A stretch of 64,000 nt of DNA, from positions 10,953 to 74,952 of the forward strand of contig JASMKZ010000002.1 of assembly GCA_030748955.1 (NCBI GenBank). Reading direction: 5' to 3'. The position numbers and the translations under genes were made by a program. Position 1 is the stretch's first letter, and every line of letters starts with the position of its first letter. Positions 1-64,000 of the stretch are shown one piece after another. Origin of the DNA: Fidelibacterota bacterium. GTDB taxonomy: Bacteria; Fidelibacterota; Marinisomatia; SCGC-AAA003-L08; D37C17. The notes beneath the pieces were generated by a model. It searched no databases. It worked only from the letters and a program-made list of their open reading frames with translations, and was not told the origin of the DNA.

Positions 1-158
1 CAGAAGAAATTTTAGGCTACCGTATTGCTACACAGCACAATCTTAGATTCTATATACATATTATGAAAACTATGCAGAATAGGATTCAAGAAGGTAATTT
101 TGAAACTTGGGCAAAGGAATTTATAAATCAATACTCAGGTGAGGAAATATTAGATTAA
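1..158 (+). CDS. tgt: Queuine tRNA-ribosyltransferase, 3' end (partial)
   Basis: Manual translation from nt 3: EEILGYRIATQHNLRFYIHIMKTMQNRIQEGNFETWAKEFINQYSGEEILD*; matches the Tgt C-terminal 'T-HNL-FY--LM' pattern. Confidence 0.85.
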   Translation, partial: EEILGYRIATQHNLRFYIHIMKTMQNRIQEGNFETWAKEFINQYSGEEILD

Positions 159-213
159 GTTTAAAAATATTTTAATTATTATCCATATTATTGTAAATTA
201 ATAGACTATATAA

Positions 214-486
214 ATGAAAATGCCAATATTAAATATTATAATTAGCTTCTTTTTAATTTTTCAATTCTCTTTAGCGAATTTAAATGTTCTATACGATTTA
301 TCCAATATTTCAAGAATAGATCAATTATATTCTGTAGAAGAAGATTGTGGTACAGGCTGTCGATTAATAAAGGTTTGGATATGGACTAAGTGTTGGTGCC
401 CAACTAAACCCAAAAATAAATACTTAATAATTAATTTTTATAACTTCTTTATTGAGGATAATAATAAAATGGGATCTCCTCTCTAA
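214..486 (+). CDS. Small putative secreted Cys/Trp-rich peptide
   Basis: 90-aa ORF with hydrophobic signal-like N-terminus ending FSLA and a CGTGC...WIWTKCWCP core; last 38 nt overlap the convergent gene. Confidence 0.45.
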   Translation: MKMPILNIIISFFLIFQFSLANLNVLYDLSNISRIDQLYSVEEDCGTGCRLIKVWIWTKCWCPTKPKNKYLIINFYNFFIEDNNKMGSPL

Positions 487-1816
487 TATTTACCTTAAGA
501 GAAGTAAGAATTGCTCCACTTTCTGTATTAAATTCATCTTTCAATGAATATTTTGGATTTGAGTGTATTATTAAATTATGCTTGCCCTTTTTTAGATTTG
601 ATAGATCAATAACAGTGAAAAAACCTATTCGCTGTATATAAGAATGTGATTCAAAAACCCATTCTAATTCACCAACATTAATTCCATCTAATAAAATTAT
701 ATATATATCATCAATACATTTTAGTATTTGATTATTTGATATTTCCTCTTCCTTCATCCCATCACATTCATTAATAATTGAATAATTTAATGTAGGATTA
801 TAAGGAACATGTAATTCTAAAAACGAATCCGTTATTACGCCAGATTGTATCATCATATTATAATTAGAGGAAAATTTTGCATTGCTTAACTGTAAATGCT
901 TTTCATATTTATCTTCATATTTTTTGAAACTAAACAATTTATTTGTATCAACGTATTCTGAAAACAAGTGATAATTATAAAAAGACCAGTTTCCCCAAAA
1001 TTTAATTAAAAAAATAAGGCTTATAATAAATAAAAATATATATCGCTTTTTAAGTCTACTAATAAATGTATAAAAAAGAATTTCGTAAAATTTGGTTAGA
1101 GTAATAATACTATAAAACTTAGTTATTTTAGAATAATGACGTGAAAACCAATTCCATTTTATTCGTTTTAAGGGTCCCAATAAAATGAAATCCATAAAAT
1201 GAATAATACCAAGGAAAAAATACATCAACACAAAAGGGCTCAATAGCCACCCCGGGGGTTTATAATTTAAGGAGCTATTTAGTATTACAAAAATATAGTC
1301 AGAACCTAATAATAGCAGAATAAAGGTCGAAAAAAAGAACGAAAGACTGATTATAAACATGATAATTAAAAATGAAATAGAAAAAATTGAGCTGCATATT
1401 TTATCTATTATAATTGAATAATGATCAATGTCATATTTATAAAGTTTAGATGTATAATGTTTGCTGTAATTTAATTTTTTAACATTAATGCCCTTTGGAA
1501 ATACTGATGATAGCCCTATTACAGCTACCCAAAAACCTCTCATAATTAGATAAATAGATAAACTAATAACTAATACAAAATTTGAAATAAATAATACATT
1601 GATTATAAGTGGAACGAGAATAGAATTAACTACAGATTCCATTCCCCCCCAATAAGAATTTAAATATGCTTGATTATTTTTTAGTACTTCAAAATATCCA
1701 ATTGTTTGAAGCAGTATAATTAATACAAAGCCAACAATAAGTATTTCAGATTCCCAGCTGTTGGTACGTACTCTATCTAACCAGCTTGATTTATCATCTT
1801 TATTTCTATTGTTCAA
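449..1816 (-). CDS. Multi-pass membrane protein of unknown function
   Basis: 455 aa, several TM segments, N-terminal 'WLDRVRTNSWESEILIVGF' motif, soluble C-terminal domain. Confidence 0.75.
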   Translation of the reverse strand: MNNRNKDDKSSWLDRVRTNSWESEILIVGFVLIILLQTIGYFEVLKNNQAYLNSYWGGMESVVNSILVPLIINVLFISNFVLVISLSIYLIMRGFWVAVIGLSSVFPKGINVKKLNYSKHYTSKLYKYDIDHYSIIIDKICSSIFSISFLIIMFIISLSFFFSTFILLLLGSDYIFVILNSSLNYKPPGWLLSPFVLMYFFLGIIHFMDFILLGPLKRIKWNWFSRHYSKITKFYSIITLTKFYEILFYTFISRLKKRYIFLFIISLIFLIKFWGNWSFYNYHLFSEYVDTNKLFSFKKYEDKYEKHLQLSNAKFSSNYNMMIQSGVITDSFLELHVPYNPTLNYSIINECDGMKEEEISNNQILKCIDDIYIILLDGINVGELEWVFESHSYIQRIGFFTVIDLSNLKKGKHNLIIHSNPKYSLKDEFNTESGAILTSLKVNIREEIPFYYYPQ

Positions 1817-1824
1817 TTATTAAT

Positions 1825-2796
1825 CTACGATAATATTAAATTTAATTTTTCTAGCATTGAAAATTTGTCTGTATATTCAACTAACTTAGCAGCAATGCCT
1901 TCTTCGGTCATAGAGTGCCCTGCATCCTGCACTATCTCAAAATCAGCTTCGGGAAAGGCTTGGTGCAACTCCCATGCAGAAACCATAGGACATACAACAT
2001 CATAACGTCCCTGAACAATCACCGTGGGGATATGCCTTATTTTATCCACATTCTCCAGCAGCCATTCATCTGTTTCAAAGAAACCCTGATTGGTAAAATA
2101 ATGACATTCAATACGGGCAAATGCCTCGGCTACTTTAGCATCTTCAAAAGCATGTAGTGATTTCTCAGATTGAAATAGTTTGCTGGTTCTTGCTTCCCAG
2201 ACTGACCATGCCTTGGCGGCTTCCAATCGTACAGATTCATTATTTGAGGTAAGACGCTTATGGTAAGCGGCTACCAGATCATGACGTTCATTTTCCGGGA
2301 TTGGTTTTAAATATTGCTCCCAGGCATCAGGATAAATATTGGATGCACCATTTTGGTAAAACCAGTCTATCTCTTTTTTGCGAATCATAAAGATGCCTCG
2401 TAAAACTAACGCTTTACAGCGGTCTGAATGTGTAATGGCATAACTTAGTGAAAGTGTAGATCCCCAGCTACCGCCAAATACCACCCATTTTTCAACTTCT
2501 AAATGCTCCCTAATTTTTTCAATATCTGCTACTAAATCCCACGTTGTATTTTCTCTTAACTCAGCATGGGGAATGCTTTTTCCACATCCACGTTGATCAA
2601 AAATAATGATTCGCCATTTCTTTGGATCAAAGTACTGCCGGTAAATGGGTTCAATCCCCCCTCCGGGACCGCCATGCAAAAAGATGACCGGACTTCCATT
2701 GGGGTTGCCGGATTCTTCCACATGAATGGTGTGGAGAGCTGAGACCTTTAAGTCAAATTCGTTAAATGGGTCAATTTCTGGGTAAAGTTGTTTCAT
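1825..2796 (-). CDS. pip: Proline iminopeptidase (S33)
   Basis: HGGPG, DQRGCG and GGSWG nucleophile motifs; start placed at MKQLYPE (2796), which has an upstream AAGGA SD-like site. Confidence 0.95.
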   Translation of the reverse strand: MKQLYPEIDPFNEFDLKVSALHTIHVEESGNPNGSPVIFLHGGPGGGIEPIYRQYFDPKKWRIIIFDQRGCGKSIPHAELRENTTWDLVADIEKIREHLEVEKWVVFGGSWGSTLSLSYAITHSDRCKALVLRGIFMIRKKEIDWFYQNGASNIYPDAWEQYLKPIPENERHDLVAAYHKRLTSNNESVRLEAAKAWSVWEARTSKLFQSEKSLHAFEDAKVAEAFARIECHYFTNQGFFETDEWLLENVDKIRHIPTVIVQGRYDVVCPMVSAWELHQAFPEADFEIVQDAGHSMTEEGIAAKLVEYTDKFSMLEKLNLILS

Positions 2797-2856
2797 GTTT
2801 CCTTTATAATTTAATTTTTTTCTAATAATTGGATAAGGGCACAATACATTGTATGT

Positions 2857-3507
2857 CTAAACTATATATTGCCTTAACTTTTCAAACAGCTGATGTGTGG
2901 CTTCCACATCCCGCATAACATATTCATTTACTGCCTCAATATTCCCCTCATCAAATGCTTTAGCCACAGTATCCCCTTTTACATCCCCCTCCTTTGGAGA
3001 AGGAATTCTAAAAGAGCGGCAAGCAATATCCATACTCACTGCATTATAATTATTCCAATTGCATAAATAGAGCATCACATCAATATGGTGATCAAAAGTA
3101 AATCGTCGCAGATTGGTAAATTTTCGATTGGTGATTTCAATATTGTAATGGGCTGCCCGCGTGGTGAGAAAGGGAATATCAAATGCCATGCCATTATAGT
3201 GAACGAATTTGGCGCCTTGTGTGCTGGAATGATTAATGACCTCAAAAAATGTTCGCAATGTAGCTTCTTCATTTTCCTCACAGACCACCTTGTCTCTAGT
3301 ACTTCCATCATCTTGTAGCCAACGCATCCCCACACAAAGCACCTGTCCAAAAAAGGGTGATGTGGACCTAATTAACGATTCTGCATTTTCAGGATCATCA
3401 CCTGTTTTTTCAATTCGCGCCTGTATTTTTTTTGCAATAGCTTCTTCCACTTCTTTATCAATGGGCGGCAATGGAATGGTTTCAATATCTAATATAAGAT
3501 ATGCCAA
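2857..3507 (-). CDS. Stand-alone PolB-like 3'-5' exonuclease (DEDD)
   Basis: ExoI LDIET, ExoII YNGMAFDIPFL, ExoIII YVMRDV motifs. Confidence 0.85.
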   Translation of the reverse strand: MAYLILDIETIPLPPIDKEVEEAIAKKIQARIEKTGDDPENAESLIRSTSPFFGQVLCVGMRWLQDDGSTRDKVVCEENEEATLRTFFEVINHSSTQGAKFVHYNGMAFDIPFLTTRAAHYNIEITNRKFTNLRRFTFDHHIDVMLYLCNWNNYNAVSMDIACRSFRIPSPKEGDVKGDTVAKAFDEGNIEAVNEYVMRDVEATHQLFEKLRQYIV

Positions 3508-3630
3508 ATAATTTCCTTAATTAGGTTATAGATAGGTCAGTTAATTTAAAATAGGTTGGGTTAGATTTGGATATTCATTTCAATACCCATGTAATGATGT
3601 AATTTTTTATCATTTGTAAAATTACTCCTA

Positions 3631-3891
3631 TTATTTATCCACAAAGATTATATGAGATTCTAATACTCCCCAATCTGTATAAGTTTTCACAATCATCTCA
3701 CCATCTTTTGACCAGTAAAACAAATCTTTTTCACCTTTTCGCCCAGATGCAAAGGAAATAGGTCGGTCAAAATCATCAGGAAGTTCTAACTTTAGCGCAC
3801 TACCAGTCCATCTTGATATTGCTCTGGATTGACAGGATGAAAATATCACTATGCACATCATTGTAGATATTGAAAATACTAATTTTCTCAT
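3631..3891 (-). CDS. Small putative lipoprotein
   Basis: 86 aa, lipobox-like IFSSC after a hydrophobic N-terminus. Confidence 0.6.
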   Translation of the reverse strand: MRKLVFSISTMMCIVIFSSCQSRAISRWTGSALKLELPDDFDRPISFASGRKGEKDLFYWSKDGEMIVKTYTDWGVLESHIIFVDK

Positions 3892-3929
3892 TTTGTTATT
3901 TCCTTTCTATTGGGTTTTTATTGGAAAAT

Positions 3930-6900
3930 TTAATTGCCGGTAGAATCGGCGGGCATTTCATCAATATAACATTGAACACATGGATTTGTAAATACAGAAA
4001 ATTTATGAGAGTGGAGATTTATAAACCCATGTTCGTCTGTAATTCTTATAATCAACTCGTGATCACCCTTATCTATGTCTCTCGGTGTCCATCTAAATAA
4101 ATGTGCGTATTCAGATAGGCTATAATAATTAAAGGATGCAGAGTCAATTTGAATAGATTCGGGTCTGCTAAGTTTTTTCCCATACAAATCTTCCGCTGTA
4201 ATGAAAGCTGCATATTCCAACCCTACAAAGGCTTCGGTTGATAATTTAGATGTCAACAATGGTGGTCTATAAACATATATCTGAAATGGAATTGCTGTTC
4301 CGGTATTATCATGTCCATCTTTTACCTGTAGAGTAAATTTATGCAGACCTATATCTGATTTTTTAGGTAACCATGTGATCAATCCAGTGTTAAGCTCTAA
4401 AACCAAACCATTCTGCAGTGAATCTAAATGGAAGGTAAGGGAGTCTCCGGGATTAGGGTCATACGCCTCAATTTGCATTCGTAAAGTATCACCCAATTGA
4501 ACAGTCACACTATCAGGTGAAGTTATAACCGGAAGTGAATTAATAAATACTGGGAACACTTGAATAGCATCTTGGACACCGTCGTTAGCAGTGATAGCAA
4601 CCATATATTCACCAAGGTGATTATCATTGGTTTCCCATACCAAAATATTATTTTCTATTTTCATTCCTTCTGGGCCTTGTGCCAAAGAAAAAGTGATTAT
4701 GTTTTCTGCCAACGAATCATTAGGACTAATAGTATTTTCATCCATTGCAAATAAGGGGTATTCATACCGCTCTCCTTCTAGCACTACCACAACTGGTTTG
4801 CTGGTAATAACTGGAGGGGCATTCACATAAATAGATGCTTCCCACTGAACAGAATCAATTCCATCTGTGAGTTGAATTTCATAGGGATGATGTCCTAATT
4901 CAAATCCTCTCCAGTTTAAAACACCTTGAGAATTCAATGCCATATCAGTAGGACCACTCAGCAATTTCCATTTTAATTCGGTATTAGTATTCATATCAAA
5001 ATTTTCCATAGGAAAATTTAATTGTTCTCCTAAGGGTAAAATAAATATCTCTTCAGGTCTTGACGAAATAACAGGAAGGGCATTTACATAAATTTCATAT
5101 TGTAGCCTAGAAGTTGCAATCCCATCTGTAACCTCTAATTGGAAATTATAATCATCAACTTGAGTTGGTAGTGGCACCCAATTAATAGTTCCAGTTGTAT
5201 CGATTCTCATATTCTCGGGAGCATCAATTAAATTAAATTTATATTTTTCAGATTGGGATGAGGGTTTCAGAATAAGGCTTGTATTAAACATCTGATCTAC
5301 CGTTGCAGTAAAATAAGTTTTATTTAAGCTTAAATCGATTTCCGGATGAACAGTAATTGTAAACAAAGAAGTATCGGATGTAAATCCGTCTGTTACGGCA
5401 ATTGTAAAATTGTAATCTCCAGGAGCAGTGTGTGGAAGCCAAGAAAATTGTGTTTTATGCTTCACGAGTTCAGCATAAGTAATTTCAACAAATTGATTAT
5501 CAATGTTGGATATCTCTTCAATATTTTCTACAATTAATTCCTCATCTCCAGTTTTATCTGAAATTGATAAGGAATCTGAAGCCGGAATTGTTGCTACTTC
5601 ACTTACTTCCGGATTTTTAATTTTTGGCGCCTCAACTGTGGTACTATCTTCAGATACTAATAGTGAGTCAATGGATATCTCTTCAATATTTTCTACAATT
5701 AATTCCTCATCTCCAGTTTTATCTGAAATTGATAAGGAATCTGAAGCCGGAATTGTTGCTACTTCACTTACTTCCGGATTTTCATTTTTTGGCTCCTCAA
5801 CTGTGGTACTATCTTCAGATACTAATAGTGAGTCAATGGGTATCCAGATATTATTACCATCCTTTAGAATTTTCTTATGCGTTTTGAGTTTTTCCCTATA
5901 TTCCTCTTCCATTGTTTTAAATTCTTCAACTGCAGATTCCTGTTTTGTCTTTTTAAACGGATCTTCTTCTAATTCTAGTTTTTCTTCGGCAAACTTTTCA
6001 TATTCAGTACGTATCGAATCTACATAAATCGGCTTCTCGATCTCAATTTTAATATTTTCATTAATCGTTTCTTGTTGGGGTACAACAGGATCGGTTTTAA
6101 CCTCTGACTCAATTTCTACAATTTCTTCAGATTCAACCACAGCAGGTTCAGATTCAACCACAGCAGGCTCAGATTCAACCACAGCAGGCTCTTCTTTAAT
6201 TTTATTAGCTGTAGGAATCGGGGTTATTTCAGGCTGGAGCAAATCATAATTTGCACTTTTTTTCCCACTAATTATTTCAACCGATAATTGTGCGTCAGCA
6301 TTGTTATCATCAATGGGTATAATCCATTCAAATAATTCCCCATATACAATGGTAATACTATCCTGTTGCTTTTGGAACGAAATTGGGTCATTTACATATA
6401 AAAGAAACGAATATGGTTTTTCACTGAGAGATTCATTTTGACTTACATAAATTTTCCCATTATCAGACGCCAACTTACGATTACCCTCTTCACGTAATTC
6501 TAATCTGTAAGATAATTCATGATACCCCAACTGTGTCTGTCTTGGGATCCAATTCAACGTTAACTCATCCAAATCAAATTCCATATTTTCAGGAAGAAAT
6601 TCCTCAGTAAAATTTCGAAATGTGGCAGAAGTTTCCCACTGGATTGAATGTGAAAAAATATCGCCTACATTTATTACATAATCAGGGTTTCTATTATATA
6701 TTCGTTGAATGGGCAGAGGGGGCGAAGTATCCGTGATTAATTCTATAGCCAAGGATGTTAACCAAAGTTCGGGATTATTACCATCATGGAATAATAAAAT
6801 ATCTTTTTGAGTTATAAGAGAATGGACCGTTTTATATCCATTATGATTAAACTTTGGTGAGATAATTTCAGATGATAAAATACTTCGGGTAAGAGGGTCA

Positions 6901-7841
6901 AGGCTGTAATTTTCAATCTCTCCTGATTTTGTAATATTTGTGAGATAAACAAATCCGTTATCTGATTTAATGATGATACTATTAATTTTATCCCTTGAAA
7001 AAGAAAGGGGCTCATTTCCCCAAATATTGCTCATAAGTTCCCCACTCCTGTTTACCATAATGATATCATCCGTACCATCAAAGTTTAAGTCCACTCCATT
7101 TTCATGGAGATATTTCAAATGAGGATAACCGCTTAGTGTATTCGACATTTCTTTTCCATCTGAATAAATAATGTAGCTACTTGGTGTAAATCCATTATCT
7201 AATATGAAAATATCTTCTCCACCATCACCATCAAAATCTCCCAAGGCTATATCAATAAGGGACATGGTATTTTTTAGAAATTCTTTACCCATAAAACCTA
7301 CAGAAATTATTTCATCTCCTGAATATTCACACATGACTACTTGTCGGTTTGGACTTCCCTGAGTAAATAAAAATAGGGATTGTCCATTGGCGCCAGGTTG
7401 CATTTTGTATAATCTTCTGGGATTATTAATACTGGAGATATTTTTTATGCCAGTAATTGTTGGGGGGGTGCCATTATAACCAAATTCATCAAGAGAAAAA
7501 ATATAAAAAATGTCATTGCTATCATCCTGGTAGGCAGTTGTAATTAACTCAATGACACCATCCTTATCGAAATCTCCTAATATCATATCTACAAAATACC
7601 CCTTTTTAGTTTCCGGCATTGTAAATTCCCACAGGATTTCAGTTTTGGATGAGGAAACCTCTATATGGTATATTGTTCTGGGAGAGGCTGAATTGCTTAG
7701 AGCCATAAAATCTGGATTACCATTCCTGTTCAGGTCAAAACAGTTGATTTTAGGGACTAAGGAAAATTCCAAAGGAACAGTAGTTGCTACCAGGAATTTA
7801 AAACCAAAGATGAAGAAAAATATTTTTTCTCCGAATGTCAT
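3930..7841 (-). CDS. Large secreted protein: FG-GAP/VCBS-like repeats, acidic repeat linker, multiple Ig/cadherin-like (He_PIG-like) domains
   Basis: 1303 aa; GDFDKDG / GDFDGDG / DLNFDG repeats at N-terminus; repeated 'G.I.W.P...D.G.Y.F.L.VTDG' units at C-terminus. Confidence 0.8.
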   Translation of the reverse strand: MTFGEKIFFFIFGFKFLVATTVPLEFSLVPKINCFDLNRNGNPDFMALSNSASPRTIYHIEVSSSKTEILWEFTMPETKKGYFVDMILGDFDKDGVIELITTAYQDDSNDIFYIFSLDEFGYNGTPPTITGIKNISSINNPRRLYKMQPGANGQSLFLFTQGSPNRQVVMCEYSGDEIISVGFMGKEFLKNTMSLIDIALGDFDGDGGEDIFILDNGFTPSSYIIYSDGKEMSNTLSGYPHLKYLHENGVDLNFDGTDDIIMVNRSGELMSNIWGNEPLSFSRDKINSIIIKSDNGFVYLTNITKSGEIENYSLDPLTRSILSSEIISPKFNHNGYKTVHSLITQKDILLFHDGNNPELWLTSLAIELITDTSPPLPIQRIYNRNPDYVINVGDIFSHSIQWETSATFRNFTEEFLPENMEFDLDELTLNWIPRQTQLGYHELSYRLELREEGNRKLASDNGKIYVSQNESLSEKPYSFLLYVNDPISFQKQQDSITIVYGELFEWIIPIDDNNADAQLSVEIISGKKSANYDLLQPEITPIPTANKIKEEPAVVESEPAVVESEPAVVESEEIVEIESEVKTDPVVPQQETINENIKIEIEKPIYVDSIRTEYEKFAEEKLELEEDPFKKTKQESAVEEFKTMEEEYREKLKTHKKILKDGNNIWIPIDSLLVSEDSTTVEEPKNENPEVSEVATIPASDSLSISDKTGDEELIVENIEEISIDSLLVSEDSTTVEAPKIKNPEVSEVATIPASDSLSISDKTGDEELIVENIEEISNIDNQFVEITYAELVKHKTQFSWLPHTAPGDYNFTIAVTDGFTSDTSLFTITVHPEIDLSLNKTYFTATVDQMFNTSLILKPSSQSEKYKFNLIDAPENMRIDTTGTINWVPLPTQVDDYNFQLEVTDGIATSRLQYEIYVNALPVISSRPEEIFILPLGEQLNFPMENFDMNTNTELKWKLLSGPTDMALNSQGVLNWRGFELGHHPYEIQLTDGIDSVQWEASIYVNAPPVITSKPVVVVLEGERYEYPLFAMDENTISPNDSLAENIITFSLAQGPEGMKIENNILVWETNDNHLGEYMVAITANDGVQDAIQVFPVFINSLPVITSPDSVTVQLGDTLRMQIEAYDPNPGDSLTFHLDSLQNGLVLELNTGLITWLPKKSDIGLHKFTLQVKDGHDNTGTAIPFQIYVYRPPLLTSKLSTEAFVGLEYAAFITAEDLYGKKLSRPESIQIDSASFNYYSLSEYAHLFRWTPRDIDKGDHELIIRITDEHGFINLHSHKFSVFTNPCVQCYIDEMPADSTGN
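5508..5837. repeat. Tandem duplication, 2 x 165 bp (55 aa) within the large secreted protein
   Basis: Copies 5508-5672 and 5673-5837; I count 3 mismatches (EEPKNENPE vs EAPKIKNPE). Confidence 0.95.
6127..6191. repeat. Tandem repeat, 3 x 21 bp (EPAVVES)
   Basis: tcagattcaaccacagcagg(t/c) x3. Confidence 0.95.
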
Positions 7842-7936
7842 TCTGTTTTCATTGATGGAATAATATCAATAAATTTAATAGGATTAATTGCTTTATACAA
7901 GCCTAACAACAACCTAGTTTTAAAATATGGAATAAT

Positions 7937-9304
7937 ATGTCTATGATTAAATTTATAATTCTAAATGCCATGTTGTGTAGTATAATGGCCGCTCAAACAA
8001 CTATTAAAATTTACAACCAGGGGCGTGCATTGGTTCAAGAAGAACGACAAAAGAAGTTTTCTCAGGAAGGAAAACAAAAAATAATAATATCTAAAATACC
8101 TCATGCGGCTGAATCCTCGTCAATAAATATATCTTCTGATGACATGGAAGTTATATCAAAAGAATACCTTTACCTCCCTATTTCTGATGAATATATGTTA
8201 AATGCTAATATTGGAAATGAGATTGAACTGGTGAAATATGGTGAAAATGGCAGTATAACTTTTTCAACAAAAGGAAAACTTATTTCTAATGTTACTACTC
8301 CTGTTTTTGAAATCGATGGAAAAATTGTAATTAATCCGCCTTACAATTACCGATTTTCTGATATCCCGAATGGCATTACTGATTACCCCTATTTAAATTG
8401 TGTCATTAATAATTCAACAAAACAGGCCAACTATAATTTAACTTATATTACCAGAGGTATAGACTGGAGTGCTGAATATAATTTTTATTTGACCTCTGAT
8501 AAAATTGGGGAAATTGAGGGATGGTATTCCATTAGAAATGATAATAAAATTACCTATGAGTATGCAAATGTATCATTAGTATCTGGCTCGGTTAATTTTG
8601 GAGCCCAAGGAGGGAATCCTAATATTACAAAACGAATGGCTCGTACAATGTCAAGTAGTAGTGATTCTTATTCTGACCAGCCAGAAGCAAATAAGTCTGA
8701 AGAGCATGTCATTTTCACCATTCCTGAAAAAATCAGCTTAGTTAAAAATTCTCAAATACGCCATAAATTTTTAACTGAAAATAAATTGCCCTATAATACC
8801 ACTTATCATATTTCCCATTCTCTTAACAGATATCGGAGAAATACACCTGCTCAATCAACGGATATTCCCGTATTTGTCAGATACGAGATAGTAGCAAAAA
8901 ATATTGGTGATTTTCAGATTCCTGGTGGAAACTTTAATGTGTATGAAAGAGAAAACGGCATTCTTACTTATATTGGTGTTGGTTCATCGGGAATTGTAGA
9001 AAACGAAGATAAAATTAAACTTGAAACGGGAAAAACCCATGATATTCTTTGTACTTTTATAATTCAAGGATACAAAATAAATAAGGATAGCGGCAGGGCA
9101 GAATTAAATGCAATATTTGAAAATCGAAAAGATAAACCTGTTTCTATTAATTGGACAGAACAATTTTCAGATGGTCGTTGGAATATTACAAATTCCAATT
9201 TAAAATTTGAGAGGTTGGATGCATACAGAGCACTATTTACTGTGGACGTATCTGCCAATTCGAAAAAAGAAATCCATTTTATAGCTCAAATTGATAAAGA
9301 ATAA
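7937..9304 (+). CDS. DUF4139-family secreted protein
   Basis: Signal peptide; 'IYNQGRALVQE', 'Y.T.GI.WSA.Y', 'N.N.I.YE.A.VSLVSG' patterns typical of DUF4139/DUF4140 proteins. Confidence 0.75.
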   Translation: MSMIKFIILNAMLCSIMAAQTTIKIYNQGRALVQEERQKKFSQEGKQKIIISKIPHAAESSSINISSDDMEVISKEYLYLPISDEYMLNANIGNEIELVKYGENGSITFSTKGKLISNVTTPVFEIDGKIVINPPYNYRFSDIPNGITDYPYLNCVINNSTKQANYNLTYITRGIDWSAEYNFYLTSDKIGEIEGWYSIRNDNKITYEYANVSLVSGSVNFGAQGGNPNITKRMARTMSSSSDSYSDQPEANKSEEHVIFTIPEKISLVKNSQIRHKFLTENKLPYNTTYHISHSLNRYRRNTPAQSTDIPVFVRYEIVAKNIGDFQIPGGNFNVYERENGILTYIGVGSSGIVENEDKIKLETGKTHDILCTFIIQGYKINKDSGRAELNAIFENRKDKPVSINWTEQFSDGRWNITNSNLKFERLDAYRALFTVDVSANSKKEIHFIAQIDKE

Positions 9305-9338
9305 TGATCTGTTAATCAGTCACCAGCCAATATTTACT

Positions 9339-10001
9339 ATGAATAATTTTACTCAATATAAACATATAATCTGGGATTGGAATGGCACTTTGCTTAATGA
9401 TGGATGGTTGTTTGTTGAGGTTATGAACATCGTTTTAAAACGGCGAAAAATGAAACCCATTACTCTTGAAAGCTATCGTGAGATTTTTGGATTTCCAGTA
9501 AAAGATTATTATATAAAATTGGGGTTTGATTTTGACAGGGAATCGTTTGAAAACTCAGGTTTAGAATTTATCAAAGAGTATGAAAAAAACTGTTTTAAAG
9601 CTAAGCTATATCCTCAAGTAATTCCCCTATTGAATGAATTACAGAAATTAGGAATTAGTCATTCCATTCTATCGGCACAACATCAAATATTGTTGGACGA
9701 TCTAACACAGTATTATAAAATTAGAAATCAGTTCATTGGTATTATTGGACTAGATAATCATTACGCACATAGTAAAGTTGAAAATGGAGTTAATTGGATT
9801 AAACATCTAAAAATGAATCCTAAAGAAATTTTAATGATTGGAGATACTGATCATGATTTTGAAGTTGCCAGTACAATGGGAGTTAATTGCATACTTTTGA
9901 GTCATGGGCATAATTGTATTTCAAAACTACAAAGCACTGGCGCAATGGTGATAAATGATTTAATGGAATTATCTGAATTATTTAAAATTGAATTAAATTA
10001 A
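9339..10001 (+). CDS. HAD-superfamily hydrolase (phosphoglycolate phosphatase-like)
   Basis: WDWNGTL motif I, LS motif II, IGDTDHD motif IV; start placed at MNNFTQYK. Confidence 0.9.
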   Translation: MNNFTQYKHIIWDWNGTLLNDGWLFVEVMNIVLKRRKMKPITLESYREIFGFPVKDYYIKLGFDFDRESFENSGLEFIKEYEKNCFKAKLYPQVIPLLNELQKLGISHSILSAQHQILLDDLTQYYKIRNQFIGIIGLDNHYAHSKVENGVNWIKHLKMNPKEILMIGDTDHDFEVASTMGVNCILLSHGHNCISKLQSTGAMVINDLMELSELFKIELN

Positions 10002-10067
10002 GTTTGATGTTATTGGAACATCCTCATTTATTATGCATTTGAGATATCTTATAATTTTTTAAGCCAA

Positions 10068-12323
10068 ATGAAACTTCTTTATTTTTTACTTTATACTCTC
10101 CTCATGACGTTCTTGGTTTCTGCCCAAGATATAGATGAATTAATTCTCCTTCAAGCTAAAGCAGAAAACTATTATCATCAAGGAGATTATGGTAATGCAA
10201 TAATAGTGTTTGAGGATTTACTTGCCGAACAGGAAATCACCTTCGGCAAAAATGACATTAAAATTGGGGAAACACTGCAGCGATTGGGTGAAATGTATTC
10301 AATTTCAGGCATGCCTGATATAGCAGATTATTATTTTCATCAAGCAATAATAATTTTTCAAGACTCATTTCAATTAGAACAAAATGCATTAGAGCAACCC
10401 CTGCTAAGCTTAATGAAAATATACTCCTTTCAAAGCGATTCTCTTGGAATTCAAATTGTTGAAAACCAACTGAAATCTATCTCCACAATTTTCCAATCAC
10501 CCAACAGCATTTATCCTGAATTCCCAATTGAAGATGATACCCTTTTTTCTCCTGAAGAAGACATTGCATTTGATAAAATGAATTTAGGATTATCTTATAT
10601 GGAACACGGTTTATATTCAGAAGCAGCCATCCAGTTTAATGAAGCATTGGATAATCAAACTGCTAATCTGGATTTACAATTTTTAATGAATTTTTTTCCA
10701 AACGATTCCGCTTTTATACAAAATATGACAAATGCATTTTCATTTCAGATTGAATTTGACACAACAGGGGCATCCTATTTTTATTTAGCACTTTTTAATT
10801 CTTCAAATGAAGATGCATACGGATATATTCAAAATTATATTTACAATCAACCATCAGATTTAAGAGGTCTGCTTCTGTATTCAAATTTATTGTTTGATAA
10901 AGGTGAATGGTTCGATGCTTTATTCCAATACCAAAAGGTACTATGGTTGGATTCACTAAACACAAATGCCCAAATAGGAGTTGGGTTATGCTTGTATCAT
11001 TTGGCAGAATTCAAGGATGCCGTTTCTGCGTTACGAATGGCATTAAAAATTGATCCCTATAATCATATTTCATATTATTATTTGGGGTTATCCTTAATGG
11101 AAGATAAAAAATTTAAGGAAGCCATTCCAAACCTTACACAATCACTTCTATTAGATCCAGAAAATAGTGACACTTATTTCAATTTAGGAAAGTCCTATTT
11201 TGAATCTGAAAAAATCATTCAGGCAAGAGAAGCATTCAACAGAACTATTAATATTAATCCACAATATGGTCCCGCCTTTTATTATCTTGGACTAATAAAT
11301 GAAAATATTATGGAAATTGATAAAGCTGTTTTTGCTTATTCTCAGGCACGGGAATATTCACCGGAAATTGAAGATGTACATTATCGGCTGGGTATGCTGC
11401 TATATCGTACCGGACAATTAAAACAAGCAATGGAACCCCTACGTCAATTTATTATAATTCAACCGGATAGTATTCATGTTTTAAAAGCTATGGGAGAAAT
11501 TTTTATTTCAGAAAACCGTTTTCCTGAAGCCATAGATACCTATAATAGAATCAGGGAAATTTTTCCTGAAGAATTGAAAATTAACGTTGCTTTAGCAGAG
11601 TCCTATTATCAATTGAAATATTATGAAAATGCAATAAAAGTCTATAGAGATATATTACTTTTTGATGATGAGAATTACGAAATCATGATCAGGATGGGAA
11701 GTATTTATAATGAATTAGGGGAATATTATAATGCAGAAATTATTTTTAATGAGGCTATAAATTGTACTGCCCCCACTATGCAGATGTATTATCAGCTTGC
11801 ATTAACCTATGGCAATCAAGGGAAATTTATGTCTGCAATTTTGGCATTTCAGGAAGCATTACACCTTAAGCCGGATGATGTAGAAATTAAATACCAATTA
11901 GGGGTGGCTTTTATGGAGGTGCAGGATTTTAATATAGCGGCACAATATTTTGAAGAGTATATAACACATAATTCTAAAGATGAAATTGCATTTTTTCTCT
12001 TAGGTAAATGTTACTTTGAAATTGGAGATTATCCTGCCGCACTTTTGGCCCTGCAAAGAGCTAATGAATTTTCTCAAAATGATCATCGAATTTTATATTA
12101 TATAGGCAAATCCCTGTCTGGTTTAGATGAAGAATTAGATGCTGCACGAACTTTTAGAGAGGCGCTGAAAATTGATCCAGAAGATCCCGAAATATATTTT
12201 GCATTGGGAAAAGCATATTATAAATTAAATAAAAATAAAAAAGTAAAGGAAACTTTAGACATCCTTAATATGCTTGATCGTTCACTATATAAACAACTGC
12301 TCATTGAAATTTCCGAACGATAA
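10068..12323 (+). CDS. Secreted tetratricopeptide-repeat protein
   Basis: Signal peptide plus many TPR-like repeats (A..AL.IDP....YY.LG). Confidence 0.9.
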   Translation: MKLLYFLLYTLLMTFLVSAQDIDELILLQAKAENYYHQGDYGNAIIVFEDLLAEQEITFGKNDIKIGETLQRLGEMYSISGMPDIADYYFHQAIIIFQDSFQLEQNALEQPLLSLMKIYSFQSDSLGIQIVENQLKSISTIFQSPNSIYPEFPIEDDTLFSPEEDIAFDKMNLGLSYMEHGLYSEAAIQFNEALDNQTANLDLQFLMNFFPNDSAFIQNMTNAFSFQIEFDTTGASYFYLALFNSSNEDAYGYIQNYIYNQPSDLRGLLLYSNLLFDKGEWFDALFQYQKVLWLDSLNTNAQIGVGLCLYHLAEFKDAVSALRMALKIDPYNHISYYYLGLSLMEDKKFKEAIPNLTQSLLLDPENSDTYFNLGKSYFESEKIIQAREAFNRTININPQYGPAFYYLGLINENIMEIDKAVFAYSQAREYSPEIEDVHYRLGMLLYRTGQLKQAMEPLRQFIIIQPDSIHVLKAMGEIFISENRFPEAIDTYNRIREIFPEELKINVALAESYYQLKYYENAIKVYRDILLFDDENYEIMIRMGSIYNELGEYYNAEIIFNEAINCTAPTMQMYYQLALTYGNQGKFMSAILAFQEALHLKPDDVEIKYQLGVAFMEVQDFNIAAQYFEEYITHNSKDEIAFFLLGKCYFEIGDYPAALLALQRANEFSQNDHRILYYIGKSLSGLDEELDAARTFREALKIDPEDPEIYFALGKAYYKLNKNKKVKETLDILNMLDRSLYKQLLIEISER

Positions 12324-12439
12324 TAAAAATTTCCAGACAATTTAAAATATCCATTGAGATTATTTTATCTATAATCTTAAGTTTACCACCATTTTTTAAT
12401 TAGTATTTATCCAACTTTAAATTTTTATAAGGAAAATAT

Positions 12440-13138
12440 ATGAAAATATTAATCCCGCCAAGCGAGGGAAAAGCGAAAGTAAAACCAGGGGGCACCCTCT
12501 TTTCAGAAACAAAATTCCGGTATGAGCGAGAAGTAAACCAGGTTGTAAGATTGCTTGAATTAATTGATGATGAAGATCTTTCATCTGTGTACGGTACATC
12601 AGCGGAAAAAGCGTTGATGTTTCACAGACAAAACCAAGATGTTTTCAACAGTCGTTGTGCGCCAGCAATTGAACGATATACGGGAGTCGTATATGAACAT
12701 ATCGGCTGGTCTACACTTTCAAAAAAAGCAAAAGATTATATGGAAAAGTATATCTATATTTTCAGTGGTTTATTTGGATTGCTCACTCCAAAAACACCTA
12801 TCCCAGATTATAAACTCAAAATGAATGTCCTATCCCTTCAGCACCATTGGAATCCTGTTCTTACTGAAACTCTTAAAGACGAAAAAGTAATTGTTGACCT
12901 TCTCCCTCAGGTTCATAGAAAAGCATATAAACCCAATAAAGAGAATGTAATACCCGTAGACTTTCAAATAACCAATAAAGGGAAAAAATCTGCTGCCGGG
13001 CATTTTGGTAAAGCGGTAAAAGGAGAATTTATACGTTATATTGCTGAAAATAATATAACCGATATAGAAGGTTTTTCAGGATTTGAATATGAAGGTTTTA
13101 AATGGGATGGAACTTCTTTCGTTAAAGAAAGTAGTTAA
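12440..13138 (+). CDS. yaaA: Peroxide stress protein YaaA (DUF328)
   Basis: ILIPPSEGK, PAIERYTGVVY, SGLFGLL...IPDYKLKM, K..KG.F.RY motifs. Confidence 0.9.
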   Translation: MKILIPPSEGKAKVKPGGTLFSETKFRYEREVNQVVRLLELIDDEDLSSVYGTSAEKALMFHRQNQDVFNSRCAPAIERYTGVVYEHIGWSTLSKKAKDYMEKYIYIFSGLFGLLTPKTPIPDYKLKMNVLSLQHHWNPVLTETLKDEKVIVDLLPQVHRKAYKPNKENVIPVDFQITNKGKKSAAGHFGKAVKGEFIRYIAENNITDIEGFSGFEYEGFKWDGTSFVKESS

Positions 13139-13206
13139 AAGTCTGAAAACATTCTTATCGGCATCAATTAAAAGCCGTTCACTAAATTTAAATAGGAAGC
13201 GCCACA

Positions 13207-14151
13207 ATGATTAAAGTTGAAAATCTTTCCAAGTTCTACGGTGATGTTAAAGCTGTAAAATCCATAAATTTTGAATTAAACGATGGTGAAATTGTTGGAT
13301 TTTTAGGGGCAAACGGTGCAGGAAAATCTACCACTTTAAAAGTGATGACTGGATTTCTTACTCCAACATCGGGCAATGTATATGTAAATGACTTGGAAAT
13401 TCAAGAGCATACTCTAGAAATCCAAAAACATATTGGCTACTTGCCAGAATTAAACCCCTTATACTCTGAAATGCGGGTATATGATTTGTTGGAATTTACA
13501 GGGACTATCCGCAACATTACTGGGAAAGCCTTTAAGAACTCATTGGCTCGAGTCGTTGAGCAGTGTGGATTAAAAGAAGTTATTCATAGAATGATTTCTG
13601 AATGTTCAAAAGGATATAAACAGAGAATTGGATTGGCATGTGCAATGATCCATGATCCCAAAATACTTATATTAGACGAACCGGTTACGGGTCTCGACCC
13701 TAATCAGATTGTAGAAATTCGTAACTTGATAAAAGATTTGGGAAGGGAAAAATTGGTGTTAATGTCTAGCCATATTTTACAGGAAATTCAAGCCACTGTG
13801 AACAGAATTATTATTATTAATAAGGGAGAGATAGTGGCTGATGGCACTAATGAAGAACTTATGAGCGGATTTATCGGAAATACTAAACTCACTCTAGAAA
13901 TTAAAAATGCAGAGGATAAAACTATTAAAACGTTAACTGAAAAAATTCCATCCATCAGTTTAGTTGATACAAAATCGCACAATGGATCTCAAATACTTCA
14001 ATTGGAATATGCCAAGGATTTTGACCCTCGAGAAGAGTTGTTCAAATATGCTGTAGATTCTAATTGGGTAGTGACTGAAATGAGTCCCCATAGTGTAAAT
14101 CTAGAATCTATCTTTCGTACTCTCACAATGGAGGATAAAGCAAATGCGTAA
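13207..14151 (+). CDS. ABC transporter ATP-binding protein (GldA-like)
   Basis: Walker A GANGAGKST, SKGYKQR signature, ILDEP Walker B. Confidence 0.9.
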   Translation: MIKVENLSKFYGDVKAVKSINFELNDGEIVGFLGANGAGKSTTLKVMTGFLTPTSGNVYVNDLEIQEHTLEIQKHIGYLPELNPLYSEMRVYDLLEFTGTIRNITGKAFKNSLARVVEQCGLKEVIHRMISECSKGYKQRIGLACAMIHDPKILILDEPVTGLDPNQIVEIRNLIKDLGREKLVLMSSHILQEIQATVNRIIIINKGEIVADGTNEELMSGFIGNTKLTLEIKNAEDKTIKTLTEKIPSISLVDTKSHNGSQILQLEYAKDFDPREELFKYAVDSNWVVTEMSPHSVNLESIFRTLTMEDKANA

Positions 14152-14857
14152 TCTGAAAGCAGTTTACTTTAAAGAAATGAAGTCTTATTTTAATAGTCCA
14201 ATGGCCTATATCTTTCTGGTTATTTTTGCTCTTATTACAGGGTACTTTTTCACACGGACCTTTTTTCTCTTTAACCAATCTGATATGCGGTCACTATTTA
14301 ATATAATCCCCTTGGTATATCTCTTTTTTATACCTGCAGTAACAATGAGTCTAATCGCCCGTGAAAAAAACCTGGGAACCATGGAAGTAATTTCCACACT
14401 CCCTCTAAAAGACTTGGATTTTGTAGCTGGTAAATTTCTGGCAGCATTGAGTCTGGTCTTGGCGGGATTGCTTGTTTCTATGGTACATTTTTTTACTTTG
14501 ACTCAAGTTGGAACCAATATTGATTATGGCGCCGTGTTTACAGGATATCTTGGGCTTGCACTTGCTGGTGCAGTTTATTCGGCTGTGGGCACTTTTGCCA
14601 GCAGCCTTACGGATAATCAAGTAGTGGCATTTATTATAGGGATATTTATTGTACTGATTTTCTTTCTTATGGATAAAATGCTTATGTTTGTTCCTGTTGC
14701 ACTAACAGGGATTATACAATATCTAAGTGTTGATTATCATCTTTCTAATATTTCTCGAGGGGTAATTGACAGCAGAAATCTTATTTACTTTGCTTCGGTC
14801 GTCGGCCTATTTTTGTTTATGACTGTTCGTACGTTAGAAATTCGGAGGTGGAAATAA
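14144..14857 (+). CDS. ABC-2 permease (GldF-like)
   Basis: KEMKSYFNSPMAY, TM..IA.EK..GT.E, GVIDSRNLIYF motifs. Confidence 0.9.
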   Translation: MRNLKAVYFKEMKSYFNSPMAYIFLVIFALITGYFFTRTFFLFNQSDMRSLFNIIPLVYLFFIPAVTMSLIAREKNLGTMEVISTLPLKDLDFVAGKFLAALSLVLAGLLVSMVHFFTLTQVGTNIDYGAVFTGYLGLALAGAVYSAVGTFASSLTDNQVVAFIIGIFIVLIFFLMDKMLMFVPVALTGIIQYLSVDYHLSNISRGVIDSRNLIYFASVVGLFLFMTVRTLEIRRWK

Positions 14858-14859
14858 CA

Positions 14860-16389
14860 ATGAGTACTCAAAATAAAAAATCCTTTTTGACATATATTGG
14901 AATAGTTGTAACTATTCTCATTTTATTAAATATTGTTTCCCGAAACTGGTTTTTCAGATGGGATTTAACAGAAAATAGAATGTACAGTTTATCTGATTCC
15001 AGTAAATCAGTGGTAGAAAAAATTGATGACCGGTTCACAATGAAGGTATATTTTTCCGATAATCTCCCTGGAGAATATGGAAACAATCGAAGATATCTTC
15101 AAGATATTTTAGAAGAGTATGCGGCCTATTCGGATGGTAATATTCATTTTGAATTCTACCATACTGATGATGATGAAAAAATGCAGGAAGATGCCCAAAA
15201 ATCAGGGATTCAACCTGTACAATTACAAGTCATTGAAAATGATAATATTGAGGTGAAGCGGGTTTATATGGGCATGGTTTTCCTTTATGAAGATGAGCGG
15301 GAAACAATTCCAGTAATTCAAACTACCACCGGATTAGAATATGATATTACTACTAAAATTAAAAAATTGGTAGATACCAATAAAGAGACCCTTGCCATTG
15401 CTAAAACTGCAGGCCAGGAACAAATCAAAAATGAAACTATTTCCCAGCTTTTAGCTCAGCGATATAACATTCAAAATATAAATCTAAGTGGGGCGGTTGC
15501 TGACAATATCTCATTACTATTAATAAATGGGGTAGAAGATTCATTAACTGCAGATGAACAGCAAAATTTAAAAGGTTTTATTGCTCGAGGTGGGAATATA
15601 TTATTAAACCAAAATAGAATTAAAACGGATCTTGCTACCCAACAGGCAAATCCAGTGGAATCTGATATATATTCACTGCTGGATACTTATGGATTACATA
15701 TTGCGCCCAATCTGGTTCTAGACCAGAATTGCGGCAAGGTGAATGTACAGCAAAACTTGGGTTTCATTCGAATTCCGGTTCCCATGGACTATCCCTTCCT
15801 CCCTGTTATAAAGGAGGATAATTTTAATGATGAAGTGGTAATGGTAAATGGATTAGAGTCGGCACGCTTGATGTTCCCTAGTGAAATTGTAATTAATGAT
15901 AGTATACCTGGTGTTGAGAATATAAATATCATTCCCTTATTTACAAGTTCAAATCGATCTACGACGATGGAAGAGTTTTTTAATTTGAATCCTGATCCAA
16001 AAGCAAACCCTTCTTTCCGTCAACTGAATGAGGCTGGAAAAGTATTAGGCGTATTGGCAGAGATTGCCCATTCTACAAATGAAACATTAAGTCAATTAAT
16101 TTTGATTTCTGATTCTAAATTTATTGCCGATGATGGAGGGGGTGCTGCACCTGAAAATCATATTTTTGTCATGAATGCAGTTGATTATCTATTGGGTGAT
16201 AAAGAGTTAATTTCTCTCAGAAGCCGTGAAATTACAAACCGCCCCTTGCAGGAATTAGAAGATGATGTAAAAGCTCGCTGGAAATGGATAAATATTTTGT
16301 TCCCATCTCTTATTGTAATGGCATTTGGCGGATTAAGAATGAGACGTGAAAAAAACCGAGCAAAGGTTTTGGAGGAAATCTATGGCTAA
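14860..16389 (+). CDS. ABC auxiliary component (GldG-like)
   Basis: RWDLTENRMYSLS, LEY..T..I, N..F..N.VDYL.GD..L..LRSR; start placed at MSTQNKK after a GGAGG site. Confidence 0.85.
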   Translation: MSTQNKKSFLTYIGIVVTILILLNIVSRNWFFRWDLTENRMYSLSDSSKSVVEKIDDRFTMKVYFSDNLPGEYGNNRRYLQDILEEYAAYSDGNIHFEFYHTDDDEKMQEDAQKSGIQPVQLQVIENDNIEVKRVYMGMVFLYEDERETIPVIQTTTGLEYDITTKIKKLVDTNKETLAIAKTAGQEQIKNETISQLLAQRYNIQNINLSGAVADNISLLLINGVEDSLTADEQQNLKGFIARGGNILLNQNRIKTDLATQQANPVESDIYSLLDTYGLHIAPNLVLDQNCGKVNVQQNLGFIRIPVPMDYPFLPVIKEDNFNDEVVMVNGLESARLMFPSEIVINDSIPGVENINIIPLFTSSNRSTTMEEFFNLNPDPKANPSFRQLNEAGKVLGVLAEIAHSTNETLSQLILISDSKFIADDGGGAAPENHIFVMNAVDYLLGDKELISLRSREITNRPLQELEDDVKARWKWINILFPSLIVMAFGGLRMRREKNRAKVLEEIYG

Positions 16390-16963
16390 AAATCTACAAA
16401 TTGCATTGATTGTTCTTTTAGTATTTATTGGACTACTCTTATTAAATAAGAGTTCTCAATCCAAACACCAAAGTTCTACGGAGGCAATTTTTCTCAATGA
16501 TCCGGAAGATATTTTCAAATTTCTCATTCAAAATGGAGAACAGGCAATTGAGCTTGCCCGAGTGGATACCATTTGGAGAATTTCCGGGAATGATACTTTA
16601 GATATTAAACCTCAATCAATGAAAAACCTTTTTGAGAAAGTATTAAAAGTAAACAAAGGTACCATTATTTCTGAAAATCCTGAAAAATATAGTAAATATT
16701 CAATAGATGATTCCACAGGAACCCATTTAGCTGTAATAGATTTTAACGGTGAAACCGTTGGGTATTATGTTTTCGGACGGTCAAAGTCAGATTATTCCCG
16801 GTCTTATGTGCGAATTGGTGACGATCCAAATGTTTATTTGGCCGATGAGAATGTGACTTATATGTTAAATACTCGTGAAACTTATTGGGGAGAAAAGCCA
16901 AAAGAAGAAATTCCTCCTCCGCCTCCGGTAGATATTCCTACTGATACCACAGCAATTAATTAA
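16382..16963 (+). CDS. DUF4340-family protein
   Basis: N-terminal TM anchor then a periplasmic domain; typical fourth gene of GldAFG-like operons; ATG after GGAGG. Confidence 0.75.
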   Translation: MAKNLQIALIVLLVFIGLLLLNKSSQSKHQSSTEAIFLNDPEDIFKFLIQNGEQAIELARVDTIWRISGNDTLDIKPQSMKNLFEKVLKVNKGTIISENPEKYSKYSIDDSTGTHLAVIDFNGETVGYYVFGRSKSDYSRSYVRIGDDPNVYLADENVTYMLNTRETYWGEKPKEEIPPPPPVDIPTDTTAIN

Positions 16964-16998
16964 TAAAAAGCCCCTGATAAATTCAGGGCTTTTTATTA
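16961..16998. terminator. Bidirectional intrinsic terminator
   Basis: taataaaaagcccctga-taaat-tcagggctttttatta between convergent genes. Confidence 0.9.
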
Positions 16999-17011
16999 TT
17001 CTTTCCAGAAT

Positions 17012-18355
17012 CTATTTAAGAGCCAGTGACCCCATAGGATCCCAGGGGTTCAGAGCAACAGGTTCCCGATCAAAAATATCTAGTACTTTTTTCCCCAGAT
17101 ACTTTTTATCAATGACTACCTCATAGGTGTATTCATCAAACCACTTATCTGTCATAAGCATATATCCCTTATCGCCTCCCTTCTCTCCCCAGCTATTTTC
17201 AATCCGCCATTTAATGGAATCGCCGCCCTTCATATCTACGGCTGTGAGGAGCATGGCATGGGTCATAACACTATCACCATATTCCAGTTTGGTCTTTTTA
17301 TCCATGTTAAACTCCGTGTTAAACAGAAGCTCAAAATCATAGAGGTTCATATCCATTACTCCTAAATCCCGATGAAACATTTTGCCTACGTCACAGCCAA
17401 ACCAAACTGCTTCACCAGCCTTGATGGATTTTGCTGCTGCCCGTTTCATTATCTCAATTTCCACATTACCATACGAAATAGCATCTCCACCCGTTACATT
17501 TCCTAAATAATTTACAGTGTAATGTTCATTCATTTCTTTATTTGACATGGGGCAGTGAATGAGGCAAACCTTGTCCTTTAAAACTACATCTACATGTTTA
17601 GAATAAAAATCTAATGCAGTCAAATTATTAATTCGTTTAAATTTTTTCTTCTTATCCCTAAATTGCCAATCGAAAGTTTCAGGAGGAGTTCCTAGGCAGA
17701 TACAAAGCATATTATACACTACAGCTAACATATTTTCTTTTTCTTTACGAAGTTCATTTAGCTTGGCTCCGTTGGAATGCATTTCCCGTAATTGAGATGC
17801 AAACTCTCTTAGTTTTCGAGTAATAAAGCGATTCATCATCCGGGATTGACTGCTCTGAAAACTTTCTGGCATAGCAGATTTAGGCATTACCCCATATTTT
17901 TCCATGAGGTTTACAAACATATCCCATTGACCTCCATCTCCAATAGGCTCAGACAGCAACCACATCATGAGCCGACTATCGAAGGATTCATCTAAAGTTG
18001 CCAGTATATTTTCCAGGAAGTAATTTGATTTTTCTAGTTTATCACAAAACATGAAGTAATTTTGAGAAAATTCAAATTCCTTTAAATTATATTTATCGCA
18101 TACAGCCAAACGCATGAGATTCAGCCCGGCAAATCCCCAACACCTCCCACTGGATTTCTGATTGGTGACTTTTTTTATTTCATTGGGAATGGTATGGGAA
18201 TAGGTATGATCTACCTTGCGAAAGGCATCCCAATCCATAGCAACGTCTAACATGCTGGTTCGGGTAAGGGCATTCCGAGAAAGTTTATTAGTAGGGCTAC
18301 TTTTATACGCTTTCTGAAATATTTTGATATTAGTTTTTGAAATGGCTGCTAGCAT
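17012..18355 (-). CDS. pepC: Aminopeptidase C / bleomycin hydrolase (C1B)
   Basis: NQKSSGRCW (catalytic Cys), THAML (His), ENSWG (Asn). Confidence 0.95.
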   Translation of the reverse strand: MLAAISKTNIKIFQKAYKSSPTNKLSRNALTRTSMLDVAMDWDAFRKVDHTYSHTIPNEIKKVTNQKSSGRCWGFAGLNLMRLAVCDKYNLKEFEFSQNYFMFCDKLEKSNYFLENILATLDESFDSRLMMWLLSEPIGDGGQWDMFVNLMEKYGVMPKSAMPESFQSSQSRMMNRFITRKLREFASQLREMHSNGAKLNELRKEKENMLAVVYNMLCICLGTPPETFDWQFRDKKKKFKRINNLTALDFYSKHVDVVLKDKVCLIHCPMSNKEMNEHYTVNYLGNVTGGDAISYGNVEIEIMKRAAAKSIKAGEAVWFGCDVGKMFHRDLGVMDMNLYDFELLFNTEFNMDKKTKLEYGDSVMTHAMLLTAVDMKGGDSIKWRIENSWGEKGGDKGYMLMTDKWFDEYTYEVVIDKKYLGKKVLDIFDREPVALNPWDPMGSLALK

Positions 18356-18379
18356 GGTATCTCCTTATTATTTATTGTG

Positions 18380-18452
18380 AGCCACCGAGAGGAGTTGAAC
18401 CCCCGACCCAATCATTACGAATGATTTGCTCTACCAACTGAGCTACGGTGGC
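18380..18452 (-). tRNA. tRNA-Thr(CGT)
   Basis: Reverse complement GCCACCGTAGCTCAGTTGGTAGAGC-AATCA TTCGTAA TGATT-GGGTCGGGGGTTCAACTCCTCTCGGTGGCT; cloverleaf with anticodon CGT; CCA not encoded. Confidence 0.95.
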
Positions 18453-18743
18453 AGTAATTCTAACTATGTTTATTCCTGAAAGGGGAAAATTTAAATGGAA
18501 TAACATTATTGGGTAAACTATTATAATTCTTTGTTACATATCGTAAAAAATATGATATAAATATTTCTATTTTCTCCCTAATTTTCCCTATGCCTATGTT
18601 GAAAATAATTTATTTTATTTGTAAATGACTGCTTTTAGTTTCCGCCGGTCGGCGATTTTTAAGAATAGCAATATTGTAATATCCCCTTATGCGGAACGAC
18701 CGTTTTCGCATATTCATTACCTTAATAACATAATATTTTTAAA

Positions 18744-19799
18744 ATGAAAAATGTTTTTCTTATTCCATTCATTTTTATTTTGGCATGCTCAAATAAAAAT
18801 ACTCTAAATATGGATCATCATAATACCCGAAGTTTTCAATTTACCTATGAAGTTCTAGTAGAGCCCACCCATGGTAATAAACTGGAATTGTGGCTTCCAG
18901 TACCCACATCCAGCAATGTTCAGGAAATTTCAAATTTGCAGATAATGAGTGAACATTTGGCATATACAGTAAAAGATGAGCCCATACATGGGAATAGATA
19001 TCTGTATATTTTTAGTAAAATGGGAATAGCTAATCCAACTACAATAACCATGACATTTGATGTACATCGGAAAGAACATGGCAATATTGCAGATAAAAAT
19101 GCAGACCCAAATAATTATTTAGGGTCATATAGCAATGTGCCAACTGGCAATATTTTTACCAAAATCATTAATGAAAATGATTTGTCTAGAAATGATATAA
19201 GAGGCATTTATGATTTTGTTTTTGAGGGGATGCATTACGGAAAACCGAAGAGTGTGGATAATATTTACTATAAATCCCCCTGGTTGAATGCAGAAAATCT
19301 GTATGGTCAGAAAGGAGTAACTCGAGATGATGTGGTGAGATTGTATCAACAATCAAAAAATGATGGTGGAGATTACACGTTTGGGAAAGGCAACTCTATT
19401 TATGCCTGTAATATCGGTGTGGGAAACTGTACCGATTACCATTCTTATTTTATGTCATTGGGACGTACCTTGGGTGTGCCTGTTCGTTTTCATATGGGTT
19501 TTCCTATTCCATCTGAGCGCGAGGGTATAGTTGGTGGCTACCACTGCTGGGCAGATTATTATGTTGAGGGCGAGGGCTGGTATCCTGTAGATATTTCGGA
19601 GGGAGATAAAGATCCTCAGCGTAAGGATTATTATTTTGGTACCTTAGATAATAACCGTGTTGAAATGATATTGGGTAGAGATATTAAATTGGAAGGCTAC
19701 GAAATGGGAACTACTAATTTATTCATATATCCTATTATGGAAATAAATGATCAAACCTCCTCTGCCTTTAGTAAAAGTTTTCAATATAAAGAAATATAA
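18744..19799 (+). CDS. Transglutaminase-like domain lipoprotein
   Basis: Lipobox ILAC; Cys-His-Asp triad motifs GNCTDYH, HCWADYY, WYPVD. Confidence 0.9.
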   Translation: MKNVFLIPFIFILACSNKNTLNMDHHNTRSFQFTYEVLVEPTHGNKLELWLPVPTSSNVQEISNLQIMSEHLAYTVKDEPIHGNRYLYIFSKMGIANPTTITMTFDVHRKEHGNIADKNADPNNYLGSYSNVPTGNIFTKIINENDLSRNDIRGIYDFVFEGMHYGKPKSVDNIYYKSPWLNAENLYGQKGVTRDDVVRLYQQSKNDGGDYTFGKGNSIYACNIGVGNCTDYHSYFMSLGRTLGVPVRFHMGFPIPSEREGIVGGYHCWADYYVEGEGWYPVDISEGDKDPQRKDYYFGTLDNNRVEMILGRDIKLEGYEMGTTNLFIYPIMEINDQTSSAFSKSFQYKEI

Positions 19800-19857
19800 T
19801 TATTACATTAATAATTAACTATCATTTAATTAATTAAAAGTTCTATCTTTTGGATTA

Positions 19858-20241
19858 ATGAATGACAGCAAAATAAACTATAAAGATATTCTAAATCCGG
19901 ATGAGTACCGAATAGCCAGAGAGGGTGCCACGGAAGCACCATTCACTGGGAAATACTGCAGCCTCTTTGAACCGGGCACTTATCTCTGTATTTGTTGCGA
20001 CACCCCCCTTTTCAGTTCTGAAACAAAATATGATTCCGGTGGCGGATGGCCTGATTTTACAGGAGCAATAACCGAAGGTTTAATAAAGTATGTGGATGAT
20101 TTCAGTTCTGGGGAAAAACAGATTGAAGTCAAATGCAATCATTGTGATGCTCACCTGGGACATGTATTTGATGATGGTCCACCGCCGGATTTCAAACGCT
20201 ACTGAATCAATTCTGCATCCCTGAAGTTTCAGGCAGAATGA
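19858..20241 (+). CDS. msrB: Peptide-methionine (R)-S-oxide reductase MsrB, predicted selenoprotein (UGA at 20203-20205 = Sec116), 127 aa
   Basis: GTE.PF, two CxxC Zn motifs, GWP.F, HLGHVF.DGP; in-frame TGA at the catalytic Cys of RY[C]INS.SL.F; frame continues INSASLKFQAE to TGA at 20239-20241. Confidence 0.9.
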
Positions 20242-20243
20242 TT
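20205..20243 (+). promoter_or_regulatory. Putative bacterial SECIS element
   Basis: ATTCTGC(20210-16)/GCAGAAT(20233-39) stem, ATCC bulge, CTGA/TCAG upper stem, AGTT apical loop starting 19 nt after UGA. Confidence 0.75.
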
Positions 20244-20251
20244 TTGGATTA

Positions 20252-20280
20252 GGTATGAAAATTAACTTAATTTTCATACC
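20252..20280. repeat. Perfect 14-1-14 inverted repeat
   Basis: GGTATGAAAATTAA-C-TTAATTTTCATACC. Confidence 0.9.
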
Positions 20281-20319
20281 GATGCAAGGGGAAGAAATAT
20301 TAAACTTTTACACTGAGAC

Positions 20320-20347
20320 AACCTCAATTTATTTGGGGTTTTTTTTT
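20320..20347 (+). terminator. Intrinsic terminator between msrB and carA
   Basis: AACCTCAA-tttat-TTGGGGTT hairpin (one G-U) followed by a T run. Confidence 0.65.
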
Positions 20348-20383
20348 ACTCAAAATGTTTATATCCAGCAATAATACAAATTA

Positions 20384-21469
20384 ATGACTAAATCTGCAAA
20401 ATTAATACTTGAAAACGGAACCATATTCTCTGGGATTTCTTTTGGTGCGGAGGGAGAAACTATCGGCGAAGTTTGTTTTAATACAGGTATGACAGGCTAT
20501 CAAGAAATTCTCACCGACCCCTCTTACTGCGGACAACTCATCACTATGACGTACCCGCATATTGGTAATTATGGTGTAAATGAAGAAGATATTGAATCTA
20601 ATAAAATTTATGCTGCTGGCTTTATTATTAGGGAAGAAAATGTCGTTCCATCAAATTATAGATCGACACAATCATTGGGTGAATATTTACGGACTCAAAA
20701 GATTGTGGGCATCCAAAAAATTGATACGCGCATGCTCACTCGAATTCTTCGAGATGAAGGCGCCATGAATGGTATAATCAGTACCGTTGATTTGGATGAT
20801 GATTCCTTGCTTCAAAAGGTTAAGATGGCCCCTTCAATGGATGGTTTAGATTTAGCCAAAGTGGTGACTTGTGATAAAAGCTATAAATGGAGCAAAGGGA
20901 AATATAAAATTGCTGCCATTGACTTCGGTATAAAACATAACATTCTTCGATTACTTGAATCTCATGGATGTGACATAACCGTTTTTCCTGCAACTGCTTC
21001 TGCAACTGAGATATTAAACATAAATCCTGATGGAATTTTTCTTTCTAATGGCCCCGGTGATCCAGCTGCAGTTACGTATGGAATTAAAACTGTAAAAGAA
21101 CTATTAGGTAAAAAACCCCTTTTCGGTATATGTTTAGGACATCAGATTTTAGCCTTGGCTTTGGGTGCTAAAACCTATAAACTGAAATTTGGACATCGAG
21201 GCTGTAATCATCCGGTAAGAAATGAGGCAACAGGAGTAGTTGAAATTACCAGTCAAAATCATGGGTTTGCGGTGGATGCAAATTCATTATCTGAGAATAT
21301 GGAAGTTACTCATTTGAGTTTGAATGATCAAACAGTAGAAGGTTTAAAATGTACAAATGTGCAGGCATTTTCAGTTCAGTATCATCCCGAATCTAGTCCG
21401 GGGCCACATGATAGTCGGTACTTATTTCAAAATTTTATAGACATGATGACGGAAAAAGAATATGCCTAA
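20384..21469 (+). CDS. carA: Carbamoyl-phosphate synthase small subunit
   Basis: [33 protein letters not shown] motifs. Confidence 0.98.
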
Positions 21470-24400
21470 AAGAACTGATATAGAATCCATATTAATTATT
21501 GGCGCCGGACCCATTATTATTGGGCAGGCCTGTGAATTTGATTACTCTGGCACTCAGGCTTGCAGGGCTTTGCGGGAAGAAGGCTATAGAATCATTTTGG
21601 TGAACTCCAATCCGGCTACTATTATGACAGATCGCAATCTGGCAGATGCCACATATTTAGAGCCGATAACTTCAAAAGCTGTGACGGCTATTATTGAGAA
21701 AGAACAACCGGATGCTCTCCTTCCCACCGTAGGTGGTCAGACTGCACTTGATACGGCAATGGCGTTACACAAAGATGGTGTTTTGGGAAAATATAAAGTG
21801 GAACTTATTGGCGCTAATGTTGAGGCAATCCAGCGGGCTGAGGATAGGGAAGAATTCAAAATTGCCATGGATGAGGTGGGTATTGAAACTGCCCGGGGTG
21901 GATTTTCCAATACAATGGATGAAGCCGACAAGGTTATTGAAGATATACCCTTTCCGGTAATTATCCGGCCCTCATTTACCATGGGAGGCACTGGTGGTTC
22001 TGTGGCCTATAACGTGGAAGAGTTTCATGAATTAGTAGAAAATGGATTATCTGCCAGCCCTATTTCAGAAGTGCTCATCGAAGAATCTTTGTTGGGTTGG
22101 AAAGAGTATGAAATGGAAGTCGTCCGTGATGGTATGGATAATGCCATTATTATCTGCTCTATTGAGAATTTGGACCCTATGGGTGTGCATACTGGTGATT
22201 CAATTACGGTTGCTCCAGCACAGACACTCACTGATAAAGAATACCAGAAAATGCGAAACTGGTCAATCCTATGCTTACGAACAATTGGTGTGGATACTGG
22301 CGGATCAAATGTACAGTTCACCGTGAATCCTGTTGATGGTAGAATGATCATTATCGAAATGAATCCCCGTGTGAGCCGTTCATCAGCTCTTGCATCCAAA
22401 GCAACAGGGTTCCCCATTGCCAAAGTGGCGGCTAAGCTTGCAGTGGGGTATACTCTAGATGAACTGCAGAATGATATTACCGGGCAGACGATGGCTGCCT
22501 TTGAACCCAGCATTGACTATGTGGTAACCAAAATCCCCCGATTTGATTTTGAGAAGTTCCCTTCAGCATCCGGAATATTAGGTGTTCAAATGCAGTCGGT
22601 GGGTGAAGTAATGGCCATTGGTAGAACTTTCCGTGAAAGTCTGCAGAAAGCATTCCGTTCATTAGAGGTTGGGCTGAATGGATTTGAACCGAAGGAAACT
22701 GAATACCGCGATTTGGATCTGGGTAAAATTCGTTTTGCTTCAGCTTTCCGATTACTAAAAGTAAAACAGGCGTTTGAAGAGGGACATTCTATTGAAGATG
22801 TTTTTGAACAGACTAAAATTGACCCTTGGTTTTTATATCAAATTCAGAAATTAATATCTGTGGGGGCAGAATGCATTCCACCTTTTAAAGGAAAACAATT
22901 CAATGTTTCCCTACGAGAATTAAAACAAAATGGCTTTTCAGACCACCAAATCGCCCAGAAGTGGGAAAAAACTGATGATGAAATTCGACAGATGCGAAAG
23001 GATGAAAATATCCTACCAACATACAAAGTGGTAGACACATGCGCTGCGGAGTTTGAAGCACTCACTCCCTACTGTTATTCCACTTACGAAACGGAAAATG
23101 AAATTACATCTATAGAAGGAAAAAAGATGATGATTTTGGGTGGTGGTCCCAACCGAATTGGCCAAGGGATTGAGTTCGATTACTGCTGTGTTCAGGCTGT
23201 ATTTGGTTTGAAAGAAGCCGGCTATAAAACCATCATGGTAAATTGTAATCCGGAGACAGTTTCTACCGATTTTGACATTGCAGATCGCCTATATTTTGAG
23301 CCCCTCACATTTGAAGATGTGATGAATATTGTGGATTTAGAAAATCCAGATGGTGTTTTGGTTCAGTTTGGGGGTCAAACACCTCTCAATATTGCTAATC
23401 GTTTAAAAGATGCAGGGGTAAATATTATTGGTACCAATCCTGATGCCATTGATCTGGCTGAAAATCGTGATAAATTCGGGAAAATTTTAGATGGCTTGAA
23501 AATTCCTGTACCCAAGTGGGGAACTGCTTTTTCTGTGGATGAAGCCTTGGTAGTGGCTCATGATGTGGGATATCCCGTTTTGGTTCGACCCTCTTATGTA
23601 TTGGGTGGCAGGGGAATGGAAATTGTTTACGATGACGATGGCCTCAAAACCTATGTGGGTAAAGCCGCACTGGTTTCAGGTGAGCATCCTATTTTGGTGG
23701 ATGCCTTTTTAGAAGATGCCTTTGAGTTTGATGTGGATGCCCTCTGTGATGGCACTGATGTTTTTGTGGCAGGAATTATGCAACATATTGAAGAAGCTGG
23801 CATACATTCGGGAGATTCGGCCTGTGTACTACCAGCTTATGAGCTCACATCAACATCTAGAAGATTGATTAAAGATTATACCAAAGAATTGGCATTGAGT
23901 TTGAATACCGTTGGGCTCATTAATATCCAGTTTGCAATGAAGAATGATGTAGTATATGTGATAGAAGTAAATCCGCGGGCAAGTCGAACCGTGCCATTTA
24001 TTAGCAAAGTGATTGATTTTCCATTAGCCAAAGTAGCGGCACAATTAGCAGTGGGTAAAACGTTGTCTGAATTTGAACTTCCATCCACATCTAAAAATGA
24101 ACTTATTGCAGTTAAGAAGCCTGTATTCCCTTTTAATAAATTTCCTCAACAGAATGTATTTTTATCGCCGGAAATGAAATCCACTGGTGAAGTAATTGGA
24201 TTCGATAAACATTTGGGTAGCGCATATGCTAAAGCAGAAGCTGGTGCCGGAAACTCATTGCCTGAGAAGGGTACTATTTTCATTTCTGTAAATAATTTAG
24301 ATAAGGTTAAGGCCATTCCGCTGGCGCGGGATTTTCAAGAATTGGGATTTGATATCATTGCTACCAATGGCACAGCAGACCTTTTATCTGAAAATGGTGT

Positions 24401-24662
24401 GGCAGCTCGCCCCATATTTAAGGTAGGTGAGGGTCGCCCAAATGTTGTGGATGCTATTAAAAATGGCGAGGTTCAGTTGGTGGTAAATACGCCCATGGGT
24501 GCTCAGGCTCGAGAAGATGAATATGAAATTGGCCGTTCTGCCATCCGCCATAAAATACCAGCCATTACCACCATCTCTGGAGCACAGGCAGCAGTGCGGG
24601 GAATTCGAAATATTAAGAATGGTTCACTTCAATACCGCAGTTTGCAGGAGGTGTTTGGATAA
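21462..24662 (+). CDS. carB: Carbamoyl-phosphate synthase large subunit
   Basis: [22 protein letters not shown]; two ATP-grasp domains; C-terminal MGS domain. Confidence 0.98.
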
Positions 24663-24707
24663 TTCTATATTTAGTTTAGAAAAACAGTACATAATTTACC
24701 TCTATAA

Positions 24708-25976
24708 ATGAGCGCCTATATCACATCACTCCTATTTGCCATCCCTATTTTTATAATATTAATTGGGCTGGAATCCTTTGTTGCCTACCGCCGAGGAATA
24801 CAGATAAATCATGCGGCTGATATGATTTCTAGTCTCAGCTCTGGCCTTACGAATGCCACCCGGGACGGTATACAATTTGGGGTGGTTCTCATCAGCTATA
24901 CCTGGTTGGTAAACCATATAACTATTTATAAGGTTGAAAATCTATGGCTGGCGGTAGTTATCGCATTTGTGGTAGAAGATTTTGCTGGGTATTGGATTCA
25001 CAGAATGAGTCATCGTGTTAATATTTTATGGAATCGCCATGTCATTCACCATAGCAGTGAAGAGTATAATCTTTCCTGTGCATTGAGACAATCAATTTCA
25101 GATAATATTAAATTTTTTTCCATTTTATTAATTCCGGCTGCTGTGATGGGAATACCCCCCGCTCTTTTTGCCATTATTAGTCCTGTGCATTTATTTTTAC
25201 AATTCTGGTATCATACCCGCTTGATTGATAAAATGGGTATATTAGAAAATATATTGGTGACACCTTCACATCACCGTGTTCACCATGCCATAAACCCAGA
25301 ATATCTGGATAAGAATTACAGCCAGATTTTTATTATTTGGGATAAACTCTTTGGCACCTTTCAGCCAGAAGAAAAATCTAATTCGCCTGTTTATGGAATA
25401 TTGCGACCTGCCAAAACATGGAACCCCATCCTCATTAATTTTAAGCATCTCTGGCAACTGACAAAAGATGCCTACCATGCCAATAGTTATTGGGACAAAA
25501 TTCGAATATGGTTCATGCCAACGGGTTGGCGTCCTTTAGATGTTGCTGAAAAAAATCCTGTTAGAACTGTTGAAAATCCGGCTTCGCTTAAGAAGTATAC
25601 AACAGAAAATTCTAAATTTTTATTGGGCTGGTCCTACTTCCAATTATTTATGACTTTAACTTTAATGATTCTAATTTTTTTTAACATGCCTATACTGTCT
25701 AAAAGTATAATTCTACTATTAGGGGGATTATTGGCTGTACATGTAATGGCTTATACTTTATTGTTGGATGGAAAGAAAATGGCTATAGCCCTGGAAGGAT
25801 TAAAGTTTGTATTTGGTATGGTATTATTTATTACACTTAATGAGAGGATTGGGTTTGTATCGAGTTTTAGTCTCAATTTGATTTTAAGTTACCTCTTTAC
25901 TTCTTTGGGAATGACAATTTATTTTTTCTGGATCGAAATAAAATCACAGCAAGTTATCGCTTCCGTTGAACCCTGA
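24708..25976 (+). CDS. Sterol desaturase / fatty acid hydroxylase family (alkylglycerol monooxygenase-like)
   Basis: His boxes HRMSH, HVIHH, HHRVHH; DKNYSQIFIIWDKLFGTF. Confidence 0.85.
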   Translation: MSAYITSLLFAIPIFIILIGLESFVAYRRGIQINHAADMISSLSSGLTNATRDGIQFGVVLISYTWLVNHITIYKVENLWLAVVIAFVVEDFAGYWIHRMSHRVNILWNRHVIHHSSEEYNLSCALRQSISDNIKFFSILLIPAAVMGIPPALFAIISPVHLFLQFWYHTRLIDKMGILENILVTPSHHRVHHAINPEYLDKNYSQIFIIWDKLFGTFQPEEKSNSPVYGILRPAKTWNPILINFKHLWQLTKDAYHANSYWDKIRIWFMPTGWRPLDVAEKNPVRTVENPASLKKYTTENSKFLLGWSYFQLFMTLTLMILIFFNMPILSKSIILLLGGLLAVHVMAYTLLLDGKKMAIALEGLKFVFGMVLFITLNERIGFVSSFSLNLILSYLFTSLGMTIYFFWIEIKSQQVIASVEP

Positions 25977-25982
25977 TTTTTA

Positions 25983-27050
25983 TTGATACCTTTAATCCTC
26001 AATGACCTTGGGTATACTTCCCAATTAGATACTTTTATTCAATCTCATGATTTAGCCGGTTTTGAGATTGGTCGCATTATTCGTGAGAGTAAGAAAAAGT
26101 ATGTGGTGAAAACCGAACTTAATAATTATAACAGCCAAATTTCTGGGAAACTGAGGCATGAGGCAAAAAGCCGGTCTGATTACCCTGCCGTTGGAGATTG
26201 GGTGGCCATTAAACCCGTGGAAAAAGATCGGGCCATCATCCATGAAATTTTACCCCGGAAAACTATTATCGAACGTCAAGCCATTGGCCGTTTTGGTAAA
26301 AAACAAACCATTGCCACCAATGTGGATGTTGCCTTTGTTATGCAGGATATTGCTCATGATTTCAACTTAAATCGGCTGGACAGATTAATTGCCATTTGTT
26401 TTGCCTCTAAAATTCAACCCGTAATGATTCTCACCAAGATAGATATTGCAGACAAATCTGAATTGGCAGATAGAGTGGCACAAATTGACAAACGATTTAA
26501 TGACATATACATTTTTCTACTCAGTAATAAAAGTATGGAAGGATTTTCTGCTATTCAAAATATGATTGAGTACGGAAGAACCTACTGTTTTATTGGTGCT
26601 TCAGGGGCAGGCAAGTCTACCCTTATTAATAATTTGGTGGGGGAAAAGGTGATGCTCACCAAGTCATTACGAGAGAAATCTCATAAAGGGCAGCATACAA
26701 CTAGTCATCGTGAATTATTTATTTTAAAAGATTCCGGCGTACTTATTGATACTCCAGGAATGCGTGAGTTGGGCGTGGCTGAGAGTTTCAAGACGTTGGA
26801 ATCTACCTTTGAAATCATTTTCACACTTTCAGATTCCTGTAAATATTCAGATTGTACTCATCTTATTGAGCCGGAATGTGCAGTGCTTATGGCCCTTGAA
26901 AAAAATGAAATTGATCGGTCCTATTATGATAATTTCCATAAAATGAAAGGGGAGCAGTCTCAATTTGAACTCAATAAAAGAGGAATAAAAGATAAAGAAA
27001 CAATAAAAAAAATGAAGTCTGATTCTAAAAATAAAAAGTCTCGAAGGTAA
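25983..27050 (+). CDS. rsgA: Ribosome small subunit-dependent GTPase A
   Basis: Circularly permuted GTPase: TKID, GASGAGKSTLIN, HTT, DTPGMRE; Zn motif CKYSDCTH..EPEC. Confidence 0.95.
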   Translation: MIPLILNDLGYTSQLDTFIQSHDLAGFEIGRIIRESKKKYVVKTELNNYNSQISGKLRHEAKSRSDYPAVGDWVAIKPVEKDRAIIHEILPRKTIIERQAIGRFGKKQTIATNVDVAFVMQDIAHDFNLNRLDRLIAICFASKIQPVMILTKIDIADKSELADRVAQIDKRFNDIYIFLLSNKSMEGFSAIQNMIEYGRTYCFIGASGAGKSTLINNLVGEKVMLTKSLREKSHKGQHTTSHRELFILKDSGVLIDTPGMRELGVAESFKTLESTFEIIFTLSDSCKYSDCTHLIEPECAVLMALEKNEIDRSYYDNFHKMKGEQSQFELNKRGIKDKETIKKMKSDSKNKKSRR

Positions 27051-27120
27051 TCTAATAATGGTTAAAAATCAGAAGGAGGTTAGCAAAATTGCAATCCTAT
27101 TATAAACTAGTTTCTGCAGA

Positions 27121-28044
27121 AAATTAAATATCTCACTTTCTGTAATATATCACTCTGATTTTCTAAATCATGACACTGGAGTGGGGCACCCTGAGCGACC
27201 TGACCGTTTGCGTACCTGCGTGTCTGCTTTAGAATCCTGTGAATTTTCTCATAAATTAAACTGGCTATTCCCTCGCATAGCCACTGAAACTGAGTTAGAA
27301 TGGATACACACCAAAGAGCATATCGATAATGTCAAAAAAGTATGTAAATCGGGTGGGGGCTATCTTGATCCCGATACGCCTGTTTGCTCTGAAAGTTATA
27401 ATATTGCCCTGAAATCAGCTGGTGCCTGGTTGGGTGGTGTGGATGAAATTATGGGTGGCAACTCTGCCTTGATACTCGCGCGACCGCCGGGGCATCATGC
27501 AGAATCAGATCGGGCTATGGGCTTTTGCCTTTTTTCAAACGCTGCCTTGGCAGCAGTATATGCCCTTAAACAAAATGCGATAAATAAAGTGGCTGTCTTT
27601 GATTGGGATGTACATCATGGTAATGGTACCCAGCATATTGTACAGTCCAATCCGGATATTGCCTATATATCAATTCACCAATTTCCCTTTTACCCAGGCA
27701 CAGGTTCTCAGGTTGAGAGGGGAGATTTTAATAATATGCTGAATATTCCCGTTCCTTCTGGTTTTGGAAGTAAGGAGTATAAGCAAATCTTTGATGAGCA
27801 GGTTTTCCCCTTTATTCAAAACTTTCACCCCAATCTCTTAATTATCAGTGCTGGCTTTGATGCCCACCGAAATGACCCTTTAGCAGGAATTAATCTAGTG
27901 GCGGAAGATTTTGCTTATATGACTAAACGCTGCCGGGAAATTCAACCAAACTTTCTCCTTGGATTAGAAGGTGGTTATGATCTGGGGGCTTTGGAGAAGT
28001 GTGTGGTTGGAGTGTGTGAACAGATGGTGCAAGCTAACGTTTAG
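27121..28044 (+). CDS. Histone deacetylase-family (AcuC/HdaH-like) amidohydrolase; start uncertain
   Basis: HPE, RPPGHHA, GFCLF, DWDVHHGNGTQ, SAGFDAH, LEGGYD; conserved IYHSDFLNHDTG lies upstream of the first GTG (27181). Confidence 0.9.
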   Translation, partial: KLNISLSVIYHSDFLNHDTGVGHPERPDRLRTCVSALESCEFSHKLNWLFPRIATETELEWIHTKEHIDNVKKVCKSGGGYLDPDTPVCSESYNIALKSAGAWLGGVDEIMGGNSALILARPPGHHAESDRAMGFCLFSNAALAAVYALKQNAINKVAVFDWDVHHGNGTQHIVQSNPDIAYISIHQFPFYPGTGSQVERGDFNNMLNIPVPSGFGSKEYKQIFDEQVFPFIQNFHPNLLIISAGFDAHRNDPLAGINLVAEDFAYMTKRCREIQPNFLLGLEGGYDLGALEKCVVGVCEQMVQANV

Positions 28045-28074
28045 TGTATGGTGCGTATCCTAGGGTATGCACTA

Positions 28075-29112
28075 TCATTTTAAAAATACCGGTTGAATTA
28101 TATCCAAAACAGCTTTTTCTGTCTCAAATTCCACTTCAATTTTAATCACAAAAGTCTCAAATTCATCTAAAAAGCTTTCAGGTAATTTTACCAGATCTTT
28201 TTCCGTTGTGATAATAGCTGTACAATTACTTGATTTTATCTGAGCTGATAATTCTGTAATCACTGATTCTGTATATTCTTGATGATCCGAAAAAATCCGT
28301 TTCCCTCCTAATTTTAAATCTAATTGTTTAATAGACTTGAAAAATGAATCTGGTTCTCCAATTCCACAAAAGGCAAAAAGTACTTCAGGGGAAGGAAGCG
28401 ATTTATGATAACCTGATGAATCATATCTCATTAATGTCGAAATTATACTGCTTGCAATGGAAACTCCTTTAAATGCAGATTGTAATTCAGCAAGCATATT
28501 GGGAGGAGTATAATTATCTGTTTTTGTAAAAACTATGGCATTGGATCTGTTTATATTTTTAAATGGTTCCCTTAATTCCCCCCAAGGCAGTAATCTATAA
28601 TCATTTTTTGAATCATTTGCAGAAATGGTAATGATATCTAAATCTCGTTTCACTCTGCGATGCTGAAATCCATCATCCATAATAATAATATTTACCGTTG
28701 AAGAATTTAATAAATGACAAATGGCCTTTCTGCGATTTTCACAAACAATAATTGGTACAGATTTTAAAATTGTTGCCATTAAAAATGGTTCATCTCCAGC
28801 AGATTCTACCTTTGCTTTCATTTTCTTTCCATCATGAACTACCACCAAACCTTGAGATTTTCGTCCGTAACCACGGCTCACAATACCTGGATTTTTTCCA
28901 TTCTTTATTAATAAATTTGCCAAATACATAACCAGTGGGGTTTTTCCACTTCCACCAGTAGTAATATTCCCCACCGAAATGATAGGCAGTTTAAAGTCTT
29001 CTGTGGTAAACCATCCCAAATCATAAAATAGGTTTCGAAGATAAATGATGCAGCCATACACTAGCGAAAGGGGAATTGTAATGGGCGTCAATATAGATCG
29101 TAACAATATCAA
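28075..29112 (-). CDS. lpxK: Tetraacyldisaccharide 4'-kinase
   Basis: SVGNITTGGSGKTP, SRGYG, GDEP, DDGFQH, TTEKD. Confidence 0.97.
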   Translation of the reverse strand: MILLRSILTPITIPLSLVYGCIIYLRNLFYDLGWFTTEDFKLPIISVGNITTGGSGKTPLVMYLANLLIKNGKNPGIVSRGYGRKSQGLVVVHDGKKMKAKVESAGDEPFLMATILKSVPIIVCENRRKAICHLLNSSTVNIIIMDDGFQHRRVKRDLDIITISANDSKNDYRLLPWGELREPFKNINRSNAIVFTKTDNYTPPNMLAELQSAFKGVSIASSIISTLMRYDSSGYHKSLPSPEVLFAFCGIGEPDSFFKSIKQLDLKLGGKRIFSDHQEYTESVITELSAQIKSSNCTAIITTEKDLVKLPESFLDEFETFVIKIEVEFETEKAVLDIIQPVFLK

Positions 29113-29114
29113 AT

Positions 29115-29768
29115 TTAAATTTTACCTGTCATCCGGTCGACCTCATCCTGATAATGATTCATATAGTCTGACAAGAGTTTTATCTCTTCTTCATTATTTT
29201 CTGGTGGAATATCAATTTGTAATAGTGGCGCAACCAATATATCAATACGGCCGAAGGGTTTGGGAAGCATGAATTTATCCCAAGATTTCATTTGCCAATA
29301 TTTAGTTGCTGAACCGGTGATAGTAATCATATTCACATCGTATTTTATAGCCAGTCCCGTACTTCCGGCTTTAGCAATTTTGGGAGGTCCTTTAGGTCCA
29401 TCATTGGTTACTGCTACAATTCCACCATTTTTAAAAACATCTGCCATTTTTTGTACTACCGCTTTGCCACCTTTCCTGGTGCTCCCTCGGATAAGACTAT
29501 ACCCCCAATGTCTTAGAATGCGAGCCATTATTTCTGCATCTGAATGACGGCTGGCAATGGCATGCAGATTGGTCATTTTCAATCGAATATACCAACTTGG
29601 AAATAAGAGTCTGCCATGCCAAACACAAATCATTATGGGTTTACCTGCTTTGGCTAATTGTAAAAGGTTATCTTCTCCATGAATTTTCACCTTATTCAAC
29701 AAGAAGAGGAGTTGAAAAACACAACGACCAATAAATGAGAGTACTTTCATTTTAAATTGATCTTTCAA
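29115..29768 (-). CDS. DUF374 lysophospholipid acyltransferase family (LpxJ-like)
   Basis: CVWHGR, S.H.DAE, RGST, DGPKGP motifs; located between lpxB and lpxK. Confidence 0.85.
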   Translation of the reverse strand: MKDQFKMKVLSFIGRCVFQLLFLLNKVKIHGEDNLLQLAKAGKPIMICVWHGRLLFPSWYIRLKMTNLHAIASRHSDAEIMARILRHWGYSLIRGSTRKGGKAVVQKMADVFKNGGIVAVTNDGPKGPPKIAKAGSTGLAIKYDVNMITITGSATKYWQMKSWDKFMLPKPFGRIDILVAPLLQIDIPPENNEEEIKLLSDYMNHYQDEVDRMTGKI

Positions 29769-29769
29769 T

Positions 29770-30915
29770 TTATTTAACCAATTCCAATATTTTAATTGCG
29801 GCTCTTTTTGAAGCCCCCTCCCCTTTTAATTTGTTTTGAATTAGGTTTAAATCTTCTTTCATTTTTTGAAGTATCTCAGAATTATTGAGTATAGATAAGG
29901 CTGTTGAAGATAATTTCTCTACCGTTGCATTTTCCTGAAGTAATTCAGGCATAATTTCTTCTTCTGCTAAGATATTAACCATACCTGCAAACGGGACATT
30001 TACCAATATTTTTGACAACCACCATGACAGGGTTGCCATTTTATAAGTGACAATCATAGGGGTACCAAATACTGTTGCCTCCACCGTTGAAGTTCCTGAT
30101 GCAACAAATACAAGGTCACCACATTCCAATGCTTTTTGTGGATATTTTGATTCCACTTGAATCCAGTCAGGAAGATCCCATTGAGCCCAGTCAATTTGAG
30201 AGGCCGCTCCTAAAATGACTTGTAATGAGGGGATTTCATCCTTCATTTTTTTTGTCGCTTGCAACAATATGGGTAAATGTCTTTTCACTTCCTGCAAACG
30301 ACTTCCAGGATATAAAACTAATACCTGTTTTTCATGATTTAGATTTAATAATCCACATAACTCCTCTTTAGTTGAAGGCGTCCATTCATCAAAAATTGGA
30401 TGCCCAACAAATACAGCCTTAACTCCTCTTTCCTTATACCATTGTTCTTCAAATGGGAAAATCACCAGCATTTGATCAATATGTTTTTTGATGATATTAA
30501 TTCGTTTTTCTTTCCATGCCCATAGCTGTGGGCTGACATAATAAGTTATGGGAATATCAAATTTATTTTTGATTTTTTTTGCCAATCTTAAATTAAATCC
30601 CGGATAGTCAATAAGAATAATTTGATTGGGCTTCTCCTTTTCTATTTCAGATAAAACTTCTTCTGTTAATTTTCTAAAAAAACCTAAATGGCGAATGACT
30701 TCAACAAATCCCATTACCGCCAATTTTTCAATATCTTCAATGGAGTTAAGTCCGGCATTTGTCATCTTTTTTCCACCAATTCCTTTGAATTCTATTTCAG
30801 GGTTTTGCGCAAGCATCGCTTTCATTAGCAAAGCGCCGTGGCTATCAGCAGATTGTTCTCCAGCAATAATAAAATAGGTTGGTGGGGGTGTATTATAAAT
30901 GGAATTGGTTGCCAA
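29770..30915 (-). CDS. lpxB: Lipid-A-disaccharide synthase
   Basis: AGE.SAD, IDYPGFN, YVSPQLWAW, FVGHP, PGSR..E, SGT.T.E. Confidence 0.97.
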   Translation of the reverse strand: MATNSIYNTPPPTYFIIAGEQSADSHGALLMKAMLAQNPEIEFKGIGGKKMTNAGLNSIEDIEKLAVMGFVEVIRHLGFFRKLTEEVLSEIEKEKPNQIILIDYPGFNLRLAKKIKNKFDIPITYYVSPQLWAWKEKRINIIKKHIDQMLVIFPFEEQWYKERGVKAVFVGHPIFDEWTPSTKEELCGLLNLNHEKQVLVLYPGSRLQEVKRHLPILLQATKKMKDEIPSLQVILGAASQIDWAQWDLPDWIQVESKYPQKALECGDLVFVASGTSTVEATVFGTPMIVTYKMATLSWWLSKILVNVPFAGMVNILAEEEIMPELLQENATVEKLSSTALSILNNSEILQKMKEDLNLIQNKLKGEGASKRAAIKILELVK

Positions 30916-31885
30916 TTATTTTCTGAATTTCAAGTGCCAATGCTAAAGCCTTTGCGGCACTTTCACCGTCGGCTTCAGGCTTTTGAACATTTGTAATAGA
31001 ATTCGTGAAATGAGTAAGTTCTTCCTTCAGGGCATCCTGTTTAGGAACGTGTGGTTTTCGATATAAAACATATCTTTGTTCCGGCCCTCCTAACTCAACG
31101 ACCTTTTCAGTCTCATTTGATTTTGGAGGATTAGTACATATTTTATATTCCTCCAAAACTCTATTTTGAAAATCTATTGTGATATATTCTTCATTTTGAA
31201 ATAGTCGCATTTTACGCATTATTTTTTGTGAAATTCGGCTGGCCGTTACATTGGCAATACATCCATTTTCAAATTCAATTCGCGCATTTGCTATATCTAC
31301 GGAGGATGAAACTACTTTTACACCATTTGCTCGAATATCTCTAATTTCTGAAGCAACTAAGGAAAGAATAATATCTAAATCATGGATCATTAGGTCTAAA
31401 ATTACAGGGACATCATTCCCTCGTGGATTAAATTCTGCTAAACGATGTGCTTCTATAAATAGAGGTTGAATATGTAAATTTTTAAGAACTGTAAACGCAG
31501 GATTAAAGCGTTCTATATGTCCAACCTGGATGATTTTATTTAATTTTTCTGCCTTGTTCAAAAGCAGGCCAGCATGCTCAATATTATCTGTAATAGGTTT
31601 TTCGATAAAAAGATGACAGTCTTTATCCAAAGCGAGGTTCGCAATTTCAAAATGATAGGGCGTCGGTGTAACAATTGAAACAGCATCACTTATTCTTAAT
31701 AATTTTTCAAGAGATGAAAACGACTTAACATCATATTGGCCGCTTATTTCATCAGCACGTATTGGATTATTATCATATATCCCGGAAATTGAAATTCCGG
31801 ATATTTCCTTCAATTGCTTTACGTGGAAATTTCCTAAATGACCTACGCCGATAACTCCAATTCGAATAGTATTGCCTTTTTTCAC
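30893..31885 (-). CDS. Gfo/Idh/MocA oxidoreductase (GnnA-like UDP-GlcNAc 3-dehydrogenase)
   Basis: GVIGVGHLG, EKP, QVGHIERFNP, DLMIHDLD; overlaps the lpxB start. Confidence 0.8.
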   Translation of the reverse strand: MKKGNTIRIGVIGVGHLGNFHVKQLKEISGISISGIYDNNPIRADEISGQYDVKSFSSLEKLLRISDAVSIVTPTPYHFEIANLALDKDCHLFIEKPITDNIEHAGLLLNKAEKLNKIIQVGHIERFNPAFTVLKNLHIQPLFIEAHRLAEFNPRGNDVPVILDLMIHDLDIILSLVASEIRDIRANGVKVVSSSVDIANARIEFENGCIANVTASRISQKIMRKMRLFQNEEYITIDFQNRVLEEYKICTNPPKSNETEKVVELGGPEQRYVLYRKPHVPKQDALKEELTHFTNSITNVQKPEADGESAAKALALALEIQKIIGNQFHL

Positions 31886-32021
31886 CTGAAAATTTACACT
31901 ATACTGTTCAATGACAAAAAGAATCCCTTTTATTTGATTTAATTATCCTAATGCTTGCTATATTCCTGAGATAGTCGGAAATTAAGTACTTGGAAAACAG
32001 TTTGATTTTACAAATTACCAA

Positions 32022-32510
32022 ATGAATCAGAATTTGAAAAAAATAGCCCGTGGGCTAATTCTCGTTATTGGGTTGCTCCTGTTTTTTTCTTCCCTATTAA
32101 ATAATCATTTAAATCTTTCCCTAATATATCTTGCGAGCACATTAATTATCTGGGTCCTTTATGGGCTTATTTTGGATGATTTTGACGTGCGTATTTTTGC
32201 CTGGGTGATTTCAGCTACGGGATTCTTGTTAGCTATTTCTGTTTTTGTTCTCTATGGTGTTGAGGAAGTACCTCATCCCGTTGGAGCAATTGTCTTTCAT
32301 GCCGGAGGAATAGCTGGCGCTTTAGGAATGGGACTGTTCTCTCTGTTTCCTTTACTAGTCATCCATCAATTAAGTTCTATAAAAACTCCTTTATCGGAAA
32401 CGAATAAATTGAATGAAAATGACACAGCCCCGGAACCTGAACTTGAAAGTGATGATTGGGAAATGGCCACAGAAGAAGAACTGAAGTCCGGTGAATGGGA
32501 AAATACATAA
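32022..32510 (+). CDS. Four-TM membrane protein with acidic C-terminal tail
   Basis: 162 aa, hydrophobic segments then EPELESDDWEMATEEE. Confidence 0.7.
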   Translation: MNQNLKKIARGLILVIGLLLFFSSLLNNHLNLSLIYLASTLIIWVLYGLILDDFDVRIFAWVISATGFLLAISVFVLYGVEEVPHPVGAIVFHAGGIAGALGMGLFSLFPLLVIHQLSSIKTPLSETNKLNENDTAPEPELESDDWEMATEEELKSGEWENT

Positions 32511-32515
32511 CTAAA

Positions 32516-33652
32516 TCAGATACAAGCAAAAATATTTTTTATAAGTTCCTTGCCATTTTCTTTATTGGAAAATTTTTGATTAAGCAAATTTTTTCGTAAT
32601 TCCAACACCTCATCTTTTACGGGTTCGGTAAAAGATTTCACAACAGAATATTTCATTTCTTCTACAGTATCTGCAATAATGCAGCAATTTTTTAATTCAG
32701 AATCTGTTATCATATTTGAATTTATAATTACAGTTCCTTTTGTAAAAAGTACATGTATCAATTTTAATTTTATCCCCGTTGATTGAAAGGTGGGTAGAAT
32801 ATGTATTTTTGCCTGAGAAATAAGTCTTTCCATTTGTTCAATTGATGGGGAATCAATTAAACTAATATTTGAATAACATTTAATTAAGTTTTTAATTCTC
32901 TTGTTGGGATTGCTCCCTGCTATAAAAAAAGGAAAATTCAAATTGGAAAAAACTTCCCTAATTAAGAAACATGCGGCATTTTCATTTTCTGGCACACTAA
33001 GATTTCCATGATAAAGTGCAAATTCTTCTAATTTTGTTGAATAATGTTTTGTAAATCCATGAAAAATTGGAGTGTAAACTACATTTTTATGTTTTCTTGC
33101 GAAATAGGTAAAATCTGTTTCAGATATTGCACTAATTAAATTGAAATTACATAGTTTTTCTTCGTAAACCTCCAACTTCGAAGATTCCAATTTTAAATAC
33201 CATTTTTTCAATATGTTTAATTCAACTTTGGAAAGTTCTCGATAGTAATCATGCTCTATGTTGTGGGCGCGGAGAATTTTAATTCGGTCTTTAAGTCTTG
33301 AGTTTTCTGCCCAATAAGTAGAATGTAGACCTTCAAATAAAATAGGAGCATCGTTTTTTAATAGATTTTCTAATAATTCTGAAGAAAATCTGGTATCAAC
33401 TATATATGGTTTATGAGAAAAATGGCGAATAATATTCCTTTTTCGAGGATAGTAGAAAGTCTCTACACATATTTCTTCCAATCTTTTTGAATCACTGCGA
33501 CCGTATTGAAAACAGTGGAGATATATTTTAATTCCCAGATTATTTAATGTTTCTAGCTTATAATAAATATCAATGGCGCCACCATAATCCGGCGGACATG
33601 GCACATCAAAAGAAACTATATTTAATTCAGGATTAGAGCCAATCTTTCTCAT
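32516..33652 (-). CDS. Glycosyltransferase (GT-B, GT4-like)
   Basis: VSFDVPCPPDYGG..D, FEGLH, HNIEHDYY, TGIKLKL. Confidence 0.8.
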   Translation of the reverse strand: MRKIGSNPELNIVSFDVPCPPDYGGAIDIYYKLETLNNLGIKIYLHCFQYGRSDSKRLEEICVETFYYPRKRNIIRHFSHKPYIVDTRFSSELLENLLKNDAPILFEGLHSTYWAENSRLKDRIKILRAHNIEHDYYRELSKVELNILKKWYLKLESSKLEVYEEKLCNFNLISAISETDFTYFARKHKNVVYTPIFHGFTKHYSTKLEEFALYHGNLSVPENENAACFLIREVFSNLNFPFFIAGSNPNKRIKNLIKCYSNISLIDSPSIEQMERLISQAKIHILPTFQSTGIKLKLIHVLFTKGTVIINSNMITDSELKNCCIIADTVEEMKYSVVKSFTEPVKDEVLELRKNLLNQKFSNKENGKELIKNIFACI

Positions 33653-34718
33653 GGTAAAGCTCGTATAATTTTTCTGCTGTATAGGTTAAATCGTGTTTAT
33701 TTATTACCCACTCTCTCGCCTTTTTTTTATGTTTCAATATTTTTGTAGAATTACCTATTAGATTCTTCAGTGAATTTAATAAATTTTCTCCCGTTACATT
33801 TATAAAGGGATGATCAGGGATAAAATCCACATACTCAGGAACCAATTCAGTTACACAACACAGTCCCATCGATAATGCTTCAATAGAATTCATACCATAT
33901 CCCCAGCCACCACGATTATGAATTTGGTCGATTAAAATATCGCATGACTGTTTAATTTTTTGGGTTGCGGCATGCGGCATATTTTCAATTAACACAAATT
34001 CTACATTTTCTCTTTCAGCTAATTTTTCACAGATGGGTATTATCGTTTCACTACCCTTATAATAACGATTTGTTGGACTATGACATATTTTAATCGTCTT
34101 ATTTGTTTTGAAAGAGGGTTGGTATAATTTTGTATCAAAAGGCAAAAATAGATATTGAATGTCTGGATGTTTTTTTAATAAATCCAGTTCACTAGTCAAA
34201 TTTAATTGACTCAAAGAATTCATTTGGGGGATAACACCCCGTGTTCGCATATCTTGCCCATGATAAGTGCACACAATTGGCTTTCCTAGTTTTGCAATTC
34301 TCTTGGCAAAATGGCAGTTTCGATATAAGTCCAGTCCCCAATCAAAATGATAAATATCATAATCCATTAAACCATATTTTTCTATAGCCGGCTCAATATA
34401 AAAATGCCAAACCCAATCTCTGAACTGAAAATAGAGTTTCTCAAAACGTGTATTTGGATGCCAAGTTGGTGGATAACCATCTTTTTCTTTATAGTTACCC
34501 AGTTCTCCATGAAACATCTGATAGTAGCGATGTCGCCCATTCAAATACCAAGAACTCGTATTAACCAGTGGCAGATTCAGACAAATGCCTGGGTCATATT
34601 TATGTTTTGATTTGTAAAGGGTGACAAATGTGCATTCATTCCCCAGCTCTTCATGGGCTCTTTTCCAGAGAGATAATGTTCCAACCGTATTTTCTGGTGA
34701 GATGTAAAGTATTTTCAT
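33633..34718 (-). CDS. Glycosyltransferase (GT-B)
   Basis: YHGQD.R, HSPTNRYYKG, DILIDQI..GYGMNSIEALSMG. Confidence 0.8.
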   Translation of the reverse strand: MKILYISPENTVGTLSLWKRAHEELGNECTFVTLYKSKHKYDPGICLNLPLVNTSSWYLNGRHRYYQMFHGELGNYKEKDGYPPTWHPNTRFEKLYFQFRDWVWHFYIEPAIEKYGLMDYDIYHFDWGLDLYRNCHFAKRIAKLGKPIVCTYHGQDMRTRGVIPQMNSLSQLNLTSELDLLKKHPDIQYLFLPFDTKLYQPSFKTNKTIKICHSPTNRYYKGSETIIPICEKLAERENVEFVLIENMPHAATQKIKQSCDILIDQIHNRGGWGYGMNSIEALSMGLCCVTELVPEYVDFIPDHPFINVTGENLLNSLKNLIGNSTKILKHKKKAREWVINKHDLTYTAEKLYELYHEKDWL

Positions 34719-36100
34719 AAATTTATTTTGTTTTTCAGAAATAATTTTATTTTGTCCAAATTATTTTTTGCAAACAAATGAAAAGACATTTTTTTTATTT
34801 CGCCTCTATCTGGTGGATTCCAGGTTTTTATAGTTTCAACATATCTCTGTACATTATTTACAAACCTCACCCCTTTATGATTGGAAAAAATTTCAGAAAA
34901 ATAAGCATCCGATAAGTTATTTAAATTGATAAAAATATTGGGGACTCCCATATAAATTGATTCTGCTGCAAAAGTTGAAAATACCGTAGAGTGAAAATCA
35001 CAGAATTGACAGCTTTGGTATAAATTGATATTGGGCTTAACTAATAAATTTTCCGGCATAGCATTTAATTTAATAAAATCTTGTCCTCTACGGGGTACCA
35101 AAATGAAAACGGTATCAGAAAGTTCTTTAGCAACCTCCAATATAAATAAAATCAGATCCTGTTCTATTAATTTCTGTGATGAAATTAAAATAACCCTTTT
35201 GAAAGTTCTCCGAAGCGAAGAAATCATTTTTTCAGGATGGGAATTATTGTTTTTACTCAAAAGATTTTCCAAATAAAAATTACCAATAGGAATAACTTTT
35301 TCACTGGAAAGAAAATAAGGAGAGACTAAAGATTTTTCTAATTCACCAAAGCTGAGCAAATAATCTGGAAATGAATGGTTGCCCATTTTTTTTTGCGGCA
35401 TATAGGCTGTTTGTGCCTTGGATATAATACCATGTTGAAGTTCTGCAGTTATTATATTATTTTTTTTTGCAGAATAAATCAAGGCTTGGTGTTTAAGTGA
35501 AAAAAAACAATTTATAAAAATAACTTTTGGATTGGTTTGCTTTATCCAGTGGTGGAATACTTCAGCATATTGAAAAAATTGATTCACCAATTTCTTGTAA
35601 GGAATATATAAACTAATTTCTCTTTCAATTTCATCCAAGATATGACTATTTTCAATTTTGATTTTTTTCATTTTGAATTTGGCAGAAAACACAAAGTTGT
35701 AAATACTCAAAAATTCTGAATGGAAGTACTCCGATACTGATTTGTGTTTTTCTCCTAATGGATCTAAAACAACAAGAATTTGGTCTTTTAATATTGGTAA
35801 AATATTATGAGCAAGTTTATCACTCATTAATCCATGTATAGGTCTTTCTTCTAGAACATCAGTAAATAAAACCGCAGGATAGTGCTGGCTTCTGTTTTTT
35901 TTCTCCCAGAGGATGTTGAACATTGTGTGTGTAATATTGGGAATCCTGTTCGGGTTTTTACTATCTTTAGAAAAATACATTTTATGCAGTTTGTCTGCAT
36001 AAATATTCCGCAGGAATTGCCAGACTGGTAAGCCTTCTGCAATGATCATTTCTATGGGATATTTTTTTTCTACCTTATTTATAACAGAATATACCTGCAT
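34715..36100 (-). CDS. Putative polysaccharide biosynthesis glycosyltransferase
   Basis: ELQHG motif, PDYLLSFG, STFAAE..Y.G.P; adjacent to the flippase. Confidence 0.6.
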   Translation of the reverse strand: MQVYSVINKVEKKYPIEMIIAEGLPVWQFLRNIYADKLHKMYFSKDSKNPNRIPNITHTMFNILWEKKNRSQHYPAVLFTDVLEERPIHGLMSDKLAHNILPILKDQILVVLDPLGEKHKSVSEYFHSEFLSIYNFVFSAKFKMKKIKIENSHILDEIEREISLYIPYKKLVNQFFQYAEVFHHWIKQTNPKVIFINCFFSLKHQALIYSAKKNNIITAELQHGIISKAQTAYMPQKKMGNHSFPDYLLSFGELEKSLVSPYFLSSEKVIPIGNFYLENLLSKNNNSHPEKMISSLRRTFKRVILISSQKLIEQDLILFILEVAKELSDTVFILVPRRGQDFIKLNAMPENLLVKPNINLYQSCQFCDFHSTVFSTFAAESIYMGVPNIFINLNNLSDAYFSEIFSNHKGVRFVNNVQRYVETIKTWNPPDRGEIKKMSFHLFAKNNLDKIKLFLKNKINL

Positions 36101-36107
36101 TAGAAAT

Positions 36108-37529
36108 TCAGTTGTTAAGAACTGTCTGGAATTGATTGACTCTTACCACATCTGTTATTATCAGGATTATTGGATATGAAAAACTCAATATTATTTTCAT
36201 ATATAAATCAAGGTGAAAATTGAAATGTATAAAAAATATTAATCCTGTGGTAAAAGTTATTAAACCTATTTTATTCCAATTATAAGGAATTGAAAATATT
36301 TTTAGGTTAATGAGATAAAGAATAAGCGCCATTAATATAAATGAAATACATGTTGCGCCCGCTGCTCCCACTATTCCGTATTTTGGAATAAATAAAAAAT
36401 TGAGAATAATATTGGAAACTGCTCCAAGACCTCTAATCCATGCTATCAACCCCGACTTTTCCAATAAATAAACTCCTGGTAGTTGAAGCAGATAAATTGC
36501 ATGAAAAATATAAGCCAAGGCAATAATAGAAACAATTTGGGTTGATGCCCAATATTGATCGCCAAAAAATGTAGAATCTCCAAACGGTAATTTCACCATA
36601 GCATCTGTCCAAATGAGTATTAAAATCCATAAAAAACCAAGTACTGATAAAACATAGGTTGTCACGTTGGCAACATATTTTCTTTCATTTTTTTTCTTTT
36701 TTAGAAAATATGGCTGCCATGCCATATTAAATCCCATGACAACGAGCATCATCAACATTCCAAGTTTGTAGCCCGCATTATAAAGCCCTACGGTTTCAAT
36801 GTTGGTAAGATAACGCAAAATATAACGATCGGATAATTCAAGTATCATTGAAAAAATACCTGCTGGGAGAAAAGGAAGGCCAAATTTCATCATTCGCTTC
36901 CACTGTTTTATAGATAGGGATGTAATTGAAATTCGTTTGATGATAATTGGAAGTGTGATAAAAAATATACATCCGGATGTTATCAGGTTGCTTATTAATA
37001 CTCCGGAAATACCAAGCTTCAAGTAAATCACAAACAGAATATTTAAACCAAGAGTTAATAAAACATTAATAAAACTAACAATGGTATAGAATACCGGTTT
37101 CCCCTCTGCTCGCAGTAGTAATACATGCATGGACCATAATACATCAAAAAACAGAATTCCAGCTACCATTAGTGCAATTGAGGGGAGGGGGTTTCCAAAT
37201 AATAGTCCAGATATATTACTCCTGAAAAATACTAATAATAAGACAAATGCAATTGTAGTTAATAAAAAGGATGTATATGCATTGGTTAATATAGACCTTC
37301 TTTCCTCAATATCGGCTGGTACATAATGCTTCAGGAGTGATGCGTCTAGCCCATAATGTAGAATGACATTCATAAACCCTAAGAAGGTATAAACTAGGGA
37401 AATGATTCCGTAATCCGATAGTGAAAATAAATTTGTATAAATGGGTAAAAGCAGAAAGGTTACGCCTCTAGCTGCAACATGTCCAGCCCCATATATCAAG
37501 GATTCTTTTCCGAGAGATTTTACTGACAT
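36108..37529 (-). CDS. Wzx-type polysaccharide flippase
   Basis: Multi-TM; 'FLLLPIYT..S.SDYG', 'FGLP..P' motifs. Confidence 0.9.
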   Translation of the reverse strand: MSVKSLGKESLIYGAGHVAARGVTFLLLPIYTNLFSLSDYGIISLVYTFLGFMNVILHYGLDASLLKHYVPADIEERRSILTNAYTSFLLTTIAFVLLLVFFRSNISGLLFGNPLPSIALMVAGILFFDVLWSMHVLLLRAEGKPVFYTIVSFINVLLTLGLNILFVIYLKLGISGVLISNLITSGCIFFITLPIIIKRISITSLSIKQWKRMMKFGLPFLPAGIFSMILELSDRYILRYLTNIETVGLYNAGYKLGMLMMLVVMGFNMAWQPYFLKKKKNERKYVANVTTYVLSVLGFLWILILIWTDAMVKLPFGDSTFFGDQYWASTQIVSIIALAYIFHAIYLLQLPGVYLLEKSGLIAWIRGLGAVSNIILNFLFIPKYGIVGAAGATCISFILMALILYLINLKIFSIPYNWNKIGLITFTTGLIFFIHFNFHLDLYMKIILSFSYPIILIITDVVRVNQFQTVLNN

Positions 37530-38500
37530 TAAGAAATATTCAGCTCAATTGTATCTCTAAAAACACCACTGGCTCCAAAATTTTCTTTAAAGCGTGCTAA
37601 GCCCATATTTGGGATTTCATTTACGGTGAAAATACCAAAGTCAAATGCTTTAAATTGCTGTTGAATTGCCCACTCAAAAATCTTATAAAAGAGAAGGTTT
37701 ATTGGACGTAATTCTTGATACTGTTTTTTATGACTTACGTAAAATGCCAAAACAATTCTACCGTTTATAACAAAATTGATGACGCCTGCAATCATTTCAT
37801 TTTTCAAATATGCACCAAACAAAATAATTCTATCCGGAAATAATTTTTTCAAATATAATAACTCTAATAACGAATGCGTAGGAGAGACATTATGCCGAAT
37901 GCTTAAATTCTTTTCAAGTATTTTATAAAAGTTTTCATATTCATCTGTTTGTTTGATTATTACATCAGATTTTTCTGCTTTTCGGATTGCAGTCCTATGG
38001 GTTGATTTGAATTTTACCAAATTTTCCTTTACAGAGCGTTCCAAAAATAAAATGCTTGAAACCTCTCTTCGTAAATAATGATATCCTGCTTTTCTAAAAG
38101 CAAAATCCATATATTGAGAAATACGTCTGCTGTAAATAAGTGGAGGTTGTGTAATTCTAATTTTACAAAAATTATTTTCTACACAATAACTTGACAATTT
38201 TTCTACAATTCCCAGTGCATCTGCAAATGATAGCTCGATTGGTACTGCGCATGAACCAACCGATGTCCCGGGATGAGATGCTAATATATTTTTTCCATCT
38301 TCAACAATTAGTGCTGCTGGCAATACACTAATTACTTTTTCTTTTTTTTTAAATATCAGACTATGATCATGAAATTTGTGTTCAGAATGATACCCTAAAA
38401 AGCGTCGGGTATGAAACATGGTTCCATTATTAGACTTATTAACAAAGTCATCCCAGTCCTTAGTGTCTTTAGCTGTAAATTTTCTTACGGTTATTTTCAT
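37529..38500 (-). CDS. GNAT/FemAB-like acyltransferase
   Basis: WDDFV..SNNGTMFH, R.AIRKAEK, FDFG...GL..FKE.FGA. Confidence 0.85.
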   Translation of the reverse strand: MKITVRKFTAKDTKDWDDFVNKSNNGTMFHTRRFLGYHSEHKFHDHSLIFKKKEKVISVLPAALIVEDGKNILASHPGTSVGSCAVPIELSFADALGIVEKLSSYCVENNFCKIRITQPPLIYSRRISQYMDFAFRKAGYHYLRREVSSILFLERSVKENLVKFKSTHRTAIRKAEKSDVIIKQTDEYENFYKILEKNLSIRHNVSPTHSLLELLYLKKLFPDRIILFGAYLKNEMIAGVINFVINGRIVLAFYVSHKKQYQELRPINLLFYKIFEWAIQQQFKAFDFGIFTVNEIPNMGLARFKENFGASGVFRDTIELNIS

Positions 38501-38593
38501 TGATTTTTAAATAATTGAAATAAATTCCCTATTTCTGATTCAGGAAGTTGGGATAAATTAAATTAAATCATTAGTAAGGGATTATTAAAATAT

Positions 38594-39874
38594 ATGAGTC
38601 AAATTCGTAATATTCATGCCAGACAAATACTGGATTCCAGAGGAAATCCCACTTTGGAAGTAGATATTTACCTCGGTGATAATAGTTTCGGGAGAGCAGC
38701 AGTTCCCAGTGGTGCCTCAACGGGTGAGCATGAAGCAGTAGAGCTTAGGGATAATAATACAGTCTATTGTGGAAAATCTGTCAACCAAGCTGTTGAAAAT
38801 GTAAACCAGATAATTGCTGGGAAACTGGTTGGAATGGATGCATTCGATATTACATCAATAGATGCTACAATGCTTACTTTAGATGGCACTGAGAATAAAA
38901 GCCGTCTGGGAGCAAATGCCATTTTAGGGGTTTCAATGGCAACTGTTCACGCTGCTGCCGTTTCAAGCGGTACAAATTTATTTGAGTATCTTCACGATGG
39001 AGCTGATTATGTTCTGCCAACTCCTATGATGAATATTCTTAATGGTGGCAGTCATGCAGACAATAATGTAGATATACAAGAATTCATGATTTTCCCCGTT
39101 GGTGCAAATTCATTTTCTCATGCGCTACAAATGGGTGTAGAAATTTTTCATCAACTGAAGTCCGTTCTTAAAAAAAGTGGGCTTAATACCAATGTAGGCG
39201 ATGAGGGTGGGTTCGCACCTGATTTAAAATCCAATACTGAAGCCATTGAATTATTGATGGAGGCTGTGGAAAAAACAGGCTATAAAAATGGAACAGAAGT
39301 TGCCATTGCGCTTGATGTTGCATCCAGTGAAATATTTAATTCAAAGACAAATAAATATGAACTGGCATCTGAAAATAGATATCTCACGTCAGAAGAAATG
39401 ATTGAATATTATGTCAACCTTTGCAATCAATACCCCATCATATCTATCGAGGATGGATTAGATGAAAATGATTGGGGTGGTTGGAGGTTATTGTATACGG
39501 CTCTGGGTGAAAAAGTACAATTAGTGGGGGATGATTTAACAGTGACTAATCCAAAAAGATTACAACGCGCTATTGATGAAAAATCCATGAATGCAATTTT
39601 AATTAAGCTAAACCAAATTGGTACCGTGAGTGAAACTTTGCAAACTATCAAAATGGCAAAAGTTGCTGGAATGGCTTCTGTGATTTCACACCGTTCTGGA
39701 GAAACAGAAGATACTACCATTGCTGATTTTGCTGTAGCTACTGGTGTAGGGCAAATTAAAACAGGATCCATTTGCAGAACAGATAGAGTAGCCAAATACA
39801 ATCAATTGCTTCGAATTGAAGAAACTTTAAACGGAAACAGTCGATATGCAGGGAGATCATTGTTGGGATGTTGA
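38594..39874 (+). CDS. eno: Enolase
   Basis: [38 protein letters not shown]. Confidence 0.98.
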
Positions 39875-40188
39875 GAAAGAGGGTATCAACTAATAAATCA
39901 ATATTCCCGAATAGAATGATGTTTTTCCCTCTAATATTTATTATTGGAGGATTGTTCTTAATTTCCAATGATATGGGGGCTATTCGATGGTACCAACTAA
40001 GAAAGGAGCGCAACCAAATTCGGGCAGAGATTGATCTGTATATACAAAATGAAGTTGAATTAGCTCAAGAATTAGACAAATTAACTAACGATGCAGAATA
40101 TATTAAAAAAATTGCACAAGAAAAATTTCATATGGTAAAACCTGGAGAAAAAGTGTTCCGTGTAATTGATAGAAAAAAAACTAATTAA
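39868..40188 (+). CDS. ftsB: Septum formation initiator FtsB/DivIC
   Basis: TM segment, coiled coil, '[17 protein letters not shown]'; downstream of eno. Confidence 0.85.
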
Positions 40189-40243
40189 GAGGTGTATATT
40201 ATGTAACAAATAATCAATAATTTTTTAGTTTGTCCTTAACAAT

Positions 40244-40993
40244 ATGAAAAAAATATGCTTTTTAATTGTCCTAACCCAATTTGCATATCCTGCCTTTGAA
40301 AATTCTTTTAAGTTTCAATACTTTGGCTCTACTCTTCTTACTAATCAAAATTCAACTCAATCATACAAATCTAATAATTCTGTAGCTTTTATTCTACCCT
40401 TTGGTCAACCATTTTTAAAACTTGCTACTCTAAATTATTCTCACCCATTTTCCTTTGGGAATTATGCTTTTTATATGGCATCTTCAGGGGACAAACTATA
40501 TCATGAATTTATGACAGAAAATAAATTTGAGCACCTATTGCGTCATAATTATAATTTGGCCGTATTGCTAAATACTTATTTAATTTCCATAGAAAACTAT
40601 TCCACTTATTATACCTTTTCAAGTGGATTTCGCATCAAGTACTCAAATCCAACCCGCTTCTCATATTTTATTGAGTACAAAAACGGCTATTTCATAACCC
40701 AATCCAAATTAAACCATGATATTCCAGAGATTATTCATATTTCAATTTTTCATGAAAATAAGCAAAATCAATTTGTGTTCTCAATAGTGAAAGATATGTT
40801 GTACCCCGTTGATTTTAAAATTTATTGGAGGAATGCTCTGCATCCTAATTGGGCAATAAATTTTGGTTTTATTAATAGCAGCAGGGAAATAATAGGAGGA
40901 TGTAATATTTTAATTGGAAAAGTTTCTCCTGAAATTTTTATTCTACACCATCCCATTTTGGGAATGACATATGGTTTTAAAATCTACTTATAA
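40244..40993 (+). CDS. Putative outer-membrane beta-barrel protein
   Basis: Signal peptide, alternating aromatic beta-strand pattern, terminal 'HPILGMTYGFKIYL'. Confidence 0.6.
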   Translation: MKKICFLIVLTQFAYPAFENSFKFQYFGSTLLTNQNSTQSYKSNNSVAFILPFGQPFLKLATLNYSHPFSFGNYAFYMASSGDKLYHEFMTENKFEHLLRHNYNLAVLLNTYLISIENYSTYYTFSSGFRIKYSNPTRFSYFIEYKNGYFITQSKLNHDIPEIIHISIFHENKQNQFVFSIVKDMLYPVDFKIYWRNALHPNWAINFGFINSSREIIGGCNILIGKVSPEIFILHHPILGMTYGFKIYL

Positions 40994-42395
40994 AATTATT
41001 ATATTATTATTTTCTATACCTTTTTCTCAGGAAAATATATGGAAAAATGCAGAAGATTTTAATCAAAATTCTTTCGAACCTGAAGAAGATTCTTCTTCTA
41101 ATTATTTTCAACGAATACGAATTATTCCTAACGGAAACAACGAAAATTGGCAACAGAAAATCCAAGTCGAAAATAATTTGATCCAACTGGGTCTACGAAT
41201 AGACAAATCCTCTTATCTGGAGTCTATCCAAAATAGAAAAGCATATTTGTCTGTTAAGACTGGGCAATATAATATCATTATTGGGAATGCCCATATTCAA
41301 ACTGGCAACTATCTTTTATATGGTAGTGATTATAACAGTATTAAATCACCAGGGAATTTATTATCGCCGGGGAAAATAAGATGGAATATTTCGCACTATT
41401 TAGGATCAGAAACCAGCTCTAATCCTACGGGGTTGTTTATTTTAAATAATACCAAATCAGCAAATTATTTTATGGGATTAGAAAATTCAACTGTTTCATA
41501 TGGGATTCACAAAACTTGGGAAATAGTAAATGCAATGTTTGTGGGGGCTTTTCCCAAGGGAAGAGGTTTAACGCTTTCACTCTCTTATCAATTAAAAAAT
41601 AATTCTATACAATGTTCAGGAGAAACTGCTCTAAAATCTAATAAGGTTGCTCAGTATTTCCAATTATTCTCAAATGATCCTAATATAAGCTGGTTAGGGC
41701 AATTTAGATTATTACCAACTGATTGGGAAACAATTTCGGGACAACCAACCACAGGGTTTGGAAAATCATCAAATGAAATAGGGTTTTTAATATCCGTCCG
41801 GAAAAAATTGGATGGAATAACTATTTATGGGTGGGCTGATTTATATAGGGAAATACAGAATAAAAATTCATTACCAATAAAATCGGGTGATGATTTTTTA
41901 AGTGGAATTCAGTATAAGAAAAAGGACTCTTTTAATTTTGAAGGTAAGGCTAGAAGAAAAACAAATGCCGAACTTTTTAATGATAATGGCATTTATAATC
42001 TTCAAATGAATAAAAAATACTATTATACCTTCACATTTAAAAAAATGATCGTATTAAAATGGAAATCTGTTCACCTAATGCCAAGTGCTCACACTGGTAA
42101 GCTTATTCAATTACAATCATTAAAATATCAATTTAAAAATTGGTCTGGCGTTTTGGGTGTTGTTTATTTTGATACTGATAATTGGAATTCCCGTCTTTAT
42201 TTAATCGAGCCTGGGTTAAAGGGAGAATTTAGAATTCAACCTTATTTTTTAGAGGGAATTTCAATTTACTCAAAATTGAACTGGAAATTAAATGACATAA
42301 ATTCACTTTCATTTCGCTATTCAACACAAAAGGTATTAGAAAATTTAGAAAAATGGAGCCCAGAATTTGGATTTCAGTTGGATATTGTTTTCTGA
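40971..42395 (+). CDS. Putative outer-membrane beta-barrel protein resembling the C-terminal part of FCB-group helix-hairpin-helix proteins
   Basis: 'IIGN...TGNYLLYG', 'FDTDNWNSRLY', terminal aromatic residue 'QLDIVF'. Confidence 0.55.
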   Translation: MVLKSTYKIIILLFSIPFSQENIWKNAEDFNQNSFEPEEDSSSNYFQRIRIIPNGNNENWQQKIQVENNLIQLGLRIDKSSYLESIQNRKAYLSVKTGQYNIIIGNAHIQTGNYLLYGSDYNSIKSPGNLLSPGKIRWNISHYLGSETSSNPTGLFILNNTKSANYFMGLENSTVSYGIHKTWEIVNAMFVGAFPKGRGLTLSLSYQLKNNSIQCSGETALKSNKVAQYFQLFSNDPNISWLGQFRLLPTDWETISGQPTTGFGKSSNEIGFLISVRKKLDGITIYGWADLYREIQNKNSLPIKSGDDFLSGIQYKKKDSFNFEGKARRKTNAELFNDNGIYNLQMNKKYYYTFTFKKMIVLKWKSVHLMPSAHTGKLIQLQSLKYQFKNWSGVLGVVYFDTDNWNSRLYLIEPGLKGEFRIQPYFLEGISIYSKLNWKLNDINSLSFRYSTQKVLENLEKWSPEFGFQLDIVF

Positions 42396-42421
42396 ATTTC
42401 ATTCAAGGTAAATTTTATAGG

Positions 42422-43894
42422 ATGAATCATACAATTTTCAGATATAAATCGGTACTTTTCTTCTGGCTATTTCTATGTCAATTGCTGATTGGCCAATCAG
42501 AATTGATTTCAAAAACTAAATTATATGATATAAATGGCACCAAATATATTTCTGCAATTGAATATGCTAAAACCCAAAACATCCGTACAATATTTTACGA
42601 TGATAAAGAAAAACTCGAATTCCGTTTTCAAAATGTCAAGTTAGTATTATCCCCCCATTCCTCATTTATTCGTGTTAATGATGAAACCTATCACATGTAT
42701 TTACCTGTTATTTATGATGGTAATGATTTTTACATCCCCATAACTCCATTTCTTGATATTCTAAATAAATCGGGGCTGCCAATTGCCCTAGTTGATTCTT
42801 CAGAAAAATTTGTCTTAACAACAGCACCACTTTATAATGTGAATAGTCTTTCGGTGGAAAACAAGGTTAATGGAACTATCATTGAAATTCATACATCCAA
42901 ACAATTTACTAAAGATGTTTTGGCAGCATCCATTACTCGAGGGGGATGGTTGAATTTAACAATTGCCGGAGCTTTAGTTGACTCTATTAACTTGGTGGAA
43001 TCAAAAATGCAAAAACCTGTGGTGAGAGTTCGAACAATTCAATCCGTAGAATCTGCACAAATATCATTTCTGTTAAAATCTAAAGTTGATGATTTTGAAA
43101 TTGAAACGGATAAAAATAATATTTCTATTTTTCTCAGAACTGCAATGGCAGAGAACGCCGATAAAATAAAAGAGATGCGCAGGCGATGGATGTTAGATAC
43201 AATAGTTATTGATGCCGGACACGGAGGCAAAGACCCTGGAGCTATTGGGCGAAATGGATTGCAAGAAAAAACTGTCAATTTAGACATCGCAAAAAAACTT
43301 GGAAAACTCGTTGAAGCCAATATGGGAATTAAGGTGATCTATACTAGAGATGAAGATGTATTTATTCCACTCTGGAAGCGTACAAAGATTGCTAATGATT
43401 CCGGTGGGAAAGTTTTTATTTCCATCCACGCAAATTCTGTTCCCGGGAGTCCAAATGTTAGGGGGTTTGAAACATTTCTACTCCGTCCAGGAAAAACCAA
43501 AGATGCCATAGAAGTCGCCCAACGTGAAAATGAAGTAGTAGCTTTGGAAGAACTTTTTCATAAATATGAAGAACTATCAAATGATAAATTAATCTTATAC
43601 ACAATGGCCCAAAGTTCGTTTATGAAAGAAAGTGAATTCCTTGCTGCTGAAATTCAAAGAGAGCTAGATAAAGTGCTCACCTCACCAAATAGGGGTGTGA
43701 AGCAGGCAGGATTTCATGTGCTTATAGGGGCTTCCATGCCAAATGTCCTCATTGAATCTGGATTTCTAAGCAATAAGAATGAAAGTAAATTGCTTGGGCA
43801 GTCTCGCTATCGGCAAAAAATAGCACAAGCTATTTTTTCTGCATTGGTTAATTTTAAAGATAAATACGAAAATCCTCTTATTGGAGACAATTAA
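42422..43894 (+). CDS. N-acetylmuramoyl-L-alanine amidase (Amidase_3)
   Basis: IVIDAGHGGKDPGA, EK.VNL, FISIHAN, PNVLIE.GFLSN. Confidence 0.95.
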   Translation: MNHTIFRYKSVLFFWLFLCQLLIGQSELISKTKLYDINGTKYISAIEYAKTQNIRTIFYDDKEKLEFRFQNVKLVLSPHSSFIRVNDETYHMYLPVIYDGNDFYIPITPFLDILNKSGLPIALVDSSEKFVLTTAPLYNVNSLSVENKVNGTIIEIHTSKQFTKDVLAASITRGGWLNLTIAGALVDSINLVESKMQKPVVRVRTIQSVESAQISFLLKSKVDDFEIETDKNNISIFLRTAMAENADKIKEMRRRWMLDTIVIDAGHGGKDPGAIGRNGLQEKTVNLDIAKKLGKLVEANMGIKVIYTRDEDVFIPLWKRTKIANDSGGKVFISIHANSVPGSPNVRGFETFLLRPGKTKDAIEVAQRENEVVALEELFHKYEELSNDKLILYTMAQSSFMKESEFLAAEIQRELDKVLTSPNRGVKQAGFHVLIGASMPNVLIESGFLSNKNESKLLGQSRYRQKIAQAIFSALVNFKDKYENPLIGDN

Positions 43895-44699
43895 ACCCTC
43901 CCAAAATTCTCCTATTGGGATATTTGATAGCGGGCTAGGTGGATTAACCGTGCTTAAGTCTCTTGAAACAATACTCCCAAACGAATCCTTCATTTATTTT
44001 GGAGATACTGCCCATGTGCCATATGGAACTAAATCTGCTGAAACGGTTATCCGTTATTCTCAGCACATTATGGACTTTTTCCAGAAACATGAGACTAAGG
44101 CCGTAGTCATAGCATGTAATACGGCTTCAGCTGTTGCCTTTCAACATTTACAGCAGCTGTATAATATTCCCCTTTTTGATGTGGTAACGCCATCGGTTGA
44201 ATCTGCAATAAATCATACTAAAAATAATAATATAGGCGTGGTAGGCACTTTCAGCACAATTTATTCAAATGCATATACTAAAATGTTTCAAAAGCTCGGT
44301 AGCGGTTGTAATGTAAAGGAGATTGCATGCCCATTATTTGTGCCCATTATAGAAGAAGGTTGGGCAAATACAGATATTGCAGAAAATATTGCAAAAACCT
44401 ATTTAAATGAATTCCAAAACATTAATATTGATACACTCATTTTGGGTTGTACGCATTATCCTATCATGGTAAATACTATCCAAAAAGTTCTTTCTAGTCA
44501 AATTAATTTAGTCTATTCTGGAAAAACGGTTGGAATTAAATTGAAAAAATATTTAAAAAAACAAAATTGTGAAAATTCTCCTCTATCATCACAGCCTGCT
44601 AAATATTTTGTTACTGACTTCCCCCAAAAATTTGATGAGTTAGGAAGCAGGTTTTTAGGTCGTCAATTAAATAATGTGGTACATATTTCCATCATTTAA
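43881..44699 (+). CDS. murI: Glutamate racemase
   Basis: FDSGLGG, PYG.KS, ACNTAS, LGCTHYP. Confidence 0.97.
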   Translation: METIKPSQNSPIGIFDSGLGGLTVLKSLETILPNESFIYFGDTAHVPYGTKSAETVIRYSQHIMDFFQKHETKAVVIACNTASAVAFQHLQQLYNIPLFDVVTPSVESAINHTKNNNIGVVGTFSTIYSNAYTKMFQKLGSGCNVKEIACPLFVPIIEEGWANTDIAENIAKTYLNEFQNINIDTLILGCTHYPIMVNTIQKVLSSQINLVYSGKTVGIKLKKYLKKQNCENSPLSSQPAKYFVTDFPQKFDELGSRFLGRQLNNVVHISII

Positions 44700-45901
44700 T
44701 GAATTCCATTCAATATCTTCTTTCTATTGAGACAAGGGGAATTAAACTAGGTCTTGAACGTACTCATGAGTTGATGGCTGTATGTGGAAATCCACAATCA
44801 AATTTACCATCAATACAGGTGGCTGGCACAAATGGCAAAGGATCCGTTTCTGCAATGTTGGCTAATATTTTTAAAACTTCAAATTATAAAACAGGTTTAT
44901 TTACTTCGCCTCATTTGGTAAAAGTAAATGAGAGAATCCGTATTAATGATAATACAATTTCTGATGAAGATATAGATGTATTTATCAGAACATTTAAAAA
45001 ACAAATTGAAAAAACTGGAGCTACCTTTTTTGAAACCATTACAGCAATGGCATTTTGGTATTTTAAAAAAGAAAATGTGGATATTGCTATTTTAGAAACG
45101 GGATTAGGTGGTCGGCTGGACAGTGTGTCAGTCTGTGAACCTTTAGCAACTGTAATAACCCCTATTTCTCTTGATCACGTTGAGATTTTAGGTGATACTT
45201 TATCTAAAATTGCCTTTGAAAAAGCGGGGATATTAAAATATAATATCCCCTGTATAAGCGCGAAACAGAAAGATGAGGCAAAAGAAATATTGGTGACTGA
45301 AGGGAGAAAAATAGGCGCTCCAATACATTTTGTAGCTGATAAAACACCCTCGGAATATAAAGTTAATATTCCTGGTTTAAATCAACAAGAGAATGCTCAT
45401 TTAGCTGTTTCAACTCTTAAATTTATCAATGATTTTTATATTCCACAATCTTCTCTAAAAAAAGGATTAAATACTGTACAATGGTTCGGTAGAAACCAGC
45501 AAATTAGAGAAGACCCTCATATTGTTTTTGATGTTGCACATAATGTTGAAAGTATGCAGTCCTTTTTAGAATATTATTCATCATTGGGAATTACGGGTAA
45601 ATCTATTTTAATAATAGCGCTTCAGGCTCGAAAACATATAAAACCATTGGTTTCTACTTTTCAAAAGGTATTTAGTCATATTATCTGTACAGAAGCTCCA
45701 GGGCATAACCCCATGGATGGTAATGTTTTGGGGGCATTTTTTAACAACATAAACCAAACTGAAATTATCTCCAATCCAGAGAAAGCCATACGACATGGTA
45801 TAGATAATATTTCTTTGGGAGATAGTATGGCAATTATTGGTTCTCATTGCCTTGGACCTGCAGTAAGTAAGGTGTTTAAAATATCCTTTGACAAATATTA
45901 A
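44699..45901 (+). CDS. folC: Folylpolyglutamate synthase / dihydrofolate synthase
   Basis: GTNGKGS, TSPHL..VNERI, ETGLGGRLD, D.AHN. Confidence 0.96.
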   Translation: MNSIQYLLSIETRGIKLGLERTHELMAVCGNPQSNLPSIQVAGTNGKGSVSAMLANIFKTSNYKTGLFTSPHLVKVNERIRINDNTISDEDIDVFIRTFKKQIEKTGATFFETITAMAFWYFKKENVDIAILETGLGGRLDSVSVCEPLATVITPISLDHVEILGDTLSKIAFEKAGILKYNIPCISAKQKDEAKEILVTEGRKIGAPIHFVADKTPSEYKVNIPGLNQQENAHLAVSTLKFINDFYIPQSSLKKGLNTVQWFGRNQQIREDPHIVFDVAHNVESMQSFLEYYSSLGITGKSILIIALQARKHIKPLVSTFQKVFSHIICTEAPGHNPMDGNVLGAFFNNINQTEIISNPEKAIRHGIDNISLGDSMAIIGSHCLGPAVSKVFKISFDKY

Positions 45902-46004
45902 AGAGTCCTTATATTTGAACACGGGGACAGCTCCCTATTCCTCGATAAATCCAAAATTCAATTTTTCTCAATTCATAATTCAATATTAATCAAAAGGATA
46001 TTAC

Positions 46005-47252
46005 ATGGATACTAGTGAACTACAAGGATTGACCGTTAAAGAACTGCAAAAATTTGCAGGTGATCTTGGTTCAACCGATTCTTCCGGAATGCGGAAACAG
46101 GATCTCATAAAGGAAATTCTAGGCATCCAGGCAAAGAAAAAGGGGAATATCTTTGCTTCCGGTGTATTGGAAGTTCTACCAGATGGTTATGGCTTTTTAC
46201 GTTCTCAGGATTATAGCTATTTACCCGGACCCGATGATATTTATGTTTCTCATTCTCAAATTAAAAGATTTAAACTCCGAACGGGGCATCAAATTTCCGG
46301 GCAGGTTCGTCCACCAAAAGACAGCGAAAGATTCTTTGCATTACTTAGAGTTGATACTGTAAATGGAGTGGCTCCAGAAAAAAATAGAAATATTGTATAT
46401 TTTGATAATTTAACCCCCCTCTTCCCTGAAGAACATATTAAGCTCGAAACTACAGCAAAGGAGTATTCAACACGTATAATTGATCTTCTGGCTCCTATTG
46501 GAAAGGGGCAGCGTGGACTTATAGTGGCACAACCTAAAACTGGTAAAACTATGCTCATGCAGAAAATTGCCAATGCCATAACAACTAATGATCAAAAAAT
46601 TAAAGTGATAATCCTTCTTATTGATGAGCGTCCTGAAGAGGTGACAGATATGTCAAGATCAGTGGATGCTCTTGTAATTGGTTCTACTTTTGATGAACCT
46701 TCAGAAAGGCATGTGCAGGTAAGTGAGATGGTTATTGAAAAAGCGAAACGAATGGTAGAGGGGGGCGAAGATGTGGTGATACTGTTAGATTCTCTTACTC
46801 GTTTAGCTCGAGCCTATAATACCGTAATTCCCCATAGTGGAAAAATTCTTACAGGTGGTGTAGATTCAAACGCTCTTCATAAACCTAAGCGGTTTTTCGG
46901 CGCGGCACGTAATGTTGAAGATGGTGGAAGTCTTACTATTATTTCAACGGCCTTAATTGATACTGGTAGTCGAATGGATGAGGTTATTTTTGAAGAATTT
47001 AAGGGTACCGGTAATCAGGAGTTGGTGTTGGATAGATCTCTCAGTGATCGTCGAGTTTATCCATCTATGGATATAAAACGATCAGGAACTCGCAGGGAAG
47101 ATAAACTTATGGGTCGAAAAGACCTCTCCAGAATTTGGTTATTAAGAAAATTATTAGATGAAATGACCACTGTAGAAGCAATGGAATTCCTCTTGGGAAA
47201 ATTGGGACATACCAAAAGCAATCGTGAATTTCTCGATTCAATGAGTACTTAA
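46005..47252 (+). CDS. rho: Transcription termination factor Rho
   Basis: [40 protein letters not shown]. Confidence 0.98.
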
Positions 47253-47255
47253 TTA

Positions 47256-48431
47256 ATGTTGACTGAAAGAATAGGAAGAATTACTCCCTCCGCTACCCTT
47301 GCCATGACCGCAAAGGCAGCAGAGCTTCGGGCAGCTGGAAAACCCGTTATAAACCTCAGCGTAGGAGAGCCAGATTTTCCAACACCTAAAAATATTCGAT
47401 TAGCCGGTCAGCGTGCAATTGAAGAAGGCCATACCCGCTACACTCCTGGTGGCGGAACAATGGAATTAAAAAAAGCGGTTGTTGAAAAACTAAGTCGAGA
47501 CAATAACTTACACTATGATACATCACAAATTCTTATTTCCTGTGGTGGAAAACACTCTCTTTACAATGCCTGTCAGGCGCTTTTTCAAAGGGGTGATGAA
47601 GTAATAATATTCTCACCATATTGGGTATCATTTCCAGATTTTGTTTCAGTAACCGGCGCTAAACCTGTCTTCGTAAATACAGATCCATTACATCAATTTG
47701 AACCGGTTTTAGATGATTTGAAAGCCAAAATAACACCTCGGACAAAGGGTATCATAATTAATTCGCCTTCTAATCCAACTGGTGGAGTTTGGAGTGATGA
47801 AACTATATTAAAAGTGTTAGAAATTGCTCAAGATGCAAATGCGTGGATTTTTTCCGATGAATGTTATGAACAGCTAACTTATGATAAACCCTATATCAGT
47901 ACAGCAGTGTTGGGAGAAAACACCGAAAAAGTGTTAACTTTTCAATCTTGCTCAAAAACATATGCTATGACTGGTTGGCGAATTGGATATGTGGCGGGAG
48001 ATGAAAAGGTAATTCAAGCCATGGGAAAATTACAGGGACAAAGTACCTCTTGTCCTTGCTCAATCGCTCAGGTTGCTGCTACTGAAGCGCTAATTGGAGA
48101 CCAATCGGCGGTTGCAATAATGCGAAATGTATTTAAAAAGCGTAGAGATTATATTGTTAACCGACTAAATAAAATGAATGGCGTTCATTGCGACAATCCT
48201 GGTGGTGCTTTTTATGTTTTCCCAGATTTTAGTACCCTTATGGGTAGCAACAAAAAAATTCAGTCTTCCAATGATTTATCCATGTATTTATTGGAACAAA
48301 AGGCAGTCGTTACAGTTGCAGGGAAGGCATTTGGAAGTGATGGCAATGTTCGATTTTCTTATGCAGCCTCAGATGAGGACCTGTCTCGAGCAATGGATTT
48401 ATTAGAAGAAACATTAACAGAATTAGAGTAA
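47256..48431 (+). CDS. aspC: Class I PLP aminotransferase (aspartate aminotransferase-like)
   Basis: GEPDF, NSPSNPTG, DE.YE, SKTYAMTGWRIGY. Confidence 0.9.
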   Translation: MLTERIGRITPSATLAMTAKAAELRAAGKPVINLSVGEPDFPTPKNIRLAGQRAIEEGHTRYTPGGGTMELKKAVVEKLSRDNNLHYDTSQILISCGGKHSLYNACQALFQRGDEVIIFSPYWVSFPDFVSVTGAKPVFVNTDPLHQFEPVLDDLKAKITPRTKGIIINSPSNPTGGVWSDETILKVLEIAQDANAWIFSDECYEQLTYDKPYISTAVLGENTEKVLTFQSCSKTYAMTGWRIGYVAGDEKVIQAMGKLQGQSTSCPCSIAQVAATEALIGDQSAVAIMRNVFKKRRDYIVNRLNKMNGVHCDNPGGAFYVFPDFSTLMGSNKKIQSSNDLSMYLLEQKAVVTVAGKAFGSDGNVRFSYAASDEDLSRAMDLLEETLTELE

Positions 48432-48449
48432 TGAGGAGAAAAAAATAAC

Positions 48450-48668
48450 ATGAAAAAAGGAATACATCCAGAATACCATTTATCAATGGTACACTGTGCG
48501 TGTGGAAATAATTTCGAAACGCGTGCTACCGTTGATAAAATAAATGTGGAAATTTGTAGTGAATGTCATCCATATTTTACGGGAAAACAGAATCTTGTAG
48601 ATACTGCAGGAAGAATCGAAAAATATATGGAAAAATATAAGCTCACTAAGAGTGATATAGAAGAGTAG
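48450..48668 (+). CDS. rpmE: 50S ribosomal protein L31 (Zn-ribbon type)
   Basis: [28 protein letters not shown]. Confidence 0.97.
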
Positions 48669-48685
48669 TTAAATTACCATTAAAT

Positions 48686-48719
48686 AAAGCGGTTTCCGTT
48701 TAAAAGCGGAACCGCTTTT
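48686..48719 (+). terminator. Intrinsic terminator after rpmE
   Basis: aaagcggtttccg-tttaaaag-cggaaccgctttt. Confidence 0.8.
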
Positions 48720-48729
48720 GTTTATTCCT

Positions 48730-49713
48730 ATGAAAAAAAGACTATTATACCATTTACGCCTGCTAATCAGCCAATCTTCCATTCTAGTTGGTGGACAAGC
48801 CGTTATGGAAGGAGTTATGATGCGAGTTCCTGGAGCCTATGCAACAGCGGTACGGGATCCACAGGGGAACATACAAATTGATAGACATGAATTTAAATCT
48901 ATAATTGAACAATATCCCTTTTTAAAAAAACCTTTATTAAGAGGGATGTTAGGGTTGTTTGAATCTTTAAAAATTGGATACTCTACCTTACAATGGTCAG
49001 CTGAAATCAGCCTGTCTGAAGAGGAAAATAGTAAAGAACCCAGCAGGTTTGTAGATATCCTGCTCACCCTGTTTTCCTTTGGATTGGCTTTGGGTTTATT
49101 TTTTGTAGCTCCAATAGGACTTACATCCTGGCTATTTGATAAAGATCAGGATGCTTTCCTATTCAACCTTATTTCTGGTTTATTCCGAGTAATATTTTTT
49201 CTAACTTATTTAATACTAATTTCCCTCATGAAAGATGTGCGCCGCCTTTTCCAATATCATGGAGCAGAGCATAAGACCGTGTATAATTTTGAGTCTGGTA
49301 AAAAACTCGAGATTGCAAATGCTCAACAATTTTCAACCCAACATCCTCGTTGCGGTACCAGCTTTCTTTTTATTATCATGATAGTAGCAATTTTATCCTT
49401 TGCAATATTAGATTCATTTGTTTTGTTTTATATAGATGAGTTTAAAATATGGATGCGCCTAATCCTTCATATCCCTTTTATACCAGTTGTAGCTGGGCTG
49501 GGATATGAAGTGCTAAAGCTTACCGCAAAACATCGTAGCAATATATTCTTTAGGGCGTTGGCGCAGCCCGGTTTATGGCTTCAAAACATTACCACCAAAC
49601 AGCCAGATGATGAACAGGTAGAGGTTGCCCTTAGGGCCTTAAAAGAAGCTTTTGGCAATAAACTCTCTCAATATTCTAAGGGCGAAACCTATGTGGCAGA
49701 GGCTATCGGATGA
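48730..49713 (+). CDS. DUF1385 (YqhQ-like) membrane protein
   Basis: [33 protein letters not shown]; usual rpmE-prfA neighbour. Confidence 0.92.
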
Positions 49714-50771
49714 TTGATAAACTTCAAACTATTATTGAACGTTATGATACATTGGCTGAACTCATGAGTCAACCTGATGCCATGCATAATATGAAAGCCT
49801 TTACTCAATTAGCCCGTGAACATAGCGGTCTCACTGAATTAGTTGAGCTTTCAAAAAAATATATCGACACCTACAAACAACTTCAAGATGATGAAGAAAT
49901 TCTTAACGGAGATGATCCTGAATTGAAAGAATTGGTGAGAGATGAAATTGGACATTTACGTGAAGACATTGCCTTACAGGAAGAAAGGTTAAAAGTACTT
50001 CTTATTCCTAAAGACCCAAATGATAATAAAAATACTATTCTTGAAATTAGATCAGGGACAGGAGGAGATGAGGCTGCATTATTTGCAGGCAATTTGTACC
50101 GTATGTATCTGCGATTTGCAGAACGCCAGAATTGGAAATCAGAAATCATGACCCTCCATGACAATGAAGGTGGCGGCATAAAAGAAGTTATTGTAACTAT
50201 TGTAGGTGAAGGTGCTTATGGGCTACTAAAATTTGAGTCTGGCGTTCATCGTGTACAACGGATTCCAGAGACTGAGTCTAGCGGGAGGGTCCATACCAGC
50301 GCCGCAACGGTTGCAGTTCTTCCGGAGGCGGAAGATGTGGATATAGAAGTAAACGAAGGTGACCTTAAAATTGATACCTATAGAGCTTCTGGTGCTGGTG
50401 GACAGCACGTAAATAAAACTGAGTCAGCTATTCGAATAACCCATAATCCGACAGGGCTGGTTGTGACCTGCCAAGATGAAACTTCTCAGCATAAAAATAG
50501 AGATAAGGCTATGAAGGTATTGCGCTCTCGCCTCTATGAACTGGAAATGGAAAAGCAACACCATGAACGTGCAGATGCTCGAAAATCTATGGTTTCTACT
50601 GGCGATCGAAGCGCTAAGATTCGCACCTATAATTTTCCACAGGGTCGTGTAACAGACCACCGAATTAATCTCACACTTTACAAATTAAACGACATCATGG
50701 ATGGCGATCTTACTGAGACAATTGAAGCACTGCAATTGGAAGATCAAAAAGCCGCCATGGAGGCAGTATAA
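49710..50771 (+). CDS. prfA: Peptide chain release factor 1
   Basis: PET specificity tripeptide, [24 protein letters not shown]. Confidence 0.98.
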
Positions 50772-50927
50772 TTGTATTTTGTTCAACAACTTTTCTAAGT
50801 TGTTTCTGTTTTAGCACAACTATTAAATATATAAAAAGCAGGAGAGCAAGCGTAAGCCCGTTTTTAATTGTGTTAATCCGTGTCAATCTGTGGTTAATTT
50901 AATAGTAATAATATTTTAACAATTCAA

Positions 50928-51779
50928 ATGACCACAAACACCAAGCTCTGGCGTATTATTGACCTCATCAACTGGGGTACCAATCATTTTACGGCAAAAG
51001 GTTTAAATAATGCCCGCCGGGAAATGGAATGGTTTCTCTGTGAGATTCTTGCCTGTAAGCGCATTGATCTTTATGTTCGTTTTGAAGAAATAATGAGTGA
51101 AAGTGAGATGAAAATTTTCCGAGAAATGGTAAAACGCCGTATTTCTGGTGAACCCTTCCAGCATATTATTGGCAAAGCACCCTTTTATGGTCGAGATTTT
51201 ATCGTTAATCAAAATGTACTCATTCCTCGCCCCGAAACAGAAATCCTTATCGAACGTATAAAAACCAACGGAAAAGTAGGTTCACTACTAGATATAGGTA
51301 CGGGTACGGGTTGTATTGCTATCACAGCAGAAATAGAAAACTTAGCTGATAATATATTTGCTACTGATATTTCTGAAGCCTCCATTGAAATTGCAAAAAA
51401 GAATATGGCACTACATCATGTAGAAAAAATCCAATTTGCCCGCCATGATTTTCTAAGGCAAAATTTTAAATCCAATTTTGATGTAGTCGTTTCTAATCCT
51501 CCTTATATTGCTGTAAATGAAATGAATGCTCTTCAAGCCGAAGTAAAAGATTATGACCCTCCATCAGCCCTCACAGATTATAGTGACGGACTTACTTTTT
51601 ACCATCATTTTTCCAAACAGTTTGATAATTTATTAAAACAAGATGGCTATTTACTTTTAGAGATTGGTGGTAGTGATCAACAAAATGCTGTAGAATCTAT
51701 TTTTCAAAATGCAGGATTCAACACCGAATTTTTCAAAGACCTGCAACAGGATTGGAGAATAGTTGAGGTGCGTAGATGA
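50928..51779 (+). CDS. prmC: Release factor glutamine methyltransferase
   Basis: GEP.QHI.G, LIPRPETE, DIGTGTG, SNPPY. Confidence 0.96.
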   Translation: MTTNTKLWRIIDLINWGTNHFTAKGLNNARREMEWFLCEILACKRIDLYVRFEEIMSESEMKIFREMVKRRISGEPFQHIIGKAPFYGRDFIVNQNVLIPRPETEILIERIKTNGKVGSLLDIGTGTGCIAITAEIENLADNIFATDISEASIEIAKKNMALHHVEKIQFARHDFLRQNFKSNFDVVVSNPPYIAVNEMNALQAEVKDYDPPSALTDYSDGLTFYHHFSKQFDNLLKQDGYLLLEIGGSDQQNAVESIFQNAGFNTEFFKDLQQDWRIVEVRR

Positions 51780-52618
51780 ACCGGCTCTTTGCCAGCATTC
51801 AAATTGTGCGTCCATTGAATATGGTATTAAGTCTGTGTGCTGTATTCATAGCTGGCTGGCTGGTAAACGATATCACCTCCCCTCTGCTTCCTTACACTGC
51901 ATTGGTAGTTCTCTGTTTCGCTGGAGCATCCAATATATTGAATGATATATTGGATATTAATATTGATAAGATTAATCGTCCAAATAGGATGCTCCCCTCT
52001 GGCCACCTTAAAATTCAGGAAGCATTATTACTCATGAGTATTTTGTATGCACTTGGTATTATGGCCACTAGTTATCTACATCCTGTTGGTCAACAGATTG
52101 CACTAGCTTTGGTCTTACCCCTTTTGGCTTTATACACACCGCTTTTTAAACCGCTACCCTTTATTGGCAATTTGGTTGTGGGTGCAATATTGGGATTGGT
52201 ATTTATCTTTACCGAAGGAGCAATAATGGGTGGTGTGGATAAAATGTGGATACCTTTTTGTTTAGCTACCACACTTTCTTCCATCCGAGAATTGGTAAAA
52301 GATGCGGCTGATATGGAAGGAGACGCTGTGGGGGGTTTACAAACTTTCCCCAGAAAATATGGCCTCATAACAACCCTTTGGCTTCTGAGGATTCTTACTA
52401 TCGCCCTTTGTTTTGGTGCAACAATCCCCTGGTTTGAAGGATGGTATGGAAATTATTACCTTTTTCTGCTTATTGGGGGTGTTGCCCTACCTTCATTGTA
52501 TGCTGTGTTTATTCTTTTACGAGAAACTTCTTCTCCAGAAGATTATGCAATAATTGCTCAAATATTTAAGGGCACTACTATTGGGGGAATGATTGTTATT
52601 TTTTCTATAGGATTTTGA
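51776..52618 (+). CDS. UbiA-family prenyltransferase (DGGGP synthase-like)
   Basis: RPLN, NDILD...D.INRP.R.LPSG, RELVKD..D.EGD. Confidence 0.85.
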   Translation: MNRLFASIQIVRPLNMVLSLCAVFIAGWLVNDITSPLLPYTALVVLCFAGASNILNDILDINIDKINRPNRMLPSGHLKIQEALLLMSILYALGIMATSYLHPVGQQIALALVLPLLALYTPLFKPLPFIGNLVVGAILGLVFIFTEGAIMGGVDKMWIPFCLATTLSSIRELVKDAADMEGDAVGGLQTFPRKYGLITTLWLLRILTIALCFGATIPWFEGWYGNYYLFLLIGGVALPSLYAVFILLRETSSPEDYAIIAQIFKGTTIGGMIVIFSIGF

Positions 52619-52747
52619 TGAGTTGAGAATAATATCAACGCTCCCAAATGCAGTATTTCTAGGCATTAAATACAAAAATTTAAATGAACCCTAATTCTAT
52701 CCAAAAGTGCCTTTACCATCAATTAACAACTATCAACTAAGTCTAAA

Positions 52748-54331
52748 TTACTTAAGTAGCTCTTTCATTAAATTTTTCTTCGTTATTGCAGAAGCTGTGA
52801 GCAATCCTGAAAACAGGGCGCTGGTAACCCCAACGGTTAAAACATCCTGCCCAGTTAAATAGAGATTCTTAATTCCCGATTTTGGTTTAAGCCATTTCTG
52901 ATGAAAACGATCTGGCGTATGATCAATGCCATAGAGTTCTCCCTTGGGATAGTTGGCCAAACTTTTAACCGAAAGAGGGGTAGAAAGTTCGCTGTAAGCC
53001 ATTGCTGCTTTCGCCTGTGGAACGTGTTTATATACCGTTTTTAAAATACGTTCACTTAGTTTTTCTTTTATTTGCTCATAATCTCTTCCCCGCTTCTTCC
53101 ATGGTTCATTCTTCCAATTATCATAATCTGACCAATTGGCAACTGTGATGGCTTCCATTGTTGCGAATCCAGGATTTTCTTTTTCAAAATCTGGATCTTT
53201 AGCAGACGGAAACGACACATATACCACTGGCAAATCTGCATTTGAATCCTGCATGAAATCCCTAACATTTTTATCATGATCATAACCGGGATAAATCCAT
53301 AAATTAGTATCACTGAGCTGTAGCTCTTCTGTAGATTTATTTAAACCAATGTAAAGACAGATGTACGATCCCGTTGGGGTAACGGTCTTAAGTTGGGTGG
53401 ACATCTGTGAATAATCTTTATTGCTCCTGAGAAAATTACCATAGGTATTCATTACTCCTGCAGAGCTAATAATAAGGGGAGCCATAATTTCATCCCCTTT
53501 TTCTAAACGAACACCTACGGCCTTTCCTTTATGGGTAATAATTTCATCCACACCGGCATTAACGTATAGCTCACCGCCTAAATTGTATAGATAATCCACT
53601 GCTGTTTCGGCTATTCTGCGAGAAGTTCCAATAGGATAATTTCCACCATCTAAATAATGACGCACCACCATTGCATGCATAGCAAAACTGCTTTGACTTG
53701 GCGGTAGTCCATGATCACCCCATTGACCACTGAGTACACCTAGAATAGTTTCATCATTAAAAATATCCATAATCACCTCTCTGGTGGTTTTATCTGAATG
53801 GTTAAAGAATTTTCGCGTCATTTTATTATAAGTGAAATTTCCCAACCAATTGGGCAGAGCTTTATTGGCAAAATAAGATTGACCCGATTTCACAGCCCCA
53901 TCCACCATTTGAATATATTTACGCATTTTATTTTCAGTCCCGGGGAAATAGCCCACCATATCCTCAATGAATTGCTCACGTGGAGCTACAAAATTGTACT
54001 GCTTCTCGGGAAAAATGATACGGTCATAATTGTTCCCCATTTTATGCCATTCTAATTTACCATCACTAACCAAATCAAATAATTTTCGCACAGGTGAGTT
54101 AGGATTGTGCACCTCGCCAATATAATGAATGCCCACATCCCACTCATAATTATCCCGCTTAAAGGTATGTGTCCAACCACCTGCTTTAAAATGTTTTTCT
54201 AGAATGAGCACCTTCTTACCCTCCTTGGCCAAAAGTATTCCAGAGGTCAATCCGCTGATGCCAGATCCGATGACTATTACATCATATTTATTACTGGCAT
54301 ACTCACTTCGCCAGCCAGACCATTTCTTCAA
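52748..54331 (-). CDS. FAD-dependent oxidoreductase, phytoene desaturase / retinol saturase-like
   Basis: GSGISG Rossmann motif, EKH..AGG..H.F.R..YEWDVGIHY, LYLTGQD. Confidence 0.85.
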   Translation of the reverse strand: MKKWSGWRSEYASNKYDVIVIGSGISGLTSGILLAKEGKKVLILEKHFKAGGWTHTFKRDNYEWDVGIHYIGEVHNPNSPVRKLFDLVSDGKLEWHKMGNNYDRIIFPEKQYNFVAPREQFIEDMVGYFPGTENKMRKYIQMVDGAVKSGQSYFANKALPNWLGNFTYNKMTRKFFNHSDKTTREVIMDIFNDETILGVLSGQWGDHGLPPSQSSFAMHAMVVRHYLDGGNYPIGTSRRIAETAVDYLYNLGGELYVNAGVDEIITHKGKAVGVRLEKGDEIMAPLIISSAGVMNTYGNFLRSNKDYSQMSTQLKTVTPTGSYICLYIGLNKSTEELQLSDTNLWIYPGYDHDKNVRDFMQDSNADLPVVYVSFPSAKDPDFEKENPGFATMEAITVANWSDYDNWKNEPWKKRGRDYEQIKEKLSERILKTVYKHVPQAKAAMAYSELSTPLSVKSLANYPKGELYGIDHTPDRFHQKWLKPKSGIKNLYLTGQDVLTVGVTSALFSGLLTASAITKKNLMKELLK

Positions 54332-54482
54332 TATAATTTCCTTTCAATTAATATGGAAATTTAGGATAGATGGATGGGATTTCAATCAATTATTAGATTA
54401 ACTTTCCCCTATGAATTTGAAATTAATCCTTCTATTTATATTCTAAAATGATTTCTGCAAAAATAATATAACAGTAGAAACT

Positions 54483-55406
54483 ATGGCAAAGGGGACTCAT
54501 AGCTACATTCAAGATCAAAGAAATGAAAATATTATCATATATATTAATGGTGAATTCTTTCCCCGGAAGGAAGCTAAAATATCTGTTTTCGATAGCGGTT
54601 TTCTATTGGGAGATGGTGTTTGGGAGGGTATTCGCCTTTACAATAAAAGGCTCTGTTTCATTGATGAACATCTTGAACGCCTATATCGTGGGGCGGAAAA
54701 TTTAAAAATTGGAATTGGAAAGTCCAAAGAAGAGCTTATTGCGCTTATATATGAAACTATTTATGCCAATGCAATGGATTCGGATATACATATTCGTCTC
54801 ATTGTTTCCCGTGGGCTGAAACAGACTCCTTATCAACATCCTAATGCCAATGTAGGTGGGGCTTCTATCGTTATCATTCCCGAATATAAGAAAGCAGATG
54901 CAACCCTGTTAAGCAGGGGCATTCGCTTATGTTTAGTGGATACAGTAAGGGGTGCCCATAATTCTCAAGATCCACGGCTGAATACACTGAGCAAACTGAA
55001 TTGCATTTTCGGTTGTCTGGAGGCAGATGAAAAAGGTTTTGATGAAGGTATAATGCTAGATATGAATGGTAACGTCTCCACCTGTAATTCTACCAATTTC
55101 TTCATTGTTAAAAATGGAGAGGTGTGGACATCCACAGGTGAATATTGTCTACCAGGAATTACCCGTGGGAACATTATCAAGCTTTGCCGTGAAAACCATA
55201 TTCCTGTTTTCGAGAAAAATTTTCAAATGAAAGATGTCTATCCTGCAAATGAAGTTTTTGTTACAGGGACCTTTGCCGGGGTAATTCCAGCGATACAAGT
55301 TGATGATATCTCTATTGGCAATGGAAATTCTGGTTTAATAACGGAAAAATTATATCATCTTTATAAATCAAAAATTGCTACCCTGTATCCGGGAGAACCA
55401 AATTGA
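54483..55406 (+). CDS. Class IV PLP-fold aminotransferase-like protein
   Basis: SVFDSGFLLGDGVWEG.R, HL.RL, GITR, EVFVTGT. Confidence 0.88.
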   Translation: MAKGTHSYIQDQRNENIIIYINGEFFPRKEAKISVFDSGFLLGDGVWEGIRLYNKRLCFIDEHLERLYRGAENLKIGIGKSKEELIALIYETIYANAMDSDIHIRLIVSRGLKQTPYQHPNANVGGASIVIIPEYKKADATLLSRGIRLCLVDTVRGAHNSQDPRLNTLSKLNCIFGCLEADEKGFDEGIMLDMNGNVSTCNSTNFFIVKNGEVWTSTGEYCLPGITRGNIIKLCRENHIPVFEKNFQMKDVYPANEVFVTGTFAGVIPAIQVDDISIGNGNSGLITEKLYHLYKSKIATLYPGEPN

Positions 55407-56128
55407 ATGCTGTAAAAATTGCCATGTGGTCTGGTCCGCGGAATATTTCTACAGCGCTCATGCGCTCATTTGAAAATCGTAACGATACTTTTGTGAGTGA
55501 TGAGCCCTTCTATGCCCATTTTCTGAAACAAACCGGTGTAGATCATCCCATGCGGGATGAAGTGATAAAATCGGGGAATCCAAATTGGGTTACAGTATCT
55601 GATTATCTCACAAATACCATTCCAGATGGAAAATCAGTTTGGTATCAAAAGCATATGGCGCAACATAATTTGCCGGGGGTTGATATGGGGTGGGCGGAAA
55701 AGGTTTTCAATTGTTTCCTCATTCGTGATCCAAAGGAGGTTATTTTATCTTATATAAAAAAATATGGAATTTCCTCTGTTTATCAATTGGGGTTTCCACA
55801 ACAATTTGATTTATTTACACAGCTTAGAGAAAAAAATGGCCTTATTCCAATTGTTCTGGATGCAAAAGATATCCTGATAGATCCCGTTACAATGCTGAAA
55901 AAATTATGCCGTACACTGGCGGTTCCTTTTACTAACAAGATGCTCAGGTGGCCAAAAGGACGACGAGATTCTGATGGAATCTGGGGCAAACACTGGTATA
56001 ATGCAGTAGAACAGTCAACGAGTTTTCAAGCTTACCAAAAAAAGAACGAAGAAATGCCTGTTGAATATACTGCAATTTATGAAAAAAGTTTAGAATTCTA
56101 TCTGCAGCTACATAAACATCGAATATAA
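55403..56128 (+). CDS. Sulfotransferase-like P-loop protein
   Basis: WSGPRNISTALMRSF, DEPFYA, KHM, LIRDP, DG.W..HWY..V..ST.F; 4-nt overlap with the upstream gene. Confidence 0.8.
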   Translation: MNAVKIAMWSGPRNISTALMRSFENRNDTFVSDEPFYAHFLKQTGVDHPMRDEVIKSGNPNWVTVSDYLTNTIPDGKSVWYQKHMAQHNLPGVDMGWAEKVFNCFLIRDPKEVILSYIKKYGISSVYQLGFPQQFDLFTQLREKNGLIPIVLDAKDILIDPVTMLKKLCRTLAVPFTNKMLRWPKGRRDSDGIWGKHWYNAVEQSTSFQAYQKKNEEMPVEYTAIYEKSLEFYLQLHKHRI

Positions 56129-56155
56129 TAATTCAACTGCAATGGGAGACACATA

Positions 56156-57436
56156 TTGCCCAGTTTAACCGAAAGTAAATCCGCAAGAATATCTACATTA
56201 TGTGCTCTATATTTTGCTCAGGGATTTCCCTGGGGATTTATGACTACAGCTTTGGTGGCATATCTTGCCAAACATGGGCTCACCGTAGAAGATACTGGAC
56301 ACCTTATAGCAATGGCAATCCTGCCCTGGACCTTCAAACTCATCTGGGCACCTCTTATAGATTCATTCAATTTCCCTGCTATGGGCAGACGACGTCCATG
56401 GATAATTTTTGCTGAAATTATGATGGCAGTTACATTAATTGTAATGGCTATGAGCAGTGATATTATTTCTAATTTGACTTTTTTAGGATGGATGTTTTTT
56501 CTACATAATTGTTTTGCCTCATTACAGGATGTCTGTACCGATGCCCTGGCTGTTGATATTCTCCATCCTGATGAAAGGGGCCAAATTAATGGCTATATGT
56601 GGGGATCAAAAATAATTGGAGTTGGATTTGGCAGTTCTATTGTGGGCACCATTCTGGTCAAGACATCTCTTAATATCGCCGTATTATTTCAAACGGGTTT
56701 GGTGCTGGTTGTAATGATTTTCCCTCTTTTTTTTAGGGAGAGAGCTGGAGAAAAACTTCTTCCTTGGTTAAAAGGAAAATCTATGTTGCCTGACGATTTT
56801 GTAACCATTAGAAATCCGCTTACTGTTATAAAAGATTTACTGAAAGGATTTTCTATAAAGGCAACTTTTGTTGGGGCTATATTTTTACTTGTTGCCTCTA
56901 TTGGAGATGGAATAAATGGCGCAATCCTTCCTGTATTATTTATGCAAGACCTGGGCTGGGAACCAGATTTTTACTCTCAAATTGTGGGAGGGTTGGGAAC
57001 TATGTTGGAGTTTATTGGTGCGCTGTTAGGTGGGTTTTTAGCTGATAGGGTGGGGCGAAGAAAAATCATTGCTATTGGATATGGAGGATTTGCCATAACA
57101 GCAATTTTATTTGGTATATTCTCTGATTATTGGGAATTTAATTATTTTGCATCCACCTATTTAATAATATCACCCTTTTTTAGGGCATTGGGCGCAGTGG
57201 CCATTTTCTCCCTTTTTATGAAAATATCATGGACAAAATCTGCAGCCACTATGTTCACCAGTTATATGGCAATGTCTAATATGTCATCTACTACCGGCAG
57301 TAAGTTGGCAGGCACAATAAATAACTATGTTTCTAACGATATAACTTTTATAGTAGTAGGGATCCTTGCTGCCATTCCTCTGATTTTACTACTTGGCATA
57401 AATGCCAATGAACATCCCTTTCAAGAGAGCCCTTAG
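56156..57436 (+). CDS. MFS permease (AmpG-like)
   Basis: LYFAQG.P.G, PWTFKLIWAPLID..GRRRPW, QD..TDA, A.MFT.YMAMSN. Confidence 0.88.
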   Translation: MPSLTESKSARISTLCALYFAQGFPWGFMTTALVAYLAKHGLTVEDTGHLIAMAILPWTFKLIWAPLIDSFNFPAMGRRRPWIIFAEIMMAVTLIVMAMSSDIISNLTFLGWMFFLHNCFASLQDVCTDALAVDILHPDERGQINGYMWGSKIIGVGFGSSIVGTILVKTSLNIAVLFQTGLVLVVMIFPLFFRERAGEKLLPWLKGKSMLPDDFVTIRNPLTVIKDLLKGFSIKATFVGAIFLLVASIGDGINGAILPVLFMQDLGWEPDFYSQIVGGLGTMLEFIGALLGGFLADRVGRRKIIAIGYGGFAITAILFGIFSDYWEFNYFASTYLIISPFFRALGAVAIFSLFMKISWTKSAATMFTSYMAMSNMSSTTGSKLAGTINNYVSNDITFIVVGILAAIPLILLLGINANEHPFQESP

Positions 57437-59563
57437 TTATTGTGTAGAATAAGTATGGTTGATATTGTGAAACATAAATGCCCATATATCTGTTGCTGCC
57501 TGAATTCGTTTCGAAGTTGGCATTCCTGCCCCATGCCCTGCATCTGTTTCAATCCTGATTAACAATGGATTTGGATTGTCCGGGTTTTTTGCCTGCAAGT
57601 TGGCGGCATACTTAAATGAATGTGCTGGAACCACCCTATCATCATGATCTGCTGTAGTTACCATCACCGCCGGGTAATTGCCATTTTCTTTAATAGTATG
57701 CAGGGGTGAATAATTATATATATAGTTGAATGCCTCTGCAGATTCTTCTGGATCTCCATATTCCACCGCCCAGGCCCAGCCTATTGTAAATTTAGTGAAA
57801 CGCAACATATCCATAACCCCAACGGCAGGAAAACCAACCGCACATAAATTTGGTCGCTGGTTTAATACTGCTCCAACGAGCAAGCCTCCATTAGAGCCGC
57901 CCTGCACTGCTAGGCGGCTTTGACTTGTATAATTCTCTTTAATCAAATAATCAGCTGCGGCTATAAAATCATCAAATACATTTTGTTTATTTAGATTCAT
58001 TCCCCCTTCGTGCCAAGCCTCCCCATACTCACCACCACCTCTTAAATTAGCAGAAGCATAAATACCTCCACTTTCAAGCAATATCATTCGGCTGACACTG
58101 AAATATGGGTTTATGCTGATATTAAACCCTCCGTAGGCATATAGAAGGGTGGGCGCCGTGCCATTATATTTTAACCCCTTTTTGTGGGTAATAAACATGG
58201 GGATTTTCGTGCCGTCTTTACTGGGGTAAAATACCTGTTTGGTTTCATACAGTGAAAAATCTACCTCAACTTTAGACTGCCTGTACAAAGTGGAGGTATC
58301 GGCTTCAATATCATACCTGAAAATGGTAGGCGGGTAGGCAAAGCTGGTAAAATTATAAAATACTTCGCTGTCATTTTGTTGCCCTCCAAAGCCTGATGCG
58401 GTTCCAATTGTTGGTAATTCAACCTCCTTTTCCAACTCTCCATCCAAAGAATACACATATAGGTGGGAGCTCACATGTTTGGAATATTTTACTAAAAGCT
58501 TCCCTCCTGTAATAGATGCAGAATTCAAGGGATATTCTGACTCTGAAATGACATCTTTCCAGTTTTCTGGGTCCGGGCTGTTATAGTTAAACTTGACCAG
58601 TTTCCAATTCTGTGCTTTGTAATTTGTTTGAAGATAAATATCATCTCCAACGTTTCCTACAATACCATGATCATAATCATAATTTTCCATTATGGGTGTA
58701 AATTGATGGTCGCCCTGTTTTGCTCTTGTAATATACAGGGCTGTTCCGCTGGTTCCCTTTGTGCGGTAGAGATACACAAACCGTTCATCTTCAGAGGTAC
58801 CTATATAGTTAGAAATCTTTGGGTTATCCGGATCTGAAAATATAAGATTGTCCATTTTCTGTTCCGTTCCCAACTGATGATAGTACACCTTGGCGTTCTC
58901 GTTACTGGCATCCAGCTCACCTCCTTCTTCAGGCTTGGGGTAGCGCGAGTAGTAGAATCCATCTCCGGCCCAGGCCATCCCTGAAAATTTAATCCACTGT
59001 AAATGGTCTTTTCTGTCTTCTCCTGTAGATAAATCTTTGATATAAAATTCTTTCCAGTCTGATCCGCCAATGGATTTAGCATATCCCAGTAAATTTCCTC
59101 CATGATTGAAATAGATGCCGGAAAGCGCTACAGTGCCATCTTCCGAAAATGTATTGGGGTCTAATACGACCCTTTCTTCTCCTTCAAGCTTATCAGAAGA
59201 ATACAGTACAGATTGATTTTGCAGCCCCTCATTTTTATAAAAGTAATATTTTCCCCCTCGTTTAAAAGGTGCTGAAACTTTTTCATAGTTCCATATTTTA
59301 GTCAATCTTTCTTTTATAGCATTCCTTTGGGGTATGTTTTCCAAATATGTGAATGTTATTTTATTTTGGGCTTCTACCCACTTGGCCGTTTCGTCACTAT
59401 TATCATCTTCCAACCAACGATAAGGGTCCGCAACTTCGGTACCAAAATAATTATCACTTATACTTTCATCTGTACGGGTTTCTGGATATAAAATTATATT
59501 TGTGCTTTGATAACAGCCAATCATCAAGCCTGTTAATAATAAACACATTAATCTATATTTCAT
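57437..59563 (-). CDS. Prolyl oligopeptidase (S9A), probable lipoprotein
   Basis: DPYRWLED, GGSNGGLL, DHDDRV, GHGAG; lipobox LMIGC. Confidence 0.96.
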   Translation of the reverse strand: MKYRLMCLLLTGLMIGCYQSTNIILYPETRTDESISDNYFGTEVADPYRWLEDDNSDETAKWVEAQNKITFTYLENIPQRNAIKERLTKIWNYEKVSAPFKRGGKYYFYKNEGLQNQSVLYSSDKLEGEERVVLDPNTFSEDGTVALSGIYFNHGGNLLGYAKSIGGSDWKEFYIKDLSTGEDRKDHLQWIKFSGMAWAGDGFYYSRYPKPEEGGELDASNENAKVYYHQLGTEQKMDNLIFSDPDNPKISNYIGTSEDERFVYLYRTKGTSGTALYITRAKQGDHQFTPIMENYDYDHGIVGNVGDDIYLQTNYKAQNWKLVKFNYNSPDPENWKDVISESEYPLNSASITGGKLLVKYSKHVSSHLYVYSLDGELEKEVELPTIGTASGFGGQQNDSEVFYNFTSFAYPPTIFRYDIEADTSTLYRQSKVEVDFSLYETKQVFYPSKDGTKIPMFITHKKGLKYNGTAPTLLYAYGGFNISINPYFSVSRMILLESGGIYASANLRGGGEYGEAWHEGGMNLNKQNVFDDFIAAADYLIKENYTSQSRLAVQGGSNGGLLVGAVLNQRPNLCAVGFPAVGVMDMLRFTKFTIGWAWAVEYGDPEESAEAFNYIYNYSPLHTIKENGNYPAVMVTTADHDDRVVPAHSFKYAANLQAKNPDNPNPLLIRIETDAGHGAGMPTSKRIQAATDIWAFMFHNINHTYSTQ

Positions 59564-59985
59564 GCTTTCTGCTCCTGTTTTAAAAAATTATTTATATGTG
59601 TTTTGGCTTCATCAAAACCTTGGTAGGCTTCACATTGGAATTTCTCATTCCCGTTAATCATAGCAGATAGACGTTTTCCTTTAGTGGGTCGATACAAACA
59701 TAATATCGGGATTTTCAACTTTTCGGCAATACCAAGCTCATATCCAACACCTAGAGAAGGGGTGCTTGTCTCTGCCACTACCACATCTGCAGATTGCAAC
59801 CAGTTTATATCGCGCTGAAATATATCATTATCCGTTCTGGAAACTTCTCCCTTTTCACTTAATTCGGTGCTTCCCACATGCTCGGTTAATACTGTTCCGA
59901 AGTTTTCAAGATAGTGAATAATTTTAAAATAAAGATTGGCATCTTCACGTCCTCCTCGAATTGCACCAGCAAAATAGATTTTCAT
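59560..59985 (-). CDS. Nucleoside 2-deoxyribosyltransferase / DNPH1(RCL)-like N-glycosidase
   Basis: IYFAGAIRGG, RD..WL..AD.VVAE...PSLGVGYELG. Confidence 0.9.
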   Translation of the reverse strand: MKIYFAGAIRGGREDANLYFKIIHYLENFGTVLTEHVGSTELSEKGEVSRTDNDIFQRDINWLQSADVVVAETSTPSLGVGYELGIAEKLKIPILCLYRPTKGKRLSAMINGNEKFQCEAYQGFDEAKTHINNFLKQEQKA

Positions 59986-60056
59986 AGAGGAAATATTACC
60001 AAATAATTCGTAAGTTACTATAACTTTTTTATTTGGAGGAATATTAAATTTTTATT

Positions 60057-62099
60057 ATGTATAAACTGTGGACTATAATTCTGATGCTAGGAATGTCATT
60101 TTCTGCGGTTACTGTGGAAACAAGGGCTGGCAGAGACCTGGCTTATTTTGCAAGTGGAGAATTGCATCATATTGTGGGAGAGCTTGAATCAAGCGTTCGT
60201 GATTATCTGAAAAGCATCCGCCATAAGCTTGGCCATGAAAATGCCAATGGATTCCCTCTTTATTATCACAAACATGGGAAGTATGGTACTGAGCATTTTT
60301 CCTTTCAGCAGACATATAATGGTATTCCTGTGTTTGGGCGGTATATCCGTGTGCATATACGGGGTAGTATAATAACCAGCATCTCTTCCAATATAGATGA
60401 TATTGATATTTCTGTGATCCCTGTAATAACTGAATCTGGAGCTATGGATATTATTCGCCCAAACTATATTTCTACCTCTACTTATCTAAAGTACCAAAGT
60501 CTGCAAATTTATATTTATAACAGTATTCCACATCTTATTCACAGTATTGATGCTGTGAGTTTTGAAGATCCCTGGCGCTATATGGTAGATGCCCATACTG
60601 GAGATGTTGTTGACAAGTTTCCCCTAATCTATGAAGAGGGACCTGCTATTGGCAGTGGTATCAACCTTCTCAATGAAACTGTGGATACACTCTATGTCTA
60701 TGAGGGTAGTGGATTTACTGCTATTGGGCAGGATATTGTAACTCCCTATCTTCTGTGCGAAGAATACTGTTTTGATTATGGTGACTGTGGCGGAGATAAT
60801 TATTCTGACTGTGTGGTTTCCCCTCAGCAGGGTGATTGTGAAGATGGCTATATTTTAGACTGTAATGGAGAATGTTTTAATGACTGGTATATGCAATTTC
60901 CTGGAGTGGGAAATGGCTTCTGTAATGACCCCTGGCTAGATTATTTTGAAGAGGATATTGCCACTGGCCCATACAATATGATAGATGAGAGCAACCCTGC
61001 ACTAGGCAATATTTACACCATAAACAGTTATGGGGGGTTTTATACTGATCTTTCTTATGTAAACAGTGAAACTACTGAGTTTACAGAGACCCATACACCG
61101 CTTTCTCATAAGTCTGGTGTCAGCGCTCATGATTATCAGCGAAAAACTCTAGATTATTTCTGGAATCATCACGGATATGCCGGTATTGACGGCTATGGAA
61201 AGCGGACCATTTCTGTAGTAAATTATACCAATGTAGCAGGGGGGCTAGATCAGCGCAATGCCTTTTATAATGCCGCCCTTGATGCTCTTACCTACGGCCT
61301 TGGTGGAAACGGCTATCGCCCTTTCTGTGCTGCCCAAGATATTGTCACCCATGAGTTTGCCCATGGATTTACTGCCCATACTTCAGGACTTATTTATCGT
61401 AACCAAGCAGGCGCTATTAATGAGTCTATGTCTGATGTATTTGGTTATTTGGTTGAAGCAGAATATCAGGACGGCGGTGACTGGTCTCAAGGCGAAGATG
61501 TTCATTACAGTGGCGCTTCGCGGAGTTTTATAAATCCTCCTGATTATAATCAGCCAGACCATGTTGACCACCCTTATTTTGTGGAGTATAATCCTAATCC
61601 GCAGTGGAGTAACGACTTTGGCGGCGTCCATTATAACAGCGGCATTACCAATAAAATTATGTATCTGGTAATTGCAGGAGATACTCATTATGACATAGAT
61701 GTTTCCCCTTTTGAGGAAGATTTAAATACATCCCGTGAGGTGGCAGCTAATATATGGTTTGCCTGGAGCAGTTATTACTTAGATCCTGAAGATGATTTTG
61801 AGATCGGCAGGGAGAAAATGCTTCAAGCCTGCAATGATCTATACTCAGATAATTTTAACTATTATCAGACTATTGCCAGCGCCTGGGCTTCAACGGGCTT
61901 TGGCAGTGAAGTTGTATCTATTCCCGGTGATGTAAATCAAGATCAGTCTATAAACATCCTGGATATTGTGGCCCTTGCCAATATTATCCTAAATGGAAAC
62001 CCTGATGAAACACAGCTTTATCTGGGAGATCTAAATTCTGACGGCAGTATTAATATTTTAGATATTATAGAACTGGTGAATCTTATTTTAGGATCATAG
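60057..62099 (+). CDS. Secreted M4 (thermolysin-like) metallopeptidase with Cys-rich insert and C-terminal dockerin-like domain
   Basis: FTP/PepSY-like propeptide, NAFY, HEFAH, GAINESMSD, GGVHYNSG; GDVNQDQSINILD...GDLNSDGSINILD. Confidence 0.92.
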   Translation: MYKLWTIILMLGMSFSAVTVETRAGRDLAYFASGELHHIVGELESSVRDYLKSIRHKLGHENANGFPLYYHKHGKYGTEHFSFQQTYNGIPVFGRYIRVHIRGSIITSISSNIDDIDISVIPVITESGAMDIIRPNYISTSTYLKYQSLQIYIYNSIPHLIHSIDAVSFEDPWRYMVDAHTGDVVDKFPLIYEEGPAIGSGINLLNETVDTLYVYEGSGFTAIGQDIVTPYLLCEEYCFDYGDCGGDNYSDCVVSPQQGDCEDGYILDCNGECFNDWYMQFPGVGNGFCNDPWLDYFEEDIATGPYNMIDESNPALGNIYTINSYGGFYTDLSYVNSETTEFTETHTPLSHKSGVSAHDYQRKTLDYFWNHHGYAGIDGYGKRTISVVNYTNVAGGLDQRNAFYNAALDALTYGLGGNGYRPFCAAQDIVTHEFAHGFTAHTSGLIYRNQAGAINESMSDVFGYLVEAEYQDGGDWSQGEDVHYSGASRSFINPPDYNQPDHVDHPYFVEYNPNPQWSNDFGGVHYNSGITNKIMYLVIAGDTHYDIDVSPFEEDLNTSREVAANIWFAWSSYYLDPEDDFEIGREKMLQACNDLYSDNFNYYQTIASAWASTGFGSEVVSIPGDVNQDQSINILDIVALANIILNGNPDETQLYLGDLNSDGSINILDIIELVNLILGS

Positions 62100-62291
62100 C
62101 TTACCAAAAATAAGATAAGATCTGAATTATTATTTGTATGTTACAATAATTTAATGTGTATAATCAACTTTGTCATTCCATTGCTGCTCTCTTCCCTCTT
62201 TTCTGAAGAAAAAATCTATTTGGGGCGACCAGTCTCCATGATGCATATACAAGGTAGTGTTCTGTACAGAGGCTTTTGAGGAGAAAGGTAG

Positions 62292-63281
62292 TTGGCCAAT
62301 ACATCGTATAATTTCGACAGTAATTTCTGCCTGCACCCTGCTTTGGATGATGATTATGAAGCATTGGCAGTATTAAGAAGCCTGCTTTATCCTCAGCATC
62401 CATTGTCTGTAAGGTCTATGCAGCATGGAGATAAAACCCGGGATAAAAAAATTCTCCATCAACAATGGGTCTGGAAAAAGGATTCATCTATTCTGTGTTC
62501 TGCCTTATATACTCAGTGGGAGGAAATCTATCATCCACAAAAATTTGTTGTTAAAATTTATGTTCACCCTGAACGGCAGGGGAAAGGGTTTGGTACAATA
62601 TGCTACGATTTTTTAATAGATAAGCTCAAACCATTCGACCCATTAAAAATCACAACACAAATTTATGAGCCTCATCAACAATCTATTCGCTTCTTTGAAA
62701 AGAGAGGCTTCAAACACACTGCAACAGAAAAAGAGTCCAGCCTAGATTTAACTGCCTATAATCCTGCAGAGCATGAAGATGAAATTACCCGAATTAATAA
62801 GCATGGTTTCCGAATAATTACATATTCTGATTTTCGCAAAGAAGATAAAAGCGCCGATTATAAAGTGTGGGAATTCGAGCGGGAAGTGTCTCCTGATATG
62901 CCCTGGCCGGACCCTATAGAGGTTCCGGAGTACGATATTTATTCTACACAGATCCTCCATCATCCGAAGTTTAATTCGGATGCATGGTTTTTGGTGGTGG
63001 ATGGAGGCCGTATTGCAGGTTTAAATAATTTGTGGAAAAGTGAAATTTCAAAGGGCATCAATAATGGCTTAACAGGCGTACGAAGAGAATATCGCCGGAA
63101 AGGAGTTGCCACTGCCTTAAAATATAACAGCCTTACCTGGGCAAAAAATCAAGGGTATGACTGGATCCGCACCGATAATGCCGATACAAATGAAGGTATG
63201 CTCAGTATTAATATTCGTGCCGGGTTCAAATTTATGCCCGCCTGGCTAATATATGAAAAAGTGTTAAAGGAAGAAAAATGA
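62292..63281 (+). CDS. Tandem GNAT acetyltransferase
   Basis: Two acetyl-CoA motifs: VHPERQGKGFG and TGVRREYRRKGVA; N..ML.IN...GF. Confidence 0.9.
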   Translation: MANTSYNFDSNFCLHPALDDDYEALAVLRSLLYPQHPLSVRSMQHGDKTRDKKILHQQWVWKKDSSILCSALYTQWEEIYHPQKFVVKIYVHPERQGKGFGTICYDFLIDKLKPFDPLKITTQIYEPHQQSIRFFEKRGFKHTATEKESSLDLTAYNPAEHEDEITRINKHGFRIITYSDFRKEDKSADYKVWEFEREVSPDMPWPDPIEVPEYDIYSTQILHHPKFNSDAWFLVVDGGRIAGLNNLWKSEISKGINNGLTGVRREYRRKGVATALKYNSLTWAKNQGYDWIRTDNADTNEGMLSINIRAGFKFMPAWLIYEKVLKEEK

Positions 63282-64000
63282 GCCTATCCCACACTACATT
63301 TTCTGGCACCGCCTATGAGCAGGGTTTAGCTCATGGTGAAATGTTGAAAAAATCCATCATAAATAACATAGAAATTTATGTGAATCGTTTTGAAAATGAA
63401 GCTGGTATAGGCAAAAATGAGCTTCTTGAGAATTCTGGTATTTATCTAAATATTCTAAGGGAGCAAAACCCAGAATATGTAAATGGCATGAATGGCATTG
63501 CTGAAAGCTCGGGCTTAGGCCTACTTGAAATTGCCATGCTGAACCTGCGCTATGAACTGCTTTATCATGCCCTCGGCAAAAAACTGCACTCTGATGCAGT
63601 TGATGGTTGTACCTCTTTTGCTGTTCTAAAGGAAGAAGTGGAAAATAATCATCTGCTTATGGGTCAAAATTGGGACTGGATACCAGATGTGGAGTGTATT
63701 CTAACAACCAGCATTGATACTGATGGAATGAAGCGTATGGCTTTTACTGAGGCTGGGATCTTTGGCGGGAAACCCGGAATGAATTCAGAAGGTGTAGGAT
63801 TGACAGTAAATGGAATGTATTCAACTGATGATGACTGGGCGCGCTTTCAAAAACCCTTTCATCTACGCTGTTATGAAGTGCTTCGCTCTACAAATATGGA
63901 GGAAGCATTACATGCCCTGGCGGGAACCCCCCGCTCCTGTACTGCAAATTTCATTATAGGGCATGCACCTTCTCGGGTAGTAGATATTGAATTGGCTCCA
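63278..64000 (+). CDS. C45-family Ntn peptidase (acyl-CoA:6-APA acyltransferase-like), partial
   Basis: Manual translation: MSLSHTTFSGTAYEQGLAHG...LN.RYE...DGCTSF...GQNWDW...EAG...GMNSEG; runs off the window end. Confidence 0.9.
   Translation, partial: MSLSHTTFSGTAYEQGLAHGEMLKKSIINNIEIYVNRFENEAGIGKNELLENSGIYLNILREQNPEYVNGMNGIAESSGLGLLEIAMLNLRYELLYHALGKKLHSDAVDGCTSFAVLKEEVENNHLLMGQNWDWIPDVECILTTSIDTDGMKRMAFTEAGIFGGKPGMNSEGVGLTVNGMYSTDDDWARFQKPFHLRCYEVLRSTNMEEALHALAGTPRSCTANFIIGHAPSRVVDIELAP

Follow-up and report, generated by a model that had tools for sequence, protein, structure and literature searches.

The window, by which we mean the whole 64,000-nucleotide stretch of DNA that was analysed, carries on its forward (+) strand the methionine sulfoxide reductase gene msrB (19858-20241). 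Its full coding sequence comprises 127 codons and a true stop, the TGA at 20239-20241, and is identified by matches to the Pfam SelR domain and to TIGR00357. From the start ATG at 19858, translation with table 11 closes the frame earlier, at a TGA in positions 20203-20205, and yields a product of 115 aa that ends in ...DGPPPDFKRY. Read-through of this TGA, which is codon 116, adds INSASLKFQAE before the second TGA is reached, and the product then has 127 aa with U116. The codon lies in the context RY-U-INS, at the position of the catalytic nucleophile, and we read it as selenocysteine (Sec).

Domain matches support the extended frame. PF01641 (SelR) spans the TGA, aligning residues 12-125 with profile positions 1-115 of 116 (E=2.2e-45) at 153.8 bits, compared with a curated cut-off of 24.9 bits. 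The NCBIfam MsrB model TIGR00357 scores 160.6 bits against its cut-off of 113.05. The column of the TGA holds the catalytic Cys in every Cys-type homologue compared, including 31 of 31 Cys-type relatives. Among solved structures, the nearest are 1-Cys MsrBs, namely 2k8d (E=2.8e-44, ungapped over residues 7-124) and human MsrB3, in whose alignments the catalytic Cys again occupies the TGA column. A six-frame search found no MsrB match elsewhere in the genome, and this msrB is its sole one. The initial annotation had proposed that an in-frame TGA replaces the catalytic Cys of an MsrB whose downstream motif is intact, that the true frame has 127 aa with the TGA at position 116, and that standard annotation ends the gene early. 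The reading frame, both domain models and the homologue alignment bear out these proposals.

About 80 nt past the true stop, a consensus scan detects a terminator-like hairpin followed by a T run (20320-20350), which probably marks the end of the msrB transcript.

Conservation and distribution of the in-frame TGA

Six-frame searches covered 40 relatives and were then widened to 400 genomes from the phylum. A single in-frame TGA, always at this column, is present in 16 related Marinisomatota species genomes, which form two clades. Clade A, to which the gene described here belongs, comprises 13 species genomes with RY-U-INSASLKFQ, distributed over five genera and two families and including six other species of the same genus. 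Clade B comprises three genomes with RY-U-[IM]NSV[AS]L[RS]FKE. The remaining relatives have Cys at the TGA column (31/31 in the alignment). A TGA in one other genome, G298, was rejected as a Sec codon; it falls at a different codon (PT*KRFC).

The family is also common in public sequence collections. When 5.8 billion public proteins were searched with the 115-residue predicted product, the best 120 clusters, at 70% identity or more, came from ENA, JGI, Tara and NCBI. All but one of the 120 end in ...[KR]RY, with lengths of 112-151 residues (187 in one case), mostly 112-120. The single remaining cluster, P0093, has Cys and runs to full length (RYCLNSASLRLKPAP). For several clusters the underlying DNA was read; it has a TGA followed by INSASLKFQ, and it reveals a shared gene order around clade-A msrB: a transglutaminase-like gene, msrB, carA and carB. 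The Tara labels on these genes read "stop_codon:yes gene_type:complete", and the Tara, ENA, JGI and NCBI catalogues list the genes as complete at 115-120 aa, without the catalytic residue. The common ending of 119 clusters, together with the Tara labels, indicates that public annotation systematically truncates this family.

In public data, clade A has a far broader representation than clade B. Among the best 80 matches in a scan of GTDB species genomes, TGA forms occur in three MAGs only. Two of these are Marinimicrobia/Neomarinimicrobiota, and the third shares a contig with a genome of the same family (G015). A metagenome scan with the clade-A alignment returned, among the matches listed, 77 Cys forms and no TGA forms, all of them distant Cys-type MsrBs, a result that bears little on how Sec-MsrB is distributed beyond the phylum.

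A comparison of 12 distinct clade-A sequences shows how the region after the TGA evolves. Codons 117-125 have two to five variants each, except for four of the nine positions, which have none or almost none; the AAG of K123 and the TTT of F124 are invariant. Ile117 is encoded by ATC, ATT or ATA, Ser119 by four codons, Ala120 by four Ala codons, Leu122 by CTG or TTG, and Gln125 by CAG or CAA. Despite this synonymous variation, amino acids 117-125 are invariant or nearly so. Synonymous change around fixed residues implies purifying selection on the protein, and hence that the region is translated. The initial annotation had raised both the prospect of orthologs sharing the TGA and the downstream frame and the concern that the TGA might be a singleton nonsense mutation. 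Such orthologs exist in the 16 species genomes, and 119 of 120 public clusters end at this point. A singleton mutation is ruled out by retention of the TGA across genera and families and by the selection acting on the frame beyond it.

A SECIS-like hairpin within the last codons

The codons for Ser-Leu-Lys-Phe-Gln-Ala form a SECIS-like hairpin (20220-20233, + strand), which is recognized by covariation and by its fit to the bSECIS model. Its core is a 5-bp helix (20220-20224 paired with 20229-20233) closed by the loop AGUU (20225-20228), and the loop starts 19 nt past the UGA. If the U of the UGA is numbered as column 1, helix columns 18-22 pair with columns 27-31. Over the 12 distinct sequences, 96.7% of cells in the core helix are paired. 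Compensatory changes are found in two of the five pairs: 18-31 occurs as CG, UA, GC and GU, and 19-30 as CG and UA. In a shuffle test of the core helix, none of 500 shuffles scores as high as the real alignment, and helix registers shifted by 1-3 columns collapse.

The 19-30 pair ties two synonymous sites, such that Leu CUG->UUG accompanies Gln CAG->CAA, and the 18-31 pair ties the synonymous third position of a Ser/Ala codon to the first base of variable codon 126. These observations come from a core helix of only 5 bp inside conserved coding sequence, in which three of the five pairs never vary. Lys123 is AAG in 12/12 sequences and Leu122 is CUG or UUG in 12/12, and the genome-wide usage of these codons is only 23% and 29%, respectively.

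The bSECIS model specifies a loop of 3-9 nt, an upper stem of 4-16 bp, and a spacing of 16-37 nt from the UGA (PMC13188914). It also calls for a G and then a G or U at the first two positions of the loop, and for an MFE of -7.5 kcal/mol or lower (PMC13188914). With its AGUU loop, 5-bp stem and 19-nt spacing, the msrB hairpin agrees with the model in loop, stem, loop G and distance. Its MFE is -13.9 kcal/mol in this genome, but the folds of some orthologues, at -3.9 to -7, are weaker than the -7.5 of the model because the lower stem is not conserved. This lower stem (ATTCTGC/GCAGAAT, 20210-20239, + strand) appears when the sequence of this genome is folded, and it takes in part of the true stop. 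It was considered as a conserved part of the SECIS and rejected: it is 76.7% paired, exhibits no covariation, and is not kept outside the genus. Thus, the lower stem is probably not a required part.

Related sequences vary in this region. The hairpin is absent from P0093, the Cys-type member within clade A. Clade B has a different hairpin, CUUUGA-GGU/GUU-UCAAAG, which places the loop G and U at the same distance as in clade A. Other selenoprotein candidates of the MAG (see below) have similar small loops with G and then G or U; the loop of the AhpC/TSA gene is AGUUA. An Rfam scan of the msrB hairpin region matched no family, and only eukaryotic families appeared below threshold.

Selenocysteine machinery and other candidate selenoproteins

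The source is a Marinimicrobia (SAR406) MAG of 1.79 Mb in 355 contigs, 91% complete and with a G+C content of 36%. TGA ends 165 of its 722 long ORFs, and the 91%-complete assembly yielded no tRNA with a UCA anticodon. The use of TGA as an ordinary stop and the absence of such a tRNA indicate that the genome is not recoded.

Genes for selA (531.8 bits) and selB (398.4 bits) are adjacent on contig C199, both above their cut-offs. Searches of the MAG for tRNA-Sec using Rfam RF01852, ARAGORN, and blastn with the tRNA-Sec locus of the same genus found none; the best RF01852 match is a tRNA-Ser(GGA), and 32 tRNAs were detected in total. Likewise, selD (TIGR00476) has no match in this 91%-complete MAG. 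When the MAG and its 40 relatives are taken together, selD is above cut-off in 36 of 41 genomes and tRNA-Sec in 33 of 41. In nearly all of these 36 genomes, selD has an in-frame TGA of its own, and is itself a selenoprotein. ARAGORN reports tRNA-SeC(UCA) in two genomes of the same genus (G003 and G006) and in G012 and G025, and all four have a Sec-type msrB. Because relatives, including those of the same genus, have both genes, the lack of selD and tRNA-Sec in this MAG is best explained by gaps in the assembly. The Sec machinery that the initial annotation pointed to as a check is therefore present in the MAG as far as selA and selB are concerned; selD and tRNA-Sec were not found there and are present in most relatives.

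At least three further genes of the MAG have a TGA at the first Cys of a CxxC motif. These candidates encode a glutaredoxin (WUGPC; PF00462 spans the TGA, E=2.8e-16), a thioredoxin-like protein (TUPGC; PF13098 spans the TGA) and an AhpC/TSA protein (NUPVC; PF00578 spans the TGA, E=1.2e-19). The glutaredoxin (Grx) TGA is conserved throughout the genus. These other UxxC candidates and the conserved Grx TGA indicate that the Sec trait is in use in the lineage. When Sec-MsrB and Sec-Grx were tested for a strict link in evolution, none was found, because several Sec-MsrB holders carry Cys-Grx.

Active site and proposed mechanism

Apart from codon 116, the predicted active site is of the Cys type. 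Both zinc-binding CxxC motifs, C44 and C47 (19987-19998) and C93 and C96 (20134-20145), are invariant, as expected of the zinc-containing subclass of MsrBs. According to the alignment, the HLGHVF segment (20152-20169) keeps the His and Val of the Cys-type active site, and Asn118 in RYUINS is kept too; H99, H102, V103 and N118 are all conserved. The usual resolving Cys is absent, the corresponding sequence being SG[SG]GWP, as in most MsrBs of the phylum.

A candidate for this role is Cys34 (TGC, 19957-19959) in GKYCSLF, which stands out by its clade-specific invariance (all of these features are on the + strand). Within the motif GxYC[STN][LF]F, the residue is Cys in 13/13 clade-A genomes and 119/120 clusters. 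At the same position, Cys is found in 0/31 Cys-type relatives and in 0/3 clade-B genomes, and clade B has no equivalent conserved Cys. Sec versions of the 1-Cys enzymes MsrB2 and MsrB3 are more than 100-fold more active with DTT (Kim and Gladyshev, PMC1278935), and they are not regenerated by thioredoxin unless a resolving Cys is supplied (PMC1278935). In natural MsrB1, Gly, Glu and Phe take the place of His, Val and Asn (PMC1278935). Judging from its conservation pattern, Cys34 would most likely resolve the selenenic acid to give a selenenylsulfide.

In the MsrB of X. campestris, the resolving Cys follows the N-terminal helices and gains access to the active site when the enzyme changes conformation (PMC7475093). 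We take this enzyme as a precedent for a resolving Cys like candidate Cys34.

We propose that SelB, together with GTP and Sec-tRNA(Sec), would bind the mini-hairpin formed by codons 121-126 (20220-20233), whose AGUU loop would place its G at +24 and the following U at +25 relative to the UGA. UGA-116 would thereby be decoded as selenocysteine rather than as a stop, and 11 further residues would complete the MsrB fold before translation ends at the next UGA. Sec116 would then act as the nucleophile on methionine-R-sulfoxide of oxidised proteins, releasing Met and leaving a selenenic acid. Cys34 would convert this selenenic acid of Sec116 into a selenenylsulfide, which thioredoxin or glutaredoxin would reduce.

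Alternative readings of the UGA

Standard annotation stops at 20205, as would be expected if an ordinary Cys-type msrB had acquired a nonsense mutation or decayed into a pseudogene, or if the assembly were wrong here. However, the same TGA recurs in 16 species genomes, in 119 of 120 independent clusters and in many independent assemblies, the 11 codons downstream of it are under purifying selection, and the genome has no other msrB. These facts leave a lesion with a negligible probability. The TGA might instead be a true stop that ends a 115-residue MsrB-like protein lacking the nucleophile, perhaps a Met-sulfoxide binder, in which case the hairpin would be an mRNA stability or termination element. 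Public catalogues do give the genes as complete at 115-120 aa, and the gene has the hairpin at its 3' end with a terminator-like site after it. Yet the residues past the TGA are conserved amid synonymous variation and reproduce the INSxxLxF motif of MsrBs, and the Pfam domain requires them. Moreover, alternation between Sec and Cys at a single column, here with one Cys form within the clade itself, is a hallmark of selenoproteins. We therefore regard a true stop as very improbable, if slightly less so than a lesion.

Selenium is low in the surface ocean, and a third alternative is that the UGA is translated without Sec, either as Cys, loaded onto tRNA-Sec under selenium shortage, or as Trp or Cys by near-cognate decoding, so that the enzyme is often or always a Cys-MsrB. 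The failure to find selD in this MAG is in keeping with such a reading, as is the retention of the His, Val and Asn residues that Cys-type MsrBs need (PMC1278935). Against it, selA, selB, selC and a selD that itself contains Sec are all retained in the lineage, a hairpin of the SelB type is preserved, and Cys occurs in only 1 of 120 clusters even though TGY is one mutation away. Translation without Sec is thus unlikely, although it is the least improbable of the three.

Accommodating the conserved pairing of TGA with Cys, the covarying hairpin, selA and selB, and the Sec machinery of the lineage, the selenoenzyme that the initial annotation had proposed is well supported. As far as sequence comparison can establish, msrB is very probably a genuine, conserved and environmentally abundant bacterial Sec-MsrB, for which we infer Sec insertion at codon 116.

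Significance

MsrB is a textbook selenoenzyme thought to be confined to animals and, lately, algae. Animals are known to have Sec-MsrB (MsrB1/SelR; Metridium), algae are listed as having it (PMC7539508), and an earlier account stated that Sec-MsrBs occur in vertebrates only (PMC1278935). The initial annotation's view that Sec-MsrB is not established in bacteria agrees with the bacterial selenoprotein lists searched, in which MsrA alone represents the methionine sulfoxide reductases. GOS 2008, a 2022 review, and the deep-Sep 2025 reference sets with their supplements mention MsrA only, and neither MsrB, SelR nor PF01641. A review from May 2026, which covers more than 110 selenoprotein families of prokaryotes, includes MsrA and not MsrB, although a mention in other literature is possible. 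NCBIfam has no Sec-specific MsrB model.

Both the enzyme and the recoding mechanism are known. What appears new from the sequence data is a Sec-MsrB that is bacterial and of independent origin, with a Cys-type pocket, a candidate resolving Cys and a minimal SECIS in its C-terminal codons. The prokaryotic selenoproteome would gain a family with a natural bacterial Sec-MsrB. SAR406 is an abundant ocean lineage without cultured members, and since it has no other MsrB, the enzyme would link selenium supply to oxidative protein repair there. Gene callers miss the catalytic residue of clade-A msrB across catalogues. The enzyme also offers a natural experiment on Sec versus Cys catalysis, in which Sec is set in a Cys-type active site along with a new candidate resolving Cys. 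Finally, its 5-bp helix and tetraloop would constitute a very small SECIS that is compatible with a conserved C-terminal peptide.

A broader proposal is that clade-A Sec-MsrB is an uncatalogued, ocean-abundant family of independent origin with its own recycling route, as suggested by the retained His, Val and Asn, by Cys34 and by the co-resident Sec-Grx. We advance this combination tentatively and rate it at somewhat below an even chance. If it is true, clade A overcomes the failure of thioredoxin to recycle Sec by a route other than that of MsrB1, and does so with a His/Val/Asn pocket, a feature that hampered the mammalian Sec-MsrB1 in vitro. Cys34, which directly precedes the first zinc CxxC, would then be a newly recruited resolving cysteine, and recycling by Sec-Grx in the genus would be a second natural 'tandem Sec use' after the Sec-MsrA/Sec-Grx of Clostridium.

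Evolution and comparison with known systems

Maximum-likelihood analysis nests clades A (support 100/97) and B (100/99) in a well-supported Marinisomatota group (100/99) that includes Cys-type members of the same order. Eukaryotic MsrB1 is only a distant match, with E about 1e-15. On the evidence of the tree, the Sec forms derive from bacterial Cys-type MsrBs and not from eukaryotic MsrB1, and their nesting among Marinisomatota Cys-type MsrBs argues for an origin independent of MsrB1. Within the phylum, the tree fits one or two origins of Sec.

The closest counterparts are the Cys-type 1-Cys MsrBs, such as 2k8d of Methanothermobacter and 6qa0, human MsrB3. They have the same fold and length, both CxxC motifs, HLGHVF and RYxINS, and in both they and the msrB product the usual resolving Cys is absent (Ser/Gly in SGxGWP). 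The clade-A protein differs from them by its UGA-encoded catalytic residue, the extra Cys34, the SECIS-like hairpin in its last codons, and DGPPPDF, where DGPxPTG is usual, before RY.

Animal and algal MsrB1 (SelR/SelX; 2kv1, 3mao) likewise has Sec at the catalytic position and likewise lacks the proximal resolving Cys. In MsrB1, another Cys (Cys4) forms a selenenylsulfide that thioredoxin can reduce (PMC1278935, PMC7539508). However, MsrB1 has a eukaryotic SECIS in the 3' UTR and Gly, Glu and Phe in its active site, whereas the gene described here has a hairpin of bacterial type in the coding region and keeps H99, V103 and N118. The msrB product lies outside the MsrB1 (SelR) subfamily as its criteria define it. 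It is predicted to work like MsrB1 without being a member.

The bacterial Sec-MsrA of Clostridium/Alkaliphilus oremlandii (CoMsrA, GUFWG) also uses a Sec nucleophile and has its SECIS immediately downstream, but its fold (PF01625) is unrelated and it acts on the opposite sulfoxide stereoisomer. CoMsrA works with a Sec-glutaredoxin; a Sec-Grx candidate is also present in this MAG. Nearer at hand, the clade-B Sec-MsrB (RY-U-MNSVALRF) occurs in the same phylum and shares the TGA column, the hairpin distance and the Cys-type active site. It nevertheless forms a separate clade at 45-47% identity to clade A, with PDESQKTG in place of DGPPPDF, another hairpin and no Cys34.

Public records and gene context of clade-A msrB

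In the Tara, ENA, JGI and NCBI collections (protein clusters P0002-P0121), msrB genes of clade A, an MsrB group with TGA at the catalytic Cys codon, are entered as "complete" genes, mostly of 112-120 aa, that stop at the Sec codon. Public protein sets therefore lack both the catalytic residue and the 11 residues that follow it.

The gene resides in a conserved order of transglutaminase-core protein, msrB, carA and carB (window 18744-24662; loci L242-L247 elsewhere), in which YbjQ sometimes follows the transglutaminase-core gene. A tRNA-Thr(CGT) gene is located at 18379-18452 on the reverse strand. Directly 3' of the msrB stop codon, GGTATGAAAATTAA-c-TTAATTTTCATACC (20252-20280) forms an inverted repeat whose 14-bp arms match perfectly; beyond it, at 20320-20350, comes a hairpin that resembles a terminator and has a T run. 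The inverted repeat might act as a second terminator or, lying between msrB and carA, as a palindrome to which a protein binds.

Cys-type and atypical msrB genes

Among the 120 closest protein clusters, the sole Cys-type member is P0093 (locus L248, ENA ERZ27258814 k141_990581). It has TGT at the catalytic codon, retains Cys34, and ends in an altered C-terminus, LNSASLRLKPAP; the SECIS-like hairpin is absent from its locus. P0093 appears to represent a Sec-to-Cys reversion accompanied by loss of the SECIS element.

The Cys-type msrB gene on contig C6 of genome G298 (L155/L160) carries an in-frame TGA four codons ahead of the catalytic Cys (PT*KRFCVNS). This TGA is not a Sec site, and is probably a sequencing error or the mark of a pseudogene.

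Genome G006, from the same genus as the window's genome, carries two msrB genes, one of Sec type and one a divergent Cys type, as well as two tRNA-Sec matches on separate contigs (contigs C87, C18, C198 and C129). Because contamination of this assembly is ~5%, the duplicates may not be true paralogues but may come from a mixture of strains or from a contaminant.

Further selenoprotein candidates

In nearly every relative among genomes G001-G039 (for example, L122-L131), selD contains one in-frame TGA, a sequence pattern indicating that selD of this order encodes a selenoprotein too.

Outside the window, the window's own genome (G000) encodes a glutaredoxin (C111:61733-61981, forward strand) in which an in-frame TGA replaces the first Cys of the redox motif, giving WUGPC. 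A Pfam match to PF00462 runs across this TGA (E=2.8e-16). Conservation of the TGA extends across the genus and to G015, G017 and G025; other relatives have Cys. This glutaredoxin may be the reductant of Sec-MsrB; co-occurrence of the two is not strict.

Other G000 candidates are a thioredoxin-like/TPR protein with TUPGC (PF13098; C290, TGA at reverse-strand position 1133) and an AhpC/TSA-dockerin protein with NUPVC (PF00578; C255, TGA at 7447, forward strand). On C292, C296 and C98 there are three more, secreted proteins that combine a WUPAC/WUGSC motif with a dockerin or PKD domain. Several of these further candidates have, 3' of the TGA, small loops with G followed by G or U.

Follow-up and report, generated by a model that had tools for sequence, protein, structure and literature searches.

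A hairpin in the last codons of a Marinimicrobia (SAR406) msrB gene is very probably a bacterial SECIS element

The consensus for bacterial SECIS elements (bSECIS), as given in a 2026 review covering more than 110 selenoprotein families (PMC13188914), comprises a loop of 3-9 nt, an upper stem of 4-16 bp, a UGA-to-loop distance of 16-37 nt, a G in the first two loop positions that is mostly followed by G or U, and a minimum free energy (MFE) of -7.5 kcal/mol or lower. The 40-nt element of Escherichia coli fdhF contains a minimal 17-nt stem-loop (nt 15-31), situated 11 nt from the UGA, in which U17, G23 and U24 are critical, and unpairing of the lower part (nt 4-14 with 32-41) costs only ~25% of read-through (PMC8659212). 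In vertebrate MsrB1 (SelR/SelX) Sec replaces the catalytic Cys of MsrB, and the eukaryotic SECIS is a kink-turn in the 3' UTR that is bound by SBP2. Thioredoxin recycling of Sec-MsrB requires a resolving Cys (Kim and Gladyshev, PMC1278935); MsrB1 has a lineage-specific extra Cys, Cys4, and the MsrB of Xanthomonas an alternative N-terminal resolving Cys (PMC1278935).

The window examined in the present study, a 64,000-nt stretch of DNA from a Marinimicrobia (SAR406) bacterium, carries an msrB gene with a UGA in frame, and a stem-loop lies within the ORF directly 3' of this UGA, which aligns with Cys in homologues, as is characteristic of a bSECIS. All of the consensus ranges cover the hairpin found here: a 5-bp stem carries a 4-nt loop whose second nucleotide is G, with U next to it, 19 nt separate the loop from the UGA, and the folding energy is -13.9 kcal/mol. 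Based on the comparisons reported below, we consider it very probable that the hairpin is the bacterial SECIS of a Sec-containing MsrB, and we infer that SelB binds the loop G and U and that Sec is indeed inserted. The features of the locus are the following:

19858..20241, + strand: selenoprotein-type msrB, full length, 127 codons plus stop, with the predicted Sec as codon 116
20203..20205, + strand: predicted Sec-UGA codon at the catalytic position, aligned with the catalytic Cys, motif RY[U]INS
20206..20216, + strand: 5' arm of the lower helix (ATC.ATTCTGC), Ile-Asn-Ser-Ala codons, pairing with 20233-42 in the MFE structure
20220..20233, + strand: conserved core of the probable SECIS, a 5-bp apical stem (20220-24 with 20229-33) plus AGUU; 14 nt, CCUGAAGUUUCAGG
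20225..20228, + strand: apical loop AGUU, with G20226 and U20227 as the presumed SelB contact
20234..20242, + strand: 3' arm of the lower helix (CAGAAT plus GAT), holding the Glu codon and the stop codon
20239..20241, + strand: true msrB stop (a UGA in this gene) at the hairpin's 3' foot, in frame and 36 nt downstream

The DNA around the UGA reads CGC TAC TGA ATC AAT TCT GCA TCC CTG AAG TTT CAG GCA GAA TGA, with 20203-20243 extending from the first TGA of this series to the TT that follows the second. The ORF listing ends msrB early, at TGA 20203-05, and it is read-through of this codon that completes the SelR domain. With TGA read as U, Pfam SelR is covered from position 1 to 115 of 116 (E = 2e-45) and the TIGR00357 MsrB match reaches 160.6 bits against a cut-off of 113. 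The product carries the marks of MsrB membership (PF01641 / TIGR00357), namely two CxxC zinc motifs, CICC and CNHC, and the catalytic RY[C/U]xNS, and terminates in ...DGPPPDFKRY-U-INSASLKFQAE followed by the stop. Across many phyla, 172 distinct Cys-type homologues have the catalytic Cys of RYC[IV]NS at the residue aligned with UGA 20203-05.

Of the order's 74 genomes, 14, belonging to five genera of two families, have TGA at the Sec codon. When the truncated product was used as the search query, 119 of the best 120 protein clusters, most of them from marine metagenomes including Tara, were found to end in ...RY, and have thus been cut by gene callers at the same UGA. The Sec-type set consisted of 21 distinct 48-nt sequences 3' of the UGA, drawn from Marinimicrobia genomes and marine metagenomes, with extra Sec-type DNA obtained by exact-protein look-up. 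A scan of metagenome contigs returned only homologues of ~50% identity, all Cys-type, because its patterns were too general; these were used as Cys-type controls.

Since gene callers and public databases list a 115-aa protein ending ...RY, msrB might be regarded as truncated or decaying, and the hairpin as arising by chance where conserved codons lie in AT-rich DNA. Termination at Tyr115 would, however, leave the protein without its catalytic residue, and the 11 codons after the UGA are kept as protein (INSASLKFQxE, with variation mostly at third positions) in 14 genomes and more than 100 metagenome clusters, with the stop in a fixed place. The structural evidence bears on the same question. 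An earlier note, made from the sequence of this stretch alone, had described a SECIS-like hairpin in which ATTCTGC (20210-16) pairs with GCAGAAT (20233-39), ATCC (20217-20) is left unpaired, CTGA (20221-24) pairs with TCAG (20229-32), a loop AGTT (20225-28) follows after exactly 19 nt (20206-24) from the UGA, and ATC (20206-08) can pair with GAT (20240-42). The two 7-nt arms are exact complements, each of the other details holds, and the hairpin is the favoured fold, being both the MFE and the centroid structure in RNAfold (20203-20250, -13.9 kcal/mol). It spans 20204-20244, starting directly after the UGA, and persists in a 201-nt context. The decaying-gene explanation draws some support from the single sequence, for which z is only -1.98: eight of 200 shuffles fold as stably, and mini-hairpins of similar general type are found at 4-6% of ordinary stops or coding positions in the same genome. 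The energy alone is therefore only mildly unusual, and it is the comparison of orthologues that lifts the hairpin above chance.

RNAalifold applied to the Sec-type alignment keeps a single helix, 20220-24 with 20229-33, closed by the loop AGUU, and this apical helix is 97.1% paired across the 21 sequences. Its spacing from the UGA (19 nt, 20206-20224) is identical in all orthologues, and four core pairs plus the loop G are kept in 21/21. Compensatory changes among Sec-type orthologues, proposed as a check in the earlier note, occur at two pairs. Pair 20221/20232 is C-G in 16 sequences and U-A in five, a switch that is synonymous in both codons (Leu CTG becoming TTG, Gln CAG becoming CAA) and is present in three gene-tree clades (L101/L202, L102/L203 and L207), with the two codons in agreement in all 21 sequences. 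Pair 20220/20233 is C-G in 11, G-C in two, U-A in two, U-G in two, G-U in one and mismatched in three, and two sister genomes (L097 and L098) differ by a double change there. None of 500 shuffled controls reached the observed covariation score or fraction paired, and sliding the pairing partners reduced pairing from 89% to 28-46%. The other three of the five apical pairs never vary and, as they lie within conserved codons, are uninformative on structure. Loop positions G, U and U are invariant in 21/21, including the G that had been singled out as typical of SelB recognition; the sole variant loop is GGUU, in which Lys is replaced by Arg.

Codon choice points in the same direction, and the remark in the earlier note that it is GC-rich for this DNA holds: in this genome AAG accounts for 23% of Lys codons, CTG for 11% of Leu and TCC for 12% of Ser. 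AAG is fixed in the orthologues despite this low usage, and the Leu codon is CTG or TTG in all of them although the two together make up 29% of the genome's Leu codons, while the adjacent Ile, Ser and Ala codons are free at third positions. Such fixation of rare codons counts against a decaying msrB, and compensatory changes at synonymous sites are not explicable by protein constraint, so that we regard decay with a chance hairpin as extremely unlikely. In the alignment, selection is clear for the apical 5-bp stem with its AGUU loop (20220-33).

The hairpin takes in the stop codon at the extreme end of the ORF, and individual Cys-type Marinimicrobia genes also form hairpins of various kinds there; both observations would suit a 3'-end mRNA element (a terminator, a stabiliser or a regulator of the downstream carA) that takes no part in decoding. 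The apical hairpin nevertheless tracks the UGA. All 21 Sec-type sequences, but only 1/172 Cys-type sequences, can form the core of four pairs with G second in the loop, and the distance between hairpin and UGA is fixed, whereas the Cys-type hairpins are not conserved, RNAalifold finding no consensus structure (0 pairs) in 12 Cys-type Marinimicrobia sequences. Loss of pairing in Cys-type orthologues, another check suggested beforehand, is borne out by these counts. The hairpin is also not followed by a T-run, and msrB has its intrinsic terminator 80 nt beyond, at 20320-49, where relatives show separate compensatory changes. A purely 3'-terminal role is therefore judged very unlikely. Taken together, the fold, the covariation, the absence from Cys-types and the invariant loop G uphold the SECIS-like interpretation. 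In the tree, one Cys-type gene (L214, 77% identical) groups with the Sec-type genes, where the branching of their clade is not resolved; at its 3' end, ...PTGQRYCLNSASLRLKPAP, the hairpin cannot form and has been lost. Long hairpins do form at this position in some Cys-type genes from another family.

The lower stem presents a different picture. It is 84.7% paired across the 21 orthologues with no genuine compensatory change, and the third base of the Ser codon breaks one of its pairs in 10/21 sequences, yet at least six of its seven pairs can form in 14/21 Sec-type versus 4/172 Cys-type sequences. Given that it is formable far more often in Sec-types, the lower stem is probably real but, being imperfectly paired and without covariation, loosely constrained. 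Of the hairpin described in the earlier note, the apical 5 bp and AGUU are the part under evident selection; the 7-bp lower stem is often imperfect and lacks covariation. A view of the lower stem as shared with Cys-types, or as a "fossil SECIS", was rejected, as the Cys-types have no consensus and only 4/172 form at least six of the seven pairs.

As had been noted, the 3' arm contains a second in-frame TGA (20239-41), 36 nt downstream of the first, and it had further been proposed that one RNA element separates a recoded UGA from a terminating UGA. The stop falls 12 codons after the Sec codon in 19/21 orthologues (TGA in 10, TAA in eight, TAG in one), and the remaining two have TAA at codon +13, giving UGA in 10, UAA in 10 and UAG in one overall. 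These sequences conserve where the stop lies, at the foot of the hairpin, and not a UGA/UGA contrast. With a terminator that varies between UGA, UAA and UAG, the pairing of a recoded with a terminating UGA is incidental, and a functional contrast between the two was discarded, the stop being UAA or UAG in 11/21 orthologues.

As an RNA element the msrB hairpin is most likely an ordinary bacterial SECIS. Its upper stem is near the short limit of the bSECIS consensus, with four invariantly paired positions and one variable pair, and 11/21 orthologues are weaker than -7.5 kcal/mol when folded as 48-nt windows. Numbered from the U of the UGA, the apical hairpin occupies nt 18-31, the loop G and U nt 24-25, and the lower helix nt 4-14 with 31-40. 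Like the element of E. coli fdhF, it lies within the ORF immediately 3' of the Sec-UGA and is ~40 nt long overall, has G and U at tetraloop positions 2-3 (G23/U24 of GGUC in fdhF, G24/U25 of AGUU in msrB), and has a less important lower helix at approximately nt 4-14 and 31-40. Unlike in fdhF, the apical stem is a continuous 5 bp without a bulged U equivalent to U17 (the unpaired U20218 below the stem is G in 5/21 orthologues), the loop is AGUU rather than GGUC, the G/U is 1 nt farther from the UGA, and the 3' end of the element coincides with the msrB stop codon; the two are without sequence similarity. No Rfam SECIS family matched between 19800 and 20400 at E up to 10, where only chance snoRNA and miRNA matches were returned. 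Lacking both the bulged U and an Rfam match, the msrB element is best described as bSECIS-conforming and presumably E. coli-like in action, not as the narrow fdhF type.

The metagenome-assembled genome (MAG) from which the window derives is 1.79 Mb in 355 contigs, 91% complete, with ~31 tRNA genes recovered. Its closest genomic relatives are MAGs of Marinimicrobia/Neomarinimicrobiota. In it, selA adjoins selB on contig C199, both scoring above curated cut-offs. Neither tRNA-Sec (best Infernal match 34.8 bits, identified as tRNA-Ser by ARAGORN) nor selD was found in this 91% complete MAG. Across the order, selB exceeds the cut-off in 61/74 genomes and tRNA-Sec is present in 57/74, and selD was found in 6/8 genomes of the genus, each copy with one in-frame TGA. 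As sister genomes have both tRNA-Sec and selD, their absence from the MAG most likely reflects assembly gaps.

Stop-codon read-through can be stimulated by downstream structures in other systems. The UGA might on this precedent be read without SelB, by a near-cognate Trp or Cys tRNA or through a general stimulator, with the hairpin merely slowing the ribosome, and the missing tRNA-Sec and selD would be in keeping with this. Several lines of evidence speak against it: selA and selB are in the genome itself and tRNA-Sec and selD in sister genomes, the invariant tetraloop G/U at an E. coli-like distance is the signature of SelB, Trp at the catalytic Cys position would inactivate the enzyme, and 243 of the genome's 1039 long ORFs use TGA as their normal stop. 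We find SelB-independent read-through scarcely credible.

Other selenoprotein genes were sought in the MAG with a CxxU or UxxC motif filter followed by a Pfam check. Four Pfam-supported genes besides msrB were identified, with TGA in the redox motif and domains that span or abut it:

Glutaredoxin, own MAG: NW-U-GPC
C255:7447, own MAG: AhpC/TSA-type (Prx-like), PN-U-PVC
C290:1133, own MAG: thioredoxin-like (Trx-like), DT-U-PGC
C296:9214, own MAG: GrdB-like, PV-U-PVC

These genes make it likely that the organism uses Sec decoding. The Prx-like, Trx-like and GrdB-like genes each have a hairpin with a stem of 5-7 bp, its loop of 3-5 nt beginning 16-18 nt from the UGA, against a background of 4-6% for such hairpins. 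Their loops, AGUUA, UGGAU and GUU, respectively, begin according to the pattern (N)G[G/U]; a fourth candidate, HQT-U-NLC, to which no family was assigned, has the loop CGGGA at 20 nt. This recurrence suggests that the organism's SelB may read such mini-hairpins. The msrB element differs from those of the Prx-like, Trx-like and GrdB-like genes in sequence and loop size, and in that their ORFs extend far beyond the hairpin. A genome-wide scan for a stop codon followed by a 4-bp stem and an NGUN tetraloop gave 13 instances for TGA versus 20 for TAA and six for TAG, and without an excess for TGA the stem-tetraloop pattern alone cannot discover selenoprotein genes.

In the mechanism we propose, a ribosome arriving at UGA 20203-05 would meet mRNA that is folded just 3' of the codon. 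The apical stem (20220-24/20229-33) would present AGUU with G20226 and U20227 lying 24-25 nt from the U of the UGA, and SelB carrying Sec-tRNA(Sec) would bind this apical hairpin via its C-terminal winged-helix domains and deliver Sec to the A site. Residue 116 would then become Sec and translation would run for 11 further codons, INSASLKFQAE, which would serve as protein tail and hairpin at once. The lower helix (20206-16/20233-42) may stabilise the structure in this genus while being dispensable, like the lower helix of E. coli fdhF. The true stop at the 3' foot would need no special discrimination, since the sequence beyond it has no SECIS-type hairpin at the required distance and since half of the orthologues use UAA or UAG there.

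MsrA is listed as a bacterial selenoprotein in several surveys. MsrB, SelR and PF01641 are absent from the bacterial selenoprotein lists of PMC13188914, PMC9312934, PMC2398784 (GOS) and PMC1088965 (Sargasso Sea), likewise from those of PMC5029168, PMC1794560 and deep-Sep (PMC12013277, including supplements), and from the main text of BSepDB (PMC13326102); the family may be recorded elsewhere, for example in the BSepDB tables. We tentatively propose, at somewhat short of an even chance for the proposal as a whole, that the genes described here form an uncatalogued bacterial Sec-MsrB family that arose inside Marinimicrobia independently of MsrB1, is common across ocean metagenomes and is in every case annotated as a truncated 115-aa protein. 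Under this proposal the last 11 codons and the fixed stop would be shaped mainly by RNA, the C-terminal tail being largely a SECIS "passenger" and the stop at the foot being selected to keep the SECIS within the translated region.

Annotated as truncated at the Sec codon, Sec-type MsrBs look as if they were without a catalytic residue, and recognition of the UGA corrects a recurrent error in public databases that affects 119 of the best 120 clusters. The element would be a very compact SECIS, with 14 conserved nt wholly inside the last 12 codons. The natural compensatory variants, the GGUU loop variant and the hairpin-less Cys-type relative amount to a mutational series for SelB recognition, which could thereby be studied outside Proteobacteria and Firmicutes.

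The protein likewise invites comparison with vertebrate MsrB1. In both, Sec takes the place of the catalytic Cys in the same motif and a lineage-specific extra Cys is present, Cys4 in MsrB1 and Cys34 here. Unlike MsrB1 with its kink-turn, the bacterial gene has a coding-region hairpin, presumably for SelB; its origin is separate, the Sec-type clade branching inside Marinimicrobia MsrBs; and the His and Asn of the Cys-type active site (GHVF and INS), lost in MsrB1, are retained. A bacterial Sec-MsrB with its own resolving Cys would independently replicate the Cys-to-Sec transition of mammalian MsrB1. The usual resolving Cys of the GCGWP motif occurs in 0/21 Sec-type MsrBs. Cys34, in the motif G-x-Y-C, is found in 21/21, its place being taken by Tyr in Cys-type Marinimicrobia. 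If the UGA is truly decoded as Sec, a resolving Cys would be needed (PMC1278935), and a Cys specific to Sec-types is therefore expected; its distribution fits an availability of Cys34 as resolving residue. The Sec-type MsrBs are further distinguished by PP[DN][FY][KR]RY-U ahead of and including the Sec position, versus PxPTGxRYC in the Cys-types.

Public protein collections (ENA, JGI, NCBI and Tara) hold the Sec-type MsrB family as proteins of ~115 aa ending ...RY. Truncation of these entries at the Sec codon is systematic, the cut falling there in 119 of the 120 best clusters matching the window's msrB product that stops at this codon (P0002-P0121). All 21 distinct Sec-type sequences, defined by TGA at the catalytic position, carry Cys34 in a G-x-Y-C motif (window 19957-19959), with a Tyr at the same place in Cys-type Marinimicrobia. 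The SG[GS]GWP motif of the Sec-type proteins contains no Cys. A candidate for the resolving Cys is Cys34, which in that role would form a selenenylsulfide. The Sec codon itself is preceded by a distinctive context, PP[DN][FY][KR]RY-U in Sec-type MsrBs (PPPDFK in the window, at 20182-20199) versus PxPTGxRYC in their Cys-type counterparts.

One Cys-type gene, L214 (positions 45-434 of ENA ERZ27258814 contig k141_990581), shares 77% identity with the window's gene and was grouped among the Sec-type genes in the gene tree. Its 3' end (APTGQRYCLNSASLRLKPAP) resembles that of an ordinary Cys-type gene, and the locus may have arisen either by Sec to Cys reversion or by recombination that swapped the 3' end. 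Among Cys-type msrB genes from another Marinimicrobia family (L104-L118), several fold singly into long hairpins spanning the stop codon with loops of 11-15 nt (e.g. AATTCAGTTTCG...CGAAATGAATT, -10 kcal/mol); RNAalifold found no structure common to this set.

In the window, msrB lies between a transglutaminase-like protein gene and carA, followed by carB, and the order msrB, carA recurs in several Sec-type metagenome contigs. Features flanking msrB are as follows:

18744-19799, transglutaminase-like protein, before msrB
20252-20280, perfect 13-bp hairpin GGTATGAAAATTA-ACT-TAATTTTCATACC, 10 nt past the msrB stop
20320-20349, intrinsic terminator of msrB, AACCTCAATTTATTTGGGGTT then T9, upstream of carA
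20384-21469, carA, next after msrB
21462-24662, carB, next after carA

The 13-bp hairpin has neither a T-run nor a G in its loop, and an Rfam scan of 19800-20400 returned no match to it. Both the hairpin and the GATGCAAGGGGAAGAAA stretch downstream of it are kept within the genus. The terminator shows compensatory changes in relatives (AGCCTC...GGGGCT and AGCCTCG...CGAGGCT).

In the window's own MAG, further genes place a TGA within a UxxC-type motif; the last three listed have no Pfam match over the motif:

C111:61760 (+), glutaredoxin, likely selenoprotein
C255:7447 (+), AhpC/TSA-like protein with dockerin domain, likely selenoprotein
C290:1133 (-), thioredoxin-like TPR protein, likely selenoprotein
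C296:9214 (-), GrdB-like protein, likely selenoprotein
C292:398 (-), candidate selenoprotein gene
C296:9315 (+), candidate selenoprotein gene
C333:44043 (+), candidate selenoprotein gene

Several of these UxxC-type genes have short stem-loops 16-20 nt past the UGA. Both selD and tRNA-Sec are absent from this MAG assembly. SelD is itself probably a selenoprotein in the genus, because selD carries a single in-frame TGA in each of the six genomes in which the gene was found (e.g. relatives G350, C217:604-1527, and G222, C14:3138-4061).
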